A stretch of DNA of 64,000 nucleotides, taken from the NCBI GenBank assembly GCA_041600715.1, contig JBFIJM010000001.1, positions 64,387 through 128,386 on the forward strand, read 5' to 3'. The translations under genes were made by a program, and so were the position numbers. The notes below the pieces were generated by a model that saw only the letters and a program-made list of their open reading frames with translations, was not told the origin of the DNA and did not search any database. This DNA comes from Candidatus Saccharimonadales bacterium. Lineage in GTDB: Bacteria; Patescibacteriota; Saccharimonadia; Saccharimonadales; 2-12-FULL-41-12. Below are positions 1 through 64,000 of the stretch, piece after piece. Each line of letters opens with the position of its first letter. The stretch's first letter is position 1.

Positions 1-357
1 GATATAACTGATCTAAATCCCCCTGGTGGCTGGCATGATATGTATCGTCGTCAGATGGAAGTGTATCAGTGGTTACTTCGTCAGAATGGCTTTAAGGTAA
101 GCGACACCGGTTATTTTGTGTATGCCAATGGTGATGCCAGTAAGCAAGGCTTTAATAATGTCGTAGAGTTCAGAACTCATGTATTTACGCATCACGGCGA
201 TACAGATTGGGTTGAGCCTACACTAATCAAGATGAAAGAATGTCTAGAAGGCGACATCCCAGAGGTTGGCCAGTCGGCCATGGGCGGACCATGCGAGTAT
301 TGTGCCTACGCTCGTTCACGTACAGAATTAACACTCAAGCATATTAACTCGAAATAG
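1..357 (+). CDS. PD-(D/E)XK nuclease, Cas4/RecB-like, C-terminal fragment (5' end outside window)
   Basis: Frame 1 is open from nt 1. QMEVYQWLL (QxxxY-like) and terminal Cys cluster GGPCEYCAY resemble Cas4/AddB-type nuclease domains. Confidence 0.5.
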   Translation, partial: DITDLNPPGGWHDMYRRQMEVYQWLLRQNGFKVSDTGYFVYANGDASKQGFNNVVEFRTHVFTHHGDTDWVEPTLIKMKECLEGDIPEVGQSAMGGPCEYCAYARSRTELTLKHINSK

Positions 358-370
358 GTATAATAAAAAC

Positions 371-1666
371 ATGATAGATATACAGCTTGTTCGTGATAAT
401 CCAGAATTTGTAAAAGAAAAAGCCACCCAAAAAGGCTATGAGGTGGATATTGATCGACTTTTACAGCTTGATAATGACCGCAAGGAGTTATTGCAAACCG
501 TCGAGTCTTTAAGAGCCCGCCGTAATGAAATTTCTGAGAGCATGAAAGGTGGGAAACCGGCAGACGAGTTAATAGAAGAAGGGCGTCTTCTTAAGGTTGA
601 GTTATCAGAGCGAGAAGGTTATCTTGAAGCAACAGAGTCTGAGTGGCTGGAATTACTAAAATCTGTGCCGAATATGCCACTAGATGTTGTGCCTGTAGGG
701 TCTACTGAGGACGAGAATGTCGTAGTTAAGACATGGGGCGATAAGCCACAGTTTAACTTTGAGATTAAGAATCATGCCGAAATTGCCGAAGCTAAAGGGT
801 GGCTAGACAAAGACCGTGGTGCAAAAATCGCAGGATCACGCTTCGTGTATTTAAAGGGTGATTTAGTTCGCCTTGAGATGGCTCTGTGGCAGTTCGGAGT
901 AGATGTTGCAGGGAGTGAATCCACTTTACAACGCTTAATAGCAGAGAACAATCTAAACCTTTCTAGCAAGCCATTTATGCCTGTTTTACCTCCTGCTGTA
1001 GCAAAGAAGGAAATATTTGAAGCAACCGGTAGGCTTAATAAAGAAGAACAGACCTACAAAATAGAAGATGAAGATTTATGGCTCAATGCTAGCGCAGAGC
1101 ATACAATTGCGCCAATGTACTACAAAGAAATTTTAGATGAGGCAGAATTACCACTCCGTTACATTGGTTATACAACAGCTTTTCGTCGAGAGGCCGGAAC
1201 GTACGGCAAAGATACAGAGGGATTCTTACGTCTTCATCAGTTTAACAAACTAGAGATGGAGAGTTTTACTGACGCGCAGACATCACTGGATGAACACTTA
1301 TTGATGGTAGCGATTCAGGAGCATTTAATGCAACAACTTGGTTTACCGTATCAGGTACTAGAAAAGTGTACAGCTGATATAGGTAGGCCCAACGCTAAAG
1401 GTGTAGATATTGAGGTCTGGCTCCCTGGCCAAGATCGGTACCGCGAAACACATACCGCCGATTACATATCTGATTTTCAGACCAGAAGCATGCAAACCAA
1501 AGTTCGCAAAAATGACGGGACGCTTGAACTAGCGCATACCAATGATGCTACCGCATTTTCTCAACGACCACTTATTGGTATTATTGAGAATTTTCAGACA
1601 GCAGAGGGTGATGTGATCATTCCTGACGTATTACGGCCATATATGGGTGGTCGAGAAAAGATCTAG
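371..1666 (+). CDS. serS: seryl-tRNA synthetase
   Basis: 431 aa with N-terminal coiled-coil arm and class II core motifs (FRREAGTYGKDTEGFLRLHQF, TAFSQRPLIGIIEN). TATAAT 359-364 ends 6 nt before the ATG. Confidence 0.95.
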   Translation: MIDIQLVRDNPEFVKEKATQKGYEVDIDRLLQLDNDRKELLQTVESLRARRNEISESMKGGKPADELIEEGRLLKVELSEREGYLEATESEWLELLKSVPNMPLDVVPVGSTEDENVVVKTWGDKPQFNFEIKNHAEIAEAKGWLDKDRGAKIAGSRFVYLKGDLVRLEMALWQFGVDVAGSESTLQRLIAENNLNLSSKPFMPVLPPAVAKKEIFEATGRLNKEEQTYKIEDEDLWLNASAEHTIAPMYYKEILDEAELPLRYIGYTTAFRREAGTYGKDTEGFLRLHQFNKLEMESFTDAQTSLDEHLLMVAIQEHLMQQLGLPYQVLEKCTADIGRPNAKGVDIEVWLPGQDRYRETHTADYISDFQTRSMQTKVRKNDGTLELAHTNDATAFSQRPLIGIIENFQTAEGDVIIPDVLRPYMGGREKI

Positions 1667-1741
1667 GATGTATATCACACTGTCTAATTTATAAGAGAGT
1701 ATAATTAGAGGTAGAACATAACCGAAAAAAGGAGTTCTACA

Positions 1742-2116
1742 ATGATTAAAAACTTACAAATCAGTGGCGTTCATAGTCAGCTTACCCAGAAAATGCACGC
1801 ATATGTGCTAAAGAAAATCGGGGGCTTGGACAGATACATTCCTAAGTCAGCTCGCGAAAGTGTTCATACCGAGGTAAAACTCAAAGAAACCTCAGTTAAA
1901 GACAAGAGATCACACGAATGTGAAGTAATCATGAAGCTCCCAAAAGGTACCATTACTGTTCATAAGAAAGGCGAGAGTATTCTCGCAGCGATTGATGAAG
2001 TAGAGAACAATCTTAAAATCCAGATAAAAAAGTATAAAGACACCCACGCTGGACCACGCAGTAATAGACGACTTATTAGTAGGTTTAAGCGCACAGAAAT
2101 CCCCGAAGCAATTTAG
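1742..2116 (+). CDS. hpf: ribosome hibernation promoting factor / RaiA family
   Basis: 124 aa S30EA-like protein; AAGGAG SD 8 nt upstream; sits directly upstream of secA as in Firmicutes. Confidence 0.75.
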   Translation: MIKNLQISGVHSQLTQKMHAYVLKKIGGLDRYIPKSARESVHTEVKLKETSVKDKRSHECEVIMKLPKGTITVHKKGESILAAIDEVENNLKIQIKKYKDTHAGPRSNRRLISRFKRTEIPEAI

Positions 2117-2226
2117 TAGTTAGTTTTGTAAAATCACAACATGAGCTGACTACCCTTATAGACAAGGGTGGGGTACAATATAATCTGAAATCCAACTATC
2201 TAACTATTTAAGGGAATTCTGATTAT

Positions 2227-4836
2227 ATGGTGAAGGTGAAAAATAAGGTACTACGTCGCGCTCTCGGCGATCCTCAAATCCGGACATTAAAACGACTCAC
2301 TAAACGCGTCGCTAGTATTAACGAGCTTGAACCTAAGTACAAGAAGCTAACCGACAAGCAACTTGCTGACCAAACAGATAAGCTCAAGAAGCGTATCGAA
2401 AAAGAGTCTCTAGATAAAGTTCTGCCAGATGCCTTTGCGATTGTTCGAGAGGCCGCTAGAAGAATCTTAGGACAGCGTCATTTTGATGTTCAGTTAATTG
2501 GTGGAATGGCGCTTCACGAAGGTAGTATCGCAGAGATGAAAACAGGTGAGGGTAAAACTCTTACTTCTACTGCGCCGGTATACCTCAATGCCCTTAAGGG
2601 TGAAGGTGTTCATGTGGTTACTGTAAATGATTATCTAGCCCAGCGAGACGCCGCCTGGATGGGGCAAATATTTGGATTTCTGGGACTTACAACGGGTGTA
2701 ATAATTGCTGAGTCTTCTTTTATTTTTGATAAGGACTATGATAATGGCGAACATGATGATCCAAATATGCGCAAGCTCAAGCCATGTAGCCGACAGGAAG
2801 CCTACTTAGCTGACATTACTTACGGAACAAACAATGAGTTTGGGTTTGATTACCTTAGAGATAACATGGTTCGCGAGACAGAACAGTTACGACAACGTAA
2901 ATTAAATTTTGCTATTGTTGACGAAGTTGACTCAATTTTGATAGACGAAGCACGTACACCTTTAATTATCTCTGCACCTTCTACTGCCAGCGGTACTGCA
3001 TACCAGCAATTTGCAAAAGTTGTTCGTGGCCTAAAGGAAGTGGATCATTACACAGTTGATGAAAAACGAAAAGCTGTTACATTAACCGATGAGGGCATAG
3101 ATCAAGTCGAAAAAGTTCTTGGGATATCTAATCTGTACGCCTCAACTAATATTCGTACTCTCTACCATCTCGAGCAGGCTCTAAAGGCTCAGGGTATGTT
3201 TAAGAGAGATAAAGACTATGTGGTGACTACAGATGGCGAAGTAGTAATAGTTGACGAACACACCGGTCGCCTATTAAAAGGCCGTCGTTATAATGAGGGG
3301 CTTCATCAAGCTATCGAAGCCAAAGAAAACGTTGAGATTCAGGAAGAGTCAATGACGCTTGCAACGATCAGTTTCCAGAATTACTTCCGTTTATACGAGA
3401 AATTATCCGGTATGACAGGTACAGCTTCAACCGAAGCTGAAGAATTCCATCAGGTTTATAAATTAAGTGTTGTAGAAATCCCTCCGAACAAAAAATTAGC
3501 TCGTATTGATCAACCGGATCAGATATATAAAACAGAGGCCGGCAAGTTTAAGGCAATCATAAAAGAGGTGAAACGGCTCAATAAAAAAGGTCAACCAGTA
3601 TTAATTGGCTCTGCTTCGATTGCAAAGAACGAACTGCTAAGTTCACTTTTGACTAAGGCAGGCGTAAAGCACCAGATGCTTAACGCAAAAAACAACGAGC
3701 GTGAAGCTTCGATAATTGCCAAAGCTGGTCAAAAGGGAGCAGTTACACTGGCTACAAATATTGCTGGCCGTGGCACAGACATAGTATTGGATGCTGGAGC
3801 CAAAAAGGCCGGGGGATTGTTTGTTCTTGGGTCAGAGCGTCACGAGTCGCGTCGTATAGATAACCAGTTACGTGGGCGTGCTGGTCGTCAGGGTGACCCT
3901 GGTGAGAGTAGGTTCTACGTTAGTTGCCAGGACGACTTAATGAGAATCTTTGGCGGTGACAGAATCGCAAAAATGATGGATCGGCTTAAAGTAGACGACG
4001 AAACACCAATAGAAAACCGTGTGATTAGTAAAAGTCTTGAAGGATCTCAGAAAAAAGTAGAAGGCTTTAACTACGATGCCCGCAAAGATGTGGTGAAATA
4101 TGATGACGTCATGAATCGTCACCGTAAGGCTACTTACAGCATGCGTAGCGAGATATTGAAGCAAGCGGATATAAGCAAGCGTGTGTGGGAATTTATTAAT
4201 TCCGAAGCTGAGGCGCTTGCAAACTCACCACATGCTACAACCGACAAGTACGAAGAGATGATTAAGCATGTTTTTCCGTTCGACGAATCCACACTTGATA
4301 AATTATTTGATTCACCAGCCCACAGCTTCGAAAAAGAGCTGAAAAACGATGCAAAAAAACTCTATCAAGAACAAGAAGAACGCTTTGGCGAGGAGATACT
4401 GCGCAAGATCGAGCGTGACGTGTATTTACAAACGTTGGACAACTATTGGATGCAACATTTAGAGAACATGGAGCACCTACGTGAAGGCATTCGCTGGATG
4501 GCTGTTGGCCAGAGGGATCCCTTAGTCGAGTATCGTCGTCAGGCACAGCGTCTTTTCGAAGAGTTGCAGAGAACCCTCCGTCACGATGTTGTCAGGTCGC
4601 TCTTCCACGCCCGACCTATTAATGAGGCCGATCTTGATCGTTCTGTAGAAACAGAACTGACCAAAGCAGCACGACGGTCCGTAGATAATGCTGATAAAAT
4701 AATTGAAGCAGAAGAATTTAGTGAAATTAACTTTAACTCAGAAGTAAAAGAAACTGCCGAAAAGAAGAAAGTAGCTAATAAGCGAAAAAAGTCACGAAAA
4801 GCCGAGCGCCAAAGACGTAAAAAAGGCCGTAAGTAA
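2227..4836 (+). CDS. secA: preprotein translocase ATPase SecA
   Basis: 869 aa; MKTGEGKTL Walker A, DEVDSILIDEARTPLIIS, GRGTDI. Basic C-terminal tail without the usual Cys/His zinc motif. Confidence 0.97.
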   Translation: MVKVKNKVLRRALGDPQIRTLKRLTKRVASINELEPKYKKLTDKQLADQTDKLKKRIEKESLDKVLPDAFAIVREAARRILGQRHFDVQLIGGMALHEGSIAEMKTGEGKTLTSTAPVYLNALKGEGVHVVTVNDYLAQRDAAWMGQIFGFLGLTTGVIIAESSFIFDKDYDNGEHDDPNMRKLKPCSRQEAYLADITYGTNNEFGFDYLRDNMVRETEQLRQRKLNFAIVDEVDSILIDEARTPLIISAPSTASGTAYQQFAKVVRGLKEVDHYTVDEKRKAVTLTDEGIDQVEKVLGISNLYASTNIRTLYHLEQALKAQGMFKRDKDYVVTTDGEVVIVDEHTGRLLKGRRYNEGLHQAIEAKENVEIQEESMTLATISFQNYFRLYEKLSGMTGTASTEAEEFHQVYKLSVVEIPPNKKLARIDQPDQIYKTEAGKFKAIIKEVKRLNKKGQPVLIGSASIAKNELLSSLLTKAGVKHQMLNAKNNEREASIIAKAGQKGAVTLATNIAGRGTDIVLDAGAKKAGGLFVLGSERHESRRIDNQLRGRAGRQGDPGESRFYVSCQDDLMRIFGGDRIAKMMDRLKVDDETPIENRVISKSLEGSQKKVEGFNYDARKDVVKYDDVMNRHRKATYSMRSEILKQADISKRVWEFINSEAEALANSPHATTDKYEEMIKHVFPFDESTLDKLFDSPAHSFEKELKNDAKKLYQEQEERFGEEILRKIERDVYLQTLDNYWMQHLENMEHLREGIRWMAVGQRDPLVEYRRQAQRLFEELQRTLRHDVVRSLFHARPINEADLDRSVETELTKAARRSVDNADKIIEAEEFSEINFNSEVKETAEKKKVANKRKKSRKAERQRRKKGRK

Positions 4837-4925
4837 CAATTAATGATAGTCGATTTACGAACAACAATAAATTTCCATTTAACATTGAGCAATAAAAGAG
4901 CCAATTGTAAACAGAGAACAGCCTG

Positions 4926-6221
4926 ATGAAGCATAGTGTACACGAATTAACTCTGCCTAACGGAGCCAAAGGTCTTTTGATAAATATACCAGAGGCTACG
5001 GTAATGTCATTTGAGTTTAATTTTAGGGCCGGTGAGTACCTAGTAGATCGTAATATTTGGGAAGCTCCACATATTATGGAGCACTTATTATTGGGCGCTA
5101 ATAAACACATCCAAAAAGCCCGCGAATTCCAGTCTGAGTTCGAAAAAAATGGCGCATATTGCAATGCAAGCACAGGCACCCACGATATAATTTATGAAGC
5201 CGAATGCGCGGATTTTGAATGGCAAAGAATCATGGACTGGCTACTAATAGCAATTACGGAACCACTGTTTCTTGAGGAAGAGTTTAAAGCCGAAGTCGGT
5301 AACGTTCGCGAGGAACTCACAGCTCGTTCTAACAACCACTTCAGACATCTTAGCATTGCACTCAGAGAACAATACGGATTTTACAGCGTTACAGACAAGG
5401 AACGTCTTGAACTTATGAGTAACGTGACTTTGGATGATATTAAGGAGCATTATAAGAGTACTCACACCACAAGTAATTTGCGATTTGTTATAGCAGGGAA
5501 GATAACTCAAACTAGACGTAAGCAAATAAGAGAAAGCCTCGGTACAATGGGGTTGCCAAAGGGTCGTGGACGTAAAGATCTTCCAGATGAAACTCCTCGG
5601 TCTTTATTGGAACCACTGACTATTCGTAATAAAACAGTAGATAATTATTACTTTTACTTTGATACATTCGTAAAACGGAGAATGAACGACGACGAACTAG
5701 CTGCAATGAGTTTACTCAATAGCATGCTCACTGAAACCTTATATTCTAGAATACTCGGCACAGCTCGAGAACGGGGTCTTGTGTATAGTATGAGTTCAGG
5801 TGTGGGCTATGACCGGACTAGTACTAACTGGTGGTTTGGAGCCCAGGTACGACCAGATAATGCACACGCACTTTTTGATATTATGACCAACGAACTTACT
5901 GAAGTGTTTAATGGTAATCTGACCAAAGAAGAAATCGATATGGCGAAACAGCGTCGACTTGGTGGGTATCAGAGAAGTTACCAGACTGTGGCGGGACTTG
6001 CAGGGTATTATTCGGCACCTTATTTCTTCGATGATCATTATATTGACTATAATACACTGCCAGATCGCATAAAAACTGTTACTAAGACCCAAATTGTTCA
6101 TGCTGCGAAGGATTTATTTAGCGAAAAAGTTTGGGGTCTTGGCATACTCGGCAACCCTGATAATGGTGAAGTAGAGGCATTAACTTCTCAGCTCAATAAT
6201 ATTTGGAGCAAGTTCGACTGA
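4926..6221 (+). CDS. M16 (insulinase/pitrilysin) family zinc peptidase
   Basis: 431 aa with inverted zinc motif HIMEH (HxxEH) near the N-terminus. Confidence 0.8.
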   Translation: MKHSVHELTLPNGAKGLLINIPEATVMSFEFNFRAGEYLVDRNIWEAPHIMEHLLLGANKHIQKAREFQSEFEKNGAYCNASTGTHDIIYEAECADFEWQRIMDWLLIAITEPLFLEEEFKAEVGNVREELTARSNNHFRHLSIALREQYGFYSVTDKERLELMSNVTLDDIKEHYKSTHTTSNLRFVIAGKITQTRRKQIRESLGTMGLPKGRGRKDLPDETPRSLLEPLTIRNKTVDNYYFYFDTFVKRRMNDDELAAMSLLNSMLTETLYSRILGTARERGLVYSMSSGVGYDRTSTNWWFGAQVRPDNAHALFDIMTNELTEVFNGNLTKEEIDMAKQRRLGGYQRSYQTVAGLAGYYSAPYFFDDHYIDYNTLPDRIKTVTKTQIVHAAKDLFSEKVWGLGILGNPDNGEVEALTSQLNNIWSKFD

Positions 6222-6234
6222 TATACTGTATTCT

Positions 6235-7326
6235 ATGCATGAGTTGAAAATCCAGGCGCAGAAGTTGGTCGATGAAATTAGATCGGCCACTACAACTATT
6301 AAACTTGAACATAAGACAGCAAAGTTAGAAGAATTATTACAAGTCTCTGGCGATGCGAGTTTTTGGGAAGACTCTGAAAGAGCGCAACTACACATGCAGG
6401 CCCAGGCAAAACTTCAATCCGAGATTGAGCCCTGGAAGTCTTTGTTAGAACAAGCTCAGGATACGCTAGAATTAGCAAACCTTGAGGATGAAACCTTGGA
6501 GTCAGATCTAACTAAGCAACTATACATACTTCAGAAAACGTTCGAATCATTAAAAAAAGATCTAACATTTAACGGGCCATATGATGACCATGCGGTTATC
6601 TTAGCTATTCATGCCGGAGCTGGGGGAACGGATGCTCAAGATTGGGCTCAGATGCTTCTTAGGATGTATGTACGTTGGGCAGAACAGAATAACTTCAAGG
6701 TACATATTATGAGTGAATCACCCGGGGAAGAAGCAGGCATAAAAAGCGTTGAGCTTGAAATGAGCGGAAAGTTCGCTTACGGAAAGTTAGCTACCGAACA
6801 CGGAGTTCACAGACTAGTGCGCCAAAGTCCGTTTAACGCTGATGCAAAGAGACAAACCAGCTTTGCCAAAGTGGAAGTTATGCCTAGAATTGATCGTCCT
6901 GAGGAGGTGCCTCTGGATGACGCCGACTTAAAGATTGATGTTTACCGAGCAGGTGGCCATGGTGGGCAAAGTGTTAACACAACAGACTCTGCAGTCCGTG
7001 TCACGCACATCCCTACAGGTGTGGTAGTTGCAATTCAAAACGAACGAAGTCAGCTACAGAACAAGGAAACAGCATTAACGATTCTGCGTTCCAAACTAGC
7101 CCAACTACAAATCGAGCAACATTCCGAGAAATTATCCGAGATCAAAGGTCCAAACGAACAAGCTGCGTGGGGTAATCAGATCAGAAGCTACGTGCTTCAT
7201 CCATATAAAATGGTCAAAGATCTGAGAACCCGACACGAAACCACAGATGTCGATGGTGTGTTGGACGGCGATCTAGATCCTTTTATAGATGCGTATCTTG
7301 AAACAAATCTAAAAAACAAAACATAA
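6235..7326 (+). CDS. prfB: peptide chain release factor 2 (single uninterrupted ORF)
   Basis: SPF tripeptide (VRQSPFNA) and GGQ (GGHGGQSVN); no in-frame TGA frameshift site; TATACT 6222-6227 lies 7 nt before the ATG. Confidence 0.95.
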   Translation: MHELKIQAQKLVDEIRSATTTIKLEHKTAKLEELLQVSGDASFWEDSERAQLHMQAQAKLQSEIEPWKSLLEQAQDTLELANLEDETLESDLTKQLYILQKTFESLKKDLTFNGPYDDHAVILAIHAGAGGTDAQDWAQMLLRMYVRWAEQNNFKVHIMSESPGEEAGIKSVELEMSGKFAYGKLATEHGVHRLVRQSPFNADAKRQTSFAKVEVMPRIDRPEEVPLDDADLKIDVYRAGGHGGQSVNTTDSAVRVTHIPTGVVVAIQNERSQLQNKETALTILRSKLAQLQIEQHSEKLSEIKGPNEQAAWGNQIRSYVLHPYKMVKDLRTRHETTDVDGVLDGDLDPFIDAYLETNLKNKT

Positions 7327-7330
7327 GCTT

Positions 7331-7359
7331 TTGACACAAGAGGGCTAGAGGAGTATATT
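7331..7359 (+). promoter_or_regulatory. sigma70-type promoter TTGACA-17-TATATT
   Basis: TTGACA 7331-7336, 17-nt spacer, TATATT 7354-7359, 24 nt upstream of ATG 7384. Confidence 0.6.
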
Positions 7360-7383
7360 CCAGTTCAATACAAGGTATTTGTA

Positions 7384-7839
7384 ATGAGCGTACAATATAT
7401 AGAAACAGATCCAGTAAGGCTAGCTCGCTACGATGCTCTAGAGGAGTTGGAGTTTATCAGAAATGAGCGACTCTCACCTATAAATAATTGCACACTTAAG
7501 CGTTTGCATACTACAGCTAAGCTCACAGGTTTACTGATGAGAGATTTCCGTATAGTTGTTCGTGACGCAGTATATTCTGAGCCAATTGTAGACGGTGCCG
7601 AAAGCGCTATGGAGCTTGGGCGGAGGAATTTACATGTACCTGAAAGCATCAGTATTATTGGAAAGTTTGTAGGCTATGCCCAGCTCAACACTGCAGTTTT
7701 CGACAAAGCATACCAGCTTGGTCTTACATTCATCAAACTAGAGAATATTGAGCTTACTGAGGATAGGATACATTTAGATGATAGCGCCAGGATATATTCA
7801 CCTATTTTAGGCGTCCAATACATCGAACAACTTAACTAA
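7384..7839 (+). CDS. hypothetical protein (151 aa)
   Basis: Long ORF with its own consensus-like promoter; no motif recognised. Confidence 0.55.
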   Translation: MSVQYIETDPVRLARYDALEELEFIRNERLSPINNCTLKRLHTTAKLTGLLMRDFRIVVRDAVYSEPIVDGAESAMELGRRNLHVPESISIIGKFVGYAQLNTAVFDKAYQLGLTFIKLENIELTEDRIHLDDSARIYSPILGVQYIEQLN

Positions 7840-7878
7840 TCCACTAAGATACGAACTTCTTTGTTATAATGCTTATAT

Positions 7879-8562
7879 ATGATCTTATTGGATAGGGTAT
7901 CGAAGTCGTACAACAAACGAAGTGGCACCGCTTTGGAACGTGTTAGTTTACATATAGAACCTAAAGAATTTGTGGTGATTATTGGGAGTTCTGGTGCTGG
8001 TAAATCAACTTTATTAAAGCTACTAACGCGAGAAGAAAGACCAACTTCAGGTAAAATCGTTGTTGGCGGGATAGATTATAGCAAGCTTAAGGACCGAGAT
8101 ATACCGTACCTGCGTCGTCGCATTGGGGTTGTTTTTCAGGATTTTAAGTTACTATCCAATAAAACTGTTTTCGAAAACGTGGCATTTGCCTTAGAAATTA
8201 TTGGTGTCAGCACCAAAGAGATAAAACACACCGTGCCTAAGGTGCTTAATATAGTTGGACTTAAAAATAAAGCCGACAACTATCCACCCGAACTTTCTGG
8301 TGGCGAGAGACAACGTGTTGCAATCGCAAGAGCGATTGTTAGACAACCAAAAATTCTTATTGCCGACGAGCCAACTGGCAACCTAGACCCTAAGCACGCT
8401 TGGGACGTTATTTCAGTTTTAGAGAAGATAAATCGATATGGCACCACTGTACTACTTACGACACATAACCAAGAGATTGTTAATAAGCTAAATAGGCGAG
8501 TTATCCAGATCGATCATGGAAAGGTTGTCAGTGACCGTGCAACCGGAGGCTATAAAGGGTGA
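7879..8562 (+). CDS. ftsE: cell-division ABC ATPase FtsE
   Basis: GSSGAGKST Walker A, LSGGERQR signature, ILIADEPTG Walker B. Extended -10 TGtTATAAT 7862-7870 ends 8 nt before the ATG. Confidence 0.95.
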   Translation: MILLDRVSKSYNKRSGTALERVSLHIEPKEFVVIIGSSGAGKSTLLKLLTREERPTSGKIVVGGIDYSKLKDRDIPYLRRRIGVVFQDFKLLSNKTVFENVAFALEIIGVSTKEIKHTVPKVLNIVGLKNKADNYPPELSGGERQRVAIARAIVRQPKILIADEPTGNLDPKHAWDVISVLEKINRYGTTVLLTTHNQEIVNKLNRRVIQIDHGKVVSDRATGGYKG

Positions 8563-9515
8563 GAAAAGACAAGAGCTTTAGTCGTGGTATCTATACTTTG
8601 GGTAGGGTTATCCAGTACGGTGTTAAAAATCTACTAAGAAATGCTTGGCTCAGTATCGCAGCTATTGCTGTTATGTTTGTAGCTTTGGTTATTATCTTGG
8701 CGACTGTAGTCTTAAATGTCACAGCCAATAATGCGATTGCCGAACTGTCTAAAAACTTAAAAGTATCAGTTTACCTAAAAGATGACGTTACAGACGAGCA
8801 AAGAAGCGATCTCGAATCTGAAATTAGTAACAACCAGTATGTAGAAGGTTTAGAATTTGTGTCAAAAGACGATGCTCAGAACCGATTCGTTAGTAGTTTC
8901 GGCAATGACCAAGAGCTACTCCAGGGTTTATCGCTTATTGGCGCTGACACTTTGCCCTCATCTTATGAAGTAAGCGTCAGTGACCTCTCGCGCTTGCCAG
9001 AGATAGAGACAATAGCCAATAAAGAACAGTACGCTGAAGTTGTAGATAGCGTAACTTTAGGTAGAACCGATGCAAGGCGTACAATCGATCGAGCAGCGTC
9101 AGCTCAGCAGTTTATAACCACAGCTAGTATTTTTGCTGCGGGAACTTTTACCGTAATCTCAGTTCTTATAATTTTTAACACCATTAGGATTGCCATATTC
9201 ACTCGTAGTGAAGAAATACGAAATATGAAACTTGTTGGGGCAACACCAAGTTTTATCCGTGGGCCATTCATCGTGGAGACCTCTATATATGGGGTTATAG
9301 CAGGCCTGTCGGCAGCGAGTGCTTCGTATTCTATTATTATTTCGCTTGGCTCCAAGATCGCTACTCAAGCAGAATTCGCGAAAACATATACTTTCTTTAC
9401 TGAACCAACAACAGTAGCTCTTGTCTATATAGGCAGTGTAACGGTCGGGATTGTAGTAGGTATTTTTTCAAGCATGCTTGCGATGCAAAAGTATTTAAAA
9501 CTTAAACACTGGTAA
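8559..9515 (+). CDS. ftsX: cell-division permease-like protein FtsX
   Basis: GTGA start/stop overlap with ftsE. N-terminal TM, large extracytoplasmic domain and three C-terminal TM segments. Confidence 0.9.
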   Translation: MRKDKSFSRGIYTLGRVIQYGVKNLLRNAWLSIAAIAVMFVALVIILATVVLNVTANNAIAELSKNLKVSVYLKDDVTDEQRSDLESEISNNQYVEGLEFVSKDDAQNRFVSSFGNDQELLQGLSLIGADTLPSSYEVSVSDLSRLPEIETIANKEQYAEVVDSVTLGRTDARRTIDRAASAQQFITTASIFAAGTFTVISVLIIFNTIRIAIFTRSEEIRNMKLVGATPSFIRGPFIVETSIYGVIAGLSAASASYSIIISLGSKIATQAEFAKTYTFFTEPTTVALVYIGSVTVGIVVGIFSSMLAMQKYLKLKHW

Positions 9516-9774
9516 GACTCTTGTTCTTTTAATAAAGAACCAACTTCTTCCATTTTTGTGTCGCCACAAACGGAAGCCAAAAAACGACAGCAGGTCAAAA
9601 ACACTATTGAAACAAACGCGAGTTTTTAAGAAGTTTCTGTGGAACTCGCCGTCCTAAAGCACGGCTCAAACAGTCCTCGAAACATTCATCAAAATTCACA
9701 CTTGTTTAATCGGTTTTCTCGCATGCTGGTTATAAGAAGCCCCGAGCAAGCTCGGACATTAATACTTAACTCTG
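9516..9774. repeat. ~260-bp intergenic repeat element, copy A (between convergent genes)
   Basis: Homologous to 15850-16111. Hairpin GTTCTTT-TAAT-AAAGAAC (9523-9540). Hairpin CTTCC/GGAAG (9547-9551 / 9572-9576) with a 20-nt conserved loop ATTTTTGTGTCGCCACAAAC. 3' CCGAGC..GCTCGG hairpin 9742-9755. Confidence 0.7.
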
Positions 9775-10464
9775 CTAGGCGAGTTTTGCGAGTTGGAATA
9801 TTTTTTTGGGTGAAAGTGTTGCGAGATCTTCGATCTCTATGTCTGAATTAAGCTCTAAAGCCTGATCTACAATAAATGAGCCGGTGCGGTACATGATCCA
9901 TCTATTGCCAGTTTCTTCATCGTAAAATTTCCACCTATTCCAGTCATAGTCGGGGGGAAGTAGCCTTAGTTCTTCTACCCAACCAATCATAACTTCCTTA
10001 GAGTCATACTCACCCCAAGGTGGTGTGGAGTTTGCACGGATTGCCTCAAAACGCGTAGCGGCACCTTCATATATAGCGTTATCAATCGCTGGAAGTGGAG
10101 TGGAGGCATCATCGAACTCATCTCCAGTAAAATTTTGAACCAGATGATAGCACTCGTGGTAATAAGAACCTCTAAGATCATTTAATTGTTTTGTTTTATC
10201 ACCTTTGAAGTTGAAATCAAATGCTAGTTCTATATTATTGCGAGTGTGGGCGAAACCACCCGTGCCAGTTACATCGATAAGCCAGTTGTTATTGAATTGT
10301 ACGTTAACTTGAAGAGGTAGAGCAGGGAGTAAGCGTCTTACTTCTTTCTCCCAGGCTGGAAGGAGTAGAAATAGTTGCTCCTCATCCAGATGTAGCGCAG
10401 GATTATTCTCAGGTGTTTCCATGTGTTTGATTCTAGCATATTCTAGGGATTGATTTTTAAGCAT
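9775..10464 (-). CDS. putative zinc metallopeptidase (HExxH; DUF2268-like)
   Basis: YHECYHLV HExxH motif. I prefer the start at ATG 10464 (MLKNQ...); the longer track ORF would overlap the divergent gene. Confidence 0.5.
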   Translation of the reverse strand: MLKNQSLEYARIKHMETPENNPALHLDEEQLFLLLPAWEKEVRRLLPALPLQVNVQFNNNWLIDVTGTGGFAHTRNNIELAFDFNFKGDKTKQLNDLRGSYYHECYHLVQNFTGDEFDDASTPLPAIDNAIYEGAATRFEAIRANSTPPWGEYDSKEVMIGWVEELRLLPPDYDWNRWKFYDEETGNRWIMYRTGSFIVDQALELNSDIEIEDLATLSPKKIFQLAKLA

Positions 10465-10505
10465 AATCGGTGTATAATAAAGAATGTATATAAAACAATA
10501 CAAAA

Positions 10506-11657
10506 ATGAAAAAAATAAACATAATAGCCCGTAAAGACAAAACAATTTCGATACCAGTTAGTATCTTAATTTCTGTTGCGATCGTTTCTGCACCGTTCAT
10601 GACATTACGCGCACCTGTTAGCGAGGCTTCTTCTCTAGATGAGCTACGAGCAAGGACTGCTCAACTCGAGCAAGAAATAAAAGCCAACACAGCTCAAGCA
10701 GAACAGCTAAAAGCACAAGGCGACTCACTAAAGAACAAGGTAGCCGAGCTAGACCTACAGATTCAACAAGCAAACACTCAGATTGCATTTACAGAAGCGC
10801 GCATTGCGTCTCTTCAGATTGAGCTAGAAGAGGCGCAGACTGAACTAGAGAGACAAAAGACTTTACTAAAAGCCAGTATGAGAGCCCTATATAAACGCGG
10901 AGATGCGTCGACCGTAGAGCTACTAGTTGGTAGCGACAGCTTTAGTCAGTTTATTGATGAACAAGAATACCTAGAGAGACTTAAGTTAGGAGTCCAGGAC
11001 TCTACAAACAAGGTTATTGCACTCAAGCAACAAATCGAAGCCCAACAAAATGAGCAAGTCCAACTTAAAAAACAACAAGAGGGACAGAGGGCGCTTATAA
11101 CTAAGGCCAAGAATGAACAGGCGATTCTGCTAGCTGAAACTCAAGGACAAGAGTCAAGATATCGTGCTCGAACCGTAGCACTACAGGATCAACAGAAGAA
11201 ACTTTTAGCTGAAATCGTTGCCCGCAGTCGCGTAATTAGTGGAGTTGGTACCGGTTCGTATCCTTGGGCAGATTACAGAGGTGACTCATGGACTCACGCC
11301 GGATCATGCAACTACGGTGACGATAACGATAAGTGGGGATATTGCTATAGGCAATGTACTTCGTTCGCAGCCTGGCGGTTATATAGTGTTGGTAAAACGC
11401 CTCCAGAATACTTTGGAAATGCCGAAAACTGGGATAATGTCGCTGAAGCTAGAGGCATACCAATGGGCAAAGAGCCTAAAGAGGGTGCTATTGCAGTATG
11501 GAACGGTTTTGAAGGACATGTTGCTTTCGTGGAAGAGATTATGGGTAACGGGCAAGTGCGTATTAGTGAATATAACGCCGTGCCTTCACTTGGAGGTAAG
11601 TACTCACAACGTGTAATTAGCGCCGGCGACCCATCAACGTACATTTACTTTAAATAA
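10506..11657 (+). CDS. secreted coiled-coil + CHAP-domain peptidoglycan hydrolase (PcsB-like architecture)
   Basis: N-terminal signal/TM segment, ~230 aa Q/E/L-rich coiled coil, C-terminal CHAP (QCTSFAAWR Cys, GHVAFVE His). Confidence 0.85.
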   Translation: MKKINIIARKDKTISIPVSILISVAIVSAPFMTLRAPVSEASSLDELRARTAQLEQEIKANTAQAEQLKAQGDSLKNKVAELDLQIQQANTQIAFTEARIASLQIELEEAQTELERQKTLLKASMRALYKRGDASTVELLVGSDSFSQFIDEQEYLERLKLGVQDSTNKVIALKQQIEAQQNEQVQLKKQQEGQRALITKAKNEQAILLAETQGQESRYRARTVALQDQQKKLLAEIVARSRVISGVGTGSYPWADYRGDSWTHAGSCNYGDDNDKWGYCYRQCTSFAAWRLYSVGKTPPEYFGNAENWDNVAEARGIPMGKEPKEGAIAVWNGFEGHVAFVEEIMGNGQVRISEYNAVPSLGGKYSQRVISAGDPSTYIYFK

Positions 11658-11782
11658 AAAAAGCCCTTAAAGTACTGCATTATTGCCAAAACTTTGGTAT
11701 AGTAAAAAGTCCTTGTGCTTTGCTCAAGGAAGGAGTTACTATTAGAGTATTGAACTTTCAAATTCATAGTAAAACAAACAAA

Positions 11783-12898
11783 ATGAACAAAAATAATAGA
11801 TCAAAGCTTACATTATTTGCACTAACAATAATTTTTGGTGCAACTGTTAATATTGCTCCATTTACATCGAATAATAAAATTGCTAGCGCTCAGTCTATTG
11901 GTGATCTACGCAATCAATCCGCCCAGCTACAGAGAGAAATTGATGCTTCAAACGCCGAAGCAGAAAAGCTAGAAGGTGAAGCCATAACACTTCGAAATGT
12001 TGTTAGGGGCTTAGACGTTCAGATTGTTTCAGCAAGTAAGATGATAGAACTCACCAACGTAAAAATCAACCAACTACAAAAAGAGCTCAATGATGCAGAA
12101 ATTGAGCTTGCTCGTCAAAAAGAGCTACTAAAGGCGAATATCCGCGCCCTCTATAAACGTGGGGATGCGTCGACAGTAGAGTTAATAGTTGGAAGTGATA
12201 ATTTCTCTCAATTTATTGATGAGCAAGAATATCTTGAACGTGTAAAGGTAGGTATTCAGGACTCAACGAATAAAGTTATTGAGCTAAAAGCCCAAATCGA
12301 GAGACAAAAGAATGAGCAAACAGAGCTTCAAAAGCAACAAGTTGCCGCTAAGGCTTCTCTTGATAACACCAGACAACAAAGAGCACAAATTCTTGCCCAG
12401 ACAGAGGGAGAAGAAGCAAAATATCGCCAAGTGGTGGCCGATCTTCAGGAAAAAAGGAAAGAAGTTGAAAAAACTCTCGCTGCTAAGATTTTGCAGGGAA
12501 GATTTGTAAGTCTTGGTTATGTTGACGCTGGTCAGCCTATCGGGAGAGTTGGCATGACAGGATTCACCTTTGGTCCTCACCTGCATTTTGAACTGCGTGA
12601 TGGTGGATTGAACCCTATCAATCCATCAGGAGGGTTCACATGGCCTGTGCCAAGTAGTCAGAATGTTGTACAAGGTTACGGATGTGGGGCGCCAGCCAAT
12701 TGGTATGTACGAAAATGCGCCGATGGATCAAGCCTGCATGCTGGTCTAGATATTGCTGCAGGTTTAGGAACATCTATAGTTGCCGCCAAATCCGGTACTA
12801 TTATTCACCGCGGAGATGATGGCGATGGATACGGCATAAAAGTAATCATCAAGCATAACGATGGTACGTATACTTATTATGCTCATATGAGCCCTTAA
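11783..12898 (+). CDS. secreted coiled-coil + M23 (LytM-type) metallopeptidase, motif order permuted
   Basis: Coiled coil paralogous to 10506..11657. GPHLHFELR (HxH) at 12578 lies upstream of LHAGLDIA (HxxxD) at 12737, and the protein ends at YAHMSP. Start uncertain: ATG 11783, or TTG 11720/11750. Confidence 0.85.
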   Translation: MNKNNRSKLTLFALTIIFGATVNIAPFTSNNKIASAQSIGDLRNQSAQLQREIDASNAEAEKLEGEAITLRNVVRGLDVQIVSASKMIELTNVKINQLQKELNDAEIELARQKELLKANIRALYKRGDASTVELIVGSDNFSQFIDEQEYLERVKVGIQDSTNKVIELKAQIERQKNEQTELQKQQVAAKASLDNTRQQRAQILAQTEGEEAKYRQVVADLQEKRKEVEKTLAAKILQGRFVSLGYVDAGQPIGRVGMTGFTFGPHLHFELRDGGLNPINPSGGFTWPVPSSQNVVQGYGCGAPANWYVRKCADGSSLHAGLDIAAGLGTSIVAAKSGTIIHRGDDGDGYGIKVIIKHNDGTYTYYAHMSP

Positions 12899-12948
12899 AC
12901 CTCCGATTATACGTTACAATAGTAGAAGACGAATAACCGGAGAAAATT

Positions 12949-14157
12949 GTGATTAAAAAAGCTAATAAAAGTACTATATTCCAATTTAGAAAATCTATCA
13001 TCCAAGGTGTGGTTGTAATTGCAGTTTTTGCAGTAGGGTTGGGGATTGGCAGTGAACGCATCACTTTTGGAGATGCATCTCTTTACAGAAATTCTGATCA
13101 GTTATCTAACTCTAAGCTAGACTATGCTGGAGTTGATGAAGTCTATAGCAAGCTACAACAAGGGTTCGATGGAGAACTTGATGTAAATAAACTTGAGGAT
13201 GGCTTGAAGGAAGGCCTAGTTAAGGCGGCGGGAGATCCTTTCACGGAATATCTAAACGCAGAAGAAAGCAAAGAGTTTGATCAGCAATTAACTGGAAGTT
13301 TTCAGGGGATTGGGGCAGAACTTAGTAAAGAGGAGCAGGCGATAGTAATCGTTTCTCCGATTGCGGGTTTTCCTGCAGAAAAAGCTGGACTCAAGGCTAG
13401 AGATATAATTAGTAAAATTGATGGAGAATCAGCATACGATATCTCGGTGTCAGATGCTGTAAAGAAAATACGCGGGGAAAAAGGAACGGTTGTAAAACTC
13501 GAAATTATAAGAGATGGAAAAGTACTAAACTTTGACATTACTCGTGATCAAATTAGCATTCCAAGTGTGACCTCCGAGGTAACAGCTGACAATATAGGGA
13601 TTATTGAGATAACAAGATTTGGTGAGGATACTGTTGGTTTGGTGAACCAGATGGCGAAGGATATGCGCGAGAAAAATGTTAAAGGCGTGGTGTTGGACAT
13701 GAGAAATAATCCTGGTGGGCTATTAGACGCATCGGTTGGAGTGTCTAATGTATGGCTACAGCGAGGCTCAACTGTGTTAGAAGAAAAGCGCGGAAATAAA
13801 GTCGTCAAAACCTTTAAAGCAACTAACAATCCTATATTAAACGGTGTGCCAACCGTGGTTCTTGTCAATGAAGGAAGTGCCAGCGCCAGCGAGATTGTTG
13901 CTGGAGCTCTACGTGATAACAAGGTGGCTACAATAATAGGAGAGAAAACATTTGGTAAAGGTAGCGTGCAGGAGTTACGGAAACTAAATGACGGTGGTAC
14001 CCTCAAGGTAACGATAGCTCGATGGTTTACTCCAGGTGGACGTAACATAGATAAAGAAGGTATCGAGCCAGACCAGAAGGTTGAGATAACCGATGAGCAG
14101 GCAAAGGCCAAACAAGATCCACAAAAAGACACCGCATTATCCAAACTTAGACAATAA
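12949..14157 (+). CDS. ctpA: S41 carboxy-terminal processing protease with PDZ domain
   Basis: GTG start after GGAG; RNNPGGLL, SASASEIVAGAL (Ser), TFGKGS (Lys); N-terminal TM anchor. Confidence 0.9.
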   Translation: MIKKANKSTIFQFRKSIIQGVVVIAVFAVGLGIGSERITFGDASLYRNSDQLSNSKLDYAGVDEVYSKLQQGFDGELDVNKLEDGLKEGLVKAAGDPFTEYLNAEESKEFDQQLTGSFQGIGAELSKEEQAIVIVSPIAGFPAEKAGLKARDIISKIDGESAYDISVSDAVKKIRGEKGTVVKLEIIRDGKVLNFDITRDQISIPSVTSEVTADNIGIIEITRFGEDTVGLVNQMAKDMREKNVKGVVLDMRNNPGGLLDASVGVSNVWLQRGSTVLEEKRGNKVVKTFKATNNPILNGVPTVVLVNEGSASASEIVAGALRDNKVATIIGEKTFGKGSVQELRKLNDGGTLKVTIARWFTPGGRNIDKEGIEPDQKVEITDEQAKAKQDPQKDTALSKLRQ

Positions 14158-14250
14158 TTAGAACTTTGTAACACCCAAATTTGCAAGTTAGGCGAGTCGG
14201 CTTGCCTCTGTAAGGGTGGGTGAGGTACTATAGATAAAACTAAGAGACAC

Positions 14251-15849
14251 TTGCTGGAGTATGTAGTGGCGAAGAATACCAAGTTTATATTTGTAGTGGG
14301 CGGCGTATTGTCAGGAGTTGGCAAGGGTATTACCGCTGCTTCAATGGGAACAATCCTGAAGGCACGTGGCTTTAGCGTAAACATCCAAAAGCTCGATCCC
14401 TATCTTAATGTAGACGCCGGAACACTCAACCCAGCAGAACATGGTGAATGCTTTGTAACTCATGATGGCGCAGAGACGGATCTAGATCTTGGACACTATG
14501 AGCGCTTTTTGGATATTGAATGTACTAAGTCAAGTAGTGTCATGAGCGGTAGACTATTACTCAACCTTATCCAACAGGAAAGAGAGGGTAAATTTCTAGG
14601 CAAAACAGTACAAGTGATTCCTCATCTTACAAATGCAATCCAAGCACAAGTGATTGAAGCAGGCAAGGGGTACGATATCCATATTGTTGAGATAGGTGGA
14701 ACTGTTGGCGATTATGAAAGTCCAGCATTCATTGAGGCAATACGTGAGCTTGGCTTTAAGGTAGGTCGCGAAAATTGCCTGTACACACATGTTGTCTATT
14801 TGCCGTATCTGGGTACTAGTAAAGAAATTAAAACTAAGCCAGCACAAAATGCTGTGAGAGATCTTCGGTCTGTTGGAATTGTGCCAGATATACTCGCAGC
14901 ACGTAGTGAACAAGAACCTCCTGATGAAGTTGTAGAAAAACTTAGTTTGTACGGAGGCGTACCCAAGGAAGCTATAGTACTTTTACCAAATGCTGAAACT
15001 ATTTATCAAGTTCCTATTACATTAGAAAAAAATGGAATTGGAACAGTTATTACTAATAGACTAGGCTTACCAGACAAAAAGCCAAATTTAGACGAATGGA
15101 AACAAGTTGTAGATCGAGCGCTTGCACATCCTAAGAAGACGTTTAAGATTGGGATTGTTGCCAAGTACCTGAATAACCAAGACACTTACATGTCTGTCTT
15201 TGAGGCGTTACGTTCTGCGGGCTGGCACGAAGGTGTATCAGTTGAACTTGACTGGATTAATGCAGAGAAACTTACGAGTGATAAGAAACTAGAGAAATAC
15301 GATGGCCTTGTTGTACCAGGTGGTTTTGGCCACAGAGGGGTAGAAGGCAAAATTTATGCTGCCCAATATGCCCTAAAAAACAAGATACCATACTTGGGGC
15401 TTTGTCTGGGTATGCAGGTCGGTCTTATTGCATCTGCTCGGAACGCGGGCTTAACTGATGCAAATTCAACCGAATTTGATCCTCAATCTAAACATGCAGT
15501 GATAGCGACAATGATCGATCAAAAAGGAAAAGAGGGGACGGGGGGCACCATGCGACTTGGCGATTATCCTTGTATGCTTACTAAGGATAGCCTGGCAGAA
15601 GGTTGCTACCAAACCTCTTCTATCGTGGAGCGTCACAGACACCGCTATGAAGCAAATAATACATACCGTGATCAATACAAGTCATGGGGGATACTGGCAA
15701 GTGGCTTGAGTCCCGACGGAACTCTAGTAGAAGTAATTGAAGCTATAGACCATCCATTCTTCCTAGCTAGTCAGTTTCACCCTGAATTTAAGTCCCGGCC
15801 AAGTCGCCCACACCCAATGTTCACCGGCTTTATCAAGTCTTTGAAATAG
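14251..15849 (+). CDS. pyrG: CTP synthase
   Basis: GVLSGVGKG P-loop region, GATase GLCLGMQ Cys and HRHRYE. Start ambiguous (TTG 14251 or GTG 14266). Confidence 0.95.
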   Translation: MLEYVVAKNTKFIFVVGGVLSGVGKGITAASMGTILKARGFSVNIQKLDPYLNVDAGTLNPAEHGECFVTHDGAETDLDLGHYERFLDIECTKSSSVMSGRLLLNLIQQEREGKFLGKTVQVIPHLTNAIQAQVIEAGKGYDIHIVEIGGTVGDYESPAFIEAIRELGFKVGRENCLYTHVVYLPYLGTSKEIKTKPAQNAVRDLRSVGIVPDILAARSEQEPPDEVVEKLSLYGGVPKEAIVLLPNAETIYQVPITLEKNGIGTVITNRLGLPDKKPNLDEWKQVVDRALAHPKKTFKIGIVAKYLNNQDTYMSVFEALRSAGWHEGVSVELDWINAEKLTSDKKLEKYDGLVVPGGFGHRGVEGKIYAAQYALKNKIPYLGLCLGMQVGLIASARNAGLTDANSTEFDPQSKHAVIATMIDQKGKEGTGGTMRLGDYPCMLTKDSLAEGCYQTSSIVERHRHRYEANNTYRDQYKSWGILASGLSPDGTLVEVIEAIDHPFFLASQFHPEFKSRPSRPHPMFTGFIKSLK

Positions 15850-16111
15850 TTCTTGTAACCAAGAACCAAGGTTCCTCATTTTTGGATCGCCAAAAACGAG
15901 GAGCAAAAAACTCGGCGGGTGCGTGTTCTATATTGATCTCATTGTCAAAACCAACAATGATTCAGCCGACTCCCGTTGGTCGGTCTCGCTTTTTCTTAAT
16001 TCTATATGAACAAGCTCGACACGTGGCTGAATCCCTAATTGTTGTTTCGACATTCGCCAATCTGGAACTGCCACCCAAGCCTTTATAATTAGAACCGAGC
16101 AGAGCTCGAAC
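15850..16111. repeat. ~260-bp intergenic repeat element, copy B (between convergent genes)
   Basis: Hairpin GTTCTTG-TAAC-CAAGAAC (15849-15866). Hairpin TCCTC/GAGGA (15873-15877 / 15898-15902) with loop ATTTTTGGATCGCCAAAAAC. 3' CGAGC..GCTCG hairpin 16096-16108. Confidence 0.7.
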
Positions 16112-16777
16112 TTAATTAATTTTATTTGTGCTTACGATAATTAGCTCGGCTCCATCCTCGCCGTACCACTGCCATGCTTTCTTGAATGTTTCTGTAGGGT
16201 ACGTATGGTCAGGCTTATGGGGTGGTCCAGGGTCTTGAACAACCACGCCATCTGATTTAATTTCATCTACAAGTACGAAATGACCAACTGAACCTTTGCG
16301 TTCTACTAACACCCGATAGTTTACCCAGGCTATGACAACCGTATCTTTGGCTACAGTGTGCTTTACGAGGTCTTTCCATAAGGCAGAGCGCGATTCAAAC
16401 GTTATGAGAGGAGAGGCAAGACAATCTTTAACATGTCGGACTTCTTTCTCGATATCAGAGTCTTGAATCATCCGTTTTATATTTTCAGGATCGCCCGGTG
16501 ACATCTTCTTTATTGCAGAAACAGGATCATCAGCAAATTCTTGGGGTTTCGACCTATCAATTGCCTTAACATACAGCCCTAGCTTAGAAAAAGAGTCTAG
16601 CATAGCAAATGGCCAGGTTAGTTTGCCTGCACGAAATCCCGTTGGCTCTTCTGCCTGTTCTGCGGTCAAAACAGTGCCTGTTAGCCTTGCGACTGTCATT
16701 GCGTAGCAAGCTTGGGAGCAGTGGATCTCGTCCTGTGTGTTGCCGACAAACGTCGATTCAAATTTATATTTCTTCAT
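16112..16777 (-). CDS. hypothetical; possible papain-like (C39-like) cysteine peptidase
   Basis: N-terminal Q...HCSQACYAM (candidate Gln/Cys), later GHFVLVDE and VQDPG (candidate His/Asp). Pattern match only. Confidence 0.4.
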   Translation of the reverse strand: MKKYKFESTFVGNTQDEIHCSQACYAMTVARLTGTVLTAEQAEEPTGFRAGKLTWPFAMLDSFSKLGLYVKAIDRSKPQEFADDPVSAIKKMSPGDPENIKRMIQDSDIEKEVRHVKDCLASPLITFESRSALWKDLVKHTVAKDTVVIAWVNYRVLVERKGSVGHFVLVDEIKSDGVVVQDPGPPHKPDHTYPTETFKKAWQWYGEDGAELIIVSTNKIN

Positions 16778-16889
16778 TTGTTTTATTCTAGCATCTCAAC
16801 TGTTTAAGGTACTTTAATTCACTGAAACGCAGTAGCATGATATTAAGTTACTATTGCTTATTCTGGCTTTTCGTGTTAGCATTAGCGCT

Positions 16890-17273
16890 ATGAGTGAATC
16901 AAAACAAAAAACAATATTATTAGTAGAAGATGACGACAACCTAGCCAGCGTATATGAAACGCGTTTGCAGGCAGAAGGGTTTACTACCCGACGTGTCTCA
17001 AACGGGGAAGATGCGCTATCAATAGCGCTTGAAGTAAAACCAGATTTAATCCTTCTGGATGTAATGATGCCGAAAGTGAGCGGTTTTGATGTTCTCGATA
17101 TCTTGCGCAATACGCCAGAGACTCAGGGCGTAAAAATTGTTATGTTGACTGCACTAAGTCAGGATGCGGACAGAGAACGAGCTATGAAGCTCGGTGTTGA
17201 CGATTATTTAGTGAAGTCACAAGTCGTTATTGCTGACGTCGTCGAGCGAGTCAAGCAACACCTCGGTGTGTAG
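16890..17273 (+). CDS. single-domain response regulator (receiver only)
   Basis: LLVEDDDN, DLILLDVMMP (Asp), MLTAL, YLVKS. TTGCTT-17-TAGCAT promoter ends 7 nt before ATG 16890. Confidence 0.85.
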   Translation: MSESKQKTILLVEDDDNLASVYETRLQAEGFTTRRVSNGEDALSIALEVKPDLILLDVMMPKVSGFDVLDILRNTPETQGVKIVMLTALSQDADRERAMKLGVDDYLVKSQVVIADVVERVKQHLGV

Positions 17274-17822
17274 TTAGCTTCGCTTTCGTCGCCTAGTTTG
17301 TCGGCGAGCTTTAATAAGTTCGTTACGGTCACTGATAAGTGCTCCGACTACGAATTTGTCCATGAGTATATCTGTTGCTGATCGATTTTTTTGTTCCTTG
17401 CGTGCGATATGTTGAATGATGAGAAGTTCTTCGTCGTCAAAGTCACACTGCAATCTCGCACCTGTAACCTGGACTGTATTTTTGCTGAATATTTCAAATG
17501 ACTTGGGCGTATCTACGATACCTGATTCTTCGCGGTCACGGATTGCTTTTGTCAGCATACCTTCAATTTGAAAGTTCTCTGGCTGATCTGTTTCTGGCCG
17601 TGCATCCCACAACATAAGATAGCCCTCTCTGTCATCAGCGTGGTTTACCCAGGTTCCAATATGAGTATCCAGAACTGGTCGGTGGCCAGGATGCTTAGGT
17701 TCGAAAGTCGGCAAGCCACTGAAGTAAAATTCAAACTCTGCTGCCGCTAGCATTCCGAGTTGGCGTGAGGTGAGGGGAATATCACTGACTGGCCCGTCAA
17801 CAACCTCTGTAAGCCTATTCAT
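17274..17822 (-). CDS. hypothetical protein (182 aa), basic C-terminal tail
   Basis: Long ORF; start moved to ATG 17822 because the longer version runs through the divergent promoter. No motif recognised. Confidence 0.5.
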   Translation of the reverse strand: MNRLTEVVDGPVSDIPLTSRQLGMLAAAEFEFYFSGLPTFEPKHPGHRPVLDTHIGTWVNHADDREGYLMLWDARPETDQPENFQIEGMLTKAIRDREESGIVDTPKSFEIFSKNTVQVTGARLQCDFDDEELLIIQHIARKEQKNRSATDILMDKFVVGALISDRNELIKARRQTRRRKRS

Positions 17823-17851
17823 AAATTGAATAGTACCACCAAAACAGAACA

Positions 17852-17880
17852 TTGACAAGCATAAGTATTTTTGTTATAAT
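17852..17880 (+). promoter_or_regulatory. consensus sigma70-type promoter TTGACA-17-TATAAT
   Basis: TTGACA 17852-17857, exact 17-nt spacer, TATAAT 17875-17880, upstream of ATG 17908. Confidence 0.7.
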
Positions 17881-17907
17881 ACAATAAGTTTAATATAACA
17901 AAAACGT

Positions 17908-18561
17908 ATGAGAGAACAAACACCAAAAGTACACAATGACATATCTACGCAGTCGCTACAGGATAGTCTAGCTCATATTGAGCGTAAACTGTTTAGCGGT
18001 GGTGCGGTATTGACGAGCAAAGCTGATATTGAGCGATATGTTGAAGCACCGGTTGTTGAAGCTGTTACATCAATGTGGGAGAAGAATATTCCTACTACTC
18101 AGTCTTCTGCCAATCAAGAAGGCGAGACGGCTTGGATCGATATTGATTACACTAATCTGTCAGATGATAATAAAAAAATTGCAGATGGCTTAGGTTTTAT
18201 GAACGAATACTCTGAAGAGAACGGAAGAAGAATTGTTAAAATCGGTATTGCAAAAGAGAAGGACGATACCCCAGATAGTATTAGTAGCAAAATGCTGGAA
18301 ATAACCAAGGACTTTGTACCACAAAAACTTATTCGTGGCGTCTATACAAAAAGAGAAATGGCACGAATGTATGTATGTGATGAGAAAGATATAGATAGTA
18401 GTTTTGTTGAAGATGTCGGGATGGTTCTAGGGGAAGATGATCGCGTGTATGCAAGTGATGAATTGTTGAATAACCAAAAGAACTATGAAGAATATGCAAA
18501 AACAATTAACCAGACAAATATGGGCAATCTAGCTTCGAAGAATCTTATTGAGAGAAGTTGA
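17908..18561 (+). CDS. hypothetical protein (217 aa), acidic
   Basis: Long ORF behind a consensus promoter; no motif recognised. Confidence 0.55.
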   Translation: MREQTPKVHNDISTQSLQDSLAHIERKLFSGGAVLTSKADIERYVEAPVVEAVTSMWEKNIPTTQSSANQEGETAWIDIDYTNLSDDNKKIADGLGFMNEYSEENGRRIVKIGIAKEKDDTPDSISSKMLEITKDFVPQKLIRGVYTKREMARMYVCDEKDIDSSFVEDVGMVLGEDDRVYASDELLNNQKNYEEYAKTINQTNMGNLASKNLIERS

Positions 18562-18566
18562 GTATA

Positions 18567-18839
18567 TTACTCGACAGTAACTTCGACGCGAGGTACTGAG
18601 CGACCAGAAAATGTTTTAACTTTTCGTGTAGTGTAGTTTACTATTCCATCTTTAGAAGCATGAATAGTGAAGTTACGACTTAACATTGTTCCTTTGCCTG
18701 AACGCTTGTTCATGCCAACTTGTCGAACGATTACTTGGCCAGTTTTTACTTTTTGACCACCAAAAAGCTTAACGCCAAGTCTCTGGCCCGGACTATCGTG
18801 GTTATTTTTACTCGAACCACCTGCTTTAACTTTACTCAT
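18567..18839 (-). CDS. rpmA: 50S ribosomal protein L27
   Basis: KAGGSSKN...GQRLGVKLFGGQ...GQVIVRQ signature of L27. Confidence 0.95.
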   Translation of the reverse strand: MSKVKAGGSSKNNHDSPGQRLGVKLFGGQKVKTGQVIVRQVGMNKRSGKGTMLSRNFTIHASKDGIVNYTTRKVKTFSGRSVPRVEVTVE

Positions 18840-18870
18840 CTGCTAATTCCTAATTCCTAATTACTAATTG

Positions 18871-20058
18871 CTATTTCCTAGTGAGCACTACTAGTTCTCG
18901 TGCTACTATCTGATCTGCTCTGTGATAGATAAGATCTGCGTCCTTAACGTGAACAAAACTCATACGAGTATACCCTAATTCCTCGAGAGAATCAAGGGTT
19001 TTAAGGTGTCTGAATCCATTGTTAATTCGCCATGCCGGTACCGCTATGCACATCTTGAATCCTTTTTGTGTCTGACGAGCGACATTTTGCAGAAACTTTT
19101 TATGAATCATGTGACAATCATTCATAATTTTTTGAAGCGTTTGAGAGTCCGGGGTACTGGACAGTGGACGGCCTAAGTAAGTTTCACAAGCAATCGTATC
19201 GGGCATAGGATTCCATGTGCGACTAGTAGCGTCACCATTGCTTACGTCCCATGACGGTAACTTGCCAGCCTGATTCTCTAGCCAGTTGAGATTTGTATTG
19301 CTGAACTCTACCATGCGGGGTTCAAGATCTGACCCGATTGCTGAGAATCCCATCAATAACGACTCTTGAAGTATTACACCTGTCCCACAAAACGGATCCA
19401 AAATAGAAATTGGTGCCGTACTATTTCCTAATTCCTGATTCCCAATTGCTAGGTTGATGATAGTTTGGGCGAGCTTGGGAGGTAACATGCCGACAAACGA
19501 ATCCCGCGCAGGACGACCACGATCACGGGCAGCGTAAGCGTCAATGTCCTGAACGTGGACAGTCTGCCCAATGTACGTTTTGTTGCCGTCTCGCACAATT
19601 ACGAGTTCCATGCCGACGTCAGTGAGGAGTCCTCCGTGTATGACTTGAGCCGTGTTGAGCTCGTGAGTTTTATTGGCAATAATACGAGCGGATTTGCCCT
19701 CTCGTTTCATGACTTTCTTGAGCTCCAGGCCAGTTGCATTTAGTTCTTGGAGTTTTACATCAAAACCATAAGTGCTCAGGCCAAGTTTCACTTTTCCTTC
19801 TGGGAGGGAATTTAAGTAGCTCGGTAGGCTTGTTTTTAGGTGGCTTCGGATGCGCTTCCAGTCGCTGTATGGCAGCGTATCTAAGTGCTCAGCAATTTTT
19901 TGTGTCCCGCCAAGCTGTGCCGTGTCATATTTTTGTAAATCAAAATCAACCAGTGCTGCACCGCCACTGAGTGGTGTGATAGCATCTGAGCCAAATAAAC
20001 TTTCTAGCTCGGCCAGGCTTATTGCCGGCTGTCGACCCAGTATAACCAGTGATTGCAT
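18871..20058 (-). CDS. SAM-dependent RNA methyltransferase (UPF0020/Trm-G10-like, THUMP-like N-terminus)
   Basis: ILDPFCGTGVILQESL SAM motif I. Start taken at ATG 20058 (MQSLVILG...). Confidence 0.6.
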   Translation of the reverse strand: MQSLVILGRQPAISLAELESLFGSDAITPLSGGAALVDFDLQKYDTAQLGGTQKIAEHLDTLPYSDWKRIRSHLKTSLPSYLNSLPEGKVKLGLSTYGFDVKLQELNATGLELKKVMKREGKSARIIANKTHELNTAQVIHGGLLTDVGMELVIVRDGNKTYIGQTVHVQDIDAYAARDRGRPARDSFVGMLPPKLAQTIINLAIGNQELGNSTAPISILDPFCGTGVILQESLLMGFSAIGSDLEPRMVEFSNTNLNWLENQAGKLPSWDVSNGDATSRTWNPMPDTIACETYLGRPLSSTPDSQTLQKIMNDCHMIHKKFLQNVARQTQKGFKMCIAVPAWRINNGFRHLKTLDSLEELGYTRMSFVHVKDADLIYHRADQIVARELVVLTRK

Positions 20059-20100
20059 AGATACAGTATAGCCTAACCGGGGCAACTGAGATACTTAATA

Positions 20101-20129
20101 TTGACATAACGTAAATAATATGCTAAGAT
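20101..20129 (+). promoter_or_regulatory. sigma70-type promoter TTGACA-17-TAAGAT
   Basis: TTGACA 20101-20106, 17-nt spacer, TAAGAT 20124-20129. ATG 20137 begins 7 nt after the -10, so the mRNA looks leaderless. Confidence 0.6.
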
Positions 20130-20136
20130 GTATATC

Positions 20137-21036
20137 ATGAATAACCATAACAACTTCGAAAAAATAAAAAAAGCCCCAAAGCGTAAAATAGCCGCCGCAG
20201 GCGTAGCGTTGGCTCTGGTAGGCGGAGGCTATGTTGCCGAACACGGTAACGGTGAAAAGAGTCCGTCTAAGCCGTCTACCGAGCGGGTTGTCGATGGGGC
20301 AAAAAAACACCAGACAAAGACCGAAACAGTGAATCCAGCAACGGAACTTAGTTACTATGAAGAACCTGCGGTACCAGAACTAACTATCGCCGAAAGGAAA
20401 AAGCTAGTTGATCGCAGATTTGAAGCAAAACGTGCCTTAGAAAGTAGTGCTTTAGAGGGAGCCCGTGGCGCACTGGGAGCTCTAGATAATGTAGTAAAGA
20501 ACTATTCTGCAGATCGACATTATTCACGCACTAAAAATTCAATAAACTATAACGGCGATACTGAAGATTTTGATTCGTTTACTCTTACGGCTAGCTACGA
20601 TAAAACAAAGCAGACAATCAGTGTATACAGTAGCGTATGGGAAGAGACTGCGCCGAGAGATTCAGAGGGGATGACTACAGAAGCAAACGTGAACGTATTC
20701 GCGGCAACTTTTAAAGTTAACTCTGCTAACCCGATACGATCACTGGATCGTAAGCTGGAAGTTGCGGATTATAGGGCAGCGCTCAGCAATCCTGACGGGG
20801 TAACTCTATTGGAAACTTTCGCAAGTAATCTGGTTAATGGCGAAGAGGGCTCGGGCATCCAGGATTACGAGGCATTCAATATTTACAAAGGTGATGATGA
20901 AACGGGTGCTTTGTACGAAATGGACCTTGAGGATCAAGGAGTTTGGGATCGCACTCGTCGCGATATTTCTAGATACGACGCGCTCCAGACGGCTTCTATA
21001 GGTGCGTTAGAATACCGCACTAGCTTTAGTCCCTAG
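20137..21036 (+). CDS. hypothetical membrane-anchored/secreted protein
   Basis: N-terminal KRKIAAAGVALALVGGGYVA hydrophobic anchor. An alternative ATG 20128 overlaps the -10 box. Confidence 0.55.
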   Translation: MNNHNNFEKIKKAPKRKIAAAGVALALVGGGYVAEHGNGEKSPSKPSTERVVDGAKKHQTKTETVNPATELSYYEEPAVPELTIAERKKLVDRRFEAKRALESSALEGARGALGALDNVVKNYSADRHYSRTKNSINYNGDTEDFDSFTLTASYDKTKQTISVYSSVWEETAPRDSEGMTTEANVNVFAATFKVNSANPIRSLDRKLEVADYRAALSNPDGVTLLETFASNLVNGEEGSGIQDYEAFNIYKGDDETGALYEMDLEDQGVWDRTRRDISRYDALQTASIGALEYRTSFSP

Positions 21037-21125
21037 GGAGAAGTCAGAATTAAGTAGGATAGGTGAAGGGGTCGCAAATGTGGCCCTTTTTATACTACTC
21101 TGTTAGCTGGTATACTACCAATCTG

Positions 21126-22175
21126 ATGGCTGAGGAGTTGAAAAAGAATAACTGGAAAAAGATACTAACGTTACTGACGGTGGTCATTTTGGCCTTAATT
21201 GTGTACTTTTCTTGGGATGAAATTGGGCAGACTATGGCTAATCTGGGTCGTGTTAATGCTCTGATTTTATTTCTTATATTATTCTGGCAGATTGTAAAGA
21301 ACCACGCTTTCGCAAAACTTTATAAACTGCTCTTCGCAGTGCTCAAAAAAGACGTAACGTATCGTTCCATGTCAAAAGCTGCGCTCGAAATTAACTTTGT
21401 GAATAACGTATTTCCTTCTGGAGGCGTATCGGGGTTCTCTTACTTTGCCCTACGTATGAAGCAAGATCGCGTAACTGCTAGCCAGGCGACCATTGTGCAC
21501 GTGCTTCGTTGGGTTACGGTGTTTATATCGTTTCAGGCATTGCTGTTTTTTGGTGTTTTTGTTCTAGCTCTAGCCGGCAAAGCTGGTAACCTGACAATTT
21601 TATTTGCAAGCTCACTCACAACTCTTTTGATGGCGAGCACTTTAGCCATTATCTATATTATTGGTAGCAAGCGTCGGATTAATTCTTTCTTTACGGCCCT
21701 AACCAAGACACTGAATAGAGTAATACATGTCGTTAGGCCAAAGCACCCTGAAACTATCAATATAGCCCGAGCACAGGCTGGATTTTTGGAACTTCATGAG
21801 AATTATCTTGTGGTTAAAAGCAACTACAAACAGCTTGGTAAGCCTTTGTACTACGCTCTGTTAGCCAATGTGGCTGAGTTAGCAACCATTTATTGTATTT
21901 ATATAGCCCTGGGAGGCGCTGTGAATATAGGAGCTATTATCATTGCTTATGTGGTCGCAAACTTTGCAGGCCTTATATCTGTAATGCCAGGTGGTGTGGG
22001 GGTGTATGAAGGTTTAATGACAGCTGTAATGGCAACTGCAGGAATACCGCCGTCTACCAGTATCCCCGCAACGATTATGTATCGTGTTTTGACAAGCGCG
22101 ATTCAACTACCTCCAGGTTATTATTTTTATCAAAAGTCAGTCGGCAAAATGGGGAAGGGTTTTGAGCGCGAATGA
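21126..22175 (+). CDS. polytopic membrane protein, UPF0104/lysyl-PG-synthase TM-domain-like (flippase-like)
   Basis: Multiple hydrophobic helices; start at ATG 21126 (MAEELKKNNWKK). Family assignment is by overall pattern only. Confidence 0.5.
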   Translation: MAEELKKNNWKKILTLLTVVILALIVYFSWDEIGQTMANLGRVNALILFLILFWQIVKNHAFAKLYKLLFAVLKKDVTYRSMSKAALEINFVNNVFPSGGVSGFSYFALRMKQDRVTASQATIVHVLRWVTVFISFQALLFFGVFVLALAGKAGNLTILFASSLTTLLMASTLAIIYIIGSKRRINSFFTALTKTLNRVIHVVRPKHPETINIARAQAGFLELHENYLVVKSNYKQLGKPLYYALLANVAELATIYCIYIALGGAVNIGAIIIAYVVANFAGLISVMPGGVGVYEGLMTAVMATAGIPPSTSIPATIMYRVLTSAIQLPPGYYFYQKSVGKMGKGFERE

Positions 22176-23293
22176 TCGGAGCTTCACCGACTTTAACTGT
22201 ATCTGATTTTGTAGCAGTATTTAATCAGTCACTTGACATGCTTTACCCTGAGGTAGTGATAAGGGGTGAGCTAGCAAACTACCGTATAAGCAAAGGAATG
22301 TGGGTTTATTATGATCTTAAGGACGATGAAGCTTCAGTAAAATTTTTTGGCACAGTGCGGTCATTACCAGGACCCTTAGAGGAAGGTATGATGCTGGAAG
22401 TTAGGGGTAGACCCTATCTACACCCCAAGTTCGGATTTAGCGTGCAGTTTGATGCAGTTCAAGCAGTTGGGGAAGGGGCGATAAATAAAGCTCAGTTACT
22501 TCTTGCAAAAAAACTCAAGAGCGAAGGGCTGTTTGATGAGTCTCGAAAACGGTCATTGCCTTATCCTCCTCAAAAGGTGGCTGTCATAAGCTCCAGTGAG
22601 TCCGCAGGTTATGGAGATTTCATTAAAGTCACCACGATCAGATGGCCAATGCTAGAGATCCAGTTATTTGATGTGCAGGTACAAGGCGTTGATGCTCCCG
22701 CACAGATAGTGTCTGCCTTTGAGAAAGTAAATCAGAGCAATGATATAGATGTAGTTGTTCTTATTCGTGGGGGAGGGTCAAAAGACGATTTGCTGGCATT
22801 TGACCATGAGAATGTGGTGAGAGCAGTGGCAGGAAGTCGTGTTCCGACACTTGTAGCTATAGGACACGAAAGAGATAATAGTTTGAGCGAGATGGTAGCC
22901 GATGTGCGAGCAAGCACCCCGAGTAATGCATCTGAGCTTTTAGTGCCAAGTAGAAAAGACGAACAAGAGTGGTTAAACTCAGTACGTCGACAGCTTGAAC
23001 AGGCGCTAACTAAATTCGTGGACACGATGAAACAAGAGATTAAGATGTACGGCGTAGAGTTAGAAAGATCTTTTCTATCAACCCTGGAACTTAGCGAGTA
23101 CCATCTTCAGCAATCTGCAAAACTGCTGGGTGCATACAGCCCATACGCCCCATTAAAACGAGGATTTGCTTTGATCAGAGACACTAGCGGAGCTATAATT
23201 ACTTCTAGTGCCGTCGCAACAGAAGCCAAAGTTTTGGAATTAGAATTCCACGATGGAAAAGTAGATGTAAAACTTAATCACAAAGAGCAATAA
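22172..23293 (+). CDS. xseA: exodeoxyribonuclease VII large subunit
   Basis: N-terminal OB-fold pattern (VSDFVAVFNQSL...VVIRGELANY), catalytic core, C-terminal coiled coil; followed by xseB. Confidence 0.9.
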   Translation: MIGASPTLTVSDFVAVFNQSLDMLYPEVVIRGELANYRISKGMWVYYDLKDDEASVKFFGTVRSLPGPLEEGMMLEVRGRPYLHPKFGFSVQFDAVQAVGEGAINKAQLLLAKKLKSEGLFDESRKRSLPYPPQKVAVISSSESAGYGDFIKVTTIRWPMLEIQLFDVQVQGVDAPAQIVSAFEKVNQSNDIDVVVLIRGGGSKDDLLAFDHENVVRAVAGSRVPTLVAIGHERDNSLSEMVADVRASTPSNASELLVPSRKDEQEWLNSVRRQLEQALTKFVDTMKQEIKMYGVELERSFLSTLELSEYHLQQSAKLLGAYSPYAPLKRGFALIRDTSGAIITSSAVATEAKVLELEFHDGKVDVKLNHKEQ

Positions 23294-23476
23294 ATGAAGC
23301 AAAATTATTCAGAATTAAGAAAACGTATGGATGAGATTCTTACAGAGCTACAAGACCCTGGGACAGATTTAGACAGAGCTGTTTTATTACACGCAGAGGG
23401 CAAGAAAACGCTGGATAAATTAGAAGTTTATCTAACAGAAACTAAATTAAAAGTTAATAAAGCTAAAGAAAAGTAA
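23294..23476 (+). CDS. xseB: exodeoxyribonuclease VII small subunit
   Basis: 60-aa helical protein starting 1 nt after the xseA stop; typical XseB pattern (LDRAVLLHAEGKKTLDKLEVYL). Confidence 0.85.
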   Translation: MKQNYSELRKRMDEILTELQDPGTDLDRAVLLHAEGKKTLDKLEVYLTETKLKVNKAKEK

Positions 23477-23479
23477 AAG

Positions 23480-23962
23480 TTGATACCTTTCTTAATTTTC
23501 TTTTGCCTTGTTATGCTGTTCAGTTTTGTGCTTTTATTTGGCGCGCCCTATCTTCCAACTAAGCGAAGGCAAACTCAATCAGCGTTAAAACTTATGAGGC
23601 TAAAAAAAGGACAAGCTATTTATGAGCTTGGTTGCGGTGACGGCAGGGTACTGCTTTATGCAGCTCAACAGGGTTACCAGGGTGTGGGGTATGAACTAAA
23701 CCCTATATTGGTGATTATCGCCAAAGTAGTTACGTGGAGATATCGGTCACAGGTAAAAATAGTATGGGGGAACTTCTGGAAAGCTGATCTTAGTAAGGCG
23801 GACGCAGTATATGTATTTTTATTGGACAAGTTCATGGCTCGTTTTGATAAAAAAATGACAGAGATAAAAGGCATCTCGATACCTGTTGTTAGCTACGCTT
23901 TTAAAATTCCTGACAAAGCACACATCAAAGAACTTGACGGACTTTATCTATACAAATATTAA
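23480..23962 (+). CDS. class I SAM-dependent methyltransferase with N-terminal TM helix
   Basis: YELGCGDGRVLLYAA motif I; hydrophobic N-terminus. Confidence 0.65.
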   Translation: MIPFLIFFCLVMLFSFVLLFGAPYLPTKRRQTQSALKLMRLKKGQAIYELGCGDGRVLLYAAQQGYQGVGYELNPILVIIAKVVTWRYRSQVKIVWGNFWKADLSKADAVYVFLLDKFMARFDKKMTEIKGISIPVVSYAFKIPDKAHIKELDGLYLYKY

Positions 23963-25587
23963 CTCTGGTCCTCGCGCTCACCTAGAAAATCGTTCAGATC
24001 TGCTTTCCGTAGGTTCTTCAATAGGTCAGCTGTAAATTCGCCTATTGTTTGTTTACGCTTTTCTCTTCGTGTTTTTTCAGTGTTTTGTCCTGTAGCCTTG
24101 CTTTGAATAAGCGCTACCGCATTCTTATACCCGTGCTCTCTGATAAGAGGCCACATTTCACGTAAGTACTTAGACTGACTTATATATTCGAGCATTACAG
24201 GTGGCATGACATTGCATTCTGTAGGGTTCATTTGATCGTCGAATAGCTCTTTTACACGATCATTTTTGCGCTTTTTGGTGCTTTCTTTAAAACTAGCACT
24301 ATCAAAAATACTAGAAAATGTTTCAAGAACGAGTGCTTGCGGGTCTTGATGTAAGTAATCGTAAACACGTCGTTTTACATCCGAATTCTTATTATGGTGG
24401 AAATCTCTTGCACCAAGTTGTCTAGCTGTGGCACGCGATTGCATGAAGATATCTCGCCAAGTCATTCGTAATCCTGTAGTACGCTCCCATTCGTCAAGAA
24501 CTTCTTGACGCAGTGCGTAACAGGCGTTACCAACTTGTCTATTTTCGGCGACCACATGCACCATCTTTGATCCGTCTGGGCGTCGTTCTTCAATCTCAAG
24601 GACTAGATATGTCTCGTTAGGCTTAGCCTCTCGATCGTCTCGCTCGTTCACTTCGCCATTACTGGCTTTCGAAGAGTGTCCGTTACGGATGAAAGGTTGC
24701 ATTGATTCATAATAGCGAAATAAAGTACGTGCATCGCCATATGTGCTTTGTAAATTTCGAAGATCGCGCAACCGTTCTTCATCTATCTCAATCGGAAAAA
24801 CAGGGTTATATCCTTCTGGTTCTCCTCGTTCGCCTGCATGCCCGGGTGGGAAAACAGAAATAATCTCTGATTGATCACCGCTTTCTAGCTGTCCAAAAGG
24901 GATAGGTATATGCATAGCATCATCGATTGATGTTGAGGAATATGTAGGGCCACCTTGAGCGTGGATTTCTCTACGAACCGCATTAGCCAGATATGCCGCA
25001 GCGTATGCTGAGCTAAATCGTGCCCGAGTATTATCGTTTAAGACATCTGGAACACAGATTTTATTACTGGCAAAATGGTTTAGTCTTGCAAAAGATTTTT
25101 TTAAAATTATCTGCTTCCGCTCTGGTAAGGTCTTTTTTGGGTCCTTGTCGGCGATAAGAGATTGTGCGGTCGTGGCTATTATCATACCTCTAAGGAAAAG
25201 TACCTGTTGCGCAGTATTTAGTCCTAGTTCTTGCATAACATCGAGATTAGGAATGGTTTGTCCTATTTTGCTAACAATTTGATCAATAGAAGTGTATTCT
25301 GAATGTTCGCGCTTAGAATCGGCATATTTTTTTAGGATACCTTCATTCATTGTCTGCTGTATACGCTCAGGGCTGAAGGCGTTCTGGCCTTGAAGTTGTT
25401 GCAGACGTGACTGGAACTCCAGGCTAAAAATATTGTCAGAGTCACAAAAAGTCTCTCCTGGAACAATTACCGACAAGTCACGTGCATGTGCGCCTTTTAC
25501 TATCTCGTCTACAAGTTCCAGAAAGCTATATTCAGACGGGTCACGTAACGCATCACGTCTTTCATTATTATGTCTATCGTATTCCAT
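23959..25587 (-). CDS. large hypothetical protein (542 aa), no recognisable domain
   Basis: ATG 25587 preceded by AAGGAG; uninterrupted ORF; divergent from 25671..27938. Confidence 0.6.
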   Translation of the reverse strand: MEYDRHNNERRDALRDPSEYSFLELVDEIVKGAHARDLSVIVPGETFCDSDNIFSLEFQSRLQQLQGQNAFSPERIQQTMNEGILKKYADSKREHSEYTSIDQIVSKIGQTIPNLDVMQELGLNTAQQVLFLRGMIIATTAQSLIADKDPKKTLPERKQIILKKSFARLNHFASNKICVPDVLNDNTRARFSSAYAAAYLANAVRREIHAQGGPTYSSTSIDDAMHIPIPFGQLESGDQSEIISVFPPGHAGERGEPEGYNPVFPIEIDEERLRDLRNLQSTYGDARTLFRYYESMQPFIRNGHSSKASNGEVNERDDREAKPNETYLVLEIEERRPDGSKMVHVVAENRQVGNACYALRQEVLDEWERTTGLRMTWRDIFMQSRATARQLGARDFHHNKNSDVKRRVYDYLHQDPQALVLETFSSIFDSASFKESTKKRKNDRVKELFDDQMNPTECNVMPPVMLEYISQSKYLREMWPLIREHGYKNAVALIQSKATGQNTEKTRREKRKQTIGEFTADLLKNLRKADLNDFLGEREDQS

Positions 25588-25670
25588 GAAACTCCTTGTA
25601 TTATATAGTATATTCGTAAAATATACCAATAAGTTATAAAAAATAACAATGATTTCACGAGAGATATAGC

Positions 25671-27938
25671 ATGACAGACCAGAATCCAAATAACCCAGAA
25701 GAGCAGTTTATTGAAGTTGCCAGGGATTATAACCAAATCAAACAGCAATACGATGCCGTGCCGGAAAGACTTAAAGGTGTTTTAGCTATTGCATTAGGAG
25801 CAGTAACTACACGCGTCCATGCTGTTCTTGCTGATGATGAAATAGTGCAGTCAGTTGAATCCCAGAGGGAAGCACTGAAAAATGATGTATCTCTAGTATC
25901 GGATTTAATTGATAAAGGGATGATCACTGATGAACAAGCTCGCCAAGAGATACAGACTATCGTGGTCCACGAAGACTATAGGCTAATGAGAGTATATGAT
26001 AAATTAGCTGAGATGATGGTAGGCACCACTACCGAAGTAGTCCCAGGACTCCAGCAAACAATTGCAGATACGCAGACCGATAGTCCGTCAGTCGCAATCC
26101 CGGAAGATAGAAAGGCATTAACTCCTGAAAAATCTGATTCAGCTATTGCCGATGTTAGGGTTGTTGCGTCTAGCGAGGGGATTGAAATTAATGAAAAAAA
26201 TTTTCCAGATAATATTCATGGAGCTTTAAAAAATAGAAAAATTGCAATTTTTGAAGTCATTAACACATTAAAATCTGGTGAAAAAATAACCGCGAAAGAC
26301 CTATGGACTAGAGTTCTCGGCGAAGGGTATTCTTCAGTCGAGGTGCAAAGCCCAGGGAGATGGCTACGTGCAAATCTGGTCGACAATGACGAGACTGCAT
26401 TATTAGAATGGAACGGTAAGAGAAAGGATTCCGAGTATACACGGAATAGCGCAACCTTTGAATTATTAGATTGTCGTGAAGATGAACTCGCTGGGATAAC
26501 AGAGTCTGAGGCAGTCTCTTCACAAGAACAGGAGAAAAAAACTCTAACAGTAGCATTCGAGATTGACGGTGTATTACTAGGAAAAGGTCGGGGTAAAATG
26601 TTGCCGTATGAAATTTATCAGGGAAGTAATATTTCTGATAAAGACTATCCTGATATGCGTAAAAAAGCACTTTTATTTATTGCAGAAAATGCCGAAACTA
26701 AGCTTTCTTCAAAAGAAATATGGGTAAAAATTGCAGACGATCATACATCAGATAACTTTGACAAAGATACTTTCTATAGAGTTTGGACTTGGCTAAAAAA
26801 AATCAAGTACAAAAACCTACCCTTAATTCAGCATAAATCTGGAAGTCCTTATTACCAGTTTACTAGCGAGTATGTGCCAAATATTGTCAGGAACGATCAA
26901 GATGACGATGACTCAGGTCGCCCTGTTGGTCCAAGTCCAAGTCCAGGCTCAGATCACGGCCCAGAAGTTGTAGTGGTGAATACTGACGATGCGGATGCTG
27001 TACAGGGTTTATCAAAAGAGGGATCTTCGACTACAGAATCTTGTGCTAACTTGCCAGATTTTAGGTTGGCGCTCGTAGCATCTGGTGTATTAAGTCGATT
27101 CAATTTTGTACTAGAAGCAAATGGCTTTCCTAGAGTGGATGAAAAAATCTTAGACCCACTCAAAAAGTATGGAAGAAGTTCAAGTAATGATGATGACGTG
27201 TCATCACAGTATGTTGAGGCAGCACAGATGCTTTCAGAGCTATTAGACGACAATAATATCTCATTACTGGATGATCTTTCGGATTTGGTGCTAACACAAG
27301 ATCCGCGGGCAAATTTTGCTGATTTTTTGCTGACTATAATTACTGAAAAAGGTGGGAAAGAGTTGCTGTGTTCATTGCTACATGCGCGAGTTGTTAGTTC
27401 TGGTGGTAGTAAAAAATCACCAGTCAAACTTGATGAAAATGACTGCATGATATTCGATACTGAGACTAATGTTCAGTTATGGCCAAAGGTCAAAGTAGCC
27501 GAGCTTCGGCTAAATGACGAGCCTAGGTTATTACCAAGCGACACGAAGATAGACATTAGGGTACTAGAAGATGCCTCTTCTGACTCCTCTAATTCTATCG
27601 AGCCAAGACTTGAAGATTTCGTAAATGATGTTGTAAATGAATTAGAAAAACTGAAAGATAGAGGCATATTTGCCCCGACAGTTAAGTTGAGTGCGTTACG
27701 CGTACGGACAGGCAGTAGAATTACTGGTACTCACAGGGTAAGGGAGAGATTGCTCTCAGCTGGGTTGATTACCCGTCAAGAATACAGCTCAGCTATGTTA
27801 GAATTGCGGACTGTTGTGCTTATGGGTCTGTTTAACACCAATAAACAGATTCTGGACAAGGGCAGTAGACTACAGAAAAAAGCCGTTCAATTAATTGATG
27901 ATCAAATTGAGGATTTTTTGAGTAAAGTTACTGCTTAG
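25671..27938 (+). CDS. large hypothetical protein (755 aa) with repeated winged-helix-like modules and an acidic/low-complexity centre
   Basis: Repeated pattern KIAIFEVINTLKSGEKITAKDLWTRV... / KKALLFIAENAETKLSSKEIWVKI...; DDDDSGRPVGPSPSPGS linker. No catalytic motif seen. Confidence 0.6.
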   Translation: MTDQNPNNPEEQFIEVARDYNQIKQQYDAVPERLKGVLAIALGAVTTRVHAVLADDEIVQSVESQREALKNDVSLVSDLIDKGMITDEQARQEIQTIVVHEDYRLMRVYDKLAEMMVGTTTEVVPGLQQTIADTQTDSPSVAIPEDRKALTPEKSDSAIADVRVVASSEGIEINEKNFPDNIHGALKNRKIAIFEVINTLKSGEKITAKDLWTRVLGEGYSSVEVQSPGRWLRANLVDNDETALLEWNGKRKDSEYTRNSATFELLDCREDELAGITESEAVSSQEQEKKTLTVAFEIDGVLLGKGRGKMLPYEIYQGSNISDKDYPDMRKKALLFIAENAETKLSSKEIWVKIADDHTSDNFDKDTFYRVWTWLKKIKYKNLPLIQHKSGSPYYQFTSEYVPNIVRNDQDDDDSGRPVGPSPSPGSDHGPEVVVVNTDDADAVQGLSKEGSSTTESCANLPDFRLALVASGVLSRFNFVLEANGFPRVDEKILDPLKKYGRSSSNDDDVSSQYVEAAQMLSELLDDNNISLLDDLSDLVLTQDPRANFADFLLTIITEKGGKELLCSLLHARVVSSGGSKKSPVKLDENDCMIFDTETNVQLWPKVKVAELRLNDEPRLLPSDTKIDIRVLEDASSDSSNSIEPRLEDFVNDVVNELEKLKDRGIFAPTVKLSALRVRTGSRITGTHRVRERLLSAGLITRQEYSSAMLELRTVVLMGLFNTNKQILDKGSRLQKKAVQLIDDQIEDFLSKVTA

Positions 27939-27988
27939 TTTTTCTCAGGCTATTGAACTGGTGGGCAAACTCGGCTACCATAAGCTTT

Positions 27989-28636
27989 ATGAAACAGGAT
28001 CAAACTGGCGCAATAAATGTGCTTCTAATACCGTTAATTCTGTCGGTGCTTTTCTTTTTTTCCTCGATTGGGTTTGGAGTATGGGCATTTATGAGCCGTG
28101 AAGATTACAAAAATAACAGTGATCAAAAAGTTAATACTGCTGTTGTTGTTGCAACTGAACGGGCCAAAACAGAAAAAGAAAACGAGTTTGTTCAGCGTGA
28201 GAAAAACCCTTTGCGTGAGTACACTGGTTCTGAAGCCTTAGGCAGTATAACCTTCAAATATCCAAAGACATGGAGCGGGTACTTGGTAGAAGATGACACA
28301 AAATCCAGTCTTCTAATGCACCCTGGGCTAGTATCAGGCAACGAAAAGGCTATATATGCACTTCGTGTAGAAGTAGAATCATCTCAATACGATAAAGTGA
28401 TGCGTAACTATGAGAGTGACGTAAAAAGTGGAATAGTAAAAGCTACGGCTTTTAGACTGAATAAATTGCAGGAAGTGGCAGGCACAAGACTTGACGGTGA
28501 AATAGCCAATGGGATTCAGGGATCTATGATTGTACTACCACTTCGTGATAAAACACTAAAGATTAGTACGGAGTCCAAAGATTTTTCTAGTGATTTTGAG
28601 AGCATAATCCTGCCAAATCTGACGTTTATTCCGTAA
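27989..28636 (+). CDS. hypothetical single-pass membrane protein (215 aa)
   Basis: INVLLIPLILSVLFFFSSIGFGVWAF TM helix followed by a soluble domain; start at ATG 27989. Confidence 0.55.
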   Translation: MKQDQTGAINVLLIPLILSVLFFFSSIGFGVWAFMSREDYKNNSDQKVNTAVVVATERAKTEKENEFVQREKNPLREYTGSEALGSITFKYPKTWSGYLVEDDTKSSLLMHPGLVSGNEKAIYALRVEVESSQYDKVMRNYESDVKSGIVKATAFRLNKLQEVAGTRLDGEIANGIQGSMIVLPLRDKTLKISTESKDFSSDFESIILPNLTFIP

Positions 28637-28734
28637 AACATCCAGTACAACAATCGATCTTTATATTCATTAACCTGTACACGTTGTCTTAGTTAAGTGC
28701 TATACTTTACTTCATTAGAAGGGACGCGACGTAC

Positions 28735-29403
28735 GTGGCTTTAGATGATAATTATCAAGAGGGGAATCAGTTCGATAGCGGTGCTGTAGCGCTAGTCCGT
28801 GAACTAAAACTTTCCTTGCATACAATCGCTCTTCAGGCAGAAGTCGAATCGTCTAATATAAGATTACTAGCAATGCAATCTATGCGACTTATAGATAGTT
28901 ATATTGCATCATCAAGTTCGGCTCACGGACAACAATCTCTGGTCTTATCGCCATTGGCTATTGGCTCGGTAATGCATACTGCTGTAGATCAATTAAGAGA
29001 AACTTCTGGGCTAAGAATAGAAATGGAAGCTAAGGCACATGTACCAGTAATGACAAACGCAAGAGCCTTGGCTAATTTGCTCGAAACAACTGGTAACGCA
29101 ATGGCAGATATAACCTCAGATAAATTGTTGTTCCGTAGCTTTGTTACTTCAAAAGGCGATGTAGGGGTCGGAGTATTTGCCAAAAATATAGACATTTCAT
29201 CGGTTGAGTTACGCTCTGCGATTAGTTCTGTAGGGAATGCACAAATGCCATTAGCTCGTCATAGCGAACGGAGCGGAGTCATGCTTTTGATTGCCGACAG
29301 TTTAGCAAAAGCTCTTGGGGGTGCATTAGAAGTTAAGCGAATGGGTAAGTGGTGCGGGTTCACTACTGTTTTACCTAGGAGCGAACAACTTGCCTTGATG
29401 TAA
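28735..29403 (+). CDS. degenerate histidine-kinase-like protein (pseudokinase candidate)
   Basis: GTG start. VRELKLSLHTI aligns to the H-box with Arg where the phospho-His sits. N-box-like LLETTGNAM, G1-like DVGVG, degenerate G2 (SGVMLLIADSLAKALGG). Confidence 0.5.
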   Translation: MALDDNYQEGNQFDSGAVALVRELKLSLHTIALQAEVESSNIRLLAMQSMRLIDSYIASSSSAHGQQSLVLSPLAIGSVMHTAVDQLRETSGLRIEMEAKAHVPVMTNARALANLLETTGNAMADITSDKLLFRSFVTSKGDVGVGVFAKNIDISSVELRSAISSVGNAQMPLARHSERSGVMLLIADSLAKALGGALEVKRMGKWCGFTTVLPRSEQLALM

Positions 29404-29416
29404 GTTATTTACGTAT

Positions 29417-29788
29417 ATGCCTCGTATTCTACTGCTTGAACCAGACTCTCAGTCAGCTCGTCTTGTGCGTCAATATATAGAAAATGGTACATATACTGTT
29501 GATTTTGCACATTCTTCCCAGGAAGCACTCCACTGCGCTGATGGCAATAAACCTGATCTTGTTATTCTGGAGTTGGCTATACGTGACCATAATGGTTTTG
29601 CATTTCTTCACGAATTTAGGTCGTATAATGATTGGGCAAAAATCCCCGTAATAATCTTCTCCCACATAGATGTAAGCGAAGCCTCTATGTCAGAAAGTTG
29701 GAAATCACTTGGCGCAAAATATTATTTTTATAAGCCGACAACAACACTTGCAGAACTCAAAAAAGCAATCGATGATGTGCTTCTATGA
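29417..29788 (+). CDS. receiver-domain protein with Glu replacing the phospho-acceptor Asp (pseudo-receiver)
   Basis: LLLEPD instead of the DD pocket, DLVILELAIRDHNG (D->E), IIFSH, YFYKPT (Lys retained). Confidence 0.65.
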   Translation: MPRILLLEPDSQSARLVRQYIENGTYTVDFAHSSQEALHCADGNKPDLVILELAIRDHNGFAFLHEFRSYNDWAKIPVIIFSHIDVSEASMSESWKSLGAKYYFYKPTTTLAELKKAIDDVLL

Positions 29789-30465
29789 AAAAATACGTTG
29801 ATCGAGCAATAGTATTGAGCCGGATTAATTACGGCGAACGTGATCGTGTAATTACAGTTCTTGGCAAGAATCATGGCAAGATAGCTCTGTTTGCAAAAGC
29901 TGTTAGGTCGGAAAAAAGCAGACTAGCTGGAGGAGTAGAGTTGTTGAGTGTGAGCGAGCTGACTTTTATAGACGGTAAAAGTAACCTCAAGACTTTGAGC
30001 GGGTCACGTTTACTGGTTCACTATGAGAAAATTATGACTGATTATGATCGTATGCAACTTGCATTCGAGATTCTTAAAACTATATCTAAGCTAGCAGAGG
30101 ATGGCACCGGGCAAGAATATTATCCTGTTTTAGAAACATTTTTATCTTCTCTAAATAACTTAGATGTTGATCACAATATAGCCGAACTTTGGTGTAACTT
30201 AAGATTACTTAGTCTTGGGGGTACACTGCCACAGATGGAAGTGTTAAATGCAGAAAACGCAGTAGAAAAATTATTTAACTTCGACCAAGATGATCAACAA
30301 TTTTCTTATCACCCAGATGGTCAGTTTAGTGTAAATGACTTAAAGCTTATAAAACTTTTAGTACGTAGTTCTGCGCCTATAAAACTGTCTAAACCAATCG
30401 GCACAGAACAATCATTGGCACGATTTTCTAGATTACTTCTTAAAACAAATCTATCTGAGGTATAA
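29785..30465 (+). CDS. recO: DNA repair protein RecO
   Basis: N-terminal OB pattern AIVLSRINYGERDRVITVLGKNHGKIALFAKAVRS; ATGA overlap with the upstream gene. Confidence 0.8.
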   Translation: MKKYVDRAIVLSRINYGERDRVITVLGKNHGKIALFAKAVRSEKSRLAGGVELLSVSELTFIDGKSNLKTLSGSRLLVHYEKIMTDYDRMQLAFEILKTISKLAEDGTGQEYYPVLETFLSSLNNLDVDHNIAELWCNLRLLSLGGTLPQMEVLNAENAVEKLFNFDQDDQQFSYHPDGQFSVNDLKLIKLLVRSSAPIKLSKPIGTEQSLARFSRLLLKTNLSEV

Positions 30466-30563
30466 CTCTGTAGTAGACTTTCCAGATGTTGCATCAATGT
30501 GCAGGTCTATTTGCTAGAGCAAATAGACTGAAAAGCTCACTACGGGGTATAATAGGCAACAAT

Positions 30564-31871
30564 ATGAGTAAAGAAGTTTCAATGGAAGATATTGTTAGTT
30601 TGTGCAAGCGCCGCGGGTTTATTTATCAGGGGTCCGAAATTTATGGTGGCTTATCGGGCACCTGGGACTACGGCCCGCTTGGCGTTGAGCTAAAACGCAA
30701 CATTATGAATCTTTGGTGGAAAATGTTCGTTGAAGATCGTGATGAAATGTTCGGTGTTGATGCGGCAATTCTCATGAACCAAAAAGTTTGGCAGGCAAGT
30801 GGCCACGTCGATACTTTCACGGATCCTATGGTCGTATGCAATAAATGCGGGAAAAGCTACAGGGAAGACCACCTAGACTACACGAAACCATGCCTCAACT
30901 GCAGTGCAAAAGATTCTTATGGTCAGCCAAGACAATTTAATATGATGTTTAAAACAAACGTAGGGCCTGTCGGTGACGAGTCGAGCATTAGTTATCTGCG
31001 ACCTGAAACAGCTCAGGGTATTTTTACTAATTTTAAAAACGTAGTTGATAGCTTTAGTCCAAATATGCCATTTGGTATTGCACAACAGGGCAAGGCTTTT
31101 CGCAACGAGATTAGCCCTCGTGATTTTGTGTTTCGCTCAAGAGAGTTTGAGCAGATGGAGATCGAGTACTTCGTGCACCCGGATAATTGGGAAGAATCGT
31201 TTGAGTTATGGAGGCAACTTGTTTGGGAATGGTGTGGAGCTATTGGTTTGCCTGCAGACAGTGTTCATGAGCTAGAGGTTCCCGAAGACGACAGGGCACA
31301 CTACAGTAAAAGAACCATCGATTTTGAATTTGATTTTCCAATCGGCCGTGAAGAACTGCTTGGGTTAGCATATCGAACTGATTTTGATCTAAAAAACATC
31401 GAGCGTGCTTCTGGAAAAAATGTGGATTATAGACCAAAAGACGGTACCGAGCCATTTGTACCGCATGTGATAGAACCAAGTTTTGGGTTGGAGCGAGCCA
31501 TTATGGCCGTACTAACATCTGCCTACACAATCGATGAAGTTAATGGAGAAAAAAGAACCTATCTGCAGTTGCCACAAAGCTTGGCTCCAGTAAAAGTTGC
31601 TGTTTCGCCGCTACTGAAGAACAAACCAGAGCTAGTCGATAAAGCTCGCGAAGTTTACGCCAGTCTCAAAAAGGAATTTGGCAATGTCATGTGGGACGAC
31701 AACGGTAACATCGGCAAGCGCTACCGCAGACAAGACGAGATAGGTACGCCGTATTGTGTGGTGATCGACTTCGATACCTTGGAAGACAACGCAGTTACCG
31801 TCCGCAACCGAGACACCACCAAGCAAGAGCGAGTAAGCATAGCTGACCTGGTTGGTGCAATTAGTGCGTAG
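30564..31871 (+). CDS. glyQS: glycine--tRNA ligase (dimeric GlyQS type)
   Basis: CKRRGFIYQGSEIYGGLSGTWDYGPLG, FRNEISPRDFVFRSREFEQMEIEYF. Start at ATG 30564, 10 nt after TATAAT 30548-30553. Confidence 0.93.
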   Translation: MSKEVSMEDIVSLCKRRGFIYQGSEIYGGLSGTWDYGPLGVELKRNIMNLWWKMFVEDRDEMFGVDAAILMNQKVWQASGHVDTFTDPMVVCNKCGKSYREDHLDYTKPCLNCSAKDSYGQPRQFNMMFKTNVGPVGDESSISYLRPETAQGIFTNFKNVVDSFSPNMPFGIAQQGKAFRNEISPRDFVFRSREFEQMEIEYFVHPDNWEESFELWRQLVWEWCGAIGLPADSVHELEVPEDDRAHYSKRTIDFEFDFPIGREELLGLAYRTDFDLKNIERASGKNVDYRPKDGTEPFVPHVIEPSFGLERAIMAVLTSAYTIDEVNGEKRTYLQLPQSLAPVKVAVSPLLKNKPELVDKAREVYASLKKEFGNVMWDDNGNIGKRYRRQDEIGTPYCVVIDFDTLEDNAVTVRNRDTTKQERVSIADLVGAISA

Positions 31872-31874
31872 TAG

Positions 31875-32537
31875 ATGAAGAGTATTAAGACAGTAATATG
31901 GGATTTAGATGGGACACTGCTTGATAGTTTTGGTCTATTCTGCGAAATTATCTGTGACATTCTAGAAAGGCGTGGTATATCAGCCCCAGATAGGGATTTT
32001 ATAGCACATCACTATCATGGTAGTTTGGAGGATAGTATCTCAGGTATTGTCTCAGGATCTCAAGCCCTTAAAGATGAGATTATAAAAGATTTTTTGCTTG
32101 AGCAGAACGACCATTATAAATCTGTTGAGCATCAGCTGTATCCAGACGCACTGCAACTGGTAAAAGAATTCTACAATCAGGGAAAAAGGCAGATTATTGT
32201 AAGCAATAGAGCACACACAGGACGAAACAGCGCTAGCCCAAGGGCAATTGTTACTAATTCTTCACTCGCGAGTTACATTGGTCTTGTTTTATGTGGGGAT
32301 GATTCAGACTACAGAAAGCCGGACTCTAGAGTACTGAGTAAGTCTAATATAATGGCATCCTCAAACAATGTGTTGGTCATAGGTGATCAATTTGTAGATG
32401 TTGAATTCGCACATAATATAGGTGCTGATTGTATTATCGTGAGAAGGGATGGTAGTCCCATACCTCACTTAGAGCAGTTGTCAGATCATGTTCACGAGAA
32501 TATTCTAAAAGTAGATAGTCTTGATGACGTCTTATGA
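31875..32537 (+). CDS. HAD-superfamily hydrolase (phosphoglycolate-phosphatase-like)
   Basis: VIWDLDGTLLDS motif I, VSNR motif II, GDQFVD motif IV. Confidence 0.8.
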   Translation: MKSIKTVIWDLDGTLLDSFGLFCEIICDILERRGISAPDRDFIAHHYHGSLEDSISGIVSGSQALKDEIIKDFLLEQNDHYKSVEHQLYPDALQLVKEFYNQGKRQIIVSNRAHTGRNSASPRAIVTNSSLASYIGLVLCGDDSDYRKPDSRVLSKSNIMASSNNVLVIGDQFVDVEFAHNIGADCIIVRRDGSPIPHLEQLSDHVHENILKVDSLDDVL

Positions 32538-32579
32538 AGTTTAGTCTCTAGGTGATATTATAGTCACATACATTTCCGG

Positions 32580-33158
32580 GTGGAAAAAAGATTTACTACA
32601 AGAATGCTTCGAGCAGAACAATACCGATCAAAACCAGTTCCAGAACAACTTTTCCGTCTTGCGAGTGTGGTTATTTGTCTCGCAGGACAACAGGGTAAGA
32701 TTATACAAAGTAAAAGGGCTAATAACGCGCATATTTTTCTGCCCAATGAGATAGAGACTGATATAATCCGCGAGCAAGAATGCGCTCGCATTAATCAGAA
32801 GATAATCGGAAGAATAGCTAGGACAGGATATCGACAGTGGAGTATGCGTCTCGCTGAACCATACTGGGTTAGTGCCGATCAAAAGGACGATGATGGCTAC
32901 AGAGTAACCTATGCCTTTGAGTGGAACCAAAAAGAAGCTGTTACAGCACGAAAGCATATGAAGACCAAGGTTTGTGATGATATCGAAGATTATGAGTCTG
33001 TTTTGATGCCTGTTTTGGATGTAGATATGCTTCAACCTGACTTTCTGCACGCACAACTCCAGTGCGAATTGGTATCTTACGGGGACTGTGATCAGCTTAT
33101 TTCAAAAGCACAAGAGTTTAGCCAGACATCGCAAACAAGCAAAAGATACAATAGATGA
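32580..33158 (+). CDS. hypothetical protein (192 aa)
   Basis: Long ORF (GTG start, or ATG 32604); no motif recognised. Confidence 0.45.
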   Translation: MEKRFTTRMLRAEQYRSKPVPEQLFRLASVVICLAGQQGKIIQSKRANNAHIFLPNEIETDIIREQECARINQKIIGRIARTGYRQWSMRLAEPYWVSADQKDDDGYRVTYAFEWNQKEAVTARKHMKTKVCDDIEDYESVLMPVLDVDMLQPDFLHAQLQCELVSYGDCDQLISKAQEFSQTSQTSKRYNR

Positions 33159-33236
33159 TTCATGTATGCGTACAACATTCGATGCCTGAGGTATAGACTG
33201 TTTTATTACAGGGTAATGTGGCGTATTATTCAATAA

Positions 33237-34205
33237 ATGACTAAATTTTATGAACAATCCAAAGGCCCACTTGATATTGCAAGACAAACCGTTGAGAATG
33301 CTATCGATTTTGACATCCTGCTAAATGATCGCTTAGCCTCGGTAGAAAATTTTGACGACATTGTCAAACTCGTACTTAACGAAGTCGCCGAGCTAGATTC
33401 GGGAATGCCATTTTTGCACGAAAGAGTTGATGTTACTGGCATACCTACCACTATTGCAATGGGTGAAGACGGCTTTGATTCCTATGTATTCACCGAGAAT
33501 ATTTCTACCCCCAACACAGAACAAGGCGAGTATAGGGGCTATTTCATCAGGAGAATAACAGACATTGATGAGGATGAAGGTGCGATCTTTAGACTGGTCC
33601 ACGGTATTGAGGTAGACGATGTTAGGTTTACTGACGATTTCGGCAATAATCACCATCTTGTTAATATGCATTATTATCCTGTGTTTGAAACTGGTTCAGA
33701 TCCTCTACGCCCACTAATGCCAATCAATGCTCATAGTATGGTTGATTTAAAAAACGACCCAGCACTGGAACGAATAAATAATATCGTCTACACAGATGTA
33801 TTTGATAACAGGACTCAAAAAATAAGAGCTCTAGGAAAATTCATGAGAAAAGCCATGATACAAATTGAAGTGGGGAATAATAGCCTGGAAAACATAAACC
33901 ACCAAAGATTGAGCTACCTTAACTCCATCCCAGTTTTTAATAAGGATGAAAAAGTAGCAACCAGTAACTTCATTTTTGAGAGCAATTTGGCCAAAGCCGA
34001 AGATCATGAAGTAGACGTCAGTATAGAAAAAAGTTTGGGTACGGTCAGGATAGAACCGAGAATGCTGGTTAGTGCTAGGAAATATTTTGTTGAGCGATCA
34101 GGATATGCTCATTTTAGTTCTAGCCAGGATATTTATCTCAATGGAGAAACAGACACGGGACAGAGCATATATTGCCCTCTAAAATCTGCAGTTGTGGTCC
34201 GGTGA
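33237..34205 (+). CDS. hypothetical protein (322 aa)
   Basis: Long ORF; no motif recognised. Confidence 0.5.
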   Translation: MTKFYEQSKGPLDIARQTVENAIDFDILLNDRLASVENFDDIVKLVLNEVAELDSGMPFLHERVDVTGIPTTIAMGEDGFDSYVFTENISTPNTEQGEYRGYFIRRITDIDEDEGAIFRLVHGIEVDDVRFTDDFGNNHHLVNMHYYPVFETGSDPLRPLMPINAHSMVDLKNDPALERINNIVYTDVFDNRTQKIRALGKFMRKAMIQIEVGNNSLENINHQRLSYLNSIPVFNKDEKVATSNFIFESNLAKAEDHEVDVSIEKSLGTVRIEPRMLVSARKYFVERSGYAHFSSSQDIYLNGETDTGQSIYCPLKSAVVVR

Positions 34206-34299
34206 TGCCCAGAGAAGATAATTACCATTTTAATGGGCATAGCGCATAATCCTGATTACATATCGGTGACTGAGACCCAGTAGTCTATAATTAGAGGTC

Positions 34300-35808
34300 A
34301 TGAATCAAGCTTTGGCGCTAGAAATATTGCTGGACGGACACAGCGCTATGCTGACAGGACCAGCGGGATCAGGTAAAACATATGTTTTAAACCAGTTTAT
34401 AAGACATGCCAAAAAAGAAGGTAAGACCGTAGCCGTCACTGCTACTACTGGTTTAGCTGCGACCCATCTTGGAGGCAATACTATTCATTCCTGGAGTGGT
34501 ATAGGTATCCATGACAGTTTGCCAAAATATTTTATGGATGATCTGAGAAAGGGTCGTCGTGAAACTATTGAAAAAACTGACGTGCTTATTATTGACGAGA
34601 TATCAATGCTACACGACTTTCGGCTTGACCTTGTTGACGAAGCACTCAGACAAGTCAGGGGCGATAGCCAGCCATTTGGGGGTATCCAATTAATAATGTG
34701 TGGTGATTTCTTTCAACTACCCCCGATTAATCGTAGCGGATCATTGCATGGAACTTTTGTAGTAAACTCGAATGCTTGGAATGAACTGGACCCGGTAGTG
34801 TGCTACCTCGCAGAACAACATCGTCAGAGTGATGAGACTTTCCTGGAGATTCTGACCGCACTTAGAAACGGAGACATCAGACGGGGCCATGCTGAGACCT
34901 TAATCTCCAGACAGAATCATGATGTGGGTGACGCTACAGAACTTCACGTCACAAACGTAGATGTTGATACTATAAATCACAGAAAGTTAGCAGAGCTACC
35001 CGGAGACGAGCACCGCTACGTTATGACTAGTACGGGCAAATCATCGTATGTTGATGGTCTTAAGAAATCTTGTCTGGCAAGCGAAGAATTAATTCTTAAA
35101 AAAGATGCCTTAGTTATGTGCATAAAGAACAATCCAGAAAAAAAATATGTTAACGGCTCTCTAGGCAGGGTAGTCGGATTCGAACCCCTGACAGATTATC
35201 CTATTGTGCAGTTAAAAAATGGCAGGACTGTTACAGTCACTCCTGAAGCATGGGAGCTTCGTGATGGAGATAAAAAACGAGCCTCACTTAGCCAAATACC
35301 TTTACGTCTAGCATGGGCAATAACAGTTCATAAAAGCCAGGGTATGACACTGGACTCAGCAAAGATTGACTTAAGGAGAGCATTCGTTGAAGGCATGGGC
35401 TATGTTGCACTATCACGGGTAAGAGGGCTGGATACATTGAGCCTGGTGGGGATTAATCAAATGGCCCTAAAAGTAAGTTCAGACGCACTAGCCATAGACG
35501 AAGCCCTTCGTAGCAAGTCGGCACGGGATTCAAAACGGTTCAGGCATTTAGAGGTAAAGTCGCAGACTAGGGCTAAAGCTAAACCCGAAAAGCCAAAAAC
35601 CGAATGGAAAGAAAAAGTCAGTAAAATGCGCGAAACATATCCTAATGCTTTCAAGCCGTGGGCAGATTCAGATGACAGTAAGCTGGTTAAACTTTTCTCT
35701 TCAAAAAAGAAGGTAGATATTGATGAACTAACCAAAACATTTGGACGACACCCTGGTAGCATCCGCGCCCGCCTAAAAAAACACTTCGGAGATGATGCGG
35801 TAGTATAA
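34300..35808 (+). CDS. PIF1/RecD-family SF1B DNA helicase with basic C-terminal extension
   Basis: GPAGSGKTY Walker A, IIDEISM Walker B, TVHKSQGMT; TATAAT 34286-34291 lies 8 nt before the ATG. Confidence 0.85.
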   Translation: MNQALALEILLDGHSAMLTGPAGSGKTYVLNQFIRHAKKEGKTVAVTATTGLAATHLGGNTIHSWSGIGIHDSLPKYFMDDLRKGRRETIEKTDVLIIDEISMLHDFRLDLVDEALRQVRGDSQPFGGIQLIMCGDFFQLPPINRSGSLHGTFVVNSNAWNELDPVVCYLAEQHRQSDETFLEILTALRNGDIRRGHAETLISRQNHDVGDATELHVTNVDVDTINHRKLAELPGDEHRYVMTSTGKSSYVDGLKKSCLASEELILKKDALVMCIKNNPEKKYVNGSLGRVVGFEPLTDYPIVQLKNGRTVTVTPEAWELRDGDKKRASLSQIPLRLAWAITVHKSQGMTLDSAKIDLRRAFVEGMGYVALSRVRGLDTLSLVGINQMALKVSSDALAIDEALRSKSARDSKRFRHLEVKSQTRAKAKPEKPKTEWKEKVSKMRETYPNAFKPWADSDDSKLVKLFSSKKKVDIDELTKTFGRHPGSIRARLKKHFGDDAVV

Positions 35809-35816
35809 TTATTTAT

Positions 35817-36065
35817 ATGAGAGAGCATGCTTCAACAAGGAGCGAAAAGAAGAAGACCTCTGAGAGGTTGATGAAATTTGGTCGTGATTTTAATTTGGTG
35901 GTGGGTGGTGTTGCTTTGCTGGGATCTGCCATCGCTCCACCAGTCGCGTCTTTAGCTCTAGGTGGATATGCAGGGTTTCAGTTCGTTCAAGCGGTGGGGT
36001 TTGAGGCCGGTCGTCGTCACGTCAAAAAAAGAAATAATAAAAAACAAGATCACAAACGGGGGTAG
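35817..36065 (+). CDS. small hypothetical membrane protein (82 aa)
   Basis: Central hydrophobic stretch LVVGGVALLGSAIAPPVASLALGGYAGF flanked by basic tails. Confidence 0.4.
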   Translation: MREHASTRSEKKKTSERLMKFGRDFNLVVGGVALLGSAIAPPVASLALGGYAGFQFVQAVGFEAGRRHVKKRNNKKQDHKRG

Positions 36066-36120
36066 CTTTTATAATAATCGTAGTTAATTTATCATATAGA
36101 CAGCTTAGCGGAGTAGCGAT

Positions 36121-36528
36121 ATGGCTTTTAGGCAAGAGATCACAAGACATAGAAAGAAGATTGACGAATGTGATGCTCATATTGTGCAGGCACATGGACA
36201 GTTGATTACAAGCGTATCTAAAAATCCGTTAATATTAAAAACCCCAGTGGCGCAGATCCTTATGCTAAGTGTGTGCTTAAATATGGCTAAACGATTCACC
36301 GTGACAGACAAAGTCGGTCATATAAAATTAAAGTACGGCATACCTTCTGTAATACAACCAGAAAGGGAGCAACAGGTATATGACAATGTGGTAGAGCTCA
36401 ACTCAGAGTTTGAACCACTGGTAGGAAGTGATCTGGTTCTGGGCGTTTGGAAATCTATTCACACAGAGAGTGTAAGAAGGCAAGAAGAGCAAAAATTGTC
36501 TGCCCAGACTGATTCCAAAGTCGCTTAA
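36121..36528 (+). CDS. hypothetical; weak AroQ-type chorismate-mutase-like pattern
   Basis: RKKIDECDAHIV and IQPEREQQVYDNV...VWKSIHTESVRRQ resemble CM type II helices. Weak, by eye only. Confidence 0.3.
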   Translation: MAFRQEITRHRKKIDECDAHIVQAHGQLITSVSKNPLILKTPVAQILMLSVCLNMAKRFTVTDKVGHIKLKYGIPSVIQPEREQQVYDNVVELNSEFEPLVGSDLVLGVWKSIHTESVRRQEEQKLSAQTDSKVA

Positions 36529-36556
36529 GACTGTGCTTGTGCTATCATGATCTGTA

Positions 36557-37831
36557 ATGGATCGACGTCATACAAATTTTCCTAAACACTTCTTCTGGGG
36601 AGCCAGTACAGCCTCTCATCAAGTAGAGGGCAATAATCATAATCAATGGACGGTGTGGGAGCTTCAACATGCGAAAGAGCTCGCCCAGACCGCACATCAG
36701 CGTATGAGCTGGCTACCTGCATGGGAGGATATTAAAGATCAAGCAGAAGAGCCGGATAATTACATATCTGGCAATGCAGTAGACCATTATAATCGCTATC
36801 AAGAAGATTTCGACATTGCAAAAGGCCTGAATCTGAATGCATTTAGATTTACCATTGAGTGGTCGCGCATAGAGCCAGAAGAAGGAAAATGGAACGAAAA
36901 AGAGATAGCACACTACAAACGATACATTAAGGAATTGCGTAAACGTAAAATAGAGCCCTTCCTGACTCTATGGCATTGGACAGTACCCGTATGGTTTGCT
37001 GAAAAAGGCGGGTTTGAAAATAAAGAAAACCTTCAATATTTTGATAGATTCGTGCAGAAAGTAGCCGACGAACTTATAGAGGAAGTAGAATATGTGATTA
37101 CGCTAAACGAGCCTAACGTAAATACTAGCTTTGCATACCTGCTGGGTCTTCATCCTCCAGCAAAACGTAGCATAGTAAACTTCCTGAAGTCGTACTGGAA
37201 TTTATCTCGTGCCCATAATAGAGCATATAAAATCCTAAAAACCGCAAAACCCGCTCTTCAAGTGGGTATGAGCTCTCAGCTAGCAAATATACAACCTAAG
37301 CGCCCTCATAACTGGCCTGATCTCATTACTACACAATGGATGCGCTATTTCTGGAACTGGTGGTTTTTGAGGCGTGTACGTAGGTGCCAGGATTTTATTG
37401 GTCTTAATTATTACTTTACCGATTATTACACTGGAATTGGTAAGCGCCATAACCCCAAAGTACCTCTTAATGACATGGGGTGGTATATGGAACCTGAGGG
37501 AATATATCCATTGTTGATCCGTGTTTGGGCGCGGTTCAAAAAGCCAATATTTATCACAGAAAATGGTTTGGCTGATGAGCACGACCAACACCGTAGATGG
37601 TGGATAGAACAGACTTTGGTAGCAATGGAGCGAGCAATAAGTGAAGACGTAGATATCCGAGGTTATTTCCATTGGAGTCTTCTTGATAATTTTGAGTGGC
37701 AAGATGGTTGGTGGCCGAAGTTTGGATTAGTAGAAGTTGATAGAAAGACTATGAAGAGAACCTTACGTCCGAGCGCAAAATGGTACGGCGAACTTCTCGA
37801 TGATCTGAACCATCCTCACAAAAAAGACTAA
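36557..37831 (+). CDS. glycoside hydrolase family 1 (beta-glucosidase-like)
   Basis: TLNEPN acid/base Glu and ITENG nucleophile Glu; FRFTIEWSRIEP. Confidence 0.9.
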   Translation: MDRRHTNFPKHFFWGASTASHQVEGNNHNQWTVWELQHAKELAQTAHQRMSWLPAWEDIKDQAEEPDNYISGNAVDHYNRYQEDFDIAKGLNLNAFRFTIEWSRIEPEEGKWNEKEIAHYKRYIKELRKRKIEPFLTLWHWTVPVWFAEKGGFENKENLQYFDRFVQKVADELIEEVEYVITLNEPNVNTSFAYLLGLHPPAKRSIVNFLKSYWNLSRAHNRAYKILKTAKPALQVGMSSQLANIQPKRPHNWPDLITTQWMRYFWNWWFLRRVRRCQDFIGLNYYFTDYYTGIGKRHNPKVPLNDMGWYMEPEGIYPLLIRVWARFKKPIFITENGLADEHDQHRRWWIEQTLVAMERAISEDVDIRGYFHWSLLDNFEWQDGWWPKFGLVEVDRKTMKRTLRPSAKWYGELLDDLNHPHKKD

Positions 37832-37861
37832 TTTGTTAAATAGCGCATGTCTAGCACAGGA

Positions 37862-37889
37862 TACGCTACATGTAGCGTACTAAGTTTTT
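37862..37889 (+). terminator. candidate intrinsic terminator after the GH1 gene
   Basis: 18-nt perfect palindrome TACGCTACATGTAGCGTA (37862-37879) followed 5 nt later by TTTTT. Confidence 0.45.
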
Positions 37890-37890
37890 C

Positions 37891-37980
37891 TGTGGATAAC
37901 TTGTGGCATTTTGTGGGTTTTATAGTAAAAATACGCTTGTATGTGGGGGATAGTGGGTAGTAAACTGTTGTTAGTGGGTA
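37891..37980 (+). promoter_or_regulatory. array of phased GTGG(G) direct repeats upstream of mraZ (candidate MraZ operator)
   Basis: GTGG at 37892, 37903, 37913, 37943, 37953 and 37974 (spacings 11, 10, 30, 10, 21 nt, same strand); TAGTGGGTA repeated exactly. Confidence 0.55.
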
Positions 37981-38051
37981 CGCGTAGGTAGACCAAAACA
38001 GTCATCCAACCGCCAAAAAATAAAAACCACTAGTAAATTAACTACACACCA

Positions 38052-38420
38052 ATGGCCACGGTAGACTACTTCGAAAGAAAGCTTGACGATAAACGGCGGT
38101 TAACCATACCGACCGAACTTCGTGACAAGCTCGCAAACGGGGTAGTGATTACCAGAGGCTTTGGAGAATACTTGCATCTATACCCAAAAGACGTATGGGT
38201 TGAGCAAGTAGAACCAAAGCTTGTAGGCGATATTCTCGATGAGCACATCGCGGATCTGAATGTTCAGTTCCGGATGGGTAAAGTCGAGGGCAAGTTAGAT
38301 GATAAGCAAGGGAGAATCACTCTCGAGCAACACCATCTAACCTATGCAGGTATTGACCGTGACGTTGTTGCAATCGGAGTAGGGCAGTATTGGCGAATAA
38401 TCGCCAAGGAACGTGCTTAG
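38052..38420 (+). CDS. mraZ: transcriptional regulator MraZ (short form)
   Basis: Two DxxxR-type repeats (LDDKRRLTIP, LDDKQGRITL); first gene of the dcw cluster. Confidence 0.85.
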   Translation: MATVDYFERKLDDKRRLTIPTELRDKLANGVVITRGFGEYLHLYPKDVWVEQVEPKLVGDILDEHIADLNVQFRMGKVEGKLDDKQGRITLEQHHLTYAGIDRDVVAIGVGQYWRIIAKERA

Positions 38421-38473
38421 TCAATCCTTTTCGTGTAGACGTTCTTTAAAAATTTATTAGCGTCAAGGCAGTG

Positions 38474-38740
38474 ACAAGGTCAGCTATCTGGCAATCAGTA
38501 TGTGGTCTTAGGGATAACCACGAGATAAAACCCTCGTACCTTTTTTAAAACACCTCCCAAAACTCCACCTCACACATAAGTCTCTAAAAACTTAGAACTC
38601 GTAACCCTATATAGATGACAAGTGTTTATCGTTCAATTTAATAATTGATAGAATAACAAACACTTGAATCATCAGGGATACAAACAAAAACAAAAACAAC
38701 CCAAAAAATAAAAAACTGATTGCCAGATAGGTGACCTTGT
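38474..38740. repeat. 267-bp element bounded by 25-bp near-perfect inverted repeats (MITE-like or long-stem RNA)
   Basis: ACAAGGTCAGCTATCTGGCAATCAG (38474-38498) vs CTGATTGCCAGATAGGTGACCTTGT (38716-38740), 24/25 complementary. Internal hairpin 38619-38666. Confidence 0.6.
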
Positions 38741-38765
38741 ACATAAACAAAAATTAAAAACAAAA

Positions 38766-39662
38766 ATGCGTACAATAAGAAGGTTACCTATGACTGACGA
38801 ACTACACAAACCAGTTTTACTCAATGAAGTAATAACGCTATTGCAACCACAGAAAGGTCAAGATTATCTTGACCTAACTGCTGGTTATGGTGGGCACTCA
38901 GTCGAGATACTATCTCGTCTGGGGACTACCGGCAGTGCAACTCTCGTTGACCGTGATTCTTTGGCAATCCAGCATCTAGAGAATCGTTTTAAGAACGATG
39001 ACAGGGTTCGGATTATAAAAAGTGATTATGAATCTGCGAGTAAAAAACTCACACAGAGTAAACAAAAGTTTGATTGTATTTTGGCAGACATAGGAGTGTC
39101 GTCACCGCACCTTGACAATTCAGACCGTGGTTTTTCGTTCATGAACGATGGACCGCTAGACATGCGTATGGATAACGTATCAGGTGCAATTGCGTCGGAT
39201 ATAGTTAATACATATGAGGAAGATCGGCTCGCAGATGTGCTTTATAAGTACGGAGAACTGCATAATAGTCGCTATCTTGCTCGTAGCATTGTCCAGCATC
39301 GTCCGTTCGCTACTACTCACGAACTAGCCTCGGTCATAAACGGTACTCACAAGCAACGTATGAGGCTAAGAGCTCAGGTTTTTCAAGCACTTCGCATCGA
39401 AGTGAACGATGAACTTGGTCAGCTTGAACGAAGCTTGTCGCTGTGGCTTAATCTCCTAAAACCAGGAGGTCGTCTCGGCGTAATCACATTCCATAGCCTA
39501 GAGGATAGGATTGTAAAACAATTCATTCGCGAGCATGGAGGAGGGACCTTAGATAGCGAACTCATTTCGCTTACTAAAAAACCAGTGGTTGGTGCCAAAA
39601 CTGAAGTTGTTTTTAATCCGCGTGCTCGAAGTGCAAAACTTCGAGTATTGCAGCGAAAATAA
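38766..39662 (+). CDS. rsmH: 16S rRNA (cytosine1402-N4)-methyltransferase
   Basis: HKPVLLNEV, LDLTAGYGGHS, ILADIGVSSPHLD, ITFHSLEDRIVK. Alternative start ATG 38790. Confidence 0.93.
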   Translation: MRTIRRLPMTDELHKPVLLNEVITLLQPQKGQDYLDLTAGYGGHSVEILSRLGTTGSATLVDRDSLAIQHLENRFKNDDRVRIIKSDYESASKKLTQSKQKFDCILADIGVSSPHLDNSDRGFSFMNDGPLDMRMDNVSGAIASDIVNTYEEDRLADVLYKYGELHNSRYLARSIVQHRPFATTHELASVINGTHKQRMRLRAQVFQALRIEVNDELGQLERSLSLWLNLLKPGGRLGVITFHSLEDRIVKQFIREHGGGTLDSELISLTKKPVVGAKTEVVFNPRARSAKLRVLQRK

Positions 39663-39676
39663 AAACAAAAAAGAAA

Positions 39677-39812
39677 GGGGGATGTTCATGCCTATTCAGG
39701 TTAAAAGCAGCTCCCGCGCCTATAAAGTACATGTAAAAGTTGTTTAGATAACTTTTACATCCTTTAAAGGACCGTTTCCGGAGACGGTTATCCGTCTCCG
39801 GAAAGAAATAAA
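39677..39812. repeat. hairpin cassette flanked by 18-nt direct repeats between rsmH and ftsL
   Basis: Direct repeat ATAAAAACAAAAAAGAAA at 39659-39676 and 39813-39830. 11-bp perfect hairpin 39731-39760 and 13-bp perfect GC-rich hairpin 39775-39804. Confidence 0.55.
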
Positions 39813-39837
39813 ATAAAAACAAAAAAGAAAAGACTAT

Positions 39838-40182
39838 ATGACATATTCAAGTTCACTGGCGATGAGTCGTAGACGATTTGCGTCAAGACATCAAAATGCT
39901 GTCACTTTTCAGGAACAGGCAAAAAGCCTGGGTCCTGTTAGTAATACGATTATGCTCGTGGTGTTAAGCTGTTTATTAGGACTTTTGTACCTAACTCAGG
40001 TAACAAAGACAAACGCCAATGGCTACACACTGGATAGTTTGCAGAAGGAACAAACAGCTTTGAGGCATGAAAACGAAGAGCTTGAGTTAACCGCTGCAAG
40101 GCTTCAATCACTTGATCGTGTTTCTAGTAGCCCTGTAAACCAGAGCCTAGTGTCCGTAGCTCCTACAGCTACAGTGCAGTAA
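39838..40182 (+). CDS. ftsL: FtsL-like cell division protein
   Basis: 114 aa, single TM (IMLVVLSCLLGLLYL) then a short coiled coil; canonical position between rsmH and ftsI. Confidence 0.6.
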   Translation: MTYSSSLAMSRRRFASRHQNAVTFQEQAKSLGPVSNTIMLVVLSCLLGLLYLTQVTKTNANGYTLDSLQKEQTALRHENEELELTAARLQSLDRVSSSPVNQSLVSVAPTATVQ

Positions 40183-40214
40183 AACTATTCATTGCTAGAT
40201 AAAGATAGGCAATA

Positions 40215-41951
40215 ATGCGACCAAGAGCAACCGATACTACAATTCAATTCCACACTTCTCGTTTCAGATTTTGGTACGGGTTACTCTTAATAATATTCGC
40301 GGTTTTTTTAATTCGATTATTTTATATACAAATCATTCAACATGATTACTATAGATCTTCTGCTCTTGCTGGTCAGCTTAAAGAATATGAAATTCCAGCC
40401 GAACGGGGCGTAATAGTTGCACATGACGGCAACCAACTTGTTCCTATTGTATTAAATGAAGAAGTATTTACAGTTTTTGCAGATCCTAAGTACATAACTG
40501 ACCCAAGGGACGCCTCAGATCGGTTAGAGCAAATTATTGGTGGTGACCGGTCCAAATATGAAGAGTTAATGGAAGCCGACAGTAGGTACTCGGTACTGGC
40601 TAAAAAAGTTGACAAGAAAACTGCTAAACGTATTGACGATCTCGATATCAAGGGACTCGGAACACGAGCTTCTTCTCAGCGTACATATCCGCAAGGTGCC
40701 CTTGGAGCTCAGTTGCTTGGTTTTGTTGACGACGAAGGTAAGGGTAAGTACGGTGTTGAACAATTCCTTGATGAGCAGTTACGCGGAAAACCTGGAGAAA
40801 TAAAAGCTATTACAGATGCCCAAGGCGTGCCTTTAGTAGCTAACAATGATAATGTTTTGCTGAGTCCAGAACAAGGTAAAAGAGTAACTTTGACTATCGA
40901 TATCTCTATGCAACGAAGGCTAGAGGATGCGTTAAAGACACACCTAGAAGAAGTTAGGTCACCTTCAGGGAGTGTGATTGTGATGGACCCTAAGACGGGT
41001 GCAGTAAAGGCTAGCGCTAACTTTCCGACTTATAACCCAGGCGAGTTCTCTAAGGTAGAGGACGCAAGCGTTTTTAACAACTCTGCTGTCAGTGAGCCAA
41101 TGGAGGTGGGCTCAGTCATGAAAACGCTCACAGTCGCTGCTGGGCTTAATGAAGGGGTAATAGGACCGGGGACAACTTATTATGACCCGTCATTCTTTAA
41201 GATAGGCGACGCAACAGTGCGTAACGTAGAGGAGGACGGGGGTGCGGCGACAAGAAGCGTCCCGGATATTCTTCGCTACTCCCTTAATACTGGTGCTACC
41301 TGGGTTTTGATGCAGTTAGGCGGAGGAGAGCTAAACGAACAGGGACGAAAGAAATGGCATGATTATATGGTAAATCATTATCAGTTTGGGAAACCGACTG
41401 GTATTGAACAAGGATATGAAGCAGATGGGTTCATACCAAGCCCTACAGAAGGATTCGGGCTTGATATTCAGTATGCAAATACTACATTTGGTCAAGGCAC
41501 GAGCATCACGCCGATACAAATGATATCTGCTTTCGCGTCTACTATAAACGGGGGTACATACTATCGTCCACATTTGGTTGATTCTGACGATAAAGAATCT
41601 CAGATCATAAGAGAAAATGTAGTTAGCCCAGAAGTGTCGACTGCGCTACGAGATATGCATGAAAATTCTGTCGCACAAAATTACCGAACATTGAAAAGGG
41701 AAGGTTATAGAGTAGGCGGGAAGACCGGTACAGCTGAAGTTCCACGCCCTGAAGGTGGTTATTATGATGACCGTTATAACGGTACGTTCGTAGGCTATGT
41801 AGGGGGAGATGCACCAGAATATGTGATCATGGTGAGGGTAAATGTGCCTAAAGTGGGCGGGTACGCTGGCACTACAGCTGCAGCGCCTATGTTTGCCAAA
41901 ACAATCGATATGCTGATAGGTAACTATGCTGTTAATCGAATCTCAAATTGA
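40215..41951 (+). CDS. ftsI: class B penicillin-binding protein (FtsI/PBP2-type transpeptidase)
   Basis: N-terminal TM, SVMK (SxxK), SLN (SxN), KTGT motifs. Confidence 0.9.
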   Translation: MRPRATDTTIQFHTSRFRFWYGLLLIIFAVFLIRLFYIQIIQHDYYRSSALAGQLKEYEIPAERGVIVAHDGNQLVPIVLNEEVFTVFADPKYITDPRDASDRLEQIIGGDRSKYEELMEADSRYSVLAKKVDKKTAKRIDDLDIKGLGTRASSQRTYPQGALGAQLLGFVDDEGKGKYGVEQFLDEQLRGKPGEIKAITDAQGVPLVANNDNVLLSPEQGKRVTLTIDISMQRRLEDALKTHLEEVRSPSGSVIVMDPKTGAVKASANFPTYNPGEFSKVEDASVFNNSAVSEPMEVGSVMKTLTVAAGLNEGVIGPGTTYYDPSFFKIGDATVRNVEEDGGAATRSVPDILRYSLNTGATWVLMQLGGGELNEQGRKKWHDYMVNHYQFGKPTGIEQGYEADGFIPSPTEGFGLDIQYANTTFGQGTSITPIQMISAFASTINGGTYYRPHLVDSDDKESQIIRENVVSPEVSTALRDMHENSVAQNYRTLKREGYRVGGKTGTAEVPRPEGGYYDDRYNGTFVGYVGGDAPEYVIMVRVNVPKVGGYAGTTAAAPMFAKTIDMLIGNYAVNRISN

Positions 41952-42034
41952 GTTGTTAATACCTGTTAAGGAATGGTTAATTTCAGGTCTATAAGGTATA
42001 CTATTAATACTGATATATAATAAACAAACACCTT

Positions 42035-43081
42035 ATGATAAATACATTTAATCTGACATTTCAGACCTCCGAACTCGTCGCAATTCTTGTTTTTGCATTT
42101 CTTGGGTTTAGTGTAAGTATGTTGATTACTCCTTTATATACCACCTTAGCCTATAAAGGGCAGTGGTGGAAAAAGCCACGAAGTAATACTGTCACAGGCG
42201 AAGTTGCTAAGGTATTTAACCGACTTCATGGAGAAAAACACCGTCGTAACATACCAACTATGGCAGGCATTGTATTTCTGGTAGCTGTCACGGTGGTAAC
42301 TTTATGCTTTAATCTGGGAAGAGAAGAAACATGGTTACCTTTAGCGGCTTTTGTTGGAGCTGGTATGATCGGGCTTATAGATGACATAATCAATATTAGA
42401 GGGAGTGGTGCAGGGGTTGCTGGGCTTCCTTCTAAGCTTAAATTACTGCTTATAAGCTTTGTGGCTCTCATTGGGGGAATATATTTCTTTGCCAAGCTCG
42501 ATGTAACCAGCATTTTTGTGCCAGCTATAGGTGATTTATATATAGGGTGGTTGATAATACCACTTTTTGTTTTAGTGGTGATTAGCACTGCCAACGCCGT
42601 AAATATTACAGATGGTTTAGATGGCCTTGCAGGGGGTCTAGCGGCTATTGCTTTTGCAAACTATGCGCTAATAGCTTTCTTGCAAGAAAGATTCGGTGTG
42701 GCGGGATTTTGTTTAACTATCGTCGGAGCCCTGCTTAGCTATACTTGGTTTAATATATATCCAGCTCGGTTCTTTATGGGTGATGTTGGCTCGTTCTGCC
42801 TTGGAACTGCTCTAGGAGTAGTCGCAATGATAACCGACACAATGGTGTTGCTCCCGATCATCGGAGCAGTGTTTGTCGTTGAGGCAGGTTCTAGTTTAGT
42901 GCAGATATTGTCCAAGAAGCTACGTGGTGGCAAAAGGATATTTAAGATCGCTCCAATACATCATCACTTTGAAGCTTCTGGTTGGCCCGAAACTAAAGTA
43001 ACTATGCGGTTCTGGGTTCTCGGGCAGGTGAGTGGCTTTGTAGGCCTCGCACTATTCTTGCTCGGGGGCTTCAATGTATAA
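42035..43081 (+). CDS. mraY: phospho-N-acetylmuramoyl-pentapeptide transferase
   Basis: NAVNITDGLDGLAGG, FMGDVGS, PIHHHFE. Confidence 0.95.
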   Translation: MINTFNLTFQTSELVAILVFAFLGFSVSMLITPLYTTLAYKGQWWKKPRSNTVTGEVAKVFNRLHGEKHRRNIPTMAGIVFLVAVTVVTLCFNLGREETWLPLAAFVGAGMIGLIDDIINIRGSGAGVAGLPSKLKLLLISFVALIGGIYFFAKLDVTSIFVPAIGDLYIGWLIIPLFVLVVISTANAVNITDGLDGLAGGLAAIAFANYALIAFLQERFGVAGFCLTIVGALLSYTWFNIYPARFFMGDVGSFCLGTALGVVAMITDTMVLLPIIGAVFVVEAGSSLVQILSKKLRGGKRIFKIAPIHHHFEASGWPETKVTMRFWVLGQVSGFVGLALFLLGGFNV

Positions 43082-44363
43082 ACAGAAAAACAACGTAGCA
43101 TTACAGTCACGGCGTGCTCAATCGTCTTCAAGTCTTTCTTCTCAAAGTTTCTCACGTCGTCATCGTCCAGACTATTTATTAATTATCTTAGCCTTATTGC
43201 TTAGTGTAATCGGTCTTATTGTCGTTTATGCAATCAGTCCTGGGCTTGCAGCTACAAGAGATGAGTCAGCAAGTTACTTTGTCATAAAACAAGCTATTGC
43301 AGTTGGCCTAGGGCTGGTAGCATTTGCTATATTTAGTTTTATTTCTACTAATGTAATCGCAAGATTACGAAACATTCTCGTTGGCCTAAGTTTATTTGGC
43401 GCGCTGATTGTGCAAATTTTTGGGGAAGAAGTAAATGGTGCTTATAGATGGATACAGATTGGAGGGTTCTCTTTTCAGATAGCCGAATTAATCAAGTTTG
43501 CCATAGTAGTATGGGTTGCAAGTTTTCTAGTTGAACGTTTACGAAAGGGTGAGATAAACGACGACAGGCAAACCCTAAGGCCTTTACTAATATTAATAGC
43601 TGTAGTTGGTCTTATAGTTGCAAAAATGGAAAGCGATCTTGGTTCTACCGGTGTAATGATAGCAATAATTGGCGTAATGGCATTTGTCGCTGGTCTCCCA
43701 TTAAGAAAAATTAGCCTGATACTCGGAATAATTGTAATTGGAACCACTCTTGCTATAACAACATCAGAATATCGTCGTGATCGAGTGTCTACCTTCCTTA
43801 ATCCTACTAGTGATTGCCAGGACGCTGGATACCAGTCATGCCAGGCACTTATAGCGGTTGGAAGTGGAGGAGTGTTCGGCAGGGGATTAGGAAACAGTGT
43901 TCAGGCATACGGTTATCTTCCGGAAGCTGCTAATGATTCGATCTTTGCAATACTGGCAGAAAAATTTGGCTTCTTAGGTGTCAGTATTGTGATTGGATTG
44001 TATGTTGCATTATTTTCTAGGCTGAAACGCGTCATAGAACGTACCGCAGAACCCTTTGCTCGTCTATTTGTAATAGGTGTTTTAGCGTGGTTGAGCACTC
44101 AAGCTATGATTAATATCGGAGCAATGATCGGGTTATTGCCACTCAAAGGTATCACACTACCATTTATAAGTTACGGCGGTACGAGTATAGTGTTTGTAAT
44201 GGCTGCTCTCGGGATGGTTTTTCAGATATCGCGCTATACTAACTTTGAGCCGATTAGAAGCACTAAAATTGTAAAGGATCAGAACAATGAAAACTTACGT
44301 TCTGTGCGGGGGCGGGTCAGGCGGACACATTACGCCTCTTCTAGCCGTAGCGCGCGAGCTTAA
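43074..44363 (+). CDS. ftsW: SEDS-family peptidoglycan polymerase FtsW
   Basis: Ten-TM SEDS pattern, LPLKGITLPFISYGGTS. The 3' end overlaps murG by 77 nt. Confidence 0.9.
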   Translation: MYKQKNNVALQSRRAQSSSSLSSQSFSRRHRPDYLLIILALLLSVIGLIVVYAISPGLAATRDESASYFVIKQAIAVGLGLVAFAIFSFISTNVIARLRNILVGLSLFGALIVQIFGEEVNGAYRWIQIGGFSFQIAELIKFAIVVWVASFLVERLRKGEINDDRQTLRPLLILIAVVGLIVAKMESDLGSTGVMIAIIGVMAFVAGLPLRKISLILGIIVIGTTLAITTSEYRRDRVSTFLNPTSDCQDAGYQSCQALIAVGSGGVFGRGLGNSVQAYGYLPEAANDSIFAILAEKFGFLGVSIVIGLYVALFSRLKRVIERTAEPFARLFVIGVLAWLSTQAMINIGAMIGLLPLKGITLPFISYGGTSIVFVMAALGMVFQISRYTNFEPIRSTKIVKDQNNENLRSVRGRVRRTHYASSSRSARA

Positions 44364-45447
44364 AGCTACAGACCCTCATTCGAAGATAGTGTATATCGGA
44401 GAAAAGAATGGTAAGTTCAGTTATCTTGCTGAAGGATCTCGTGTATTCGATGAACTTCATTATATAAATGCTGGTAAAATACGTCGCTACCACGGGGAAT
44501 CACCCTTACGTAAGTTAACCGACATCAAAACAATTGCACTTAACATACGAGATATTGTGCAAATGTTAAGAGGTACTTTGCAGTCGATTATATTGTTCAG
44601 GCGTCTTCATGCTAATGGTCTGCTCCTCAAGGGAGGATATGTTTGTGTGCCGGTTAGTTTTGGTGCCCGATTTGCAAAGGTGCCTATGATAACACACGAC
44701 TCAGATGCCATGCCTGGACTATCAAATCGCATTGCTTCTCGTTTTGCCAAATATCATGCGACTGCAATGCCGGCTAAATATTATAGATACCCCAGTGCCA
44801 GCGTAAAGCATGTCGGTTTGCCAGTCGATCTTAAATTGTTTAGGAAATATTCAGAATCAGAAAAGCGATTATTGAGAGAAAAATTCGAAATAAGTGCCGA
44901 CAATACTGTATTACTAATAACCGGCGGCAGTAACGGTGCGCGACGGTTAAATCAGTGGTGTATTGAGTTGTTGCCAGAGTTACTAGATAAATACCCTAAA
45001 CTTAAGGTTATACATTTGGTTGGAGAGGGGAATGAGTCTCAGTATGACCAGGTACATCCAACCTACCTTGATCGTATTAACGTTCTGCCAAACACCAACG
45101 AAATGCATCACTTAATTGCGGTTAGTGACATCGTAGTAACTCGTGCTGGGGCGTCATCTCTTGTTGAGCTTGCTACACAGTCCAAAGCCTGTGTCATAGT
45201 CCCAAATCCTGATCTAAGTGGGGGTCACCAGCTAAAAAATGCAGTGGTATACAAAGATCAAGAAGCTGGCCTTGTTGTTCAAGAGAAGGATCTTAGTAAA
45301 AACAACGAAAATCTGAAATCATCTTTAACCATACTTATCGAGAATCCTGATACGAGAACTCGTATCGGGGAGAATCTTAGGTCGACGCTTCCTGAGAAAA
45401 GTTCTGCAACAGAACTTGCAAGACTCTTGCAGGGGTTGGCTTCATGA
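44287..45447 (+). CDS. murG: UDP-GlcNAc:lipid I GlcNAc transferase MurG
   Basis: CGGGSGGHITPLLAVAREL, ITGGSNGA, TRAGASSLVELA. Confidence 0.93.
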   Translation: MKTYVLCGGGSGGHITPLLAVARELKATDPHSKIVYIGEKNGKFSYLAEGSRVFDELHYINAGKIRRYHGESPLRKLTDIKTIALNIRDIVQMLRGTLQSIILFRRLHANGLLLKGGYVCVPVSFGARFAKVPMITHDSDAMPGLSNRIASRFAKYHATAMPAKYYRYPSASVKHVGLPVDLKLFRKYSESEKRLLREKFEISADNTVLLITGGSNGARRLNQWCIELLPELLDKYPKLKVIHLVGEGNESQYDQVHPTYLDRINVLPNTNEMHHLIAVSDIVVTRAGASSLVELATQSKACVIVPNPDLSGGHQLKNAVVYKDQEAGLVVQEKDLSKNNENLKSSLTILIENPDTRTRIGENLRSTLPEKSSATELARLLQGLAS

Positions 45448-46352
45448 GGCTAGGCAAGAAGAAGCAGGGTGCTAAAACATTACTCCGAAGCCCTAATCGA
45501 CAAAGAGCAAAACAGCAGGCATACCACTATAGTGCAAAGCGCTCCAGCTCTGATAGAGCATTTGATAGGACTATGATTACTGATAACCCCGCTTCTTCTG
45601 GATATCGGTCGTGGCCAGAAACAATCCTGTCCATATTTGGCGTTTTACTTTTCCTAGCTGGTGCTATATATGTTATGACGTTATCCACCAACGCACAGAT
45701 TAAAGTTAAAGATAACCGTAACTTACCTAATCAATCAGATGTTCAGAAGAAAGCAGATGCCATTTTAGGTAGTTCGCTTACTAATAGAAGTAAGTTCACA
45801 ATTGATACAAGGAAGTTTGAAGAAACCCTTTCGAGTGAATTCCCAGAGCTTAGCGACATACATCTTTCTATATCAATGTTGCGTCACAAGCCACTGGTTA
45901 CTATTCAAATAGCTAACCCAGCCCTGAGTATAGTTAGTGGCAATAAGGAGTATGTTGTTGGTGATGACGGGGTTGTTATGTACGATATTAACAACGTACC
46001 GAGCTCTAGCAAAACCCCTAAAGATCTCCCTGTAGTACAAGATCAATCATCCTTTGATATAGAGGTTGGTAAGCAGGTGCTAACTGTTTCTCAGATTAAA
46101 TTCATAGACGAGATCACTTATCAGTTATCCCAGAAAAATATTTCTACAGAAAGTATGATTATAAAGGGAGGTGGCGGGGAGTTACAGCTACGTCCTGGTG
46201 GGGAGCTATACTATGTAAGATTTAATTTTTTTGAAGATGCTATAAAATCAAGTGGAACATATCTAGCTGTCCGCGAGAAGCTCAAAGCCGATAATGTGGT
46301 TGTTTCAGAATATATAGATGTGCGCGTGCCAGAACGTGCCTATGTTAAATGA
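45444..46352 (+). CDS. ftsQ: FtsQ/DivIB-like cell division protein
   Basis: ATGA overlap with murG; basic N-terminus, single TM, extracytoplasmic POTRA-like domain; canonical position. Confidence 0.65.
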   Translation: MRLGKKKQGAKTLLRSPNRQRAKQQAYHYSAKRSSSDRAFDRTMITDNPASSGYRSWPETILSIFGVLLFLAGAIYVMTLSTNAQIKVKDNRNLPNQSDVQKKADAILGSSLTNRSKFTIDTRKFEETLSSEFPELSDIHLSISMLRHKPLVTIQIANPALSIVSGNKEYVVGDDGVVMYDINNVPSSSKTPKDLPVVQDQSSFDIEVGKQVLTVSQIKFIDEITYQLSQKNISTESMIIKGGGGELQLRPGGELYYVRFNFFEDAIKSSGTYLAVREKLKADNVVVSEYIDVRVPERAYVK

Positions 46353-46964
46353 AAGTACTATCACACTACCCTTGCTGTTCGTAAATTGTTCGTATAAAAG
46401 AAACTTCATGATTCTGGAGAAAAACATATAATACATACAAAAAAGGGGAATGTCAAAATTCTCGGGTTTTTTTCAGCAAGGCGGGGGAGTTCACAAAAAA
46501 TATATAATCCGTGAAAAAACGTGAAAATGCAAATCCACGTTGTGGAAAACTAAATAACGACATAGAATCAATTTAATAATTGAAAGTCTGCTTCAAAGAA
46601 AGGTGTTATGAGCCGATTCTTTAGCGTAAACTACGCAATTGTACCGTATATAGACTTCGGTAGTTCCCTGGCTAGGTGTGTCAGTATTCATTAAAACAGA
46701 ACATATACAAGTCGTAAAATATACATTGTGCGACGTTATGTCACAAGCGCTTTCATGCAGTTTTATTACTGCCCTATGCCTCACACTAAGTTTTAATTTT
46801 TAGTTCACTGCAATTTGTTGTTACTTATATAGTCTTGCCTGTATCGAAGCTTAAATAAAAAAGACCTACTGTTTACCGGTTTAATTAATAAACTTTATAA
46901 TAGTAACTATACTTTGTGTAGTTACTATTTATTTTCGAGCTTCATTAACTAAGGCTAGATATAT

Positions 46965-47204
46965 TTAGTTAATGGATCTGTCTTGGTTATTGTTTGGGTT
47001 CTCAAGAGCCTTTATAGCTCCTAAGAAAGCTATGCCTACACCTGTACTAACCCCAACCCTAGTTGTTATATCAGCCTTATAAAGTGCCAAATTAGTTATG
47101 AAGGAGTAAAGTAATGGTACCGCCACATACAATCCATTACTAGTTTCAGACTGTTCTGGGCTATTATGACTTTCCAGCCTGTCTGTTGGTTGCTGTTCGT
47201 GCAT
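46965..47204 (-). CDS. small hypothetical membrane protein (79 aa)
   Basis: ATG lies 2 nt after the stop of 47207..48232; two hydrophobic segments (LYVAVPLLYSFITNLALY, GVSTGVGIAFLGAI). Confidence 0.4.
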   Translation of the reverse strand: MHEQQPTDRLESHNSPEQSETSNGLYVAVPLLYSFITNLALYKADITTRVGVSTGVGIAFLGAIKALENPNNNQDRSIN

Positions 47205-47206
47205 TT

Positions 47207-48232
47207 TTACTCCGCTAGAGCGTATGTAGCTTTGCTAACGCGCTTGAACTGATCTTTTCCTTGCAGGTTAAGTAAGATAGTCGTTTCTTTAACGTAGCGA
47301 CTCTTAAGCACGCGCTTAACGATCTCATCACGGTGCAGAGGCTCGTTAGCTTCTTTCAGTACTTCTGAAATGATGTCAGAAACGGTGCCTTTTTTATAGC
47401 CCCATTCCTTTAAGGCGTAAATACCTCGGCCTATTAATACAAATCGCTTGTCTTTGATAAGTTCATTATGTATTGCTTGAGTAGTTACATCTTTTCGCTT
47501 AAAGTCAGAACCTTTAATCGCATCAGAGATTTCACTAAAGTGCATATGTTTGCCGTGTTGCTGAAGGATCACGTAGATCTTGTCTCGGATGTTCTTAGGA
47601 TTAACTGTAGGCCATTTGATTAGGCCCCACTTTTCATTAAGTGTGGCTAAGTTTTTAGATGTGCTCGACAAAGCTTCTACGTGGCTAGGCTCTGGATGAT
47701 TAATATGCTCTGCAACCTGACTAACCTTGGCTGGTTCGCCAATTTTCTTAAGAGCATTAATTATTTCACTGACGTGCTGTTGAATTTTCTTTTCATCGTG
47801 GACTTCAGTAATTGCCACCGACTGATAAAAATGATCATTATCAGTAACTACACTGAGAGACGGGCATAATTCACTAACAAAACTTAACCTAGACTGGTCG
47901 ATCTTAGTGCTTGTTTCTCCAGTCAGAACATCTGCAAGTTTTGATACACGAGCAATATTGCCTAGCTCTTTTAGCTTAGTAGACAGTGTATTATCTGCTT
48001 CTTGAAGACCTGTTAACTCCCCTGCCTCGGCATTCATGCGTAGTCGTGTCATTGTAGCTTTTTCTAGCTGTCGTACGCGCTCACGTGTGATGCCCAGTAG
48101 TTCGCCTATTTGCTCGAGGGTTTCTTTGCGGTCGTATAGACCATAACGACGAGCAATGATTTCTCTCTCTCGTTCCCTGTCTATCGATTCAAGTATCTGC
48201 TTAACAAGTGCTTCGATCTCTTTTTTTGTCAT
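47207..48232 (-). CDS. sigma-70 region-4 HTH fused to three HARE-HTH-like modules
   Basis: N-terminus RRYGLYDRKETLEQIGELLGITRERVRQLEKATMTRLR (region 4.2). Three modules ending WGLIKW, GIYALKEWGY, KATYAL resemble the RNAP delta-subunit HARE-HTH. Confidence 0.7.
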   Translation of the reverse strand: MTKKEIEALVKQILESIDREREREIIARRYGLYDRKETLEQIGELLGITRERVRQLEKATMTRLRMNAEAGELTGLQEADNTLSTKLKELGNIARVSKLADVLTGETSTKIDQSRLSFVSELCPSLSVVTDNDHFYQSVAITEVHDEKKIQQHVSEIINALKKIGEPAKVSQVAEHINHPEPSHVEALSSTSKNLATLNEKWGLIKWPTVNPKNIRDKIYVILQQHGKHMHFSEISDAIKGSDFKRKDVTTQAIHNELIKDKRFVLIGRGIYALKEWGYKKGTVSDIISEVLKEANEPLHRDEIVKRVLKSRYVKETTILLNLQGKDQFKRVSKATYALAE

Positions 48233-48501
48233 TATGCGTCAGTCCTTCTTTCTTATCAGTAGTACCTACAAACCTTTAGCACAATTATATCACTTATGAA
48301 AATTAAAGTCAAATATATTATGTACTCTTACTTCTTGGCAGTATACAGCCAATGATCTGTAGCTACCTCCCCCGCTGTCATTTAGCACAACAGATTTATG
48401 TGGTTTTGTGAATATATAGTATCACAAACTTTTAAATAATGTCTATATTATGCATTAGCATGATGTATTGATTAATTTTTAGGTATTTGAGAGTATACTA
48501 A

Positions 48502-50790
48502 TTATTTTTTGCGACGTATTGTACGTTTTTTCTTGGCCGGAGCTTTATCTAATAGTTCCTTGCACTGCACTTCGGTCAGTTTCTTTGGGTCTTCAGCGAG
48601 TGACTTCGGTAAGCGGGCGTTTTTCTTGCCATCAGTAACGTAGGGCCCATAGGGTCCGTTCACTACGGATATACCGCTGTCCCACTGGTGTATGTACTTA
48701 TTGGCCTCTTTTTCTAGTTTCTGAGCATAAAATTCACGAGCTTCTGCTTCTGTGATAGTTAGCGGGTCATGAGGCTTTATAGATACGTATAGTTTCCCGA
48801 CCTGGATATATGGACCGAAGCGACCAATATTAGCTTTAATGTCTTCACCTTCAGGTGTTGTTCCTACTATGCGAGGTAATTTGAACATCTCTAATGCCTG
48901 CTCGAGAGTAACCGTTTTTATAGTTATGCCATCTGGAAGTGGCGCAAAAGCTGGCTTATCCTCAGATTCGGTTTCACCCTTCTGGAGCATTGCACCATAT
49001 CGGCCGTAACGAGCCATAATAGGTTTACCTGATTTGGGGTCATTGCCAAGAACACGGGCTTTAGAAGTCTCTGCTCTAGATACATCTGCCGATTTCTCGA
49101 TAAGAGGTGCAAAATCTTTATAAAAAGCGCTGATCATATCTTGCCACTTGATCTTACCTTCTGCGATCTTATCGAAGTTTGCCTCAGCCTTTGCAGTAAA
49201 ATCGTAGTCAACAATGTTGGTAAAGTGATTTACCAGAAAATCTGTCGCAACTTCCGCTAGGTGTGTAGGTGATAGTTTGTTTCTTTCAACCCCAGTTCTC
49301 TCAGTAGTTGTACCCTCAGTCACTTTGGCGTCTTTAAGCTCAAGTGTTCTAAGAGTTCTCTCAATCCCTTCGCTATCGTTCTTTTCTACATAGTTGCGAG
49401 TTTGTATCGTAGAAATTGTCGGCGCATAAGTGCTTGGGCGACCAATACCTAGCTCTTCTAATTTACGCACAAGTGAAGCTTCAGAATATCTAGCTGGGGG
49501 TCGGTCAAAAGATTCGACGGCTTGCATTTTAATTAAAGTAAGAGGATCGCCTATAGAAACAGCAGGAAGTATTGTGTCGTCTTTACCACCACCATAAACT
49601 TTTAGGAACCCATCAAAAAGTAGTATTTCGCCTTTAGCAATTAATACCTGCTTGCTTGTGCTTATAGATACAGTTATTTCGCTTCTCTCAAGTCTGGCAC
49701 TTGTCATTTGGCTAGCAAGTGTACGGCGCCAAATAAGGTGATACAACTTCTGTTGAAGATCGTCTTGCCCGGCATAATCTTTGGTAAAATCCGTTGGTCT
49801 AATGGCTTCATGTGCTTCTTGCGCTGAAGCATTCTTAGTCTTGTAGATTCGTTGCTCATGATACTGATTGCCGTACTTTCGGGTAATGTGCTCTTTAGCT
49901 GCAGTGAGCGACTGGGATGAAAGCGTAGTGCTGTCAGTACGCATATATGTGATGTGCCCGTTTTCATAGAGTCTTTGGGCTAGTGTCATGGTTTGCTTTA
50001 CGCTAAAACCTAGCTTTGCGCTGGCTTCTTGTTGCAGGCTAGAGGTTGTGAATGGTGGGCTTGGATTCCGGACGCTTGGTTTCTTAGCAATGTCTTTTAC
50101 GGAGTACTTGGCATTTGTAATGGAGTTTAAGAATGTTTTTGCTTCAGGTAAATCATGTAGAGGCTTAGATAGTTCAGCCTTCAGTTCATCTCCATGAGCA
50201 TCGAACAGAGCAGAAATTTTGAATTGAGACGAAGACTCGAATGATTCGATTTCACGTTCTCTCTCAACAATGAGCCTTACTGCTACTGACTGAACACGTC
50301 CTGCGCTCAGTCCGGTTTGTACTTTTTTCCAGAGCACTGGGCTTAACTCGTACCCTACTAATCTGTCTAATACTCGGCGTGCCTGTTGTGCATCAACCAG
50401 GTGCTCGTGTACTGTGCGCGGGTTTGCAACAGCTTTCTGGATAGCAGGTTTTGTTATCTCATGAAATACAATTCGTTTAGTTTTCTTAGGATTCAGCTTA
50501 AGTGCATGACATAAGTGCCAGGCAATTGCCTCACCCTCGCGGTCTTCATCACTTGCTAACCAGACTTCTGCGCCCTTTGCTTCTTTTCGCAAGTCAGCTA
50601 TTACGCGTTTCTTATCATCCGCAATCTCGTAACTAGGCTCAAAGTTATTGTTTTTATCGATTGATAGTCCCTTTCGAGGCAAATCTCGAATATGGCCAAA
50701 ACTACTTTTGACTACAAAATCTTTTCCAAGAAACTTCTCAATTGTCTTGGCTTTAGCTGGTGACTCTACGATAACTAGGTTTTTGGGCAT
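48502..50790 (-). CDS. topA: DNA topoisomerase I
   Basis: TOPRIM LVIVESPAKAKTI / SDEDREGE, active-site GHITYMRTDS. C-terminal GxxGPY repeats instead of zinc ribbons. Confidence 0.97.
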   Translation of the reverse strand: MPKNLVIVESPAKAKTIEKFLGKDFVVKSSFGHIRDLPRKGLSIDKNNNFEPSYEIADDKKRVIADLRKEAKGAEVWLASDEDREGEAIAWHLCHALKLNPKKTKRIVFHEITKPAIQKAVANPRTVHEHLVDAQQARRVLDRLVGYELSPVLWKKVQTGLSAGRVQSVAVRLIVEREREIESFESSSQFKISALFDAHGDELKAELSKPLHDLPEAKTFLNSITNAKYSVKDIAKKPSVRNPSPPFTTSSLQQEASAKLGFSVKQTMTLAQRLYENGHITYMRTDSTTLSSQSLTAAKEHITRKYGNQYHEQRIYKTKNASAQEAHEAIRPTDFTKDYAGQDDLQQKLYHLIWRRTLASQMTSARLERSEITVSISTSKQVLIAKGEILLFDGFLKVYGGGKDDTILPAVSIGDPLTLIKMQAVESFDRPPARYSEASLVRKLEELGIGRPSTYAPTISTIQTRNYVEKNDSEGIERTLRTLELKDAKVTEGTTTERTGVERNKLSPTHLAEVATDFLVNHFTNIVDYDFTAKAEANFDKIAEGKIKWQDMISAFYKDFAPLIEKSADVSRAETSKARVLGNDPKSGKPIMARYGRYGAMLQKGETESEDKPAFAPLPDGITIKTVTLEQALEMFKLPRIVGTTPEGEDIKANIGRFGPYIQVGKLYVSIKPHDPLTITEAEAREFYAQKLEKEANKYIHQWDSGISVVNGPYGPYVTDGKKNARLPKSLAEDPKKLTEVQCKELLDKAPAKKKRTIRRKK

Positions 50791-50886
50791 ATTGCTTAAG
50801 TATATGGACTCTTAATTATATGTCAAAGGCGACATCAAGTTACTACCCTATCTAACAAACCGAATTTATGCAATAGCAAGCATTGC

Positions 50887-51747
50887 TTATTTTTTGCGCC
50901 ACATGCCTGATGAAATCTGTATTACTCCTTTGATCTCTAGCATGGTGAGGTGTGTCTGCAGTTCGACTAAGCTAATAGCACTACTGCGCAGTAGTTCATC
51001 GCTACTTTTCGGTGTTTTAAGTAGTTGTAGTATCGTTACTTCTTGAGGGTGTTCTGGTAAATAGTCAATTTCTGATTGTGGGGCTATGCCTAGTTCATTC
51101 AGTACATCGCTAGAACTTAATAGTGGAACTGCCCCAGTCTGTATCAGGCGGTTGGTCCCCTTACTATATGCGCTGGTGATTTGTCCAGGAACCGCCATTA
51201 TGGTTTTTCCTAACTCAAGAGCGAACCTAGCAGTATGGAGACTGCCACTATTTTCTGCTGCCTCGGTAACGATAAGCACATCACTCAAAGATGCAATTAT
51301 ACGGTTTCTTTCAATAAACTGATGCTTTCGTGGAGAGCTTCTTCCGGCATACTCAGAAATAAGTAGGCCGTTGTGATCTATTATTTGTCTAGCAAGCCCA
51401 CTATGACTCGATGGGTAGATTGTATCTATGCCACAAGGGAGGACAGCAATTGTGGCCCCGCCTGCCTCCATGCATGCTCGGTGAGCTACGCTATCTACTC
51501 CTAGCGCAAGACCGCTTATTACTACAACCCCAGCCTTGGCCATAGCGCGTGCAATATCCTCTGTAACTTCTCTTCCATAAGGTGTGAATTTGCGCGCTCC
51601 TACAATCCCAACCGTGGGAGTGCGTTTCAATAGATCAACATTGCCCTTACCGAATAATTCCTTCGGTTTGTTATAAAGCTGAGTCACCTTTTCAGGCAGA
51701 CTAGAGACGCTTAAGCTTATTGCGCTACTATCTTGCATATTATTCAA
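50887..51747 (-). CDS. dprA: DNA processing protein DprA/Smf
   Basis: GIVGARKFTPYGREV, SGLALGVDSVAH, C-terminal winged-helix-like tail. Confidence 0.9.
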   Translation of the reverse strand: MNNMQDSSAISLSVSSLPEKVTQLYNKPKELFGKGNVDLLKRTPTVGIVGARKFTPYGREVTEDIARAMAKAGVVVISGLALGVDSVAHRACMEAGGATIAVLPCGIDTIYPSSHSGLARQIIDHNGLLISEYAGRSSPRKHQFIERNRIIASLSDVLIVTEAAENSGSLHTARFALELGKTIMAVPGQITSAYSKGTNRLIQTGAVPLLSSSDVLNELGIAPQSEIDYLPEHPQEVTILQLLKTPKSSDELLRSSAISLVELQTHLTMLEIKGVIQISSGMWRKK

Positions 51748-51762
51748 AAGAGTGTAAAGGTA

Positions 51763-51791
51763 TTGACAATCCGAAACAAGTTTGCTAGAAT
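51763..51791 (+). promoter_or_regulatory. strong orphan sigma70-type promoter TTGACA-17-TAGAAT (with TGn extension)
   Basis: TTGACA 51763-51768, 17-nt spacer ending TGC, TAGAAT 51786-51791. No ORF follows for ~500 nt. Confidence 0.7.
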
Positions 51792-51797
51792 GTCAAT

Positions 51798-52156
51798 TTG
51801 TAAGCCTATAAACTTATTATGTTTATATGTCTTAAGTACCTTCCATACCCCCAATGTTAGATTGTTTTAGAGTGTGCCCTTGCTGGCACAGCTATGCAGA
51901 AGTTGTTACCCTCCACTTCAGTATAGCCTATCTTACTCCGGTAAGAACTCTAAAACATACTAACCCCTTTAACATTCAGATGGTCCTCAATGCGAGGCTA
52001 TCTGAGTACCCCTATTCAAAGTGAGTATTGACGTATTCCGGATTTATCTGGAGGCGCCTGGTTGACCATTGCGTAACCATAGGACGCTTCACTGGGGTGG
52101 GTTGAAGGGTGTAATGAGCCTCCAGCGGTGCCCACCCCCTCTGGAGGCTCTTTTTT
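51798..52156 (+). ncRNA. unassigned structured RNA (~360 nt; candidate sRNA or cis-regulatory leader)
   Basis: Bounded by promoter 51763-51791 and an intrinsic terminator. Compact four-way junction 51863-51957 nested in helix 51853-59/51970-76, plus alternative pairings around the terminator. 5' end is estimated. Confidence 0.5.
52116..52156 (+). terminator. rho-independent terminator
   Basis: GAGCCTCCAG (52116-25) / CTGGAGGCTC (52141-50), 10-bp GC-rich stem, 15-nt loop, then TTTTTT 52151-56. Confidence 0.75.
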
Positions 52157-52296
52157 GTGGTGATATTTCTTTGGTGATGACAAGAAGTGCTCACTGCATC
52201 TTCTGCCCCCCTTGGAGACACCCTCCTTGTTTTTGATCAATGTCTTTACAAAACATAACTATTATGCTATAATGTATAGTAAGAAAAATATTATCT

Positions 52297-53055
52297 ATGG
52301 ACATTGTGCAAAGAGCTTTGGTACAGTCAGCGCGCGCCGAGAATACCGGTAGTGCAATGATGGAGATTGAACGCGAACACCAGTCAAAGGTGCGTCGTGA
52401 TTTGGCGATCGCTTATCATAAAAGTATTGGTAAAGTAATGCTCCGTGGATTAGGCGCATCACTTGGAGTCGGGTGTTATATTGGTGCCGGCTTTCAACAG
52501 ATCGCATTCCATGATGTTAGCCGTCAAGAGGTGCTAAAACTAAGGATGAATAGCATAGGGTTATCGCACACTAAGGCTAAGGATACTGCCAAATCCATGC
52601 AACAGGAATACGATGTAGCTAAGCACTACATGCAAGAAAATTGGCTAGACACCTATATTGACGTTATTAAACTTCCGCAGGCCGTAGGAGGCTTTGCTGT
52701 GGCTAGTATGCAACCATATGTTGAAGGACGCATAACCTTTGAATCGTATAAGGATATTATTGGTTATTCTGTAGATTATTCATTTATAACAGCACAAAAG
52801 GAATATGTGGACCACGCCCTGAACTTATATGATAACGAGGGCATGTTCCCTGATATATTTGGCAGGAATAATATTTTCTTAAATGAGTCAGAAACGTTAT
52901 TGCAAGTTGATACAATGCCTGTTACTCCCAGACAACTCCAAAAACCGTCCGCTTTTGTATCCTTTGATAAGCAAGTAGACGAATTTAACCATGCATTTTG
53001 TGCATGGCAAGAGTCACTTCCATCGTTAGCTAACCAATATACCGAACAGAATTAG
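52297..53055 (+). CDS. hypothetical protein (252 aa); very weak kinase-like loop resemblance
   Basis: Own TGcTATAAT promoter (52265-52273). FPDIFGRNNIFL...LLQVDTMP vaguely recalls kinase-fold catalytic/Mg loops. Not reliable. Confidence 0.5.
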   Translation: MDIVQRALVQSARAENTGSAMMEIEREHQSKVRRDLAIAYHKSIGKVMLRGLGASLGVGCYIGAGFQQIAFHDVSRQEVLKLRMNSIGLSHTKAKDTAKSMQQEYDVAKHYMQENWLDTYIDVIKLPQAVGGFAVASMQPYVEGRITFESYKDIIGYSVDYSFITAQKEYVDHALNLYDNEGMFPDIFGRNNIFLNESETLLQVDTMPVTPRQLQKPSAFVSFDKQVDEFNHAFCAWQESLPSLANQYTEQN

Positions 53056-53085
53056 GCGGAATTTTTGTTATAATTAAATACGATT

Positions 53086-53379
53086 ATGGAAATTAAGGAC
53101 GACTACGCAATACTAACCCAGCAAGAGGCTGAGACTACTGGATTACCGGAAAGAGTACATCTCAGCGAAGATGGTTTACTCGAGGTTCTAGATTTTGCCC
53201 AGAAAGCAGATGAGCAGATGATATCTGATAGAGCTGATTGTGACACTCTATATGGTGCTGATATGGCAAGAGTGATGAATGCAGAGCGCCGATTGCATAT
53301 ACGTCGTCCATTGATTACTAAGTTGCTTCAAGAGTTTAATGTAATGACTTTTATCAAAGAACTCGACGAAGAACTATAA
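53086..53379 (+). CDS. hypothetical acidic protein (97 aa)
   Basis: ORF after TGtTATAAT (53064-53072); no motif recognised. Confidence 0.45.
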   Translation: MEIKDDYAILTQQEAETTGLPERVHLSEDGLLEVLDFAQKADEQMISDRADCDTLYGADMARVMNAERRLHIRRPLITKLLQEFNVMTFIKELDEEL

Positions 53380-53955
53380 GATAAAACTACGAGTTTCTGT
53401 TTGGAGCTGACCTTCGCCGTAGCAATATTCACTGATTACGCTATTAGCTTCCTGTAATAGTAGTTTCATACTTTCCTGGTTGGCTTTACTAAATTTCCCA
53501 AGAACAAAGTCAGCGCTATCTATCTGAGCTGGTTTTTTTGGCCCAATACCTACACGCATACGTGCAAAGTCGTCACCACAGTGTTGGATGATGGATTTTA
53601 TACCGTTATTACCAGCCGAACTCCCACCGTACCGCGTTCGGATCTGACCGAAATCTAGATCCAGTTCATCATGTACAACCAGTGTTGCTTGGTTGGACAC
53701 CTTATAAAAGTGTTGCATTGCTTGCACTGCTCTACCGCTTTCGTTCATAAAAGTCGTGGGCTTGCATAAGATCACTCGACTACTACCTATAGTGAGCGAA
53801 GATTCTGCACAGTGAAGATCCTTTTTAATACTCCAATTAGCATGTCCCTGTTTTTCAGCAAAGTAATCTAGGATATCGAAGCCAATGTTATGTCGGGTAC
53901 CTGAGTAATCTTTTCCGATATTACCAAGACCCACAATTAGTAGGGTTTTTTGCAT
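53374..53955 (-). CDS. pth: peptidyl-tRNA hydrolase
   Basis: LLIVGLGNIGKDYSGTRHNIGF, MNESG, GHNGIKS-like (GNNGIKS). Start at ATG 53955. Confidence 0.93.
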   Translation of the reverse strand: MQKTLLIVGLGNIGKDYSGTRHNIGFDILDYFAEKQGHANWSIKKDLHCAESSLTIGSSRVILCKPTTFMNESGRAVQAMQHFYKVSNQATLVVHDELDLDFGQIRTRYGGSSAGNNGIKSIIQHCGDDFARMRVGIGPKKPAQIDSADFVLGKFSKANQESMKLLLQEANSVISEYCYGEGQLQTETRSFIL

Positions 53956-54029
53956 ACCTGTAGTGTAGAGTGAAGCCGTATCGCTAATTTGTGGGCGTCT
54001 TTGGAATAATGCCATTTGTATATTCTACA

Positions 54030-55409
54030 CTAATTACTTCGTGGTTCTTTGGTTGGGCTGTTGCCGTGTTTATGTGTGACGTGCTTCTCTATAAACCAGA
54101 ACTGCACAGGCGTACCCTCGTATCCGTAAGTTTCACGAATTTGGCGGTCCATGTGGCGCTTATAGCTCCAGTGGAGAAACTTAGTATGACTCCCAAAAAC
54201 CTTAAATGCAGGTATCGGATTATCTGTTTCCTGAGTGATGTAATTGAGCTTAGGTGCCCGATTCTTCAGCCCAGCTGGCGGGTGCTTATCAATAACTTTT
54301 CTGAGCCAGCGGTTGAGCTCGGTTGTTTTTATTCGCTTCTCACGTTGTTTCATAATATCGAGCACAAGATCAAAGATCTTAGTTACGTTTTGTCCTGTAA
54401 CACTACTGGTAAGAATAAATGATGCCCATGGCGCAAAATCAAAATCTCTGGAAATTTCTGGAGCTATTTGATCACGGGTAAACGCGTCTTTGTCTGTTAA
54501 TGCGTCCCATTTGCTGACCACTATGATCAATCCCTTGCCGGACTCTTTGATCATCCCGGCAATTTTTTGGTCTAGCTGGACGTGAAGCTCTGTGGCGTCT
54601 ATAAGCAGTAAGCAAACATCTGCCTGCTCAATTGCGGATAAACTTCTGATGACGCTAAACTTCTCTATGCCACGCTCTATTTTGCCACTGCGTCGGATAC
54701 CCGCTGTGTCCATGATTTCTATTTCTCTACCCAGATACTTAACTATTGTTCGGTTAATATCTCTTGTGGTACCAGCGCGATCCGCTACTACTGCCTGTTG
54801 TTTTTTAGCTAGTGCATTAAAAAGCGCTGACTTGCCTACGTTTGGCCTACCCAGTAGCGCTATTCTCACGCGGTCATCAGCGTCGGCTAGACTGGCTTTA
54901 GGTAATATCTCTGCTAAGTGCTCTAGTAAATCATCAATGCCATTTGACTGAGTTACTGAGGTCGGAAAGATCGGCTTGATACCAAGACGCTGTAAATGGT
55001 CTAGTGACTTGCCATGTGCTTTGTCTGCTTTGTTAGCCACTAGAATTACGGGTTTTTTACTCTTTAAGGCCATTTTGGCAACTCGGCGGTCTTCCTCGGT
55101 TATTTGTAGATGTGCCTCGTTCATTACAATGATTACATCAGCACTATCCGCTGCCTGTATGATCTGTTCTTGGATGGTGAATTCAAAGTCATCTTTAGCA
55201 TCCTTAAGACCTGCAGTGTCGACAATCCAAAAGTTCTGGATATCTTCTCCGCTACCAATTGATGCTTTTGCCATGATGCTGTCGCGCGTGGTGCCTGGCT
55301 CGTCGGCAACTATCGCTTCTCGTCTTTCAAGGATGGCATTAAAAAGGCTGGATTTACCAACATTTGCACGGCCCACAATGGCCACAATAGGAAGTTTTTT
55401 CTTACTCAC
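54030..55409 (-). CDS. der: ribosome-associated GTPase Der/EngA
   Basis: Two G domains (GRANVGKSS..DTAG; GRPNVGKSA..DTAG) plus a KH-like C-terminus. Confidence 0.95.
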   Translation of the reverse strand: MSKKKLPIVAIVGRANVGKSSLFNAILERREAIVADEPGTTRDSIMAKASIGSGEDIQNFWIVDTAGLKDAKDDFEFTIQEQIIQAADSADVIIVMNEAHLQITEEDRRVAKMALKSKKPVILVANKADKAHGKSLDHLQRLGIKPIFPTSVTQSNGIDDLLEHLAEILPKASLADADDRVRIALLGRPNVGKSALFNALAKKQQAVVADRAGTTRDINRTIVKYLGREIEIMDTAGIRRSGKIERGIEKFSVIRSLSAIEQADVCLLLIDATELHVQLDQKIAGMIKESGKGLIIVVSKWDALTDKDAFTRDQIAPEISRDFDFAPWASFILTSSVTGQNVTKIFDLVLDIMKQREKRIKTTELNRWLRKVIDKHPPAGLKNRAPKLNYITQETDNPIPAFKVFGSHTKFLHWSYKRHMDRQIRETYGYEGTPVQFWFIEKHVTHKHGNSPTKEPRSN

Positions 55410-55441
55410 GAATATTCTTATTATACCTCTGTTTAGCTATA

Positions 55442-55471
55442 TTGACAACTGTAACATTACAATTGCATAAT
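55442..55471 (+). promoter_or_regulatory. sigma70-type promoter TTGACA-18-CATAAT
   Basis: TTGACA 55442-55447, 18-nt spacer, CATAAT 55466-55471. ~130-nt hairpin-rich leader before ATG 55608. Confidence 0.5.
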
Positions 55472-55607
55472 AATATAAATTATATAATCTATATACTCAT
55501 CAGATTCATGCCGTAAAGAATCTGACAGCATTGTTGTGCAACAATAGATTAAAGTAGCCTCAGCCAAGTGGGAGCTAAGTTTTTAATACCCCAGGCTAGG
55601 AGTTGCT

Positions 55608-56282
55608 ATGGAAATTATCTCAGAACACAATAAAGAAGAACCGAGTCGTTTTAAGAGAATTGTGAGTCTTGTTGGGTCTACTATTGACGGACTATCTTTC
55701 TCTCAAGAACATTTTGATGAACAACAACAATCAAGACTTAATAGGTATGTTGGAAATGTTGCCCTTGTTGGCGCAGATTACCATGACGACCAGGAGATGT
55801 ATCAGGGTATTGCTAGGTCTGCTCGCTCTATTTATCAAGATGGATTACTGGATGGAAAGGACAGCGTGGGCATTCGGGTTATATGGCCAGACAGAAATCC
55901 CACCAACGAAATAAATCAACGTAGTCTTTATGCTACAGATTTTTTGGCTTCTTTACTGCGTGAAGATTATGGCGCTCGAGTCCATATCGTGGAGAGACCT
56001 GGTTATGTGCACAGTGGAACAGGCTCAGAAACGCTTCGTTCTGCAAGCGTGGTACACGATTCCCTCCTATTACACGAACAGGAGGTTAAAAACGAACACG
56101 CCAAAAGACTGGGTTTTATAGGCTTAGTTCACAGCAGATGGGCTCACCGGGTGTTTCGTGGTTTCCCGTCTAAACTAGAAGGTGTACCGGTAGCAAAGCT
56201 CAACGCCATACAGCCCGACACTGGTATTATTATGTTCTCAAGACTCGTACCGAATGAGTTTAATATACCAATGCACGACTAG
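55608..56282 (+). CDS. hypothetical protein (224 aa)
   Basis: Long ORF with GGAG 8 nt upstream; no motif recognised. Confidence 0.5.
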   Translation: MEIISEHNKEEPSRFKRIVSLVGSTIDGLSFSQEHFDEQQQSRLNRYVGNVALVGADYHDDQEMYQGIARSARSIYQDGLLDGKDSVGIRVIWPDRNPTNEINQRSLYATDFLASLLREDYGARVHIVERPGYVHSGTGSETLRSASVVHDSLLLHEQEVKNEHAKRLGFIGLVHSRWAHRVFRGFPSKLEGVPVAKLNAIQPDTGIIMFSRLVPNEFNIPMHD

Positions 56283-56301
56283 TGTAAATATTGTCATTAG
56301 C

Positions 56302-56955
56302 TTAGTCTAGTTTTTTGTATTTACCAGAGCCTAGTCCATTAAGGCTGAAGCTACCAAAATGGGTGCGATGAAGTGTTTCTACAAAGTAGCCTAGAGAATC
56401 AAATGTTCGTCGTATCTGTCTGTTTCTGCCTTCTCTCATGGTTACGATCAAAGTGTCATTTTCTTTTTGGATCAAGAATTTGCTTTGTCCGTCACTAAGG
56501 GTAACGCCAAAATCACTTATCATCTGTTGGTGAAGCGGTTGCAAGGCTTTGTTTAGGGTAACTTCATACACTTTAGTTTTTTGTTTGCTTGGATGAGTTA
56601 GCTCGAATGCGAGCTGTCCGTCATTGGTCAATAGTAATAATCCAGAGGACTGTTTATCCAGACGACCAACAGGCTTTAGGTAATTTAAGTCTTTGGGCAA
56701 TAGATCATAAACTGTCTCACTCCCCTGTCCATCTCGGCTACAGACATACCCAGGCGGTTTGTTAATCATGATTGTTGTCATCGGTGAGTCGGTTTTTACT
56801 ACTTTTTCATCTAGCATGACTATGTCGTCGTTTTTAACATCATAGCCGTTCTCTGGAAGCTCACCGTTAACCCTTACACGATTTTGGCGTACCGCCTCGT
56901 CCGCGGAACGTCTACTTATACCTGTATGTAGAGCAAGATACTTATTGAGTCGCAT
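56302..56955 (-). CDS. S4-domain pseudouridine synthase (RsuA/RluB family)
   Basis: MRLNKYLALHTGISRRSADEAV S4 domain; GRLDKQSSGLLLLTNDG catalytic Asp motif. Confidence 0.88.
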   Translation of the reverse strand: MRLNKYLALHTGISRRSADEAVRQNRVRVNGELPENGYDVKNDDIVMLDEKVVKTDSPMTTIMINKPPGYVCSRDGQGSETVYDLLPKDLNYLKPVGRLDKQSSGLLLLTNDGQLAFELTHPSKQKTKVYEVTLNKALQPLHQQMISDFGVTLSDGQSKFLIQKENDTLIVTMREGRNRQIRRTFDSLGYFVETLHRTHFGSFSLNGLGSGKYKKLD

Positions 56956-56982
56956 ATTAAATAGTTTACGACACCGGTATGT

Positions 56983-58293
56983 CTAGAGTGCAATAATATC
57001 GTGTTCGTTAGAGGATTGGTTGTTGTTTGATGGTGGGTTTTGAGGAGAGTTACTAGGGGTTATAACTGATTCTGCGCCGGGATTAACCACTGGTGCTTTT
57101 TGCTGTTCTTTCTCGAGCAGAGCTTCCATATCAGGACCGTTCGTGATGTCGTTAATAGGCTGGATAACTACCTTTTTTTTCGTATCATCGAGCGGATTGT
57201 CGGGTATGGGAGTAGCTTCTGGGGACTCAGGCTCAGAAGGAGACGTGGTTGCTTCGGGAGTTTCTTCCGCCGGTTGCGATGGCTCAACTACAGATGGAGT
57301 GACCGCTCCGTTTACTAAGGTTGGATCAGGTGAGGACGGCACGCTCGGTTGGGTATTTGTTTGTGCCTCATGGGTGGCTTCGTTTTCTTCTTGTTCTAGA
57401 GCTTCATTTAAGTTTGGACCGATAATAGCAGGAGCAACATCTTCTGTTTGCGCTGACGTCTCATCTAGTGGGGCTTCTTCTGTTTGTTGAGACGATTCCA
57501 CTATAGGCTGATTAGTTGCTTCAGATGGAAGCTCAACATTAATCTGGATAGGCGGAGCTGGCTGTGGTTCAGGTGTGGCTACTTGCTCCACAGGAGGTGT
57601 TTCGGACACAGGCTCTTGAGCAGGTTGGGGCTCTTGAACGGGTTCAGGAGGCGTTGGCGCCGGTTGTGACTCTGGTTGTGTATCGATTGGCTCTGGGACT
57701 GCTGGTGCTTGTTGTTCTACTTGAGGAGTTGGTTCTGGTGTGTCGGGTGTTGTAGTAACTGGGTCAGATGTTGCCTGAGTTGTATCATCATTAGTTTGAG
57801 ATGATTGTGTGAGGGCTTGAGAATTATCATCACTGCTAGGAACAGGGCTTTCATCAGGTGTCGGTGAAGCAGGAGCTTGTTGTTCGGGTGTTTTAGCTTC
57901 TGTGGGCTCATGAGGAGTGTCTGAGTTACCTTCTAGTACATCTTTTACTACTCTAGCTACATCCTCTAGAGTAACCTGAGATTTTACTAAGTAACGATCG
58001 GCTCCGAGTGAGTCGGCTCTTGCTTTGTCTTCAGCTTGGGATAGCGCTGTCATCATAATGACTTTAGTGAACTTAGTCTCTGGTGCATTACGAAGAATAT
58101 CAAGCATATCAAAACCACTAATACGTGGCATCATGACATCAGAAATAATAAGATCAGGCTTTTCCTTGACCGCTGTAGCAAGAGCTTCTTCTCCATCTTT
58201 AGCTGCGACTATTTCGTAACCTTCTGCGAGTAATCTCGCACCGTATATTTCGCGTAAGTTATTGTCGTCTTCGACTAGCATTATTTTTGCCAT
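56983..58293 (-). CDS. response regulator receiver fused to a ~310-aa Pro/Glu/Thr/Gln-rich low-complexity tail
   Basis: MLVEDDNN, DLIISDVMMP, MMTAL, YLVKS, then PEPTPQVEQQAPAVPEPIDTQPESQPAPTPPEP... to the C-terminus. Confidence 0.85.
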   Translation of the reverse strand: MAKIMLVEDDNNLREIYGARLLAEGYEIVAAKDGEEALATAVKEKPDLIISDVMMPRISGFDMLDILRNAPETKFTKVIMMTALSQAEDKARADSLGADRYLVKSQVTLEDVARVVKDVLEGNSDTPHEPTEAKTPEQQAPASPTPDESPVPSSDDNSQALTQSSQTNDDTTQATSDPVTTTPDTPEPTPQVEQQAPAVPEPIDTQPESQPAPTPPEPVQEPQPAQEPVSETPPVEQVATPEPQPAPPIQINVELPSEATNQPIVESSQQTEEAPLDETSAQTEDVAPAIIGPNLNEALEQEENEATHEAQTNTQPSVPSSPDPTLVNGAVTPSVVEPSQPAEETPEATTSPSEPESPEATPIPDNPLDDTKKKVVIQPINDITNGPDMEALLEKEQQKAPVVNPGAESVITPSNSPQNPPSNNNQSSNEHDIIAL

Positions 58294-58353
58294 AAATTCA
58301 TCGATCCTTATGAGGTTGTATATATGATTTCAAGTATAGCATCTTGGTAACGC

Positions 58354-59610
58354 TTATCCCAATATGCTCTTTGGTTTTTCGTCTGCTTGCAAGTGGGCCG
58401 CCTGTTGGGATGTAAGTCTTGGGAGATTTATATAAAAAGTACTTCCCTCGCCTACCTTGCTGTCGGCCCAGATAGTGCCGTTGTACATCTCTACAATCGC
58501 TTTGCATATGAATAGCCCTAAGCCAGTACCGCCAACTGAGCGGGTAGCCGAATTATCGACACGGTAAAACTTCTGGAATAAGTGAGGAAGGTCATCGGAT
58601 GGTATGCCTGGACCAGTATCGGATACACGTAACTGGACTACATCATTATTGCCTGTTATTCCCAAGGATACTTTACCCGATTCGGTGTACTTGACCGCAT
58701 TATCAAATACATTGGTGATAACTTCACGAATTCGGTCCGGATCGACATGAGTGTAATACAAGGGCATAATGGTCTTGCCTACAGAAGAAGTTGCGTCGGT
58801 AACATTATTTGTTTGAGCCGAGGAAGTGCCATGAATGAATTCTACTTTTAGATTTTTCTTTTCTGCTCCGAAGCGTAGATCTTCTGCAAGTTGTTCTACA
58901 AAACTGCCCATTTCGGTAACTATTGGATGGCTAGTTAGTCTTCCGTCCTCAGCTTTAGCGCTTGTTAATAGATCTTGGAACAACTGTCCTAGGTGCTGGG
59001 TGCTGGCATGGGCTTTTTCTAGATACTGTCTGGCCTTAGGGTCTATTTGGCTTACTTTTTCATTCAGAGCAAGCGCCAAATACCCCTCTATCGCTGCCAC
59101 GGGGGTTCGCATTTCGTGGGATGCAGTACTAATGAAGTCTGCACTTCGCTTCTCCTCACCTCTCTCTTTGCTCACATCACGAAACACTGCTACCGCGCCG
59201 ACCAGTTCTTCTTTCTTTGGGATAATGATCGGCGATATTACAAGTGAAATATAAAGGCGTTTATTGTTTCTGCTCATTAGTTGCATTGTTTGGCTGAAGC
59301 GCTCCTTTGTAGATAAAACCTTAGTAAAAGGATGATCGTTGTCTGGGATGGCTTCGTTAGTTTTTTCATCCCCAAGTAGTTTTAATACCGCACGAGCATC
59401 TATGCTCATAGCCTCTTCAATTGTCCACTCGGTCATGGTAGACGCAGCTTTATTGATAAGATTAATCCTGCCATCGGTTCCGGTGACTACTATCCCATCG
59501 CTAATGGACTGTATTAAGATCTCGGCCTGAACCTCTTTGCTCTTAAGAGCGCCACTTAATTGGCTAATTTCATCTTGTTTGCCGGTACTGTCTTTTTTCC
59601 AAAAAGCCAC
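58354..59610 (-). CDS. cytoplasmic PAS-domain sensor histidine kinase
   Basis: GTG start; PAS (SISDGIVVTGTDGRINLINKAAS), H-box SHEMRTPV, N-box DNAVKYT, DTGPGI, GGTGLGL. Confidence 0.9.
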   Translation of the reverse strand: MAFWKKDSTGKQDEISQLSGALKSKEVQAEILIQSISDGIVVTGTDGRINLINKAASTMTEWTIEEAMSIDARAVLKLLGDEKTNEAIPDNDHPFTKVLSTKERFSQTMQLMSRNNKRLYISLVISPIIIPKKEELVGAVAVFRDVSKERGEEKRSADFISTASHEMRTPVAAIEGYLALALNEKVSQIDPKARQYLEKAHASTQHLGQLFQDLLTSAKAEDGRLTSHPIVTEMGSFVEQLAEDLRFGAEKKNLKVEFIHGTSSAQTNNVTDATSSVGKTIMPLYYTHVDPDRIREVITNVFDNAVKYTESGKVSLGITGNNDVVQLRVSDTGPGIPSDDLPHLFQKFYRVDNSATRSVGGTGLGLFICKAIVEMYNGTIWADSKVGEGSTFYINLPRLTSQQAAHLQADEKPKSILG

Positions 59611-59827
59611 TAACTTCTCGTCCCACTCATTTAATGCTTATGTATTTGTATGTAGTATACAATAGACTTTCACTGGTGTCGCCACGATTGCGACCAGAGG
59701 TGGGTTGTGGTAGAATTGCTTAGTCTCTACATCTGTTAGAGTTGTATGGCCGACATCTCTTCGAGATCCGGCCGGCCAACTCGAAAGTTAGATTTATGTA
59801 AACACAAATCTAACTTATCTCATTCCC

Positions 59828-59902
59828 GGCCGCATCGTCTAACGGTTAGGACACCAGGTTCTCATCCTGGCAATCGGGGTTCGATTCCCCGTGCGGTCAC
59901 CA
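59828..59902 (+). tRNA. tRNA-Glu (anticodon CTC), CCA encoded
   Basis: 75-nt cloverleaf. Acceptor GGCCGCA/TGCGGTC (one G-U), D stem GTCT/GGAC, anticodon stem CCAGG/CCTGG with loop TTCTCAT, T arm CGGGG-TTCGATT-CCCCG, ACCA end. Confidence 0.9.
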
Positions 59903-59940
59903 TGAAAAATACCCCAGTACCATCTGGGGTATTTTTCATG
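59901..59940 (+). terminator. 17-bp perfect hairpin/terminator starting at the tRNA CCA end
   Basis: CATGAAAAATACCCCAG / CTGGGGTATTTTTCATG with a 6-nt loop; U-rich 3' arm. Confidence 0.65.
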
Positions 59941-60297
59941 TCTAACCCCCGCGGGAAGCGAACCCGAGCACGTAGTGCGGGTTCGAAGATCAAAGCCACG
60001 CACAGGAGTTTACTCCGAGCATGGCTGCAGAGCGCAAGCCTTTAGGCTTATTCCCCGTGCGGTCACCATGAAAAACGCTCAGCCATTTGGCTGGGCTTTT
60101 TTCATGCTTCCCGTAGCGGTGGAACCGAACCCCGATTGGTTTACATGCGTAAGTAAGTGGCAATCGGAGGTGCGGTAATCAAAGGCTCTCGCAGGAGCTT
60201 GCTCCGAGAAAGACAGCAGATTATACAAAGTATTCCCCGTGCGGTAGCCAAACTAAAATCCCCACCTATGTGTGGGGATTTTAGTTTGGACTGTAGT
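59941..60297 (+). repeat. two tandem GC-rich pseudo-units, each ending in a copy of the tRNA-Glu 3' end plus a long hairpin
   Basis: Exact 26-nt repeat ATTCCCCGTGCGGTCACCATGAAAAA at 59884-59909 and 60050-60075; degenerate copy ATTCCCCGTGCGGTAGCCA at 60232-60250; hairpins at 60067-60106 and 60248-60289. The two units are homologous to each other. Confidence 0.75.
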
Positions 60298-60300
60298 AGT

Positions 60301-60789
60301 TTAGCTAGCGAACTCTTGCGATGCATCGTTGAGTAGATTTTGATCGAACTCATCCAGAGGCAGTCTATAAAGCTTCGCATACTGGGCTTTAACATGGTCG
60401 CCATTCTCGTCGCGTACGTTTTCGTCTATAAGGGGTTGGTGCGTGACGGCTATTATATTGCTGTCTTCCTCGATATGCTTATCATAGCGCTGTGCAAGGT
60501 CTATGATTCTAAGCGTAAGTTTATGCATATATCCCCCGTTTAATCCCCATAGTTCTAGTTCTCTACACTCAACAAGAGGTATGTTTAATCTTGTAGCTAA
60601 TATCTCGCCTGTCTCGCGTGTCCGTGGCACAGGAGAAGCGAGTACTAGCCCAGGGTGTGTTGAGCCTACTCCTAGGCTCCCTAGTATCTCAGCTGTTTGC
60701 TCAACTTGATTTATACCACGCTGTGATAGCGAGTAATCTGCACCATATCCTCTTTCGCCATGTCTCATAACGTATATATTCATCTTCAT
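60301..60789 (-). CDS. histidine phosphatase superfamily protein (SixA/PGAM-like)
   Basis: IYVMRHGERG RHG motif; later VTHQP His. Confidence 0.75.
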   Translation of the reverse strand: MKMNIYVMRHGERGYGADYSLSQRGINQVEQTAEILGSLGVGSTHPGLVLASPVPRTRETGEILATRLNIPLVECRELELWGLNGGYMHKLTLRIIDLAQRYDKHIEEDSNIIAVTHQPLIDENVRDENGDHVKAQYAKLYRLPLDEFDQNLLNDASQEFAS

Positions 60790-60810
60790 ATTATAACAAC
60801 TTCGTAAGTC

Positions 60811-62100
60811 TTACGCAATTCTTACCTTCGGTAGCTCGTCCCAGTTTGTAGTATAGCGCGGGCTAGAACGCTTCCGTCTTGGTTCCCATGCATGGGTAAT
60901 ATCCTCGCTGGCAAAATGTAGTGTCCGGCGACCGTATTTGTCGTTGAGCCGATCAAGTAATTCCATACGGCTTCGACTTTTTTCTTGCTCGGCGATATTA
61001 ACAGTGTTTAGTAGGTCGGTCTGGATACCTATATCTGGCTCTAAGTCGTGTAGAGTGACCCCAGCTCGGTAGTAGGGCACTCCTTCTTGGTAGCACTCCC
61101 CTAGTAGTTGGTTAGCGATACTACTAAGTGCTCCAGTGTCAGACGACCCAGTTCTTAATTTTGTCTCTCGGTAAAAACTCTTATAGTTGGGCTTATAGCG
61201 GTTTGTATTAAGAAATATGCTCACTCTTTTGGCTCGCATATTCTGAGTACGCATACGATGAGAGGCGCGAGCAACAAAACTAGCTAATGCCGATTGCAGT
61301 GACCAGTAATTATATATATCTTGGCCAAAAGTTCTGGTAGCGCTTGCCATGTGAGCCCCCACCTTTATCTGTTCTAGAGGTAGACAACTTTGACCGTTGA
61401 GCTCCCTTACGAGTCGCTCCCCGTGAACAGAGTGAAAAAGTTGTCTAGCGGTTGCCGGATTAAGGTCTGATATGTCTAGCGCGCTACTTAACCCGAGGGA
61501 TCTTAGTTTAGGTGCGTAGCGCCAACCAATCCCCCAAATATCTTGAAGCGGAGTCCTGGACAACTGCTCTTTACGGTTTAGATTGTCTATAAAGAGCACT
61601 CCATTATTTTCTGGGTCTTTTTTAGCGCGCTCGCTGGCGAGCTTGGCCAAGGTCTTGCTGGGTGCTACGCCTACGCTTACCGGCATACCAACCCAATCCC
61701 GTATATTCTGTCGTAATTTTGACGCCCATGCAGTGTAATTCTGGATATCAAGCTGAGATATATCCAAGAACGACTCGTCTATAGAATAGACTTCCATACG
61801 CGGTGTAATAGTGGTTAGAACTTCTGTGATGCGCCGTGATATGTCGCCATATAACTCAAAGTTAGCACTAAATACTTGCACGTTGTTCTGTTCGAACAAA
61901 CGTCTATGTTTAAAGATCGGCGCTCCCATAGGTATGCCGATCGCTCTAGCTTCTTGACTTCGCGCCACCACGCAACCATCGTTACTACTAGCCACAACTG
62001 TAGGTATCCCTTCTAGGTCTGGGCGGAATAGTTTTTCGCAGGATACAAAGAAATTATTGCAGTCTAGCAGAGCAAACAAAGGGGCATTTGAGGTCAGCAT
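60811..62100 (-). CDS. umuC: Y-family translesion DNA polymerase, UmuC-like
   Basis: FALLDCNNFFVSCEKLFRPDL, SNDGCVVARSQEARAIGIPMG, VYSIDESFLD closely parallel E. coli UmuC. Confidence 0.9.
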   Translation of the reverse strand: MLTSNAPLFALLDCNNFFVSCEKLFRPDLEGIPTVVASSNDGCVVARSQEARAIGIPMGAPIFKHRRLFEQNNVQVFSANFELYGDISRRITEVLTTITPRMEVYSIDESFLDISQLDIQNYTAWASKLRQNIRDWVGMPVSVGVAPSKTLAKLASERAKKDPENNGVLFIDNLNRKEQLSRTPLQDIWGIGWRYAPKLRSLGLSSALDISDLNPATARQLFHSVHGERLVRELNGQSCLPLEQIKVGAHMASATRTFGQDIYNYWSLQSALASFVARASHRMRTQNMRAKRVSIFLNTNRYKPNYKSFYRETKLRTGSSDTGALSSIANQLLGECYQEGVPYYRAGVTLHDLEPDIGIQTDLLNTVNIAEQEKSRSRMELLDRLNDKYGRRTLHFASEDITHAWEPRRKRSSPRYTTNWDELPKVRIA

Positions 62101-62128
62101 AGTAAGCTTCTTCTTGAAAGTTCTTGCA

Positions 62129-62479
62129 TTACCTGGTCTCCTTAAAGCGGAATTGATGGATAACTGAGGTGACTACGCCCCATGTGGGTGTGTCGAGAGG
62201 TACGGCGCGTTTTGGTCCCATCACGAATTGATCGCCTTGCCACCATACGATAGTGTCAGAGGATCTTGGGCTTAGAGATCGGTCTATGACTACAATATCT
62301 CCACTGAACATGCCTAAGGCGCTCCATTCGTCGCTATCTAGCCTCATGATGTATGTAGCCACCGGGTGCTTTATGAGGGCTCTTGTGAGGTCGAGCTGTT
62401 TAGTATGGGCGCCAATAGCAGAATTAGGAAAGCCGGTATGTGTAGCGACGCCTGCTTCTCGTAGAGTTTTTTCGTCCAT
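62129..62479 (-). CDS. umuD: UmuD-like S24-fold protein with substituted catalytic dyad
   Basis: GFPNSA...HPVATYIMRLDSDEWSALGMFSGDIVVIDRS aligns ungapped to UmuD GFPSPA...[30 protein letters not shown]. ATG 62479 preferred over TTG 62506. Confidence 0.7.
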   Translation of the reverse strand: MDEKTLREAGVATHTGFPNSAIGAHTKQLDLTRALIKHPVATYIMRLDSDEWSALGMFSGDIVVIDRSLSPRSSDTIVWWQGDQFVMGPKRAVPLDTPTWGVVTSVIHQFRFKETR

Positions 62480-62481
62480 GG

Positions 62482-62718
62482 TTACTTCGTCCCAATCAAA
62501 GTCCAATTACCGTCTTCGCAGGCGATGCGATAAATTTTGTGACCATCGTTCATGTCGAAAAATTTGATTACTCGTTGACCTTTTTTGACAATGTACTGCA
62601 ACCCCTCCTCGAAGTTATATTGTTCGTCGCCCAGTTGAATTTGACGGGGGAATATACGTCCCTTACTCCCGGCAAAATAGAAAGCGTTAATGTCGATAGT
62701 TTCGTTGATATAGCTCAT
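62482..62718 (-). CDS. small hypothetical protein (78 aa), first gene of the umuDC-like operon
   Basis: ATG 62718 after AAAGGA. Its stop is 2 nt before the umuD-like ATG. No motif recognised. Confidence 0.5.
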   Translation of the reverse strand: MSYINETIDINAFYFAGSKGRIFPRQIQLGDEQYNFEEGLQYIVKKGQRVIKFFDMNDGHKIYRIACEDGNWTLIGTK

Positions 62719-62808
62719 AATAAGTTCCTTTTCATAAAACACGCATCAACTGTCCTGCTTTTGACTAGAGCCAAAGCCCTTCTCGGCGCCATGAATATTT
62801 TTCTTCTC

Positions 62809-62840
62809 CTGTACTCCCTTCGCTGTACTTTATGTACAGC
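62809..62840 (-). promoter_or_regulatory. candidate operator: CTGTAC-N8-CTGTAC-N5-GTACAG upstream of the umuDC-like operon
   Basis: Perfect 7-bp inverted repeat GCTGTAC-TTTAT-GTACAGC (62822-62840) plus a third half-site at 62809-62814. Overlaps a possible TTGAAG-18-TAAAGT promoter on the minus strand. Confidence 0.4.
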
Positions 62841-62904
62841 TCGGTCTGTCCTTCAAAGAGAAAAATTGCCTTGCGCTCAAGTGCGTGTCTTGTTGATTAT
62901 TAAA

Positions 62905-62943
62905 GGTGCAAAAAAGCACCAATTACTTTAGTAGTGATTGGTG
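62905..62943 (-). terminator. candidate rho-independent terminator (minus strand)
   Basis: On the minus strand CACCAATCAC..GTAATTGGTG (10-bp stem, one mismatch) is followed by CTTTTTTG. Confidence 0.45.
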
Positions 62944-63128
62944 AACGGATTTTGCGAGGTAAGAACCCTCAGTAAGCTATCTGCTAAAGCGAGTAAACCG
63001 TTCTTTACTTTCTTATGACAGATAGCTTGTGCTATATAGATTAACCCTCCATTCGGCGCACAGGGACCGGAGTATGATTACCTAGAGTACTAAGTAGTAT
63101 ACTCGCTTATTCTGGGAGGGCGCAAGGC

Positions 63129-63530
63129 CTAGAATTGTTTAAGTATTTCGACAAGTTCGCGCGGAGTAATCTCGGCTTTGATAATGTAGCCATCGGCCTC
63201 TGCTTCGATAGAGCTACGGGTTTTTTCATCTTGTTCGAGATTGGTGCATATAATGATCTTGGCTTTTATATTGCTTCGCTCGTCTTTTATTTCGTGGAGT
63301 ACATCCACGCCGAGCATTTCAGGGATCATAATATCAATCAGGACAATATCGTATTGGTTGGTACGAATAGCTTTTAGTCCCGCTTCGCCATCGGCGATTA
63401 TATCAACATAGATACCAGCTTTATTAAGTGCTCGTTTATATAGTTCGCTAATGAAGGGCTCGTCCTCAATACAAAGAACGCGTTTTTGCTCGATCGGTGC
63501 TTGTTCGGGGTTCTGAGTTATATCATTCAT
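63129..63530 (-). CDS. single-domain response regulator (receiver only)
   Basis: VLCIEDEP, DIVLIDIMIP (Asp), ICTNL, YIIKA. Confidence 0.85.
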   Translation of the reverse strand: MNDITQNPEQAPIEQKRVLCIEDEPFISELYKRALNKAGIYVDIIADGEAGLKAIRTNQYDIVLIDIMIPEMLGVDVLHEIKDERSNIKAKIIICTNLEQDEKTRSSIEAEADGYIIKAEITPRELVEILKQF

Positions 63531-63534
63531 TGCA

Positions 63535-64000
63535 TTATCTTCTTTGCATGCTGTGGTTTTTTATCCAGCCGTGAGAAGTTCTGGTAATTCCATTATCATC
63601 TTTTTTTTCTGCCTCAGCAAGTTTACTAAACGGCAAAAGAGTAAATCCAATAGTTGTGCCCTCTCCTTCTTTGGAGCGGACCCAAATATTGCCTTTGTGA
63701 GCGTTCACTATAGACTTAGACAAAAATAACCCAAGTCCAGTCCCAGCGATCTGGTTGCGATTACGATGGTTGCGAGAGAATTTAGCAAATAAATTCGGCA
63801 CCACGCTATCCGGTATCCCTACTCCTTCATCTCGAACAGTGGTTTGGATCATGCCGTCTTTGTCTAGAGTTGACTCGACCCATATGTTTTGACCCTTGTC
63901 AGTGCTGTACTTAATCGAGTTATCTATTAAGTTTGTGATCACTTCTGCGATGCTTATTTTATCAAGAGCTACTTTTGGAAGTTCTGGTGTCACCGCAAGA
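63535..64000 (-). CDS. sensor histidine kinase, C-terminal HATPase_c part (N-terminus outside window)
   Basis: NLIDNSIKYS N-box, DEGVGIP G1, GTGLGLFLSKSIV G2. The frame stays open to the window edge. Confidence 0.85.
   Translation of the reverse strand, partial: LAVTPELPKVALDKISIAEVITNLIDNSIKYSTDKGQNIWVESTLDKDGMIQTTVRDEGVGIPDSVVPNLFAKFSRNHRNRNQIAGTGLGLFLSKSIVNAHKGNIWVRSKEGEGTTIGFTLLPFSKLAEAEKKDDNGITRTSHGWIKNHSMQRR

Follow-up and report, generated by a model that had tools for sequence, protein, structure and literature searches.

What does a strong promoter transcribe when it reads into a gap next to dprA in which no open reading frame exceeds 74 amino acids? The question is raised by a locus in the window, the 64,000-nucleotide stretch of DNA from a Candidatus Saccharimonadales bacterium that was analysed here. 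At this locus the initial annotation recognized no credible ORF, proposed that a structured RNA without coding capacity, some 360 nt long, is transcribed from it, and read its 3' end as a riboswitch- or attenuator-like element. The evidence leads to a partly different answer: positions 51798-52156 of the plus strand very probably constitute a stand-alone gene for a new structured non-coding RNA, which is conserved in Saccharibacteria at a fixed locus and would act in trans, probably as the RNA component of a ribonucleoprotein. Saccharibacteria and other members of the Candidate Phyla Radiation (CPR) have tiny genomes from which almost no regulatory or structural RNAs have been described, and a 2022 TM7x transcriptome preprint presents that organism as one without validated small RNAs. 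A search of the literature on structured RNAs, RNase P RNA, tmRNA and 6S RNA of Saccharibacteria and CPR bacteria, and for the invariant strings of this one, found no description of the RNA.

The proposed promoter, of the near-consensus sigma-70 type, proved to be present in every detail, with a TTGACA -35 box (51763-51768), a 17-nt spacer and an extended -10 element, TG-c-TAGAAT (51783-51791); with the latter it scores 11/12. A promoter was detected upstream of the RNA in 98/98 distinct copies, in which the -35 sequence is either TTGACA (90/98) or TTGACT (8/98), the TG is found in 97/98, TAnnnT in 98/98 and the 17-nt spacer in 88/98. The predicted transcript of ~359 nt (51798-52156, +) has both of its ends placed by sequence signals, the start by the -10 element (+/- 2 nt) and the end by a U-tract of six residues (52151-52156, +). 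This tract directly follows the terminal hairpin P10 (52116-52150, +), in which a 10-bp stem with the arms GAGCCTCCAG (52116-25) and CTGGAGGCTC (52141-50) carries an invariant 15-nt loop, CGGUGCCCACCCCCU (52126-40). At each of the 10 stem positions 94-97 of 97 members are paired with 1-7 pair types, the closing G-C being the only pair that never varies, and in 93/97 members the 8 nt that follow the stem include at least five T residues. A simple terminator scan missed P10 solely owing to the 15-nt loop. The intrinsic terminator of the initial annotation is present with a covarying stem, and together P10 and the U-tract have the features of a Rho-independent terminator, at which transcription is predicted to end.

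The window contains a single copy of the RNA (nhmmer E = 2.5e-92), and 100 further full-length homologues were recovered, 98 distinct copies being analysed. All nine Saccharibacteria loci that were reached independently through DprA (41-57% identity) carry a homologue, and at least 120 metagenome contigs contain the RNA. A search via Pth, aimed at relatives of greater divergence, listed its best 120 matches, which have 58-100% identity. The metagenome homologues were collected with a pattern that fixes both a G-rich strand and the terminal loop, therefore the invariance of these two elements is shown independently by the 10 DprA-derived copies only. One further candidate, L121b, was rejected as an independent variant, as it duplicates another copy almost exactly, in inverted orientation and with indels, and is probably an assembly artefact. 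The length of the RNA ranges from ~360 to 520 nt across the family. Five sequence blocks are invariant or nearly so among the copies, indels and variable hairpins fall between these blocks, and coding periodicity is absent.

The order of the locus is fixed, with topA and dprA on the opposite strand on one side of the RNA and pth and der, likewise on the opposite strand, on the other. Pfam confirms the identities of the flanking genes, and nearly all of the 100 further full-length copies sit between dprA/topA and the convergent pth. A variable gene islet lies directly 3' of the RNA end and contains ORFans, a methyltransferase or nothing, depending on the locus; apart from the methyltransferase in L004, Pfam found no match for the downstream ORFs. 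The end of the convergent pth gene falls at -10 to +42 nt relative to the RNA 3' end in 17 loci. The downstream gene of the window does have the separate promoter assigned to it earlier (TTTACA-17-TG-TATAAT, 52245-52273). Because the RNA has its own conserved promoter, shows compensatory changes, contains no conserved ORF and is conserved independently of its neighbours, it qualifies as a stand-alone non-coding RNA gene. Conservation of the promoter, covariation and the negative Rfam searches described below all favour the predicted ~360-nt structured transcript from its own strong promoter.

The window RNA folds with a minimum free energy (MFE) of -133 kcal/mol as compared to -92 +/- 5 kcal/mol in shuffles (z = -7.7), and the minus strand gives z = -5.2. 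Comparison of the homologues, which the initial annotation had suggested for dprA-downstream regions of relatives, gave covariation support for at least six helices, based on anchored counts and on MAFFT/RNAalifold applied domain by domain. For P6, P8/P9 and P10, 94% of the cells are paired, whereas shuffled controls reach 85% and slid controls 40-58%, and compensatory cells number 156 versus 44; mutual information picks out the same helices as the covariation counts. The body of the RNA begins with a hairpin, continues with a junction of three or four helices in which the UGUUACCCUCC loop is invariant, and is completed by a multi-helix domain in its 3' part.

The 5' hairpin P1 (51801-51834, +; GUAAG.../...CUUA(C)) has a variable apex and forms a single hairpin in 98/98 members, which comprise 91 distinct sequences, with a mean MFE of -7.7 versus -1.8 kcal/mol in shuffles. 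It is followed by the near-invariant C-rich 5' strand GYACCUU...CCCCC (51836-51854, +) and by the 5' strand of P2, GUUAG (51856-51860, +), which pairs with CUAAC (51960-64) and is backed by the compensatory variants AAUAG/CUAUU (L099) and GUUAA/UUAUU (L069). Most relatives have a competing upstream UCUAAC that is absent from the window. The junction is closed by P3, whose 5' strand UGUUUUAGAGU (51863-51873, +) pairs with 51947-57 and in which 9/17 pairs are changed on both sides, as in GUUUAAGAG/CUCUUAAAC and GUCCUAG/CUAGGAC; the 3' strands of P3 and P2 together occupy 51947-51964 (+). Within the junction, P3a (51874-51889, +) is specific to a subgroup and missing in most relatives, and P5 (51931-51946, +) varies in sequence and length, with mutual information linking 51874 with 51946. 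P4 (51891-51927, +) presents the invariant loop (51904-14), which includes CCUCC. Its TACCCTCC shows no variation in an alignment of 10 sequences and occurs with at most one mismatch in 98/98 members, and the loop-proximal pairs are formed in 75-92 of 98 members with CG, UA and GC variants. The four-way junction proposed earlier, with 51863-73/51947-57 enclosing 51874-89, 51891-51927 and 51931-46, is present in the window, and covariation backs the junction, but in most relatives only three helices meet there. The outer helix suggested at 51853-59/51970-76 reflects a true complementarity that is specific to the window, whereas the relatives keep the GUUAG/CUAAC pairing of P2.

In the 3' half, block B5 (CCCUUUAAC, 51965-51973, +) precedes the variable hairpin V5 (51974-52007, +). 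The 3' multi-helix domain is closed by P6, formed by AGUG (52020-52023, +) and CACU (52090-52093, +), where the second pair is UA in 16, CG in 15 and UG in 5 sequences and mutual information is seen for 52022/52091 and 52023/52092. P6 encloses the hairpins P7 (52024-37) and P7b (52038-51), which span 52024-52051 (+), and the P8/P9 helix (52052-52089, +). P7 switches between GAGUAU...GUAUUC and GAGCC...GGUUU forms, 7/11 pairs of P8/P9 are changed on both sides, and two positions of P8 show covariation, one with GC:19/AU:17, the other with AU:26/GC:9. The 5' strand of P8/P9 includes CTGGAGGC (52048-55), previously regarded as an antiterminator. It does duplicate the 3' arm of the terminal hairpin in the window, but an upstream copy of at least 7 nt of their own 3' arm occurs in 7/97 members versus 4/97 with a foreign arm, which is essentially the same distribution, and CTGGAGGC is better described as a strand of P8.

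Between P6 and P10 lies the invariant G-rich strand GGGGUGGGUUGAAGGGUG (52094-52111, +), of which GGUGGGUUGAAGGGU is identical in 10/10 copies found independently through DprA. This strand is able to pair with two invariant C-rich elements, and we infer two candidate pseudoknots, which involve invariant nucleotides and lie outside the reach of covariation. In PK-A, GUUGAAGGG (52101-09) would form nine contiguous pairs with B5 (-10.9 kcal/mol); B5 is invariant in 36/36 and the sole variant seen (L001, A to G) retains a G-U pair. In PK-B, 52094-100 would pair with the terminal loop (duplex energy -17.7 kcal/mol), in agreement with the complementarity already pointed out between GGGGTGGG (52094-101) and CCCACCCC (52131-38). 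By standard H-type pseudoknot geometry, the full 8-bp PK-B and the full 10-bp P10 are sterically unlikely to coexist, because only 2 nt of linker would be left to span an 8-bp helix on its shallow-groove side, and the two may represent alternative states. In addition, it is possible that AAGGGUG (52105-11) has an alternative partner in the C-rich 5' strand (-7.0 to -8.7 kcal/mol), both sides of which are likewise invariant and beyond covariation.

The C-rich elements lend themselves to another explanation, namely that the RNA is a base-pairing sRNA of the RsaE/RoxS kind, whose exposed motifs UACCCUCC, CCCACCCCC, ACCCCC and AACCCCUU pair with the Shine-Dalgarno regions of mRNAs or, in a variant of this idea, mimic the anti-Shine-Dalgarno of 16S rRNA. 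Four or five such elements are invariant, and one of them displays the exact anti-Shine-Dalgarno core CCUCC in a hairpin loop backed by covariation. However, the RNA exceeds such sRNAs three- to fourfold in size, some of the C-rich elements have G-rich partners of their own in cis, and the invariance spans blocks of 9-17 nt and the entire 15-nt loop, far past a seed. As an account of the whole RNA this is unlikely, although such a role would be compatible with a trans-acting ribonucleoprotein RNA as a sub-function.

The terminal loop is not restricted to the cellular RNA. In the 859 kb of host DNA examined it is confined to this RNA, and the 15-mer was also found in 88 viral contigs, in about 55 of which it caps hairpins of 7-18 bp with 48 distinct, unrelated stems, while the loop is unchanged. 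With two other 15-mers of this RNA as controls, 57-62 chance matches were obtained, none of them in a hairpin, and loop variants with 1-4 mismatches were not found above chance in hairpin context in the 1.68 Mb examined. The hairpin-bearing viral contigs have 38-63% G+C, mostly 40-50%, which is close to that of the host (~35-52% locally), and the 26 stem-less loop matches are mostly in high-GC contigs. Judging from the G+C content and from one Saccharibacteria-linked provirus contig (L016), the putative phage hosts are Saccharibacteria. The phage hairpins are situated in morphogenesis modules or late-gene regions, co-oriented with the flanking genes and 1-20 nt after a stop codon in ~20/55 loci, and no cis G-strand was found near them. 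Among GenBank phages neither a relative of the portal protein nor a match to the hairpin was detected.

Sharing of a hairpin by phages and host could also point to a site acting at the DNA level, in phage attachment, recombination, packaging or replication, with the 3' end of the RNA gene serving as attB. The hairpin is present in one copy in every phage locus examined, the variable gene islet begins directly 3' of the RNA end, and in L016 the RNA gene is bordered by a provirus-like region that contains two DNA methylase genes, recT and ftsK/PD-(D/E)XK. Nevertheless, this reading is improbable. The stems are perfectly complementary in host and phages, therefore none is a hybrid attL/attR; the two hairpin copies in L016 are inverted, not direct, and no repeat of the RNA 3' end was found at the far side of the islet, and on these grounds the attB/attP version was rejected. 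Furthermore, the orientation and position of the phage hairpins relative to genes speak against a DNA site, and no integrase was present among the few annotated ORFs beside them. An association of the phage hairpins with tRNAs was rejected too, since tRNAs occur in just 2/55 loci, where they are not adjacent.

A third explanation is a highly divergent housekeeping RNA (RNase P RNA, tmRNA, SRP RNA or 6S RNA) that escapes the standard models in CPR bacteria. The size, the strong promoter, the fixed locus and the near-universal presence recall rnpB or ssrA, and the retention of a pseudoknot-prone RNA with five nearly invariant blocks at one locus, across hosts whose DprA proteins are so divergent, is typical of core-machinery RNAs, none of which was matched. 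With gathering thresholds, Rfam recognized only a tRNA-Glu in the whole window, and permissive scans of the region (E <= 10) and of 18 homologues (E <= 5) gave nothing consistent: there was no match to RNase P RNA (RF00010/RF00011), tmRNA, SRP RNA or 6S RNA (RF00013), nor at the gathering threshold or E <= 10 to OLE, GOLLD, ROOL, raiA or HEARO. The cmscan check that had been advised thus yielded no known family, in line with the earlier failure to recognize tmRNA, RNase P RNA, SRP/4.5S RNA, T-box or TPP elements. ARAGORN was negative for tmRNA in the window and in the first 136 loci fetched. Motif searches among the 98 members found CR-I of the RNase P RNA P4 core (AGGAAAGUCC, at most one mismatch) in 1/98, and CR-IV/V (ACAGAA...GGCUUA, exact), the tmRNA T-loop (GGUUCGAAUCC-like, at most one mismatch), the SRP domain IV motif (GGAAGCAGCC-like, at most one mismatch) and the T-box sequence (AGGGUGGNACCGCG, at most two mismatches) in 0/98. 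SRP domain IV is a hairpin capped by a GNRA-type tetraloop, whose symmetric and asymmetric loops are conserved. The tRNA-like domain of tmRNA has 5'/3' acceptor pairing, a T-arm and a CCA end, whereas the 3' end of the present RNA is a 10-bp hairpin with a U-tract. 6S RNA is a rod of ~180-200 nt, the large central bubble of which resembles an open promoter, and it binds the RNA polymerase holoenzyme; the fold supported by covariation is instead branched and multi-domain, although a 6S-like function, binding of RNA polymerase, is possible. In favour of a missed housekeeping RNA, the number of ncRNAs that PGAP annotates in one complete TM7 genome is just 2 (PMC8830319), and CPR RNase P RNAs are known to score under the Rfam thresholds (PMC8172020); however, the latter study reports RF00010-type RNase P RNAs, at lowered thresholds, from its circular CPR genomes, two Saccharimonadia among them. 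Taken together, a divergent member of these families is very improbable.

Least credible of all is the cis-regulatory leader of the initial annotation, a riboswitch or attenuator in which a ligand or factor drives the choice between terminator and antiterminator and so sets downstream read-through: in a pseudoknot-free fold the pairing of the G-strand with the terminator loop (-22.9 kcal/mol) does compete with the P10 hairpin (-21.3 kcal/mol), and in the window CTGGAGGC is able to pair with the 5' arm of P10, but the downstream gene is not conserved and has its own promoter in the window, there is no co-directional gene to control in the 17 loci in which the convergent pth abuts the RNA 3' end, the supposed antiterminator occurs at control frequency within the covarying P8, and phages carry the identical loop on hairpins with no G-strand nearby.

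The reading that we prefer is a conserved structured RNA that would act in trans and most probably be a high-affinity ligand of a conserved cellular factor or its RNA component, with its invariant loops as recognition surfaces. P10 would be an autonomous recognition module copied by phages, because in the late-gene regions of tailed phages an identical loop of 15 nt sits on stems that are unrelated, and the G-strand may mask or expose the terminal loop in cis. More tentatively, the RNA may form the core of a new Saccharibacteria ribonucleoprotein or regulatory RNA whose loop docks with a host factor or, in trans, with its own G-strand, so that the phage copies could recruit, titrate or evade it; we regard this as a possibility still short of a probable scenario. 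If true, it would reveal a host-phage axis of RNA mimicry in the Candidate Phyla Radiation, in which the G-strand would serve in cis as a loop-masking switch. The reuse of the loop suggests a host factor that is needed by the phages of CPR bacteria, and its occurrence in many uncultured phages offers an experimental handle, since the hairpin could serve as bait for the partner. Cultivable, naturally transformable Saccharibacteria exist (PMC10633639), which makes deletion, loop mutation and pull-down feasible.

Several known systems share individual features with this RNA. T-box and other terminator-antiterminator leaders likewise have a strand upstream of an intrinsic terminator, here G-rich (GGGUGG...), that complements part of the hairpin, but the complement in the present RNA is the loop and not the stem, and a regulated downstream gene, a specifier, a T-box sequence and an Rfam match are all lacking. 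RsaE and RoxS also expose several C-rich motifs, including CCUCC, which are complementary to Shine-Dalgarno sequences, but they measure ~100 nt, whereas the multi-domain RNA described here is ~360-520 nt long and its invariant blocks far exceed seeds. Members of the 6S RNA/Ms1 and CsrB-type sponge groups resemble it in the proposed mode of action, that of an RNA transcribed strongly and constitutively, which acts in trans by binding a conserved protein through surfaces that are themselves conserved; in contrast to them, it has neither a rod with a central bubble nor repeated GGA motifs, and membership of these groups is unsupported. The terminal hairpin, and only this part, recalls the lambda nut boxB (N/NusA), the HK022 put RNA and coat-protein operators, in which a variable stem presents an invariant loop in sense orientation inside phage transcription units, here with a counterpart in a host RNA. 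Its sequence is unrelated, its loop of 15 nt is much larger, the phage hairpins lie in or after late morphogenesis genes and not just past promoters, and the binding protein is putative. Parallels also exist with the raiA motif RNA, OLE, ROOL, GOLLD and similar Rfam motifs of unknown function, for which we know of no report of a terminal loop shared with phage hairpins. The RNA differs from these in that it matches none of them in sequence or structure (Rfam 15) and comes from another phylum, the Saccharibacteria within the CPR, where it occupies a fixed syntenic locus. Like them, it is restricted to one lineage, its genomic context gives no function, and it is encoded by a stand-alone gene of several hundred nucleotides that combines covarying helices with invariant nucleotides and probable pseudoknots.

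On sequence evidence, the gap beside dprA harbors a member of a previously undescribed structured-RNA family of Saccharibacteria, a conserved and independently promoted and terminated gene with a predicted multi-domain fold that is supported by covariation. The single copy in the window (51798-52156, forward strand) is preceded by the near-consensus promoter proposed in the initial annotation (TTGACA at 51763-51768, a 17-nt spacer and TG-c-TAGAAT ending at 51791), which scores 11/12 and has an extended -10. It ends in an intrinsic-terminator-like hairpin, also correctly recognized, in which a 10-bp GC-rich stem (52116-52125 / 52141-52150) closes a 15-nt loop and is followed by T6. A credible ORF is indeed absent from the gap, which contains only short, unconserved ORFs. 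The 359-nt predicted transcript folds at -133 kcal/mol vs -92 ± 5 kcal/mol in dinucleotide shuffles (z = -7.7), and the fold z of the opposite strand is -5.2. The rest of the window is gene-dense except for a second unusually long ORF-poor stretch (46352-47207, ~855 nt in which no ORF reaches 110 aa), which has no Rfam match at gathering thresholds.

Pfam identifies the genes around the RNA as TopA, DprA, Pth and Der/EngA. All DprA relatives (41-57% identity) belong to Candidatus Saccharibacteria/Saccharimonadia MAGs, and the sequence conservation that the initial annotation suggested looking for was found in 9/9 of their loci (nhmmer E = 1e-13 to 4e-42), where the RNA homologue lies on the upstream side of dprA and is oriented away from it. 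A metagenome scan with two invariant blocks as the pattern (GGTGGGTTGAAGGGT ... GCGGTGCCCACCCCCTC) gave at least 120 matches, and profile searches of the matches listed yielded 100 full-length copies (98 distinct) spanning 370-580 nt with the promoter counted in; as this set was ascertained by the two invariant blocks, the invariance of these blocks within it is built in by selection. Among the 98 distinct copies, the -35 box is TTGACA in 90 and TTGACT in 8, the spacer measures 17 nt in 88, the TG extension is found in 97 and TAnnnT in all, while at least five T within 8 nt 3' of the hairpin are present in 93/97 copies. The gene order is nearly everywhere (topA) dprA ← / RNA → / ← pth ← der. 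In the IMG/VR provirus contig L016 (IMGVR_UViG_3300049064_000004), a provirus- or mobile-element-like region (1-7900) encoding RecT, an FtsK/PD-(D/E)XK fusion, and C5 and N6 DNA methyltransferases precedes the RNA gene instead of dprA. Locus L121 carries near-identical inverted RNA copies (983-1415, reverse strand; 2869-3307, forward strand) accompanied by dprA fragments and by scattered indels of single bases, which is probably a palindromic assembly artefact and not a true duplication.

Conservation is block-wise, with hairpins of variable length and sequence between invariant blocks, which is a structured-RNA signature and incompatible with coding. The junction-closing helix P3 shows both-side changes at 9/17 pairs (38 sequences). 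In the 3' domain (helices P6, P8/P9 and P10; 36 sequences), 94.4% of cells are paired vs 85.2% in shuffles and 40-58% with slid partners, compensatory cells number 156 vs 44, and the observed score was reached by 0/500 shuffles. Each of the ten positions of the P10 stem, belonging to the terminal hairpin (52116-52150), is paired in 94-97 of 97 members (anchored counts), and mutual information independently recovers P4, P6, P8/P9 and P10. Furthermore, P1 is a single hairpin in 98/98 members despite 91 different sequences. The compact junction described in the window is present, with a helix (51863-51873 / 51947-51957) around three hairpins; its four-way form holds there, but most relatives have a three-way junction, the hairpin at 51874-51889 being subgroup-specific. 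Insertions of 100-170 nt occur within junction hairpins (P3a/P5) in L002 (~3710-3860, reverse strand), L071, L036 and L017, so variable expansion segments are tolerated there. The segment equivalent to window 51974-52093 has two architectures between identical invariant blocks on both flanks: class I (n = 74, including the window) follows UCAAAGYGAG...GAYGYUUCRCU and class II (n = 13) follows CCCGCAUUCCCCCUCG...GAGUGGGCC...GGAGGCCUUCAAGG.

The invariant G-rich strand 52094-52111 could form two candidate pseudoknots, PK-B with the terminal loop (7-8 pairs, -17.7 kcal/mol) and PK-A with the invariant CCCUUUAAC at 51965-51973 (nine contiguous pairs, -10.9 kcal/mol), and it might also pair, more weakly, with the competing conserved 5' strand GYACCUU (-7 to -8.7 kcal/mol). 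As the nucleotides concerned never vary, covariation carries no information on any of these pairings. Judged by the usual geometry of H-type pseudoknots, the 2-nt linker after CCCACCCC would be too short for full PK-B and full P10 together, therefore the two may be alternative states. In addition, GUUAG (51856-51860) has two possible partners in most relatives, a downstream CUAAC, with which it pairs in the window, and an upstream UCUAAC, which the window's subgroup lacks. Compensatory changes favour one pairing or the other, depending on the lineage (e.g. L069, L030, L099, L108, L008, L046, L120), and in some relatives a duplicated GUUAGA makes both helices possible; this dual pairing could reflect a conformational switch or evolutionary flexibility.

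Comparison with viral contigs indicates that the terminal hairpin is, unexpectedly, a module common to the Saccharibacteria RNA and phages. The loop 15-mer CGGTGCCCACCCCCT (window 52126-52140) occurs in 88 viral contigs, a count that alone is at chance level, since two control invariant 15-mers from the RNA occur in 62 and 57. However, in 55 viral loci (among L137-L223) its two flanks pair perfectly over 7-18 bp, whereas complementarity beside the controls extends over no more than 4-5 bases and a family context is lacking. These hairpins have 48 distinct stems with a G-C closing pair in 45/55, and lie in contigs of 38-63% G+C (mostly 40-50%), near the local value of the host (~35-52%), while the 26 stemless matches are mostly in high-GC contigs. 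Across the 1.68 Mb searched, no hairpin carried a loop variant with 1-3 mismatches, and the loop was seen nowhere but in the RNA gene across 859 kb of host DNA. Judging by gene roles read from translations, the viral hairpins sit in sense orientation within tailed-phage morphogenesis modules, for example in the order portal, small ORF, hairpin and acidic scaffold-like protein, or upstream of terminase-like and after capsid-like ORFs, and in ~20/55 a co-directional ORF stops 1-20 nt before the hairpin. In a few loci (L137 2754-2794, L164 3584-3618, L138, L153, L206) the hairpin falls within a long predicted ORF of the same strand; L137 and L164 are homologous and their stem changes are compensatory. 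Searches of GenBank with the portal protein and the hairpin found no relatives of the hairpin-bearing phages. The L016 contig carries the full RNA and, ~1 kb away on the opposite strand and upstream of recT, a second hairpin with the same loop on a different stem (loop at 6864-6878, reverse strand).

The hairpin is autonomous. The RNA profile matches viral loci in the hairpin only, a T-rich tail follows just 10/55, and a GGGUGGG partner is near 0/55. The combination of a changing stem, a loop of 15-17 nt that never varies and no cis partner points to loop recognition by a trans factor. We propose a trans-acting RNA that would serve a conserved factor as its RNA component or its ligand, with the invariant loops UGUUACCCUCC, which has the anti-Shine-Dalgarno core CCUCC, and CGGUGCCCACCCCCU as putative contact surfaces. 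The G-rich strand may lock the 3' domain via PK-A and PK-B or toggle loop access, and phages of the putative host may carry copies of the loop that exploit or titrate this factor. Base-pairing of the RNA with G-rich or Shine-Dalgarno sequences is a sub-hypothesis compatible with this trans-acting role. Action of the hairpin at the DNA level, as an att, pac or ori site, is disfavoured by the intact complementary stems, the inverted L016 copies and the absence of att-like repeats. Regulation in cis is very unlikely, given variable downstream content, the abutting convergent pth and a chance-level antiterminator copy.

Conservation and covariation support the structured non-coding transcript of the initial annotation, but its riboswitch or attenuator reading fails, as the downstream gene is not conserved and no regulated one is present. 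The ORF noted at 52297 does lie downstream with its own TG-TATAAT promoter, and the window encodes ORFans of 252 aa and 97 aa there, both without a Pfam match; across loci, however, the downstream content is ORFans, a methyltransferase or nothing. The stop codon of the convergent pth falls between -10 and +42 nt of the RNA 3' end in 17 loci. The proposed antiterminator, CTGGAGGC at 52048-52055 pairing with the P10 5' arm, did not hold up: 7/97 members have an upstream copy of at least 7 nt of the 3' arm, a foreign arm taken from another family member gives the same distribution, and the segment is the 5' strand of the covarying helix P8 (GC:19/AU:17 and AU:26/GC:9). The stretch between the RNA 3' end and pth (52157-53379) is a variable islet. 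The window has the 97-aa ORF and the separately promoted 252-aa ORFan here, and relatives have other small ORFs or a methyltransferase or, in some, nothing. Homologues of the 252-aa ORF occur in only two other loci (L049, L074), and no att-like repeats were found around the islet.

Known families do not account for the RNA. Rfam 15 at gathering thresholds reports tRNA-Glu alone in the whole window, and the scan proposed in the initial annotation gave no confident match for the RNA region, with nothing relevant at E ≤ 10 and nothing consistent among 18 homologues at E ≤ 5; ARAGORN detects no tmRNA in the window or in the first 136 loci retrieved. As originally held, hallmarks of known families are missing, and those sought in the 98 members were absent (RNase P RNA CR-I and CR-IV/V, the tmRNA/tRNA T-loop, SRP RNA domain IV and T-box motifs). 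CPR RNase P RNAs are divergent, yet RF00010 detects them at lowered thresholds, and they were reported in circular CPR genomes including two Saccharimonadia (PMC8172020). According to a TM7x transcriptome preprint, this organism lacks validated small RNAs. No description of the RNA turned up in full-text literature searches, which also covered its invariant sequence strings. Bacterial genomes typically have 3-4 ncRNAs of the kind annotated by PGAP. The complete oral TM7 genome HMT352 strain KC1 is reported to have only 2 (PMC8830319), which suggests that at least one housekeeping RNA may escape standard models in the TM7 lineage.

Follow-up and report, generated by a model that had tools for sequence, protein, structure and literature searches.

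The closest described counterpart of the elements reported here is RtT of the tyrT operon of E. coli, where one of the repeat units encodes rttR, an RNA with a possible role in modulating the stringent response (PMC3318445; bioRxiv 10.1101/2024.07.17.603846). RtT has so far stood alone as a peculiarity of enterobacterial tyrT operons, without an accepted function. For the comparison with our locus, we used the tyrT operon as given in NC_000913.3. Its repeats measure 178 bp, and each has the last 19 nt of tRNA-Tyr at its end and contains GGGGAAGGATGAGAAGCTTCGA, an inverted copy of the T-arm (86% over 22 nt). The closing helix of the RtT unit, GGGGAAGGAU with AUCCUUCCCC, is present in the predicted fold as well as in the consensus of Rfam family RF00391, whose model matches all four E. 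coli units with 133–138 bits, and the annotated rttR ends exactly at the CCA of the repeat. Other described systems resemble our elements in part. Direct repeats of tRNA 3' ends starting from the T-loop are shared with attL/attR elements and with cis-mobilisable elements (CIMEs), which lack an integrase of their own, and an acceptor/T-stem-like terminal helix with a discriminator-CCA end is shared with mascRNA (MALAT1) and the acceptor/T-arm minihelices on which RNase P and the CCA-adding enzyme act. The group I introns found in tRNA genes of Patescibacteria interrupt the anticodon loop and are far longer than our units (PMC13011429); because of this different site and size, we did not retain them as a relevant parallel.

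The locus lies in the window, i.e., the whole 64,000-nt stretch of DNA that was analysed, and starts with a tRNA-Glu(CTC) gene, which is the only tRNA called in the window by ARAGORN or Rfam. The last 19 nt of the tRNA plus 7 nt of trailer form a 26-mer, ATTCCCCGTGCGGTCACCATGAAAAA, which recurs downstream in one exact copy and in a third, degenerate copy with two mismatches in the 19-mer (Table 1), as had been read from the sequence in an earlier note. Three matches to this tRNA-end repeat in the window compare to 0.01 expected, and none of 100 shuffled sequences reached three. The same note had placed a long hairpin directly after each copy, and all three are present with 17 (HP1) or 18 positions (HP2 and HP3), the outer arms of HP1 and HP2 being identical (CATGAAAAA and TTTTTCATG). 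HP1 resembles a bidirectional terminator because it combines an A-tract, a GC core and a U-tract. A terminator scan flagged HP2 alone among the three; HP1 and HP3 carry their GC core and T-runs within an unusually long stem of 17–18 bp. HP3 lies 12 nt past the stop codon of a convergent His_Phos_1 gene (60301-60789, minus strand) and is probably the terminator common to both converging genes. Upstream of the tRNA, a candidate promoter is weakly supported, as the number of matches in the scan did not exceed that in shuffled sequences. The 470-nt region as a whole folds far better than its shuffled versions (z = -11.1).

Table 1. Features of the tRNA-Glu locus (positions within the window; HP, hairpins following the tRNA-end repeats; H1 to H3, hairpins within the units).
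Feature	Position	Strand	Description or basis
Candidate sigma-70-like promoter, 5' of tRNA-Glu	59688..59716	+	TTGCGA-17-TAGAAT, with TG; consensus scan
tRNA leader hairpin	59785..59816	+	15 bp, 93% complementary
tRNA-Glu(CTC)	59828..59902	+	encoded CCA; ARAGORN; Rfam tRNA, 60.9 bits
Repeat copy 1	59884..59909	+	tRNA positions 58-76 plus 7 nt of trailer
HP1	59901..59940		17 perfect pairs; stem starts within CCA
Unit A, type VI	59941..60068	+	nearest relative is the L021 unit
Unit A, 5' antisense tRNA segment	59948-59965
Unit A, closing helix	59948-59955 with 60054-60062		8 bp, interrupted
Unit A, H1	59959-59985
Unit A, H2	59988-60033		apex CAGGAGTTTACTCCGAG
Unit A, H3	60036-60049
Unit A, 3' tRNA-end copy	from 60050
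Repeat copy 2	60050..60075	+	exact 26-mer
HP2	60067..60106		18 positions, one G-U and one mismatch; terminator-like
Unit B, type VI	60107..60250	+	3' part nearest to the L015 unit
Unit B, closing helix	60111-60123 with 60234-60244		11 bp, interrupted
Unit B, antisense T-arm	60121-60138
Unit B, H1	60124-60176		antisense and sense tRNA pieces
Unit B, H2	60177-60222		apex CAGGAGCTTGCTCCGAG
Unit B, degenerate tRNA-end copy	60232-60250
Repeat copy 3	60232..60250	+	ATTCCCCGTGCGGTAGCCA; degenerate, 2 mismatches in the 19-mer
HP3	60248..60289		18 bp perfect

Two diverged copies of a folded element of about 130–145 nt, units A and B, thus sit 3' of the tRNA-Glu gene. The homology of the two spacers claimed in the earlier note corresponds to 73% identity over 52 nt; their GC-richness, also claimed there, exists as an excess, although a modest one (about 0.55 vs. 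about 0.40–0.48 in the flanks). The tRNA pieces that the note had seen in the spacers are genuine, and half of them are inverted, a point which it had not stressed: the complementarity amounts to 94% between segment 60121-60138 and the T-arm (59871-59888) and to 92% between segment 59953-59965 and the tRNA at 59877-59889. Both units belong to a diverged type common to L002, L015, L021, L052 and L060 (handles starting with L denote related loci and genomes), the H1 of which is built from antisense and sense pieces of the T-loop and variable loop. H2 is conserved in this type, and its apex is the CAGGAG...CUCCGAG motif of the earlier note; CAGGAGyTTrCTCCGAG occurs in the 64-kb window only at 60003 and 60192, with 0 expected. 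H3 is present in unit A and absent from unit B. By the MITE criterion of dispersed copies, both the repeat core and the H2 apex are confined to the locus within the 64 kb. The minus strand of unit A folds slightly better than the plus strand (-56.9 vs. -50.5), and the folding of unit B barely beats that of shuffled sequences (z = -1.95); a strand assignment from the window units alone was therefore dropped.

The same layout was retrieved from metagenomes by scanning for two tRNA-Glu core copies at a spacing of 153–183 nt, a pattern which fixes the tRNA type and the spacing of the loci found, most of them without taxonomy. The scan yielded 47 loci, 39 with the unit layout and eight with unrelated repeats. 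A single tRNA-Glu gene (CTC or TTC) followed by a unit was found in 35 of the 39, and the remaining four start inside an array; the metagenome-assembled genomes L001 and L002 share the layout in addition to these loci. The order of elements is tRNA, hairpin, a 5' segment antisense to T-arm and acceptor, covarying hairpins, and the copy of the tRNA 3' end. The neighbouring tRNA is a tRNA-Glu, and in one case a tRNA-Ser. At the variable acceptor position, the 3' copy corresponds to the tRNA of its own genome in all genomes but one (L029/L030), where the tRNA contains U5-G68 and the downstream copy has the Watson-Crick partner. We considered this swapped 3' end as a sign of recombination and rejected it, as a single transition is too weak for such a conclusion. 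In 18 of 43 pairs, the identity between the repeats breaks off precisely at the end of the mature tRNA (10 at the discriminator and eight three bases further on, where a CCA would end), and in most of the others it does so within a few bases of this point.

Because units of this kind contain pieces of T-arm, variable loop and acceptor strand, they could be taken for degenerate tandem tRNA-Glu genes left by simple pseudogenisation, one of the options of the earlier note. We regard this as most improbable, since neither ARAGORN nor Rfam, the latter even at E <= 10, detected a tRNA 5' half or a cloverleaf in the units, the units carry conserved hairpins that are not of tRNA type, half of the tRNA pieces are inverted, and none of the 39 related loci carries a second tRNA at the unit position. 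Rfam searches of the whole window at gathering scores and of the region at E <= 10 returned tRNAs only; in 17 related loci searched at E <= 0.1, no family covered the units, and the matches consisted of tRNAs and one LOOT match beside a unit.

In canonical units, the hairpin after the tRNA is followed by P0, a complement of the acceptor 3' strand (e.g., GACCUCAC), often by Px, a 9-bp hairpin with a CUGC loop, and then by GGGGAAUCGAA, a complement of the T-loop and the 3' strand of the T-stem. The latter pairs with the 3' copy as P1 and encloses a junction with the hairpins P2 and P3; the conserved hairpins are Px, P2 and P3 in the canonical types, and H1, H2 and H3 in that of the window. The antisense motif GGGGAATCGAA (with up to 2 mismatches) is present in 30 of 43 distinct units and closes a three-way junction with the 3' copy, the closing helix of the family being GGGGAAUCGA paired with UCGAUUCCCC. 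Since the last ~19 nt of the unit are a copy of the end of the neighbouring tRNA and the two unit ends pair, the closing helix imitates the acceptor/T-stem stack of that tRNA. Read from 5' to 3', the first strand of the unit equals the acceptor 5' strand of the tRNA joined to its T-stem 5' strand, and the closed RNA therefore reproduces the acceptor/T-stem minihelix of that tRNA, in which a large insert takes the position of the T-loop and the discriminator(-CCA) forms the terminus. The pairing of the closing helix is weaker in the window type than in the family, and its mimic helix is degraded. In L037, a tRNA-Ser(CGA) gene is followed by a unit which is matched by the model of the tRNA-Glu units (26.4 bits, E = 0.002), and the closing helix is rewritten there: GGUAGAGGAUUCGAA pairs with UUCGAAUCCUCUACC, matching tRNA-Ser. 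The closing helix hence tracks whichever tRNA adjoins it.

The fold of the units is conserved by compensatory change, and a bias towards the tRNA strand is shown across the family. In a seed of five type I sequences, 19 of the 51 consensus pairs contain a compensatory change, and the covariance model derived from this seed finds other unit types. In an alignment of 11 distinct units, which leans toward its own structure because it was fitted by the covariance model, 90% of the cells are paired and 32 of the 51 pairs have changed on both sides, a level reached in none of 500 shuffles and compared to 11–19 in slid controls. In the window type (units A and B with five relatives, aligned by MAFFT), 87.6% of the cells are paired and changes on both sides affect 10 of the 21 pairs, as reached in one of 500 shuffles (slid controls, 3–6). 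The tRNA strand folds better than its complement in 27 of 30 units (-48.2 vs. -41.7 kcal/mol, p = 1.3e-5), and its covariance-model scores exceed those of the opposite strand three- to four-fold for the seed units and roughly two-fold for the others.

These data bear on another origin of such a locus, a neutral relic: duplication in place, template switching at the terminator of the tRNA and unequal crossing-over between the tRNA-end repeats would have left units without a function as RNA or as a site. The tandem units of L002 are perfectly identical, the window units are partly degenerate, and the long palindrome of tRNA 3' end, hairpin and antisense copy is an expected product of template switching at a hairpin, all of which agree with this explanation. 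Nevertheless, we consider it improbable: compensatory changes keep several helices across very different sequences, loops are conserved as well (the H2 apex and the CUGC loop of Px, the latter read by eye), no change has occurred in the internal 26-mer, although the identity of the unit bodies has dropped to 73% or they can no longer be aligned, and the same plan is found behind three different tRNAs in distant phyla.

The histidine kinase (HK) next to the locus assigns the window to Candidatus Saccharibacteria, its best genome match being 69% identical, and the order of HK and tRNA-Glu is kept in the relatives. The comparison with related genomes suggested in the earlier note was carried out and revealed that the tRNA-Glu site is empty in some relatives and occupied by one, two or more units in others. 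No unit follows the tRNA in L004, L005 and the P0005 contig, one does in L001, L015, L029 and L060, and at least two identical tandem units are present in L002; in L016, two unit copies flank 1.35 kb, and the window contains two different units. On its right side, the window locus continues with the block His_Phos_1-UmuC-UmuD-RR-HK, which does not contain an integrase, in agreement with the earlier note. The same block is found in L001, separated from the unit by a defence island of ~6 kb which starts right after the repeat and contains an EcoRI-type methylase, GmrSD/HNH, Schlafen-AlbA_2 and an ABC transporter, with no integrase detected by Pfam. Because the UmuC/UmuD flank locus also occurs in L001 and in the unit-less L004, L005 and P0005 contig, the phosphatase-umuDC block represents a conserved flank beside none, one, or two or more units. 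Its proposed role as the cargo of an island, part of the idea of decayed integration remnants, is thereby refuted. The turnover implied by the earlier note has some support in the presence or absence of units and the swapping of unit types among relatives. No exact-protein matches of the window phosphatase and UmuC are on record. The contigs of the closest relatives mostly end at this locus, where many assemblies break.

Unit types are distributed patchily, and arrays mix types whose nearest relatives reside in other genomes. Window unit A is nearest to that of L021 (89% over 85 nt) and unit B to that of L015 (80.5% over 77 nt), and the units of L033 are nearest to those of L053 and L055. As HP2 of the window is similar to the tRNA-proximal hairpin of L001, the segment consisting of HP1, unit A and the repeat seems to have been added last, next to the tRNA. 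The two genes in the 1.35 kb of L016 lie between copies of a 153-nt unit (98.7% identical), and L032 is built likewise, so that unit copies flank 1–1.35 kb of ordinary genes in these cases. Three contexts were found for an 88-nt module of one unit type. In L001, L029 and L050, it occupies the T-loop position of the 3' fragment; L070 has it in the D-loop of a tRNA-Glu 5' fragment that is duplicated upstream of the intact gene, and in L004 and L006 it lies at a site other than a tRNA. Finally, decay is often most advanced in the last repeat of an array.

A reading on the level of DNA would place these observations in the history of a mini-cassette of hairpin, unit and tRNA-end copy, inserted site-specifically in the tRNA T-loop as an attP-only element or P-arm remnant by a recombinase acting in trans and encoded elsewhere; the newest copy would adjoin the tRNA, and the hairpins would be recombination-site structures instead of RNA. 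The zero, one, or two or more units of different types in syntenic Saccharibacteria relatives, the nearest relatives of units of one array in other genomes, the genes flanked in L016 and L032, the start of the L001 island, the decay of final repeats, the 88-nt module in the D-loop of L070 and at the non-tRNA site of L004 and L006, and the many contig breaks at the locus are all in its favour. The same applies to the left edge of the identity, which falls in the T-loop. This loop is known as a crossover site of integrases (Williams 2002). We judge this reading possible, but less probable than one on the level of RNA. Neither the window flank nor the 25 most frequent of 85 Pfam families, obtained from 77 ORFs downstream of arrays at 40 loci and consisting mostly of housekeeping families, include an integrase, and scans of the IMG/VR viral contigs did not reveal a phage or plasmid bearing a unit or a matching attP: the matches to the tRNA-Glu end and to two unit patterns consisted of tRNA genes of phages, one contig end and matches due to chance. 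Moreover, the strand bias of the folding and the G-U pairs are indicative of RNA, the counterpart in E. coli is expressed and processed as an RNA, and elements of 160–180 bp without cargo in dozens of genomes are unlike random island decay. Compared to attL/attR elements and CIMEs, the likeness extends to the arrays, the empty sites in relatives and the island beside the repeat in L001. However, the units here lack an integrase and mostly lack cargo, and their inserts of 150–180 bp carry covarying, strand-biased hairpins together with an antisense copy of the tRNA end.

The option of the earlier note closest to the comparative data is that of small RNAs derived from tRNAs and retained because of their 3' structures, and the architecture of these elements agrees with RtT in several respects. 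Both consist of tandem units of about 130–180 bp directly 3' of a tRNA gene, with a unit end equal to the last 19 nt of the tRNA (T-loop position 58 to CCA), and both contain an inverted T-arm copy, the 5' part of which pairs with the T-loop and T-stem of the 3' copy and closes a multi-hairpin domain. RtT also contains the hairpin TCGACCAAGGTTCGA (TCGACC-AA-GGUUCGA), composed of antisense and sense T-loop like H1 of the window type. The differences are that RtT follows tRNA-Tyr and our units tRNA-Glu or tRNA-Ser in another phylum, and that no sequence or covariance-model similarity is detectable in either direction. The RtT model (RF00391) matched neither window positions 59600-60400 at E <= 10 nor the 17 related loci at E <= 0.1, and the new unit model had no match in E. 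coli. A shared 15-mer, AGGAGCGAAGCGACG, was discarded as an indication of homology to RtT, as shuffled controls also reach 15. While in E. coli the units are repeated in tandem almost unchanged (95%) and without a hairpin after each CCA, the units described here are diverged or of different types, each followed by a terminator-like hairpin of 17–18 bp. In many canonical units, unlike in RtT, the acceptor strand is paired as well (P0) and an extra arm (Px) is present. The units would thus work like RtT, yet with the covariance models failing both ways, they cannot be assigned to RF00391.

We therefore favour, as the probable explanation, an RtT-like tRNA-trailer RNA, the ends of which mimic a tRNA for its release and the turnover of which proceeds by recombination at the tRNA-end repeats. 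As a strong terminator-like hairpin precedes each unit, transcripts could extend into the units only by read-through or from a promoter that has escaped notice; the units would be transcribed together with the tRNA through read-through of the hairpins. A 5' cut of the RNase P type at the mimic helix would then free the unit, the 3' end would be trimmed to the CCA by tRNA-end maturation enzymes, and RNase III may cut in the long hairpins. By analogy to mascRNA-type RNAs, biogenesis through tRNA-end processing appears likely, although the mimic of our units follows the neighbouring tRNA at every base and a large multi-hairpin insert replaces the T-loop, which sets it apart from those RNAs. The hairpin body would be the working part, probably as a protein-binding small RNA. 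Copy number and type of the units would change fast through recombination at the tRNA-end repeats; with these repeats acting as recombination points, the elements also behave as portable cassettes. The DNA-level and RNA readings are not mutually exclusive, and the locus is more than a scar, yet a variant of something already known.

A further generalisation is offered only tentatively and seems to us possible at best: RtT and the new elements may form a single cross-phylum class of 'tRNA hitch-hiker' RNAs, modular and structured, which would borrow the 3' end of any tRNA preceding them together with its complement, be matured by tRNA-processing enzymes and spread or be swapped as cassettes via tRNA loops. 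As to the loops used in such recombination, the T-loop would be joined by the D-loop in L070.

The design of RtT is now seen to recur, with strong covariation and several interchangeable types of modules, in Saccharibacteria and many other uncultured bacteria, where it follows tRNA-Glu and tRNA-Ser genes. Because such loci look like att scars and coincide with assembly breaks, they can be misread as island boundaries, as happened here with the phosphatase-umuDC block. RtT itself becomes a comparative problem, with the questions of which parts are constrained, which partners they bind and why the closing helix copies the neighbouring tRNA. If the proposed hitch-hiker class holds true, RtT, an orphan for 45 years, would be the enterobacterial tip of a widespread hybrid of RNA and mobile element.

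A unit of the same family as those behind tRNA-Glu was observed on the compared contig L037 (positions 5491-5782), where a tRNA-Ser(CGA) gene is followed by a hairpin and then by the unit. Both the closing helix, in which the 5' antisense-tRNA segment pairs with the 3' tRNA-end copy, and the 3' end itself copy tRNA-Ser and not tRNA-Glu in this case, and the model of the tRNA-Glu units matched it with an E-value of 0.002.

In L001 and L016, genes are found beside or between the units (see the table). The island in the closest genome, the metagenome-assembled genome L001, codes for an EcoRI-family methylase, a GmrSD_N+HNH protein and a Schlafen/AlbA_2 protein, adjoined by an ABC transporter; neither a distal repeat nor an integrase was seen for this island. 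The stretch enclosed by the two unit copies of the relative L016 contains ORFs of 227 and 130 amino acids, the larger of which appears peptidase-E-like by eye. On the metagenomic contig L039, a match to LOOT RNA (RF03000) was observed at positions 918-1023 with 52.8 bits, above the gathering score, about 55 nt downstream of a tRNA-Glu unit.

Features of the window and of compared contigs
Feature	Location	Strand or orientation	Context
HP3 hairpin	window 60248-60289		12 nt past the convergent His_Phos_1 gene's stop codon
Response-regulator receiver domain with ~300-aa tail	window 56983-58293	minus	
GC-rich segment containing a hairpin, GAGCCTCCAG...CTGGAGGCTC	window 52083-52155	minus	546-nt intergenic gap 51748-52296
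Defence-type island	L001 3791-9303		between tRNA-Glu unit and conserved phosphatase-umuDC flank
Two unit copies, 153 nt each, 98.7% identical	L016 5648-6995	tRNA-sense	bracket 1.35 kb
88-nt module, intergenic copies	L004 16878-16960; L006 7300-7388		
Partial tRNA-Glu copy with 88-nt structured module	L070 175-330	minus-strand reading	

The units of L001, L029 and L050 share an 88-nt module as their body. Copies of this module also lie in a 450-nt intergenic region of L004 and L006, distant from tRNA genes and lacking a tRNA-end copy. In L070, a relative whose histidine kinase is 75% identical, the region upstream of the intact tRNA-Glu carries, in this order, a duplicated promoter, tRNA-Glu positions 1-17, the 88-nt structured module and positions ~20-31; it looks as though a module had been inserted into the D-loop of an incomplete tRNA copy.

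Contigs of independent assemblies end inside the tRNA-Glu locus or within a few hundred bases of it (L002, L003, L006, L007, L069, L070, L071/L072 and L073); that of L069, which carries the window's own histidine kinase, ends 8 nt into the repeat. These recurrent ends suggest repeats or strain heterogeneity at the locus.

The N-terminal 124 amino acids of the response regulator are 84-93% identical in L001, L016 and L029 and 62-82% identical in the other relatives, and its tail, which is of low complexity and has a high content of P, E, T, Q and S, is not conserved among them. The tRNA/unit transcript and the umuDC-phosphatase operon probably share HP3 as their terminator.

Sequence resembling the GC-rich intergenic segment was detected by BLASTN in L001, L002, L004, L005, L006 and L007; in the window itself, the match is limited to two short stretches of 36 and 29 nt. 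The L004 copy matched no Rfam family, and the segment may represent an unannotated conserved RNA.
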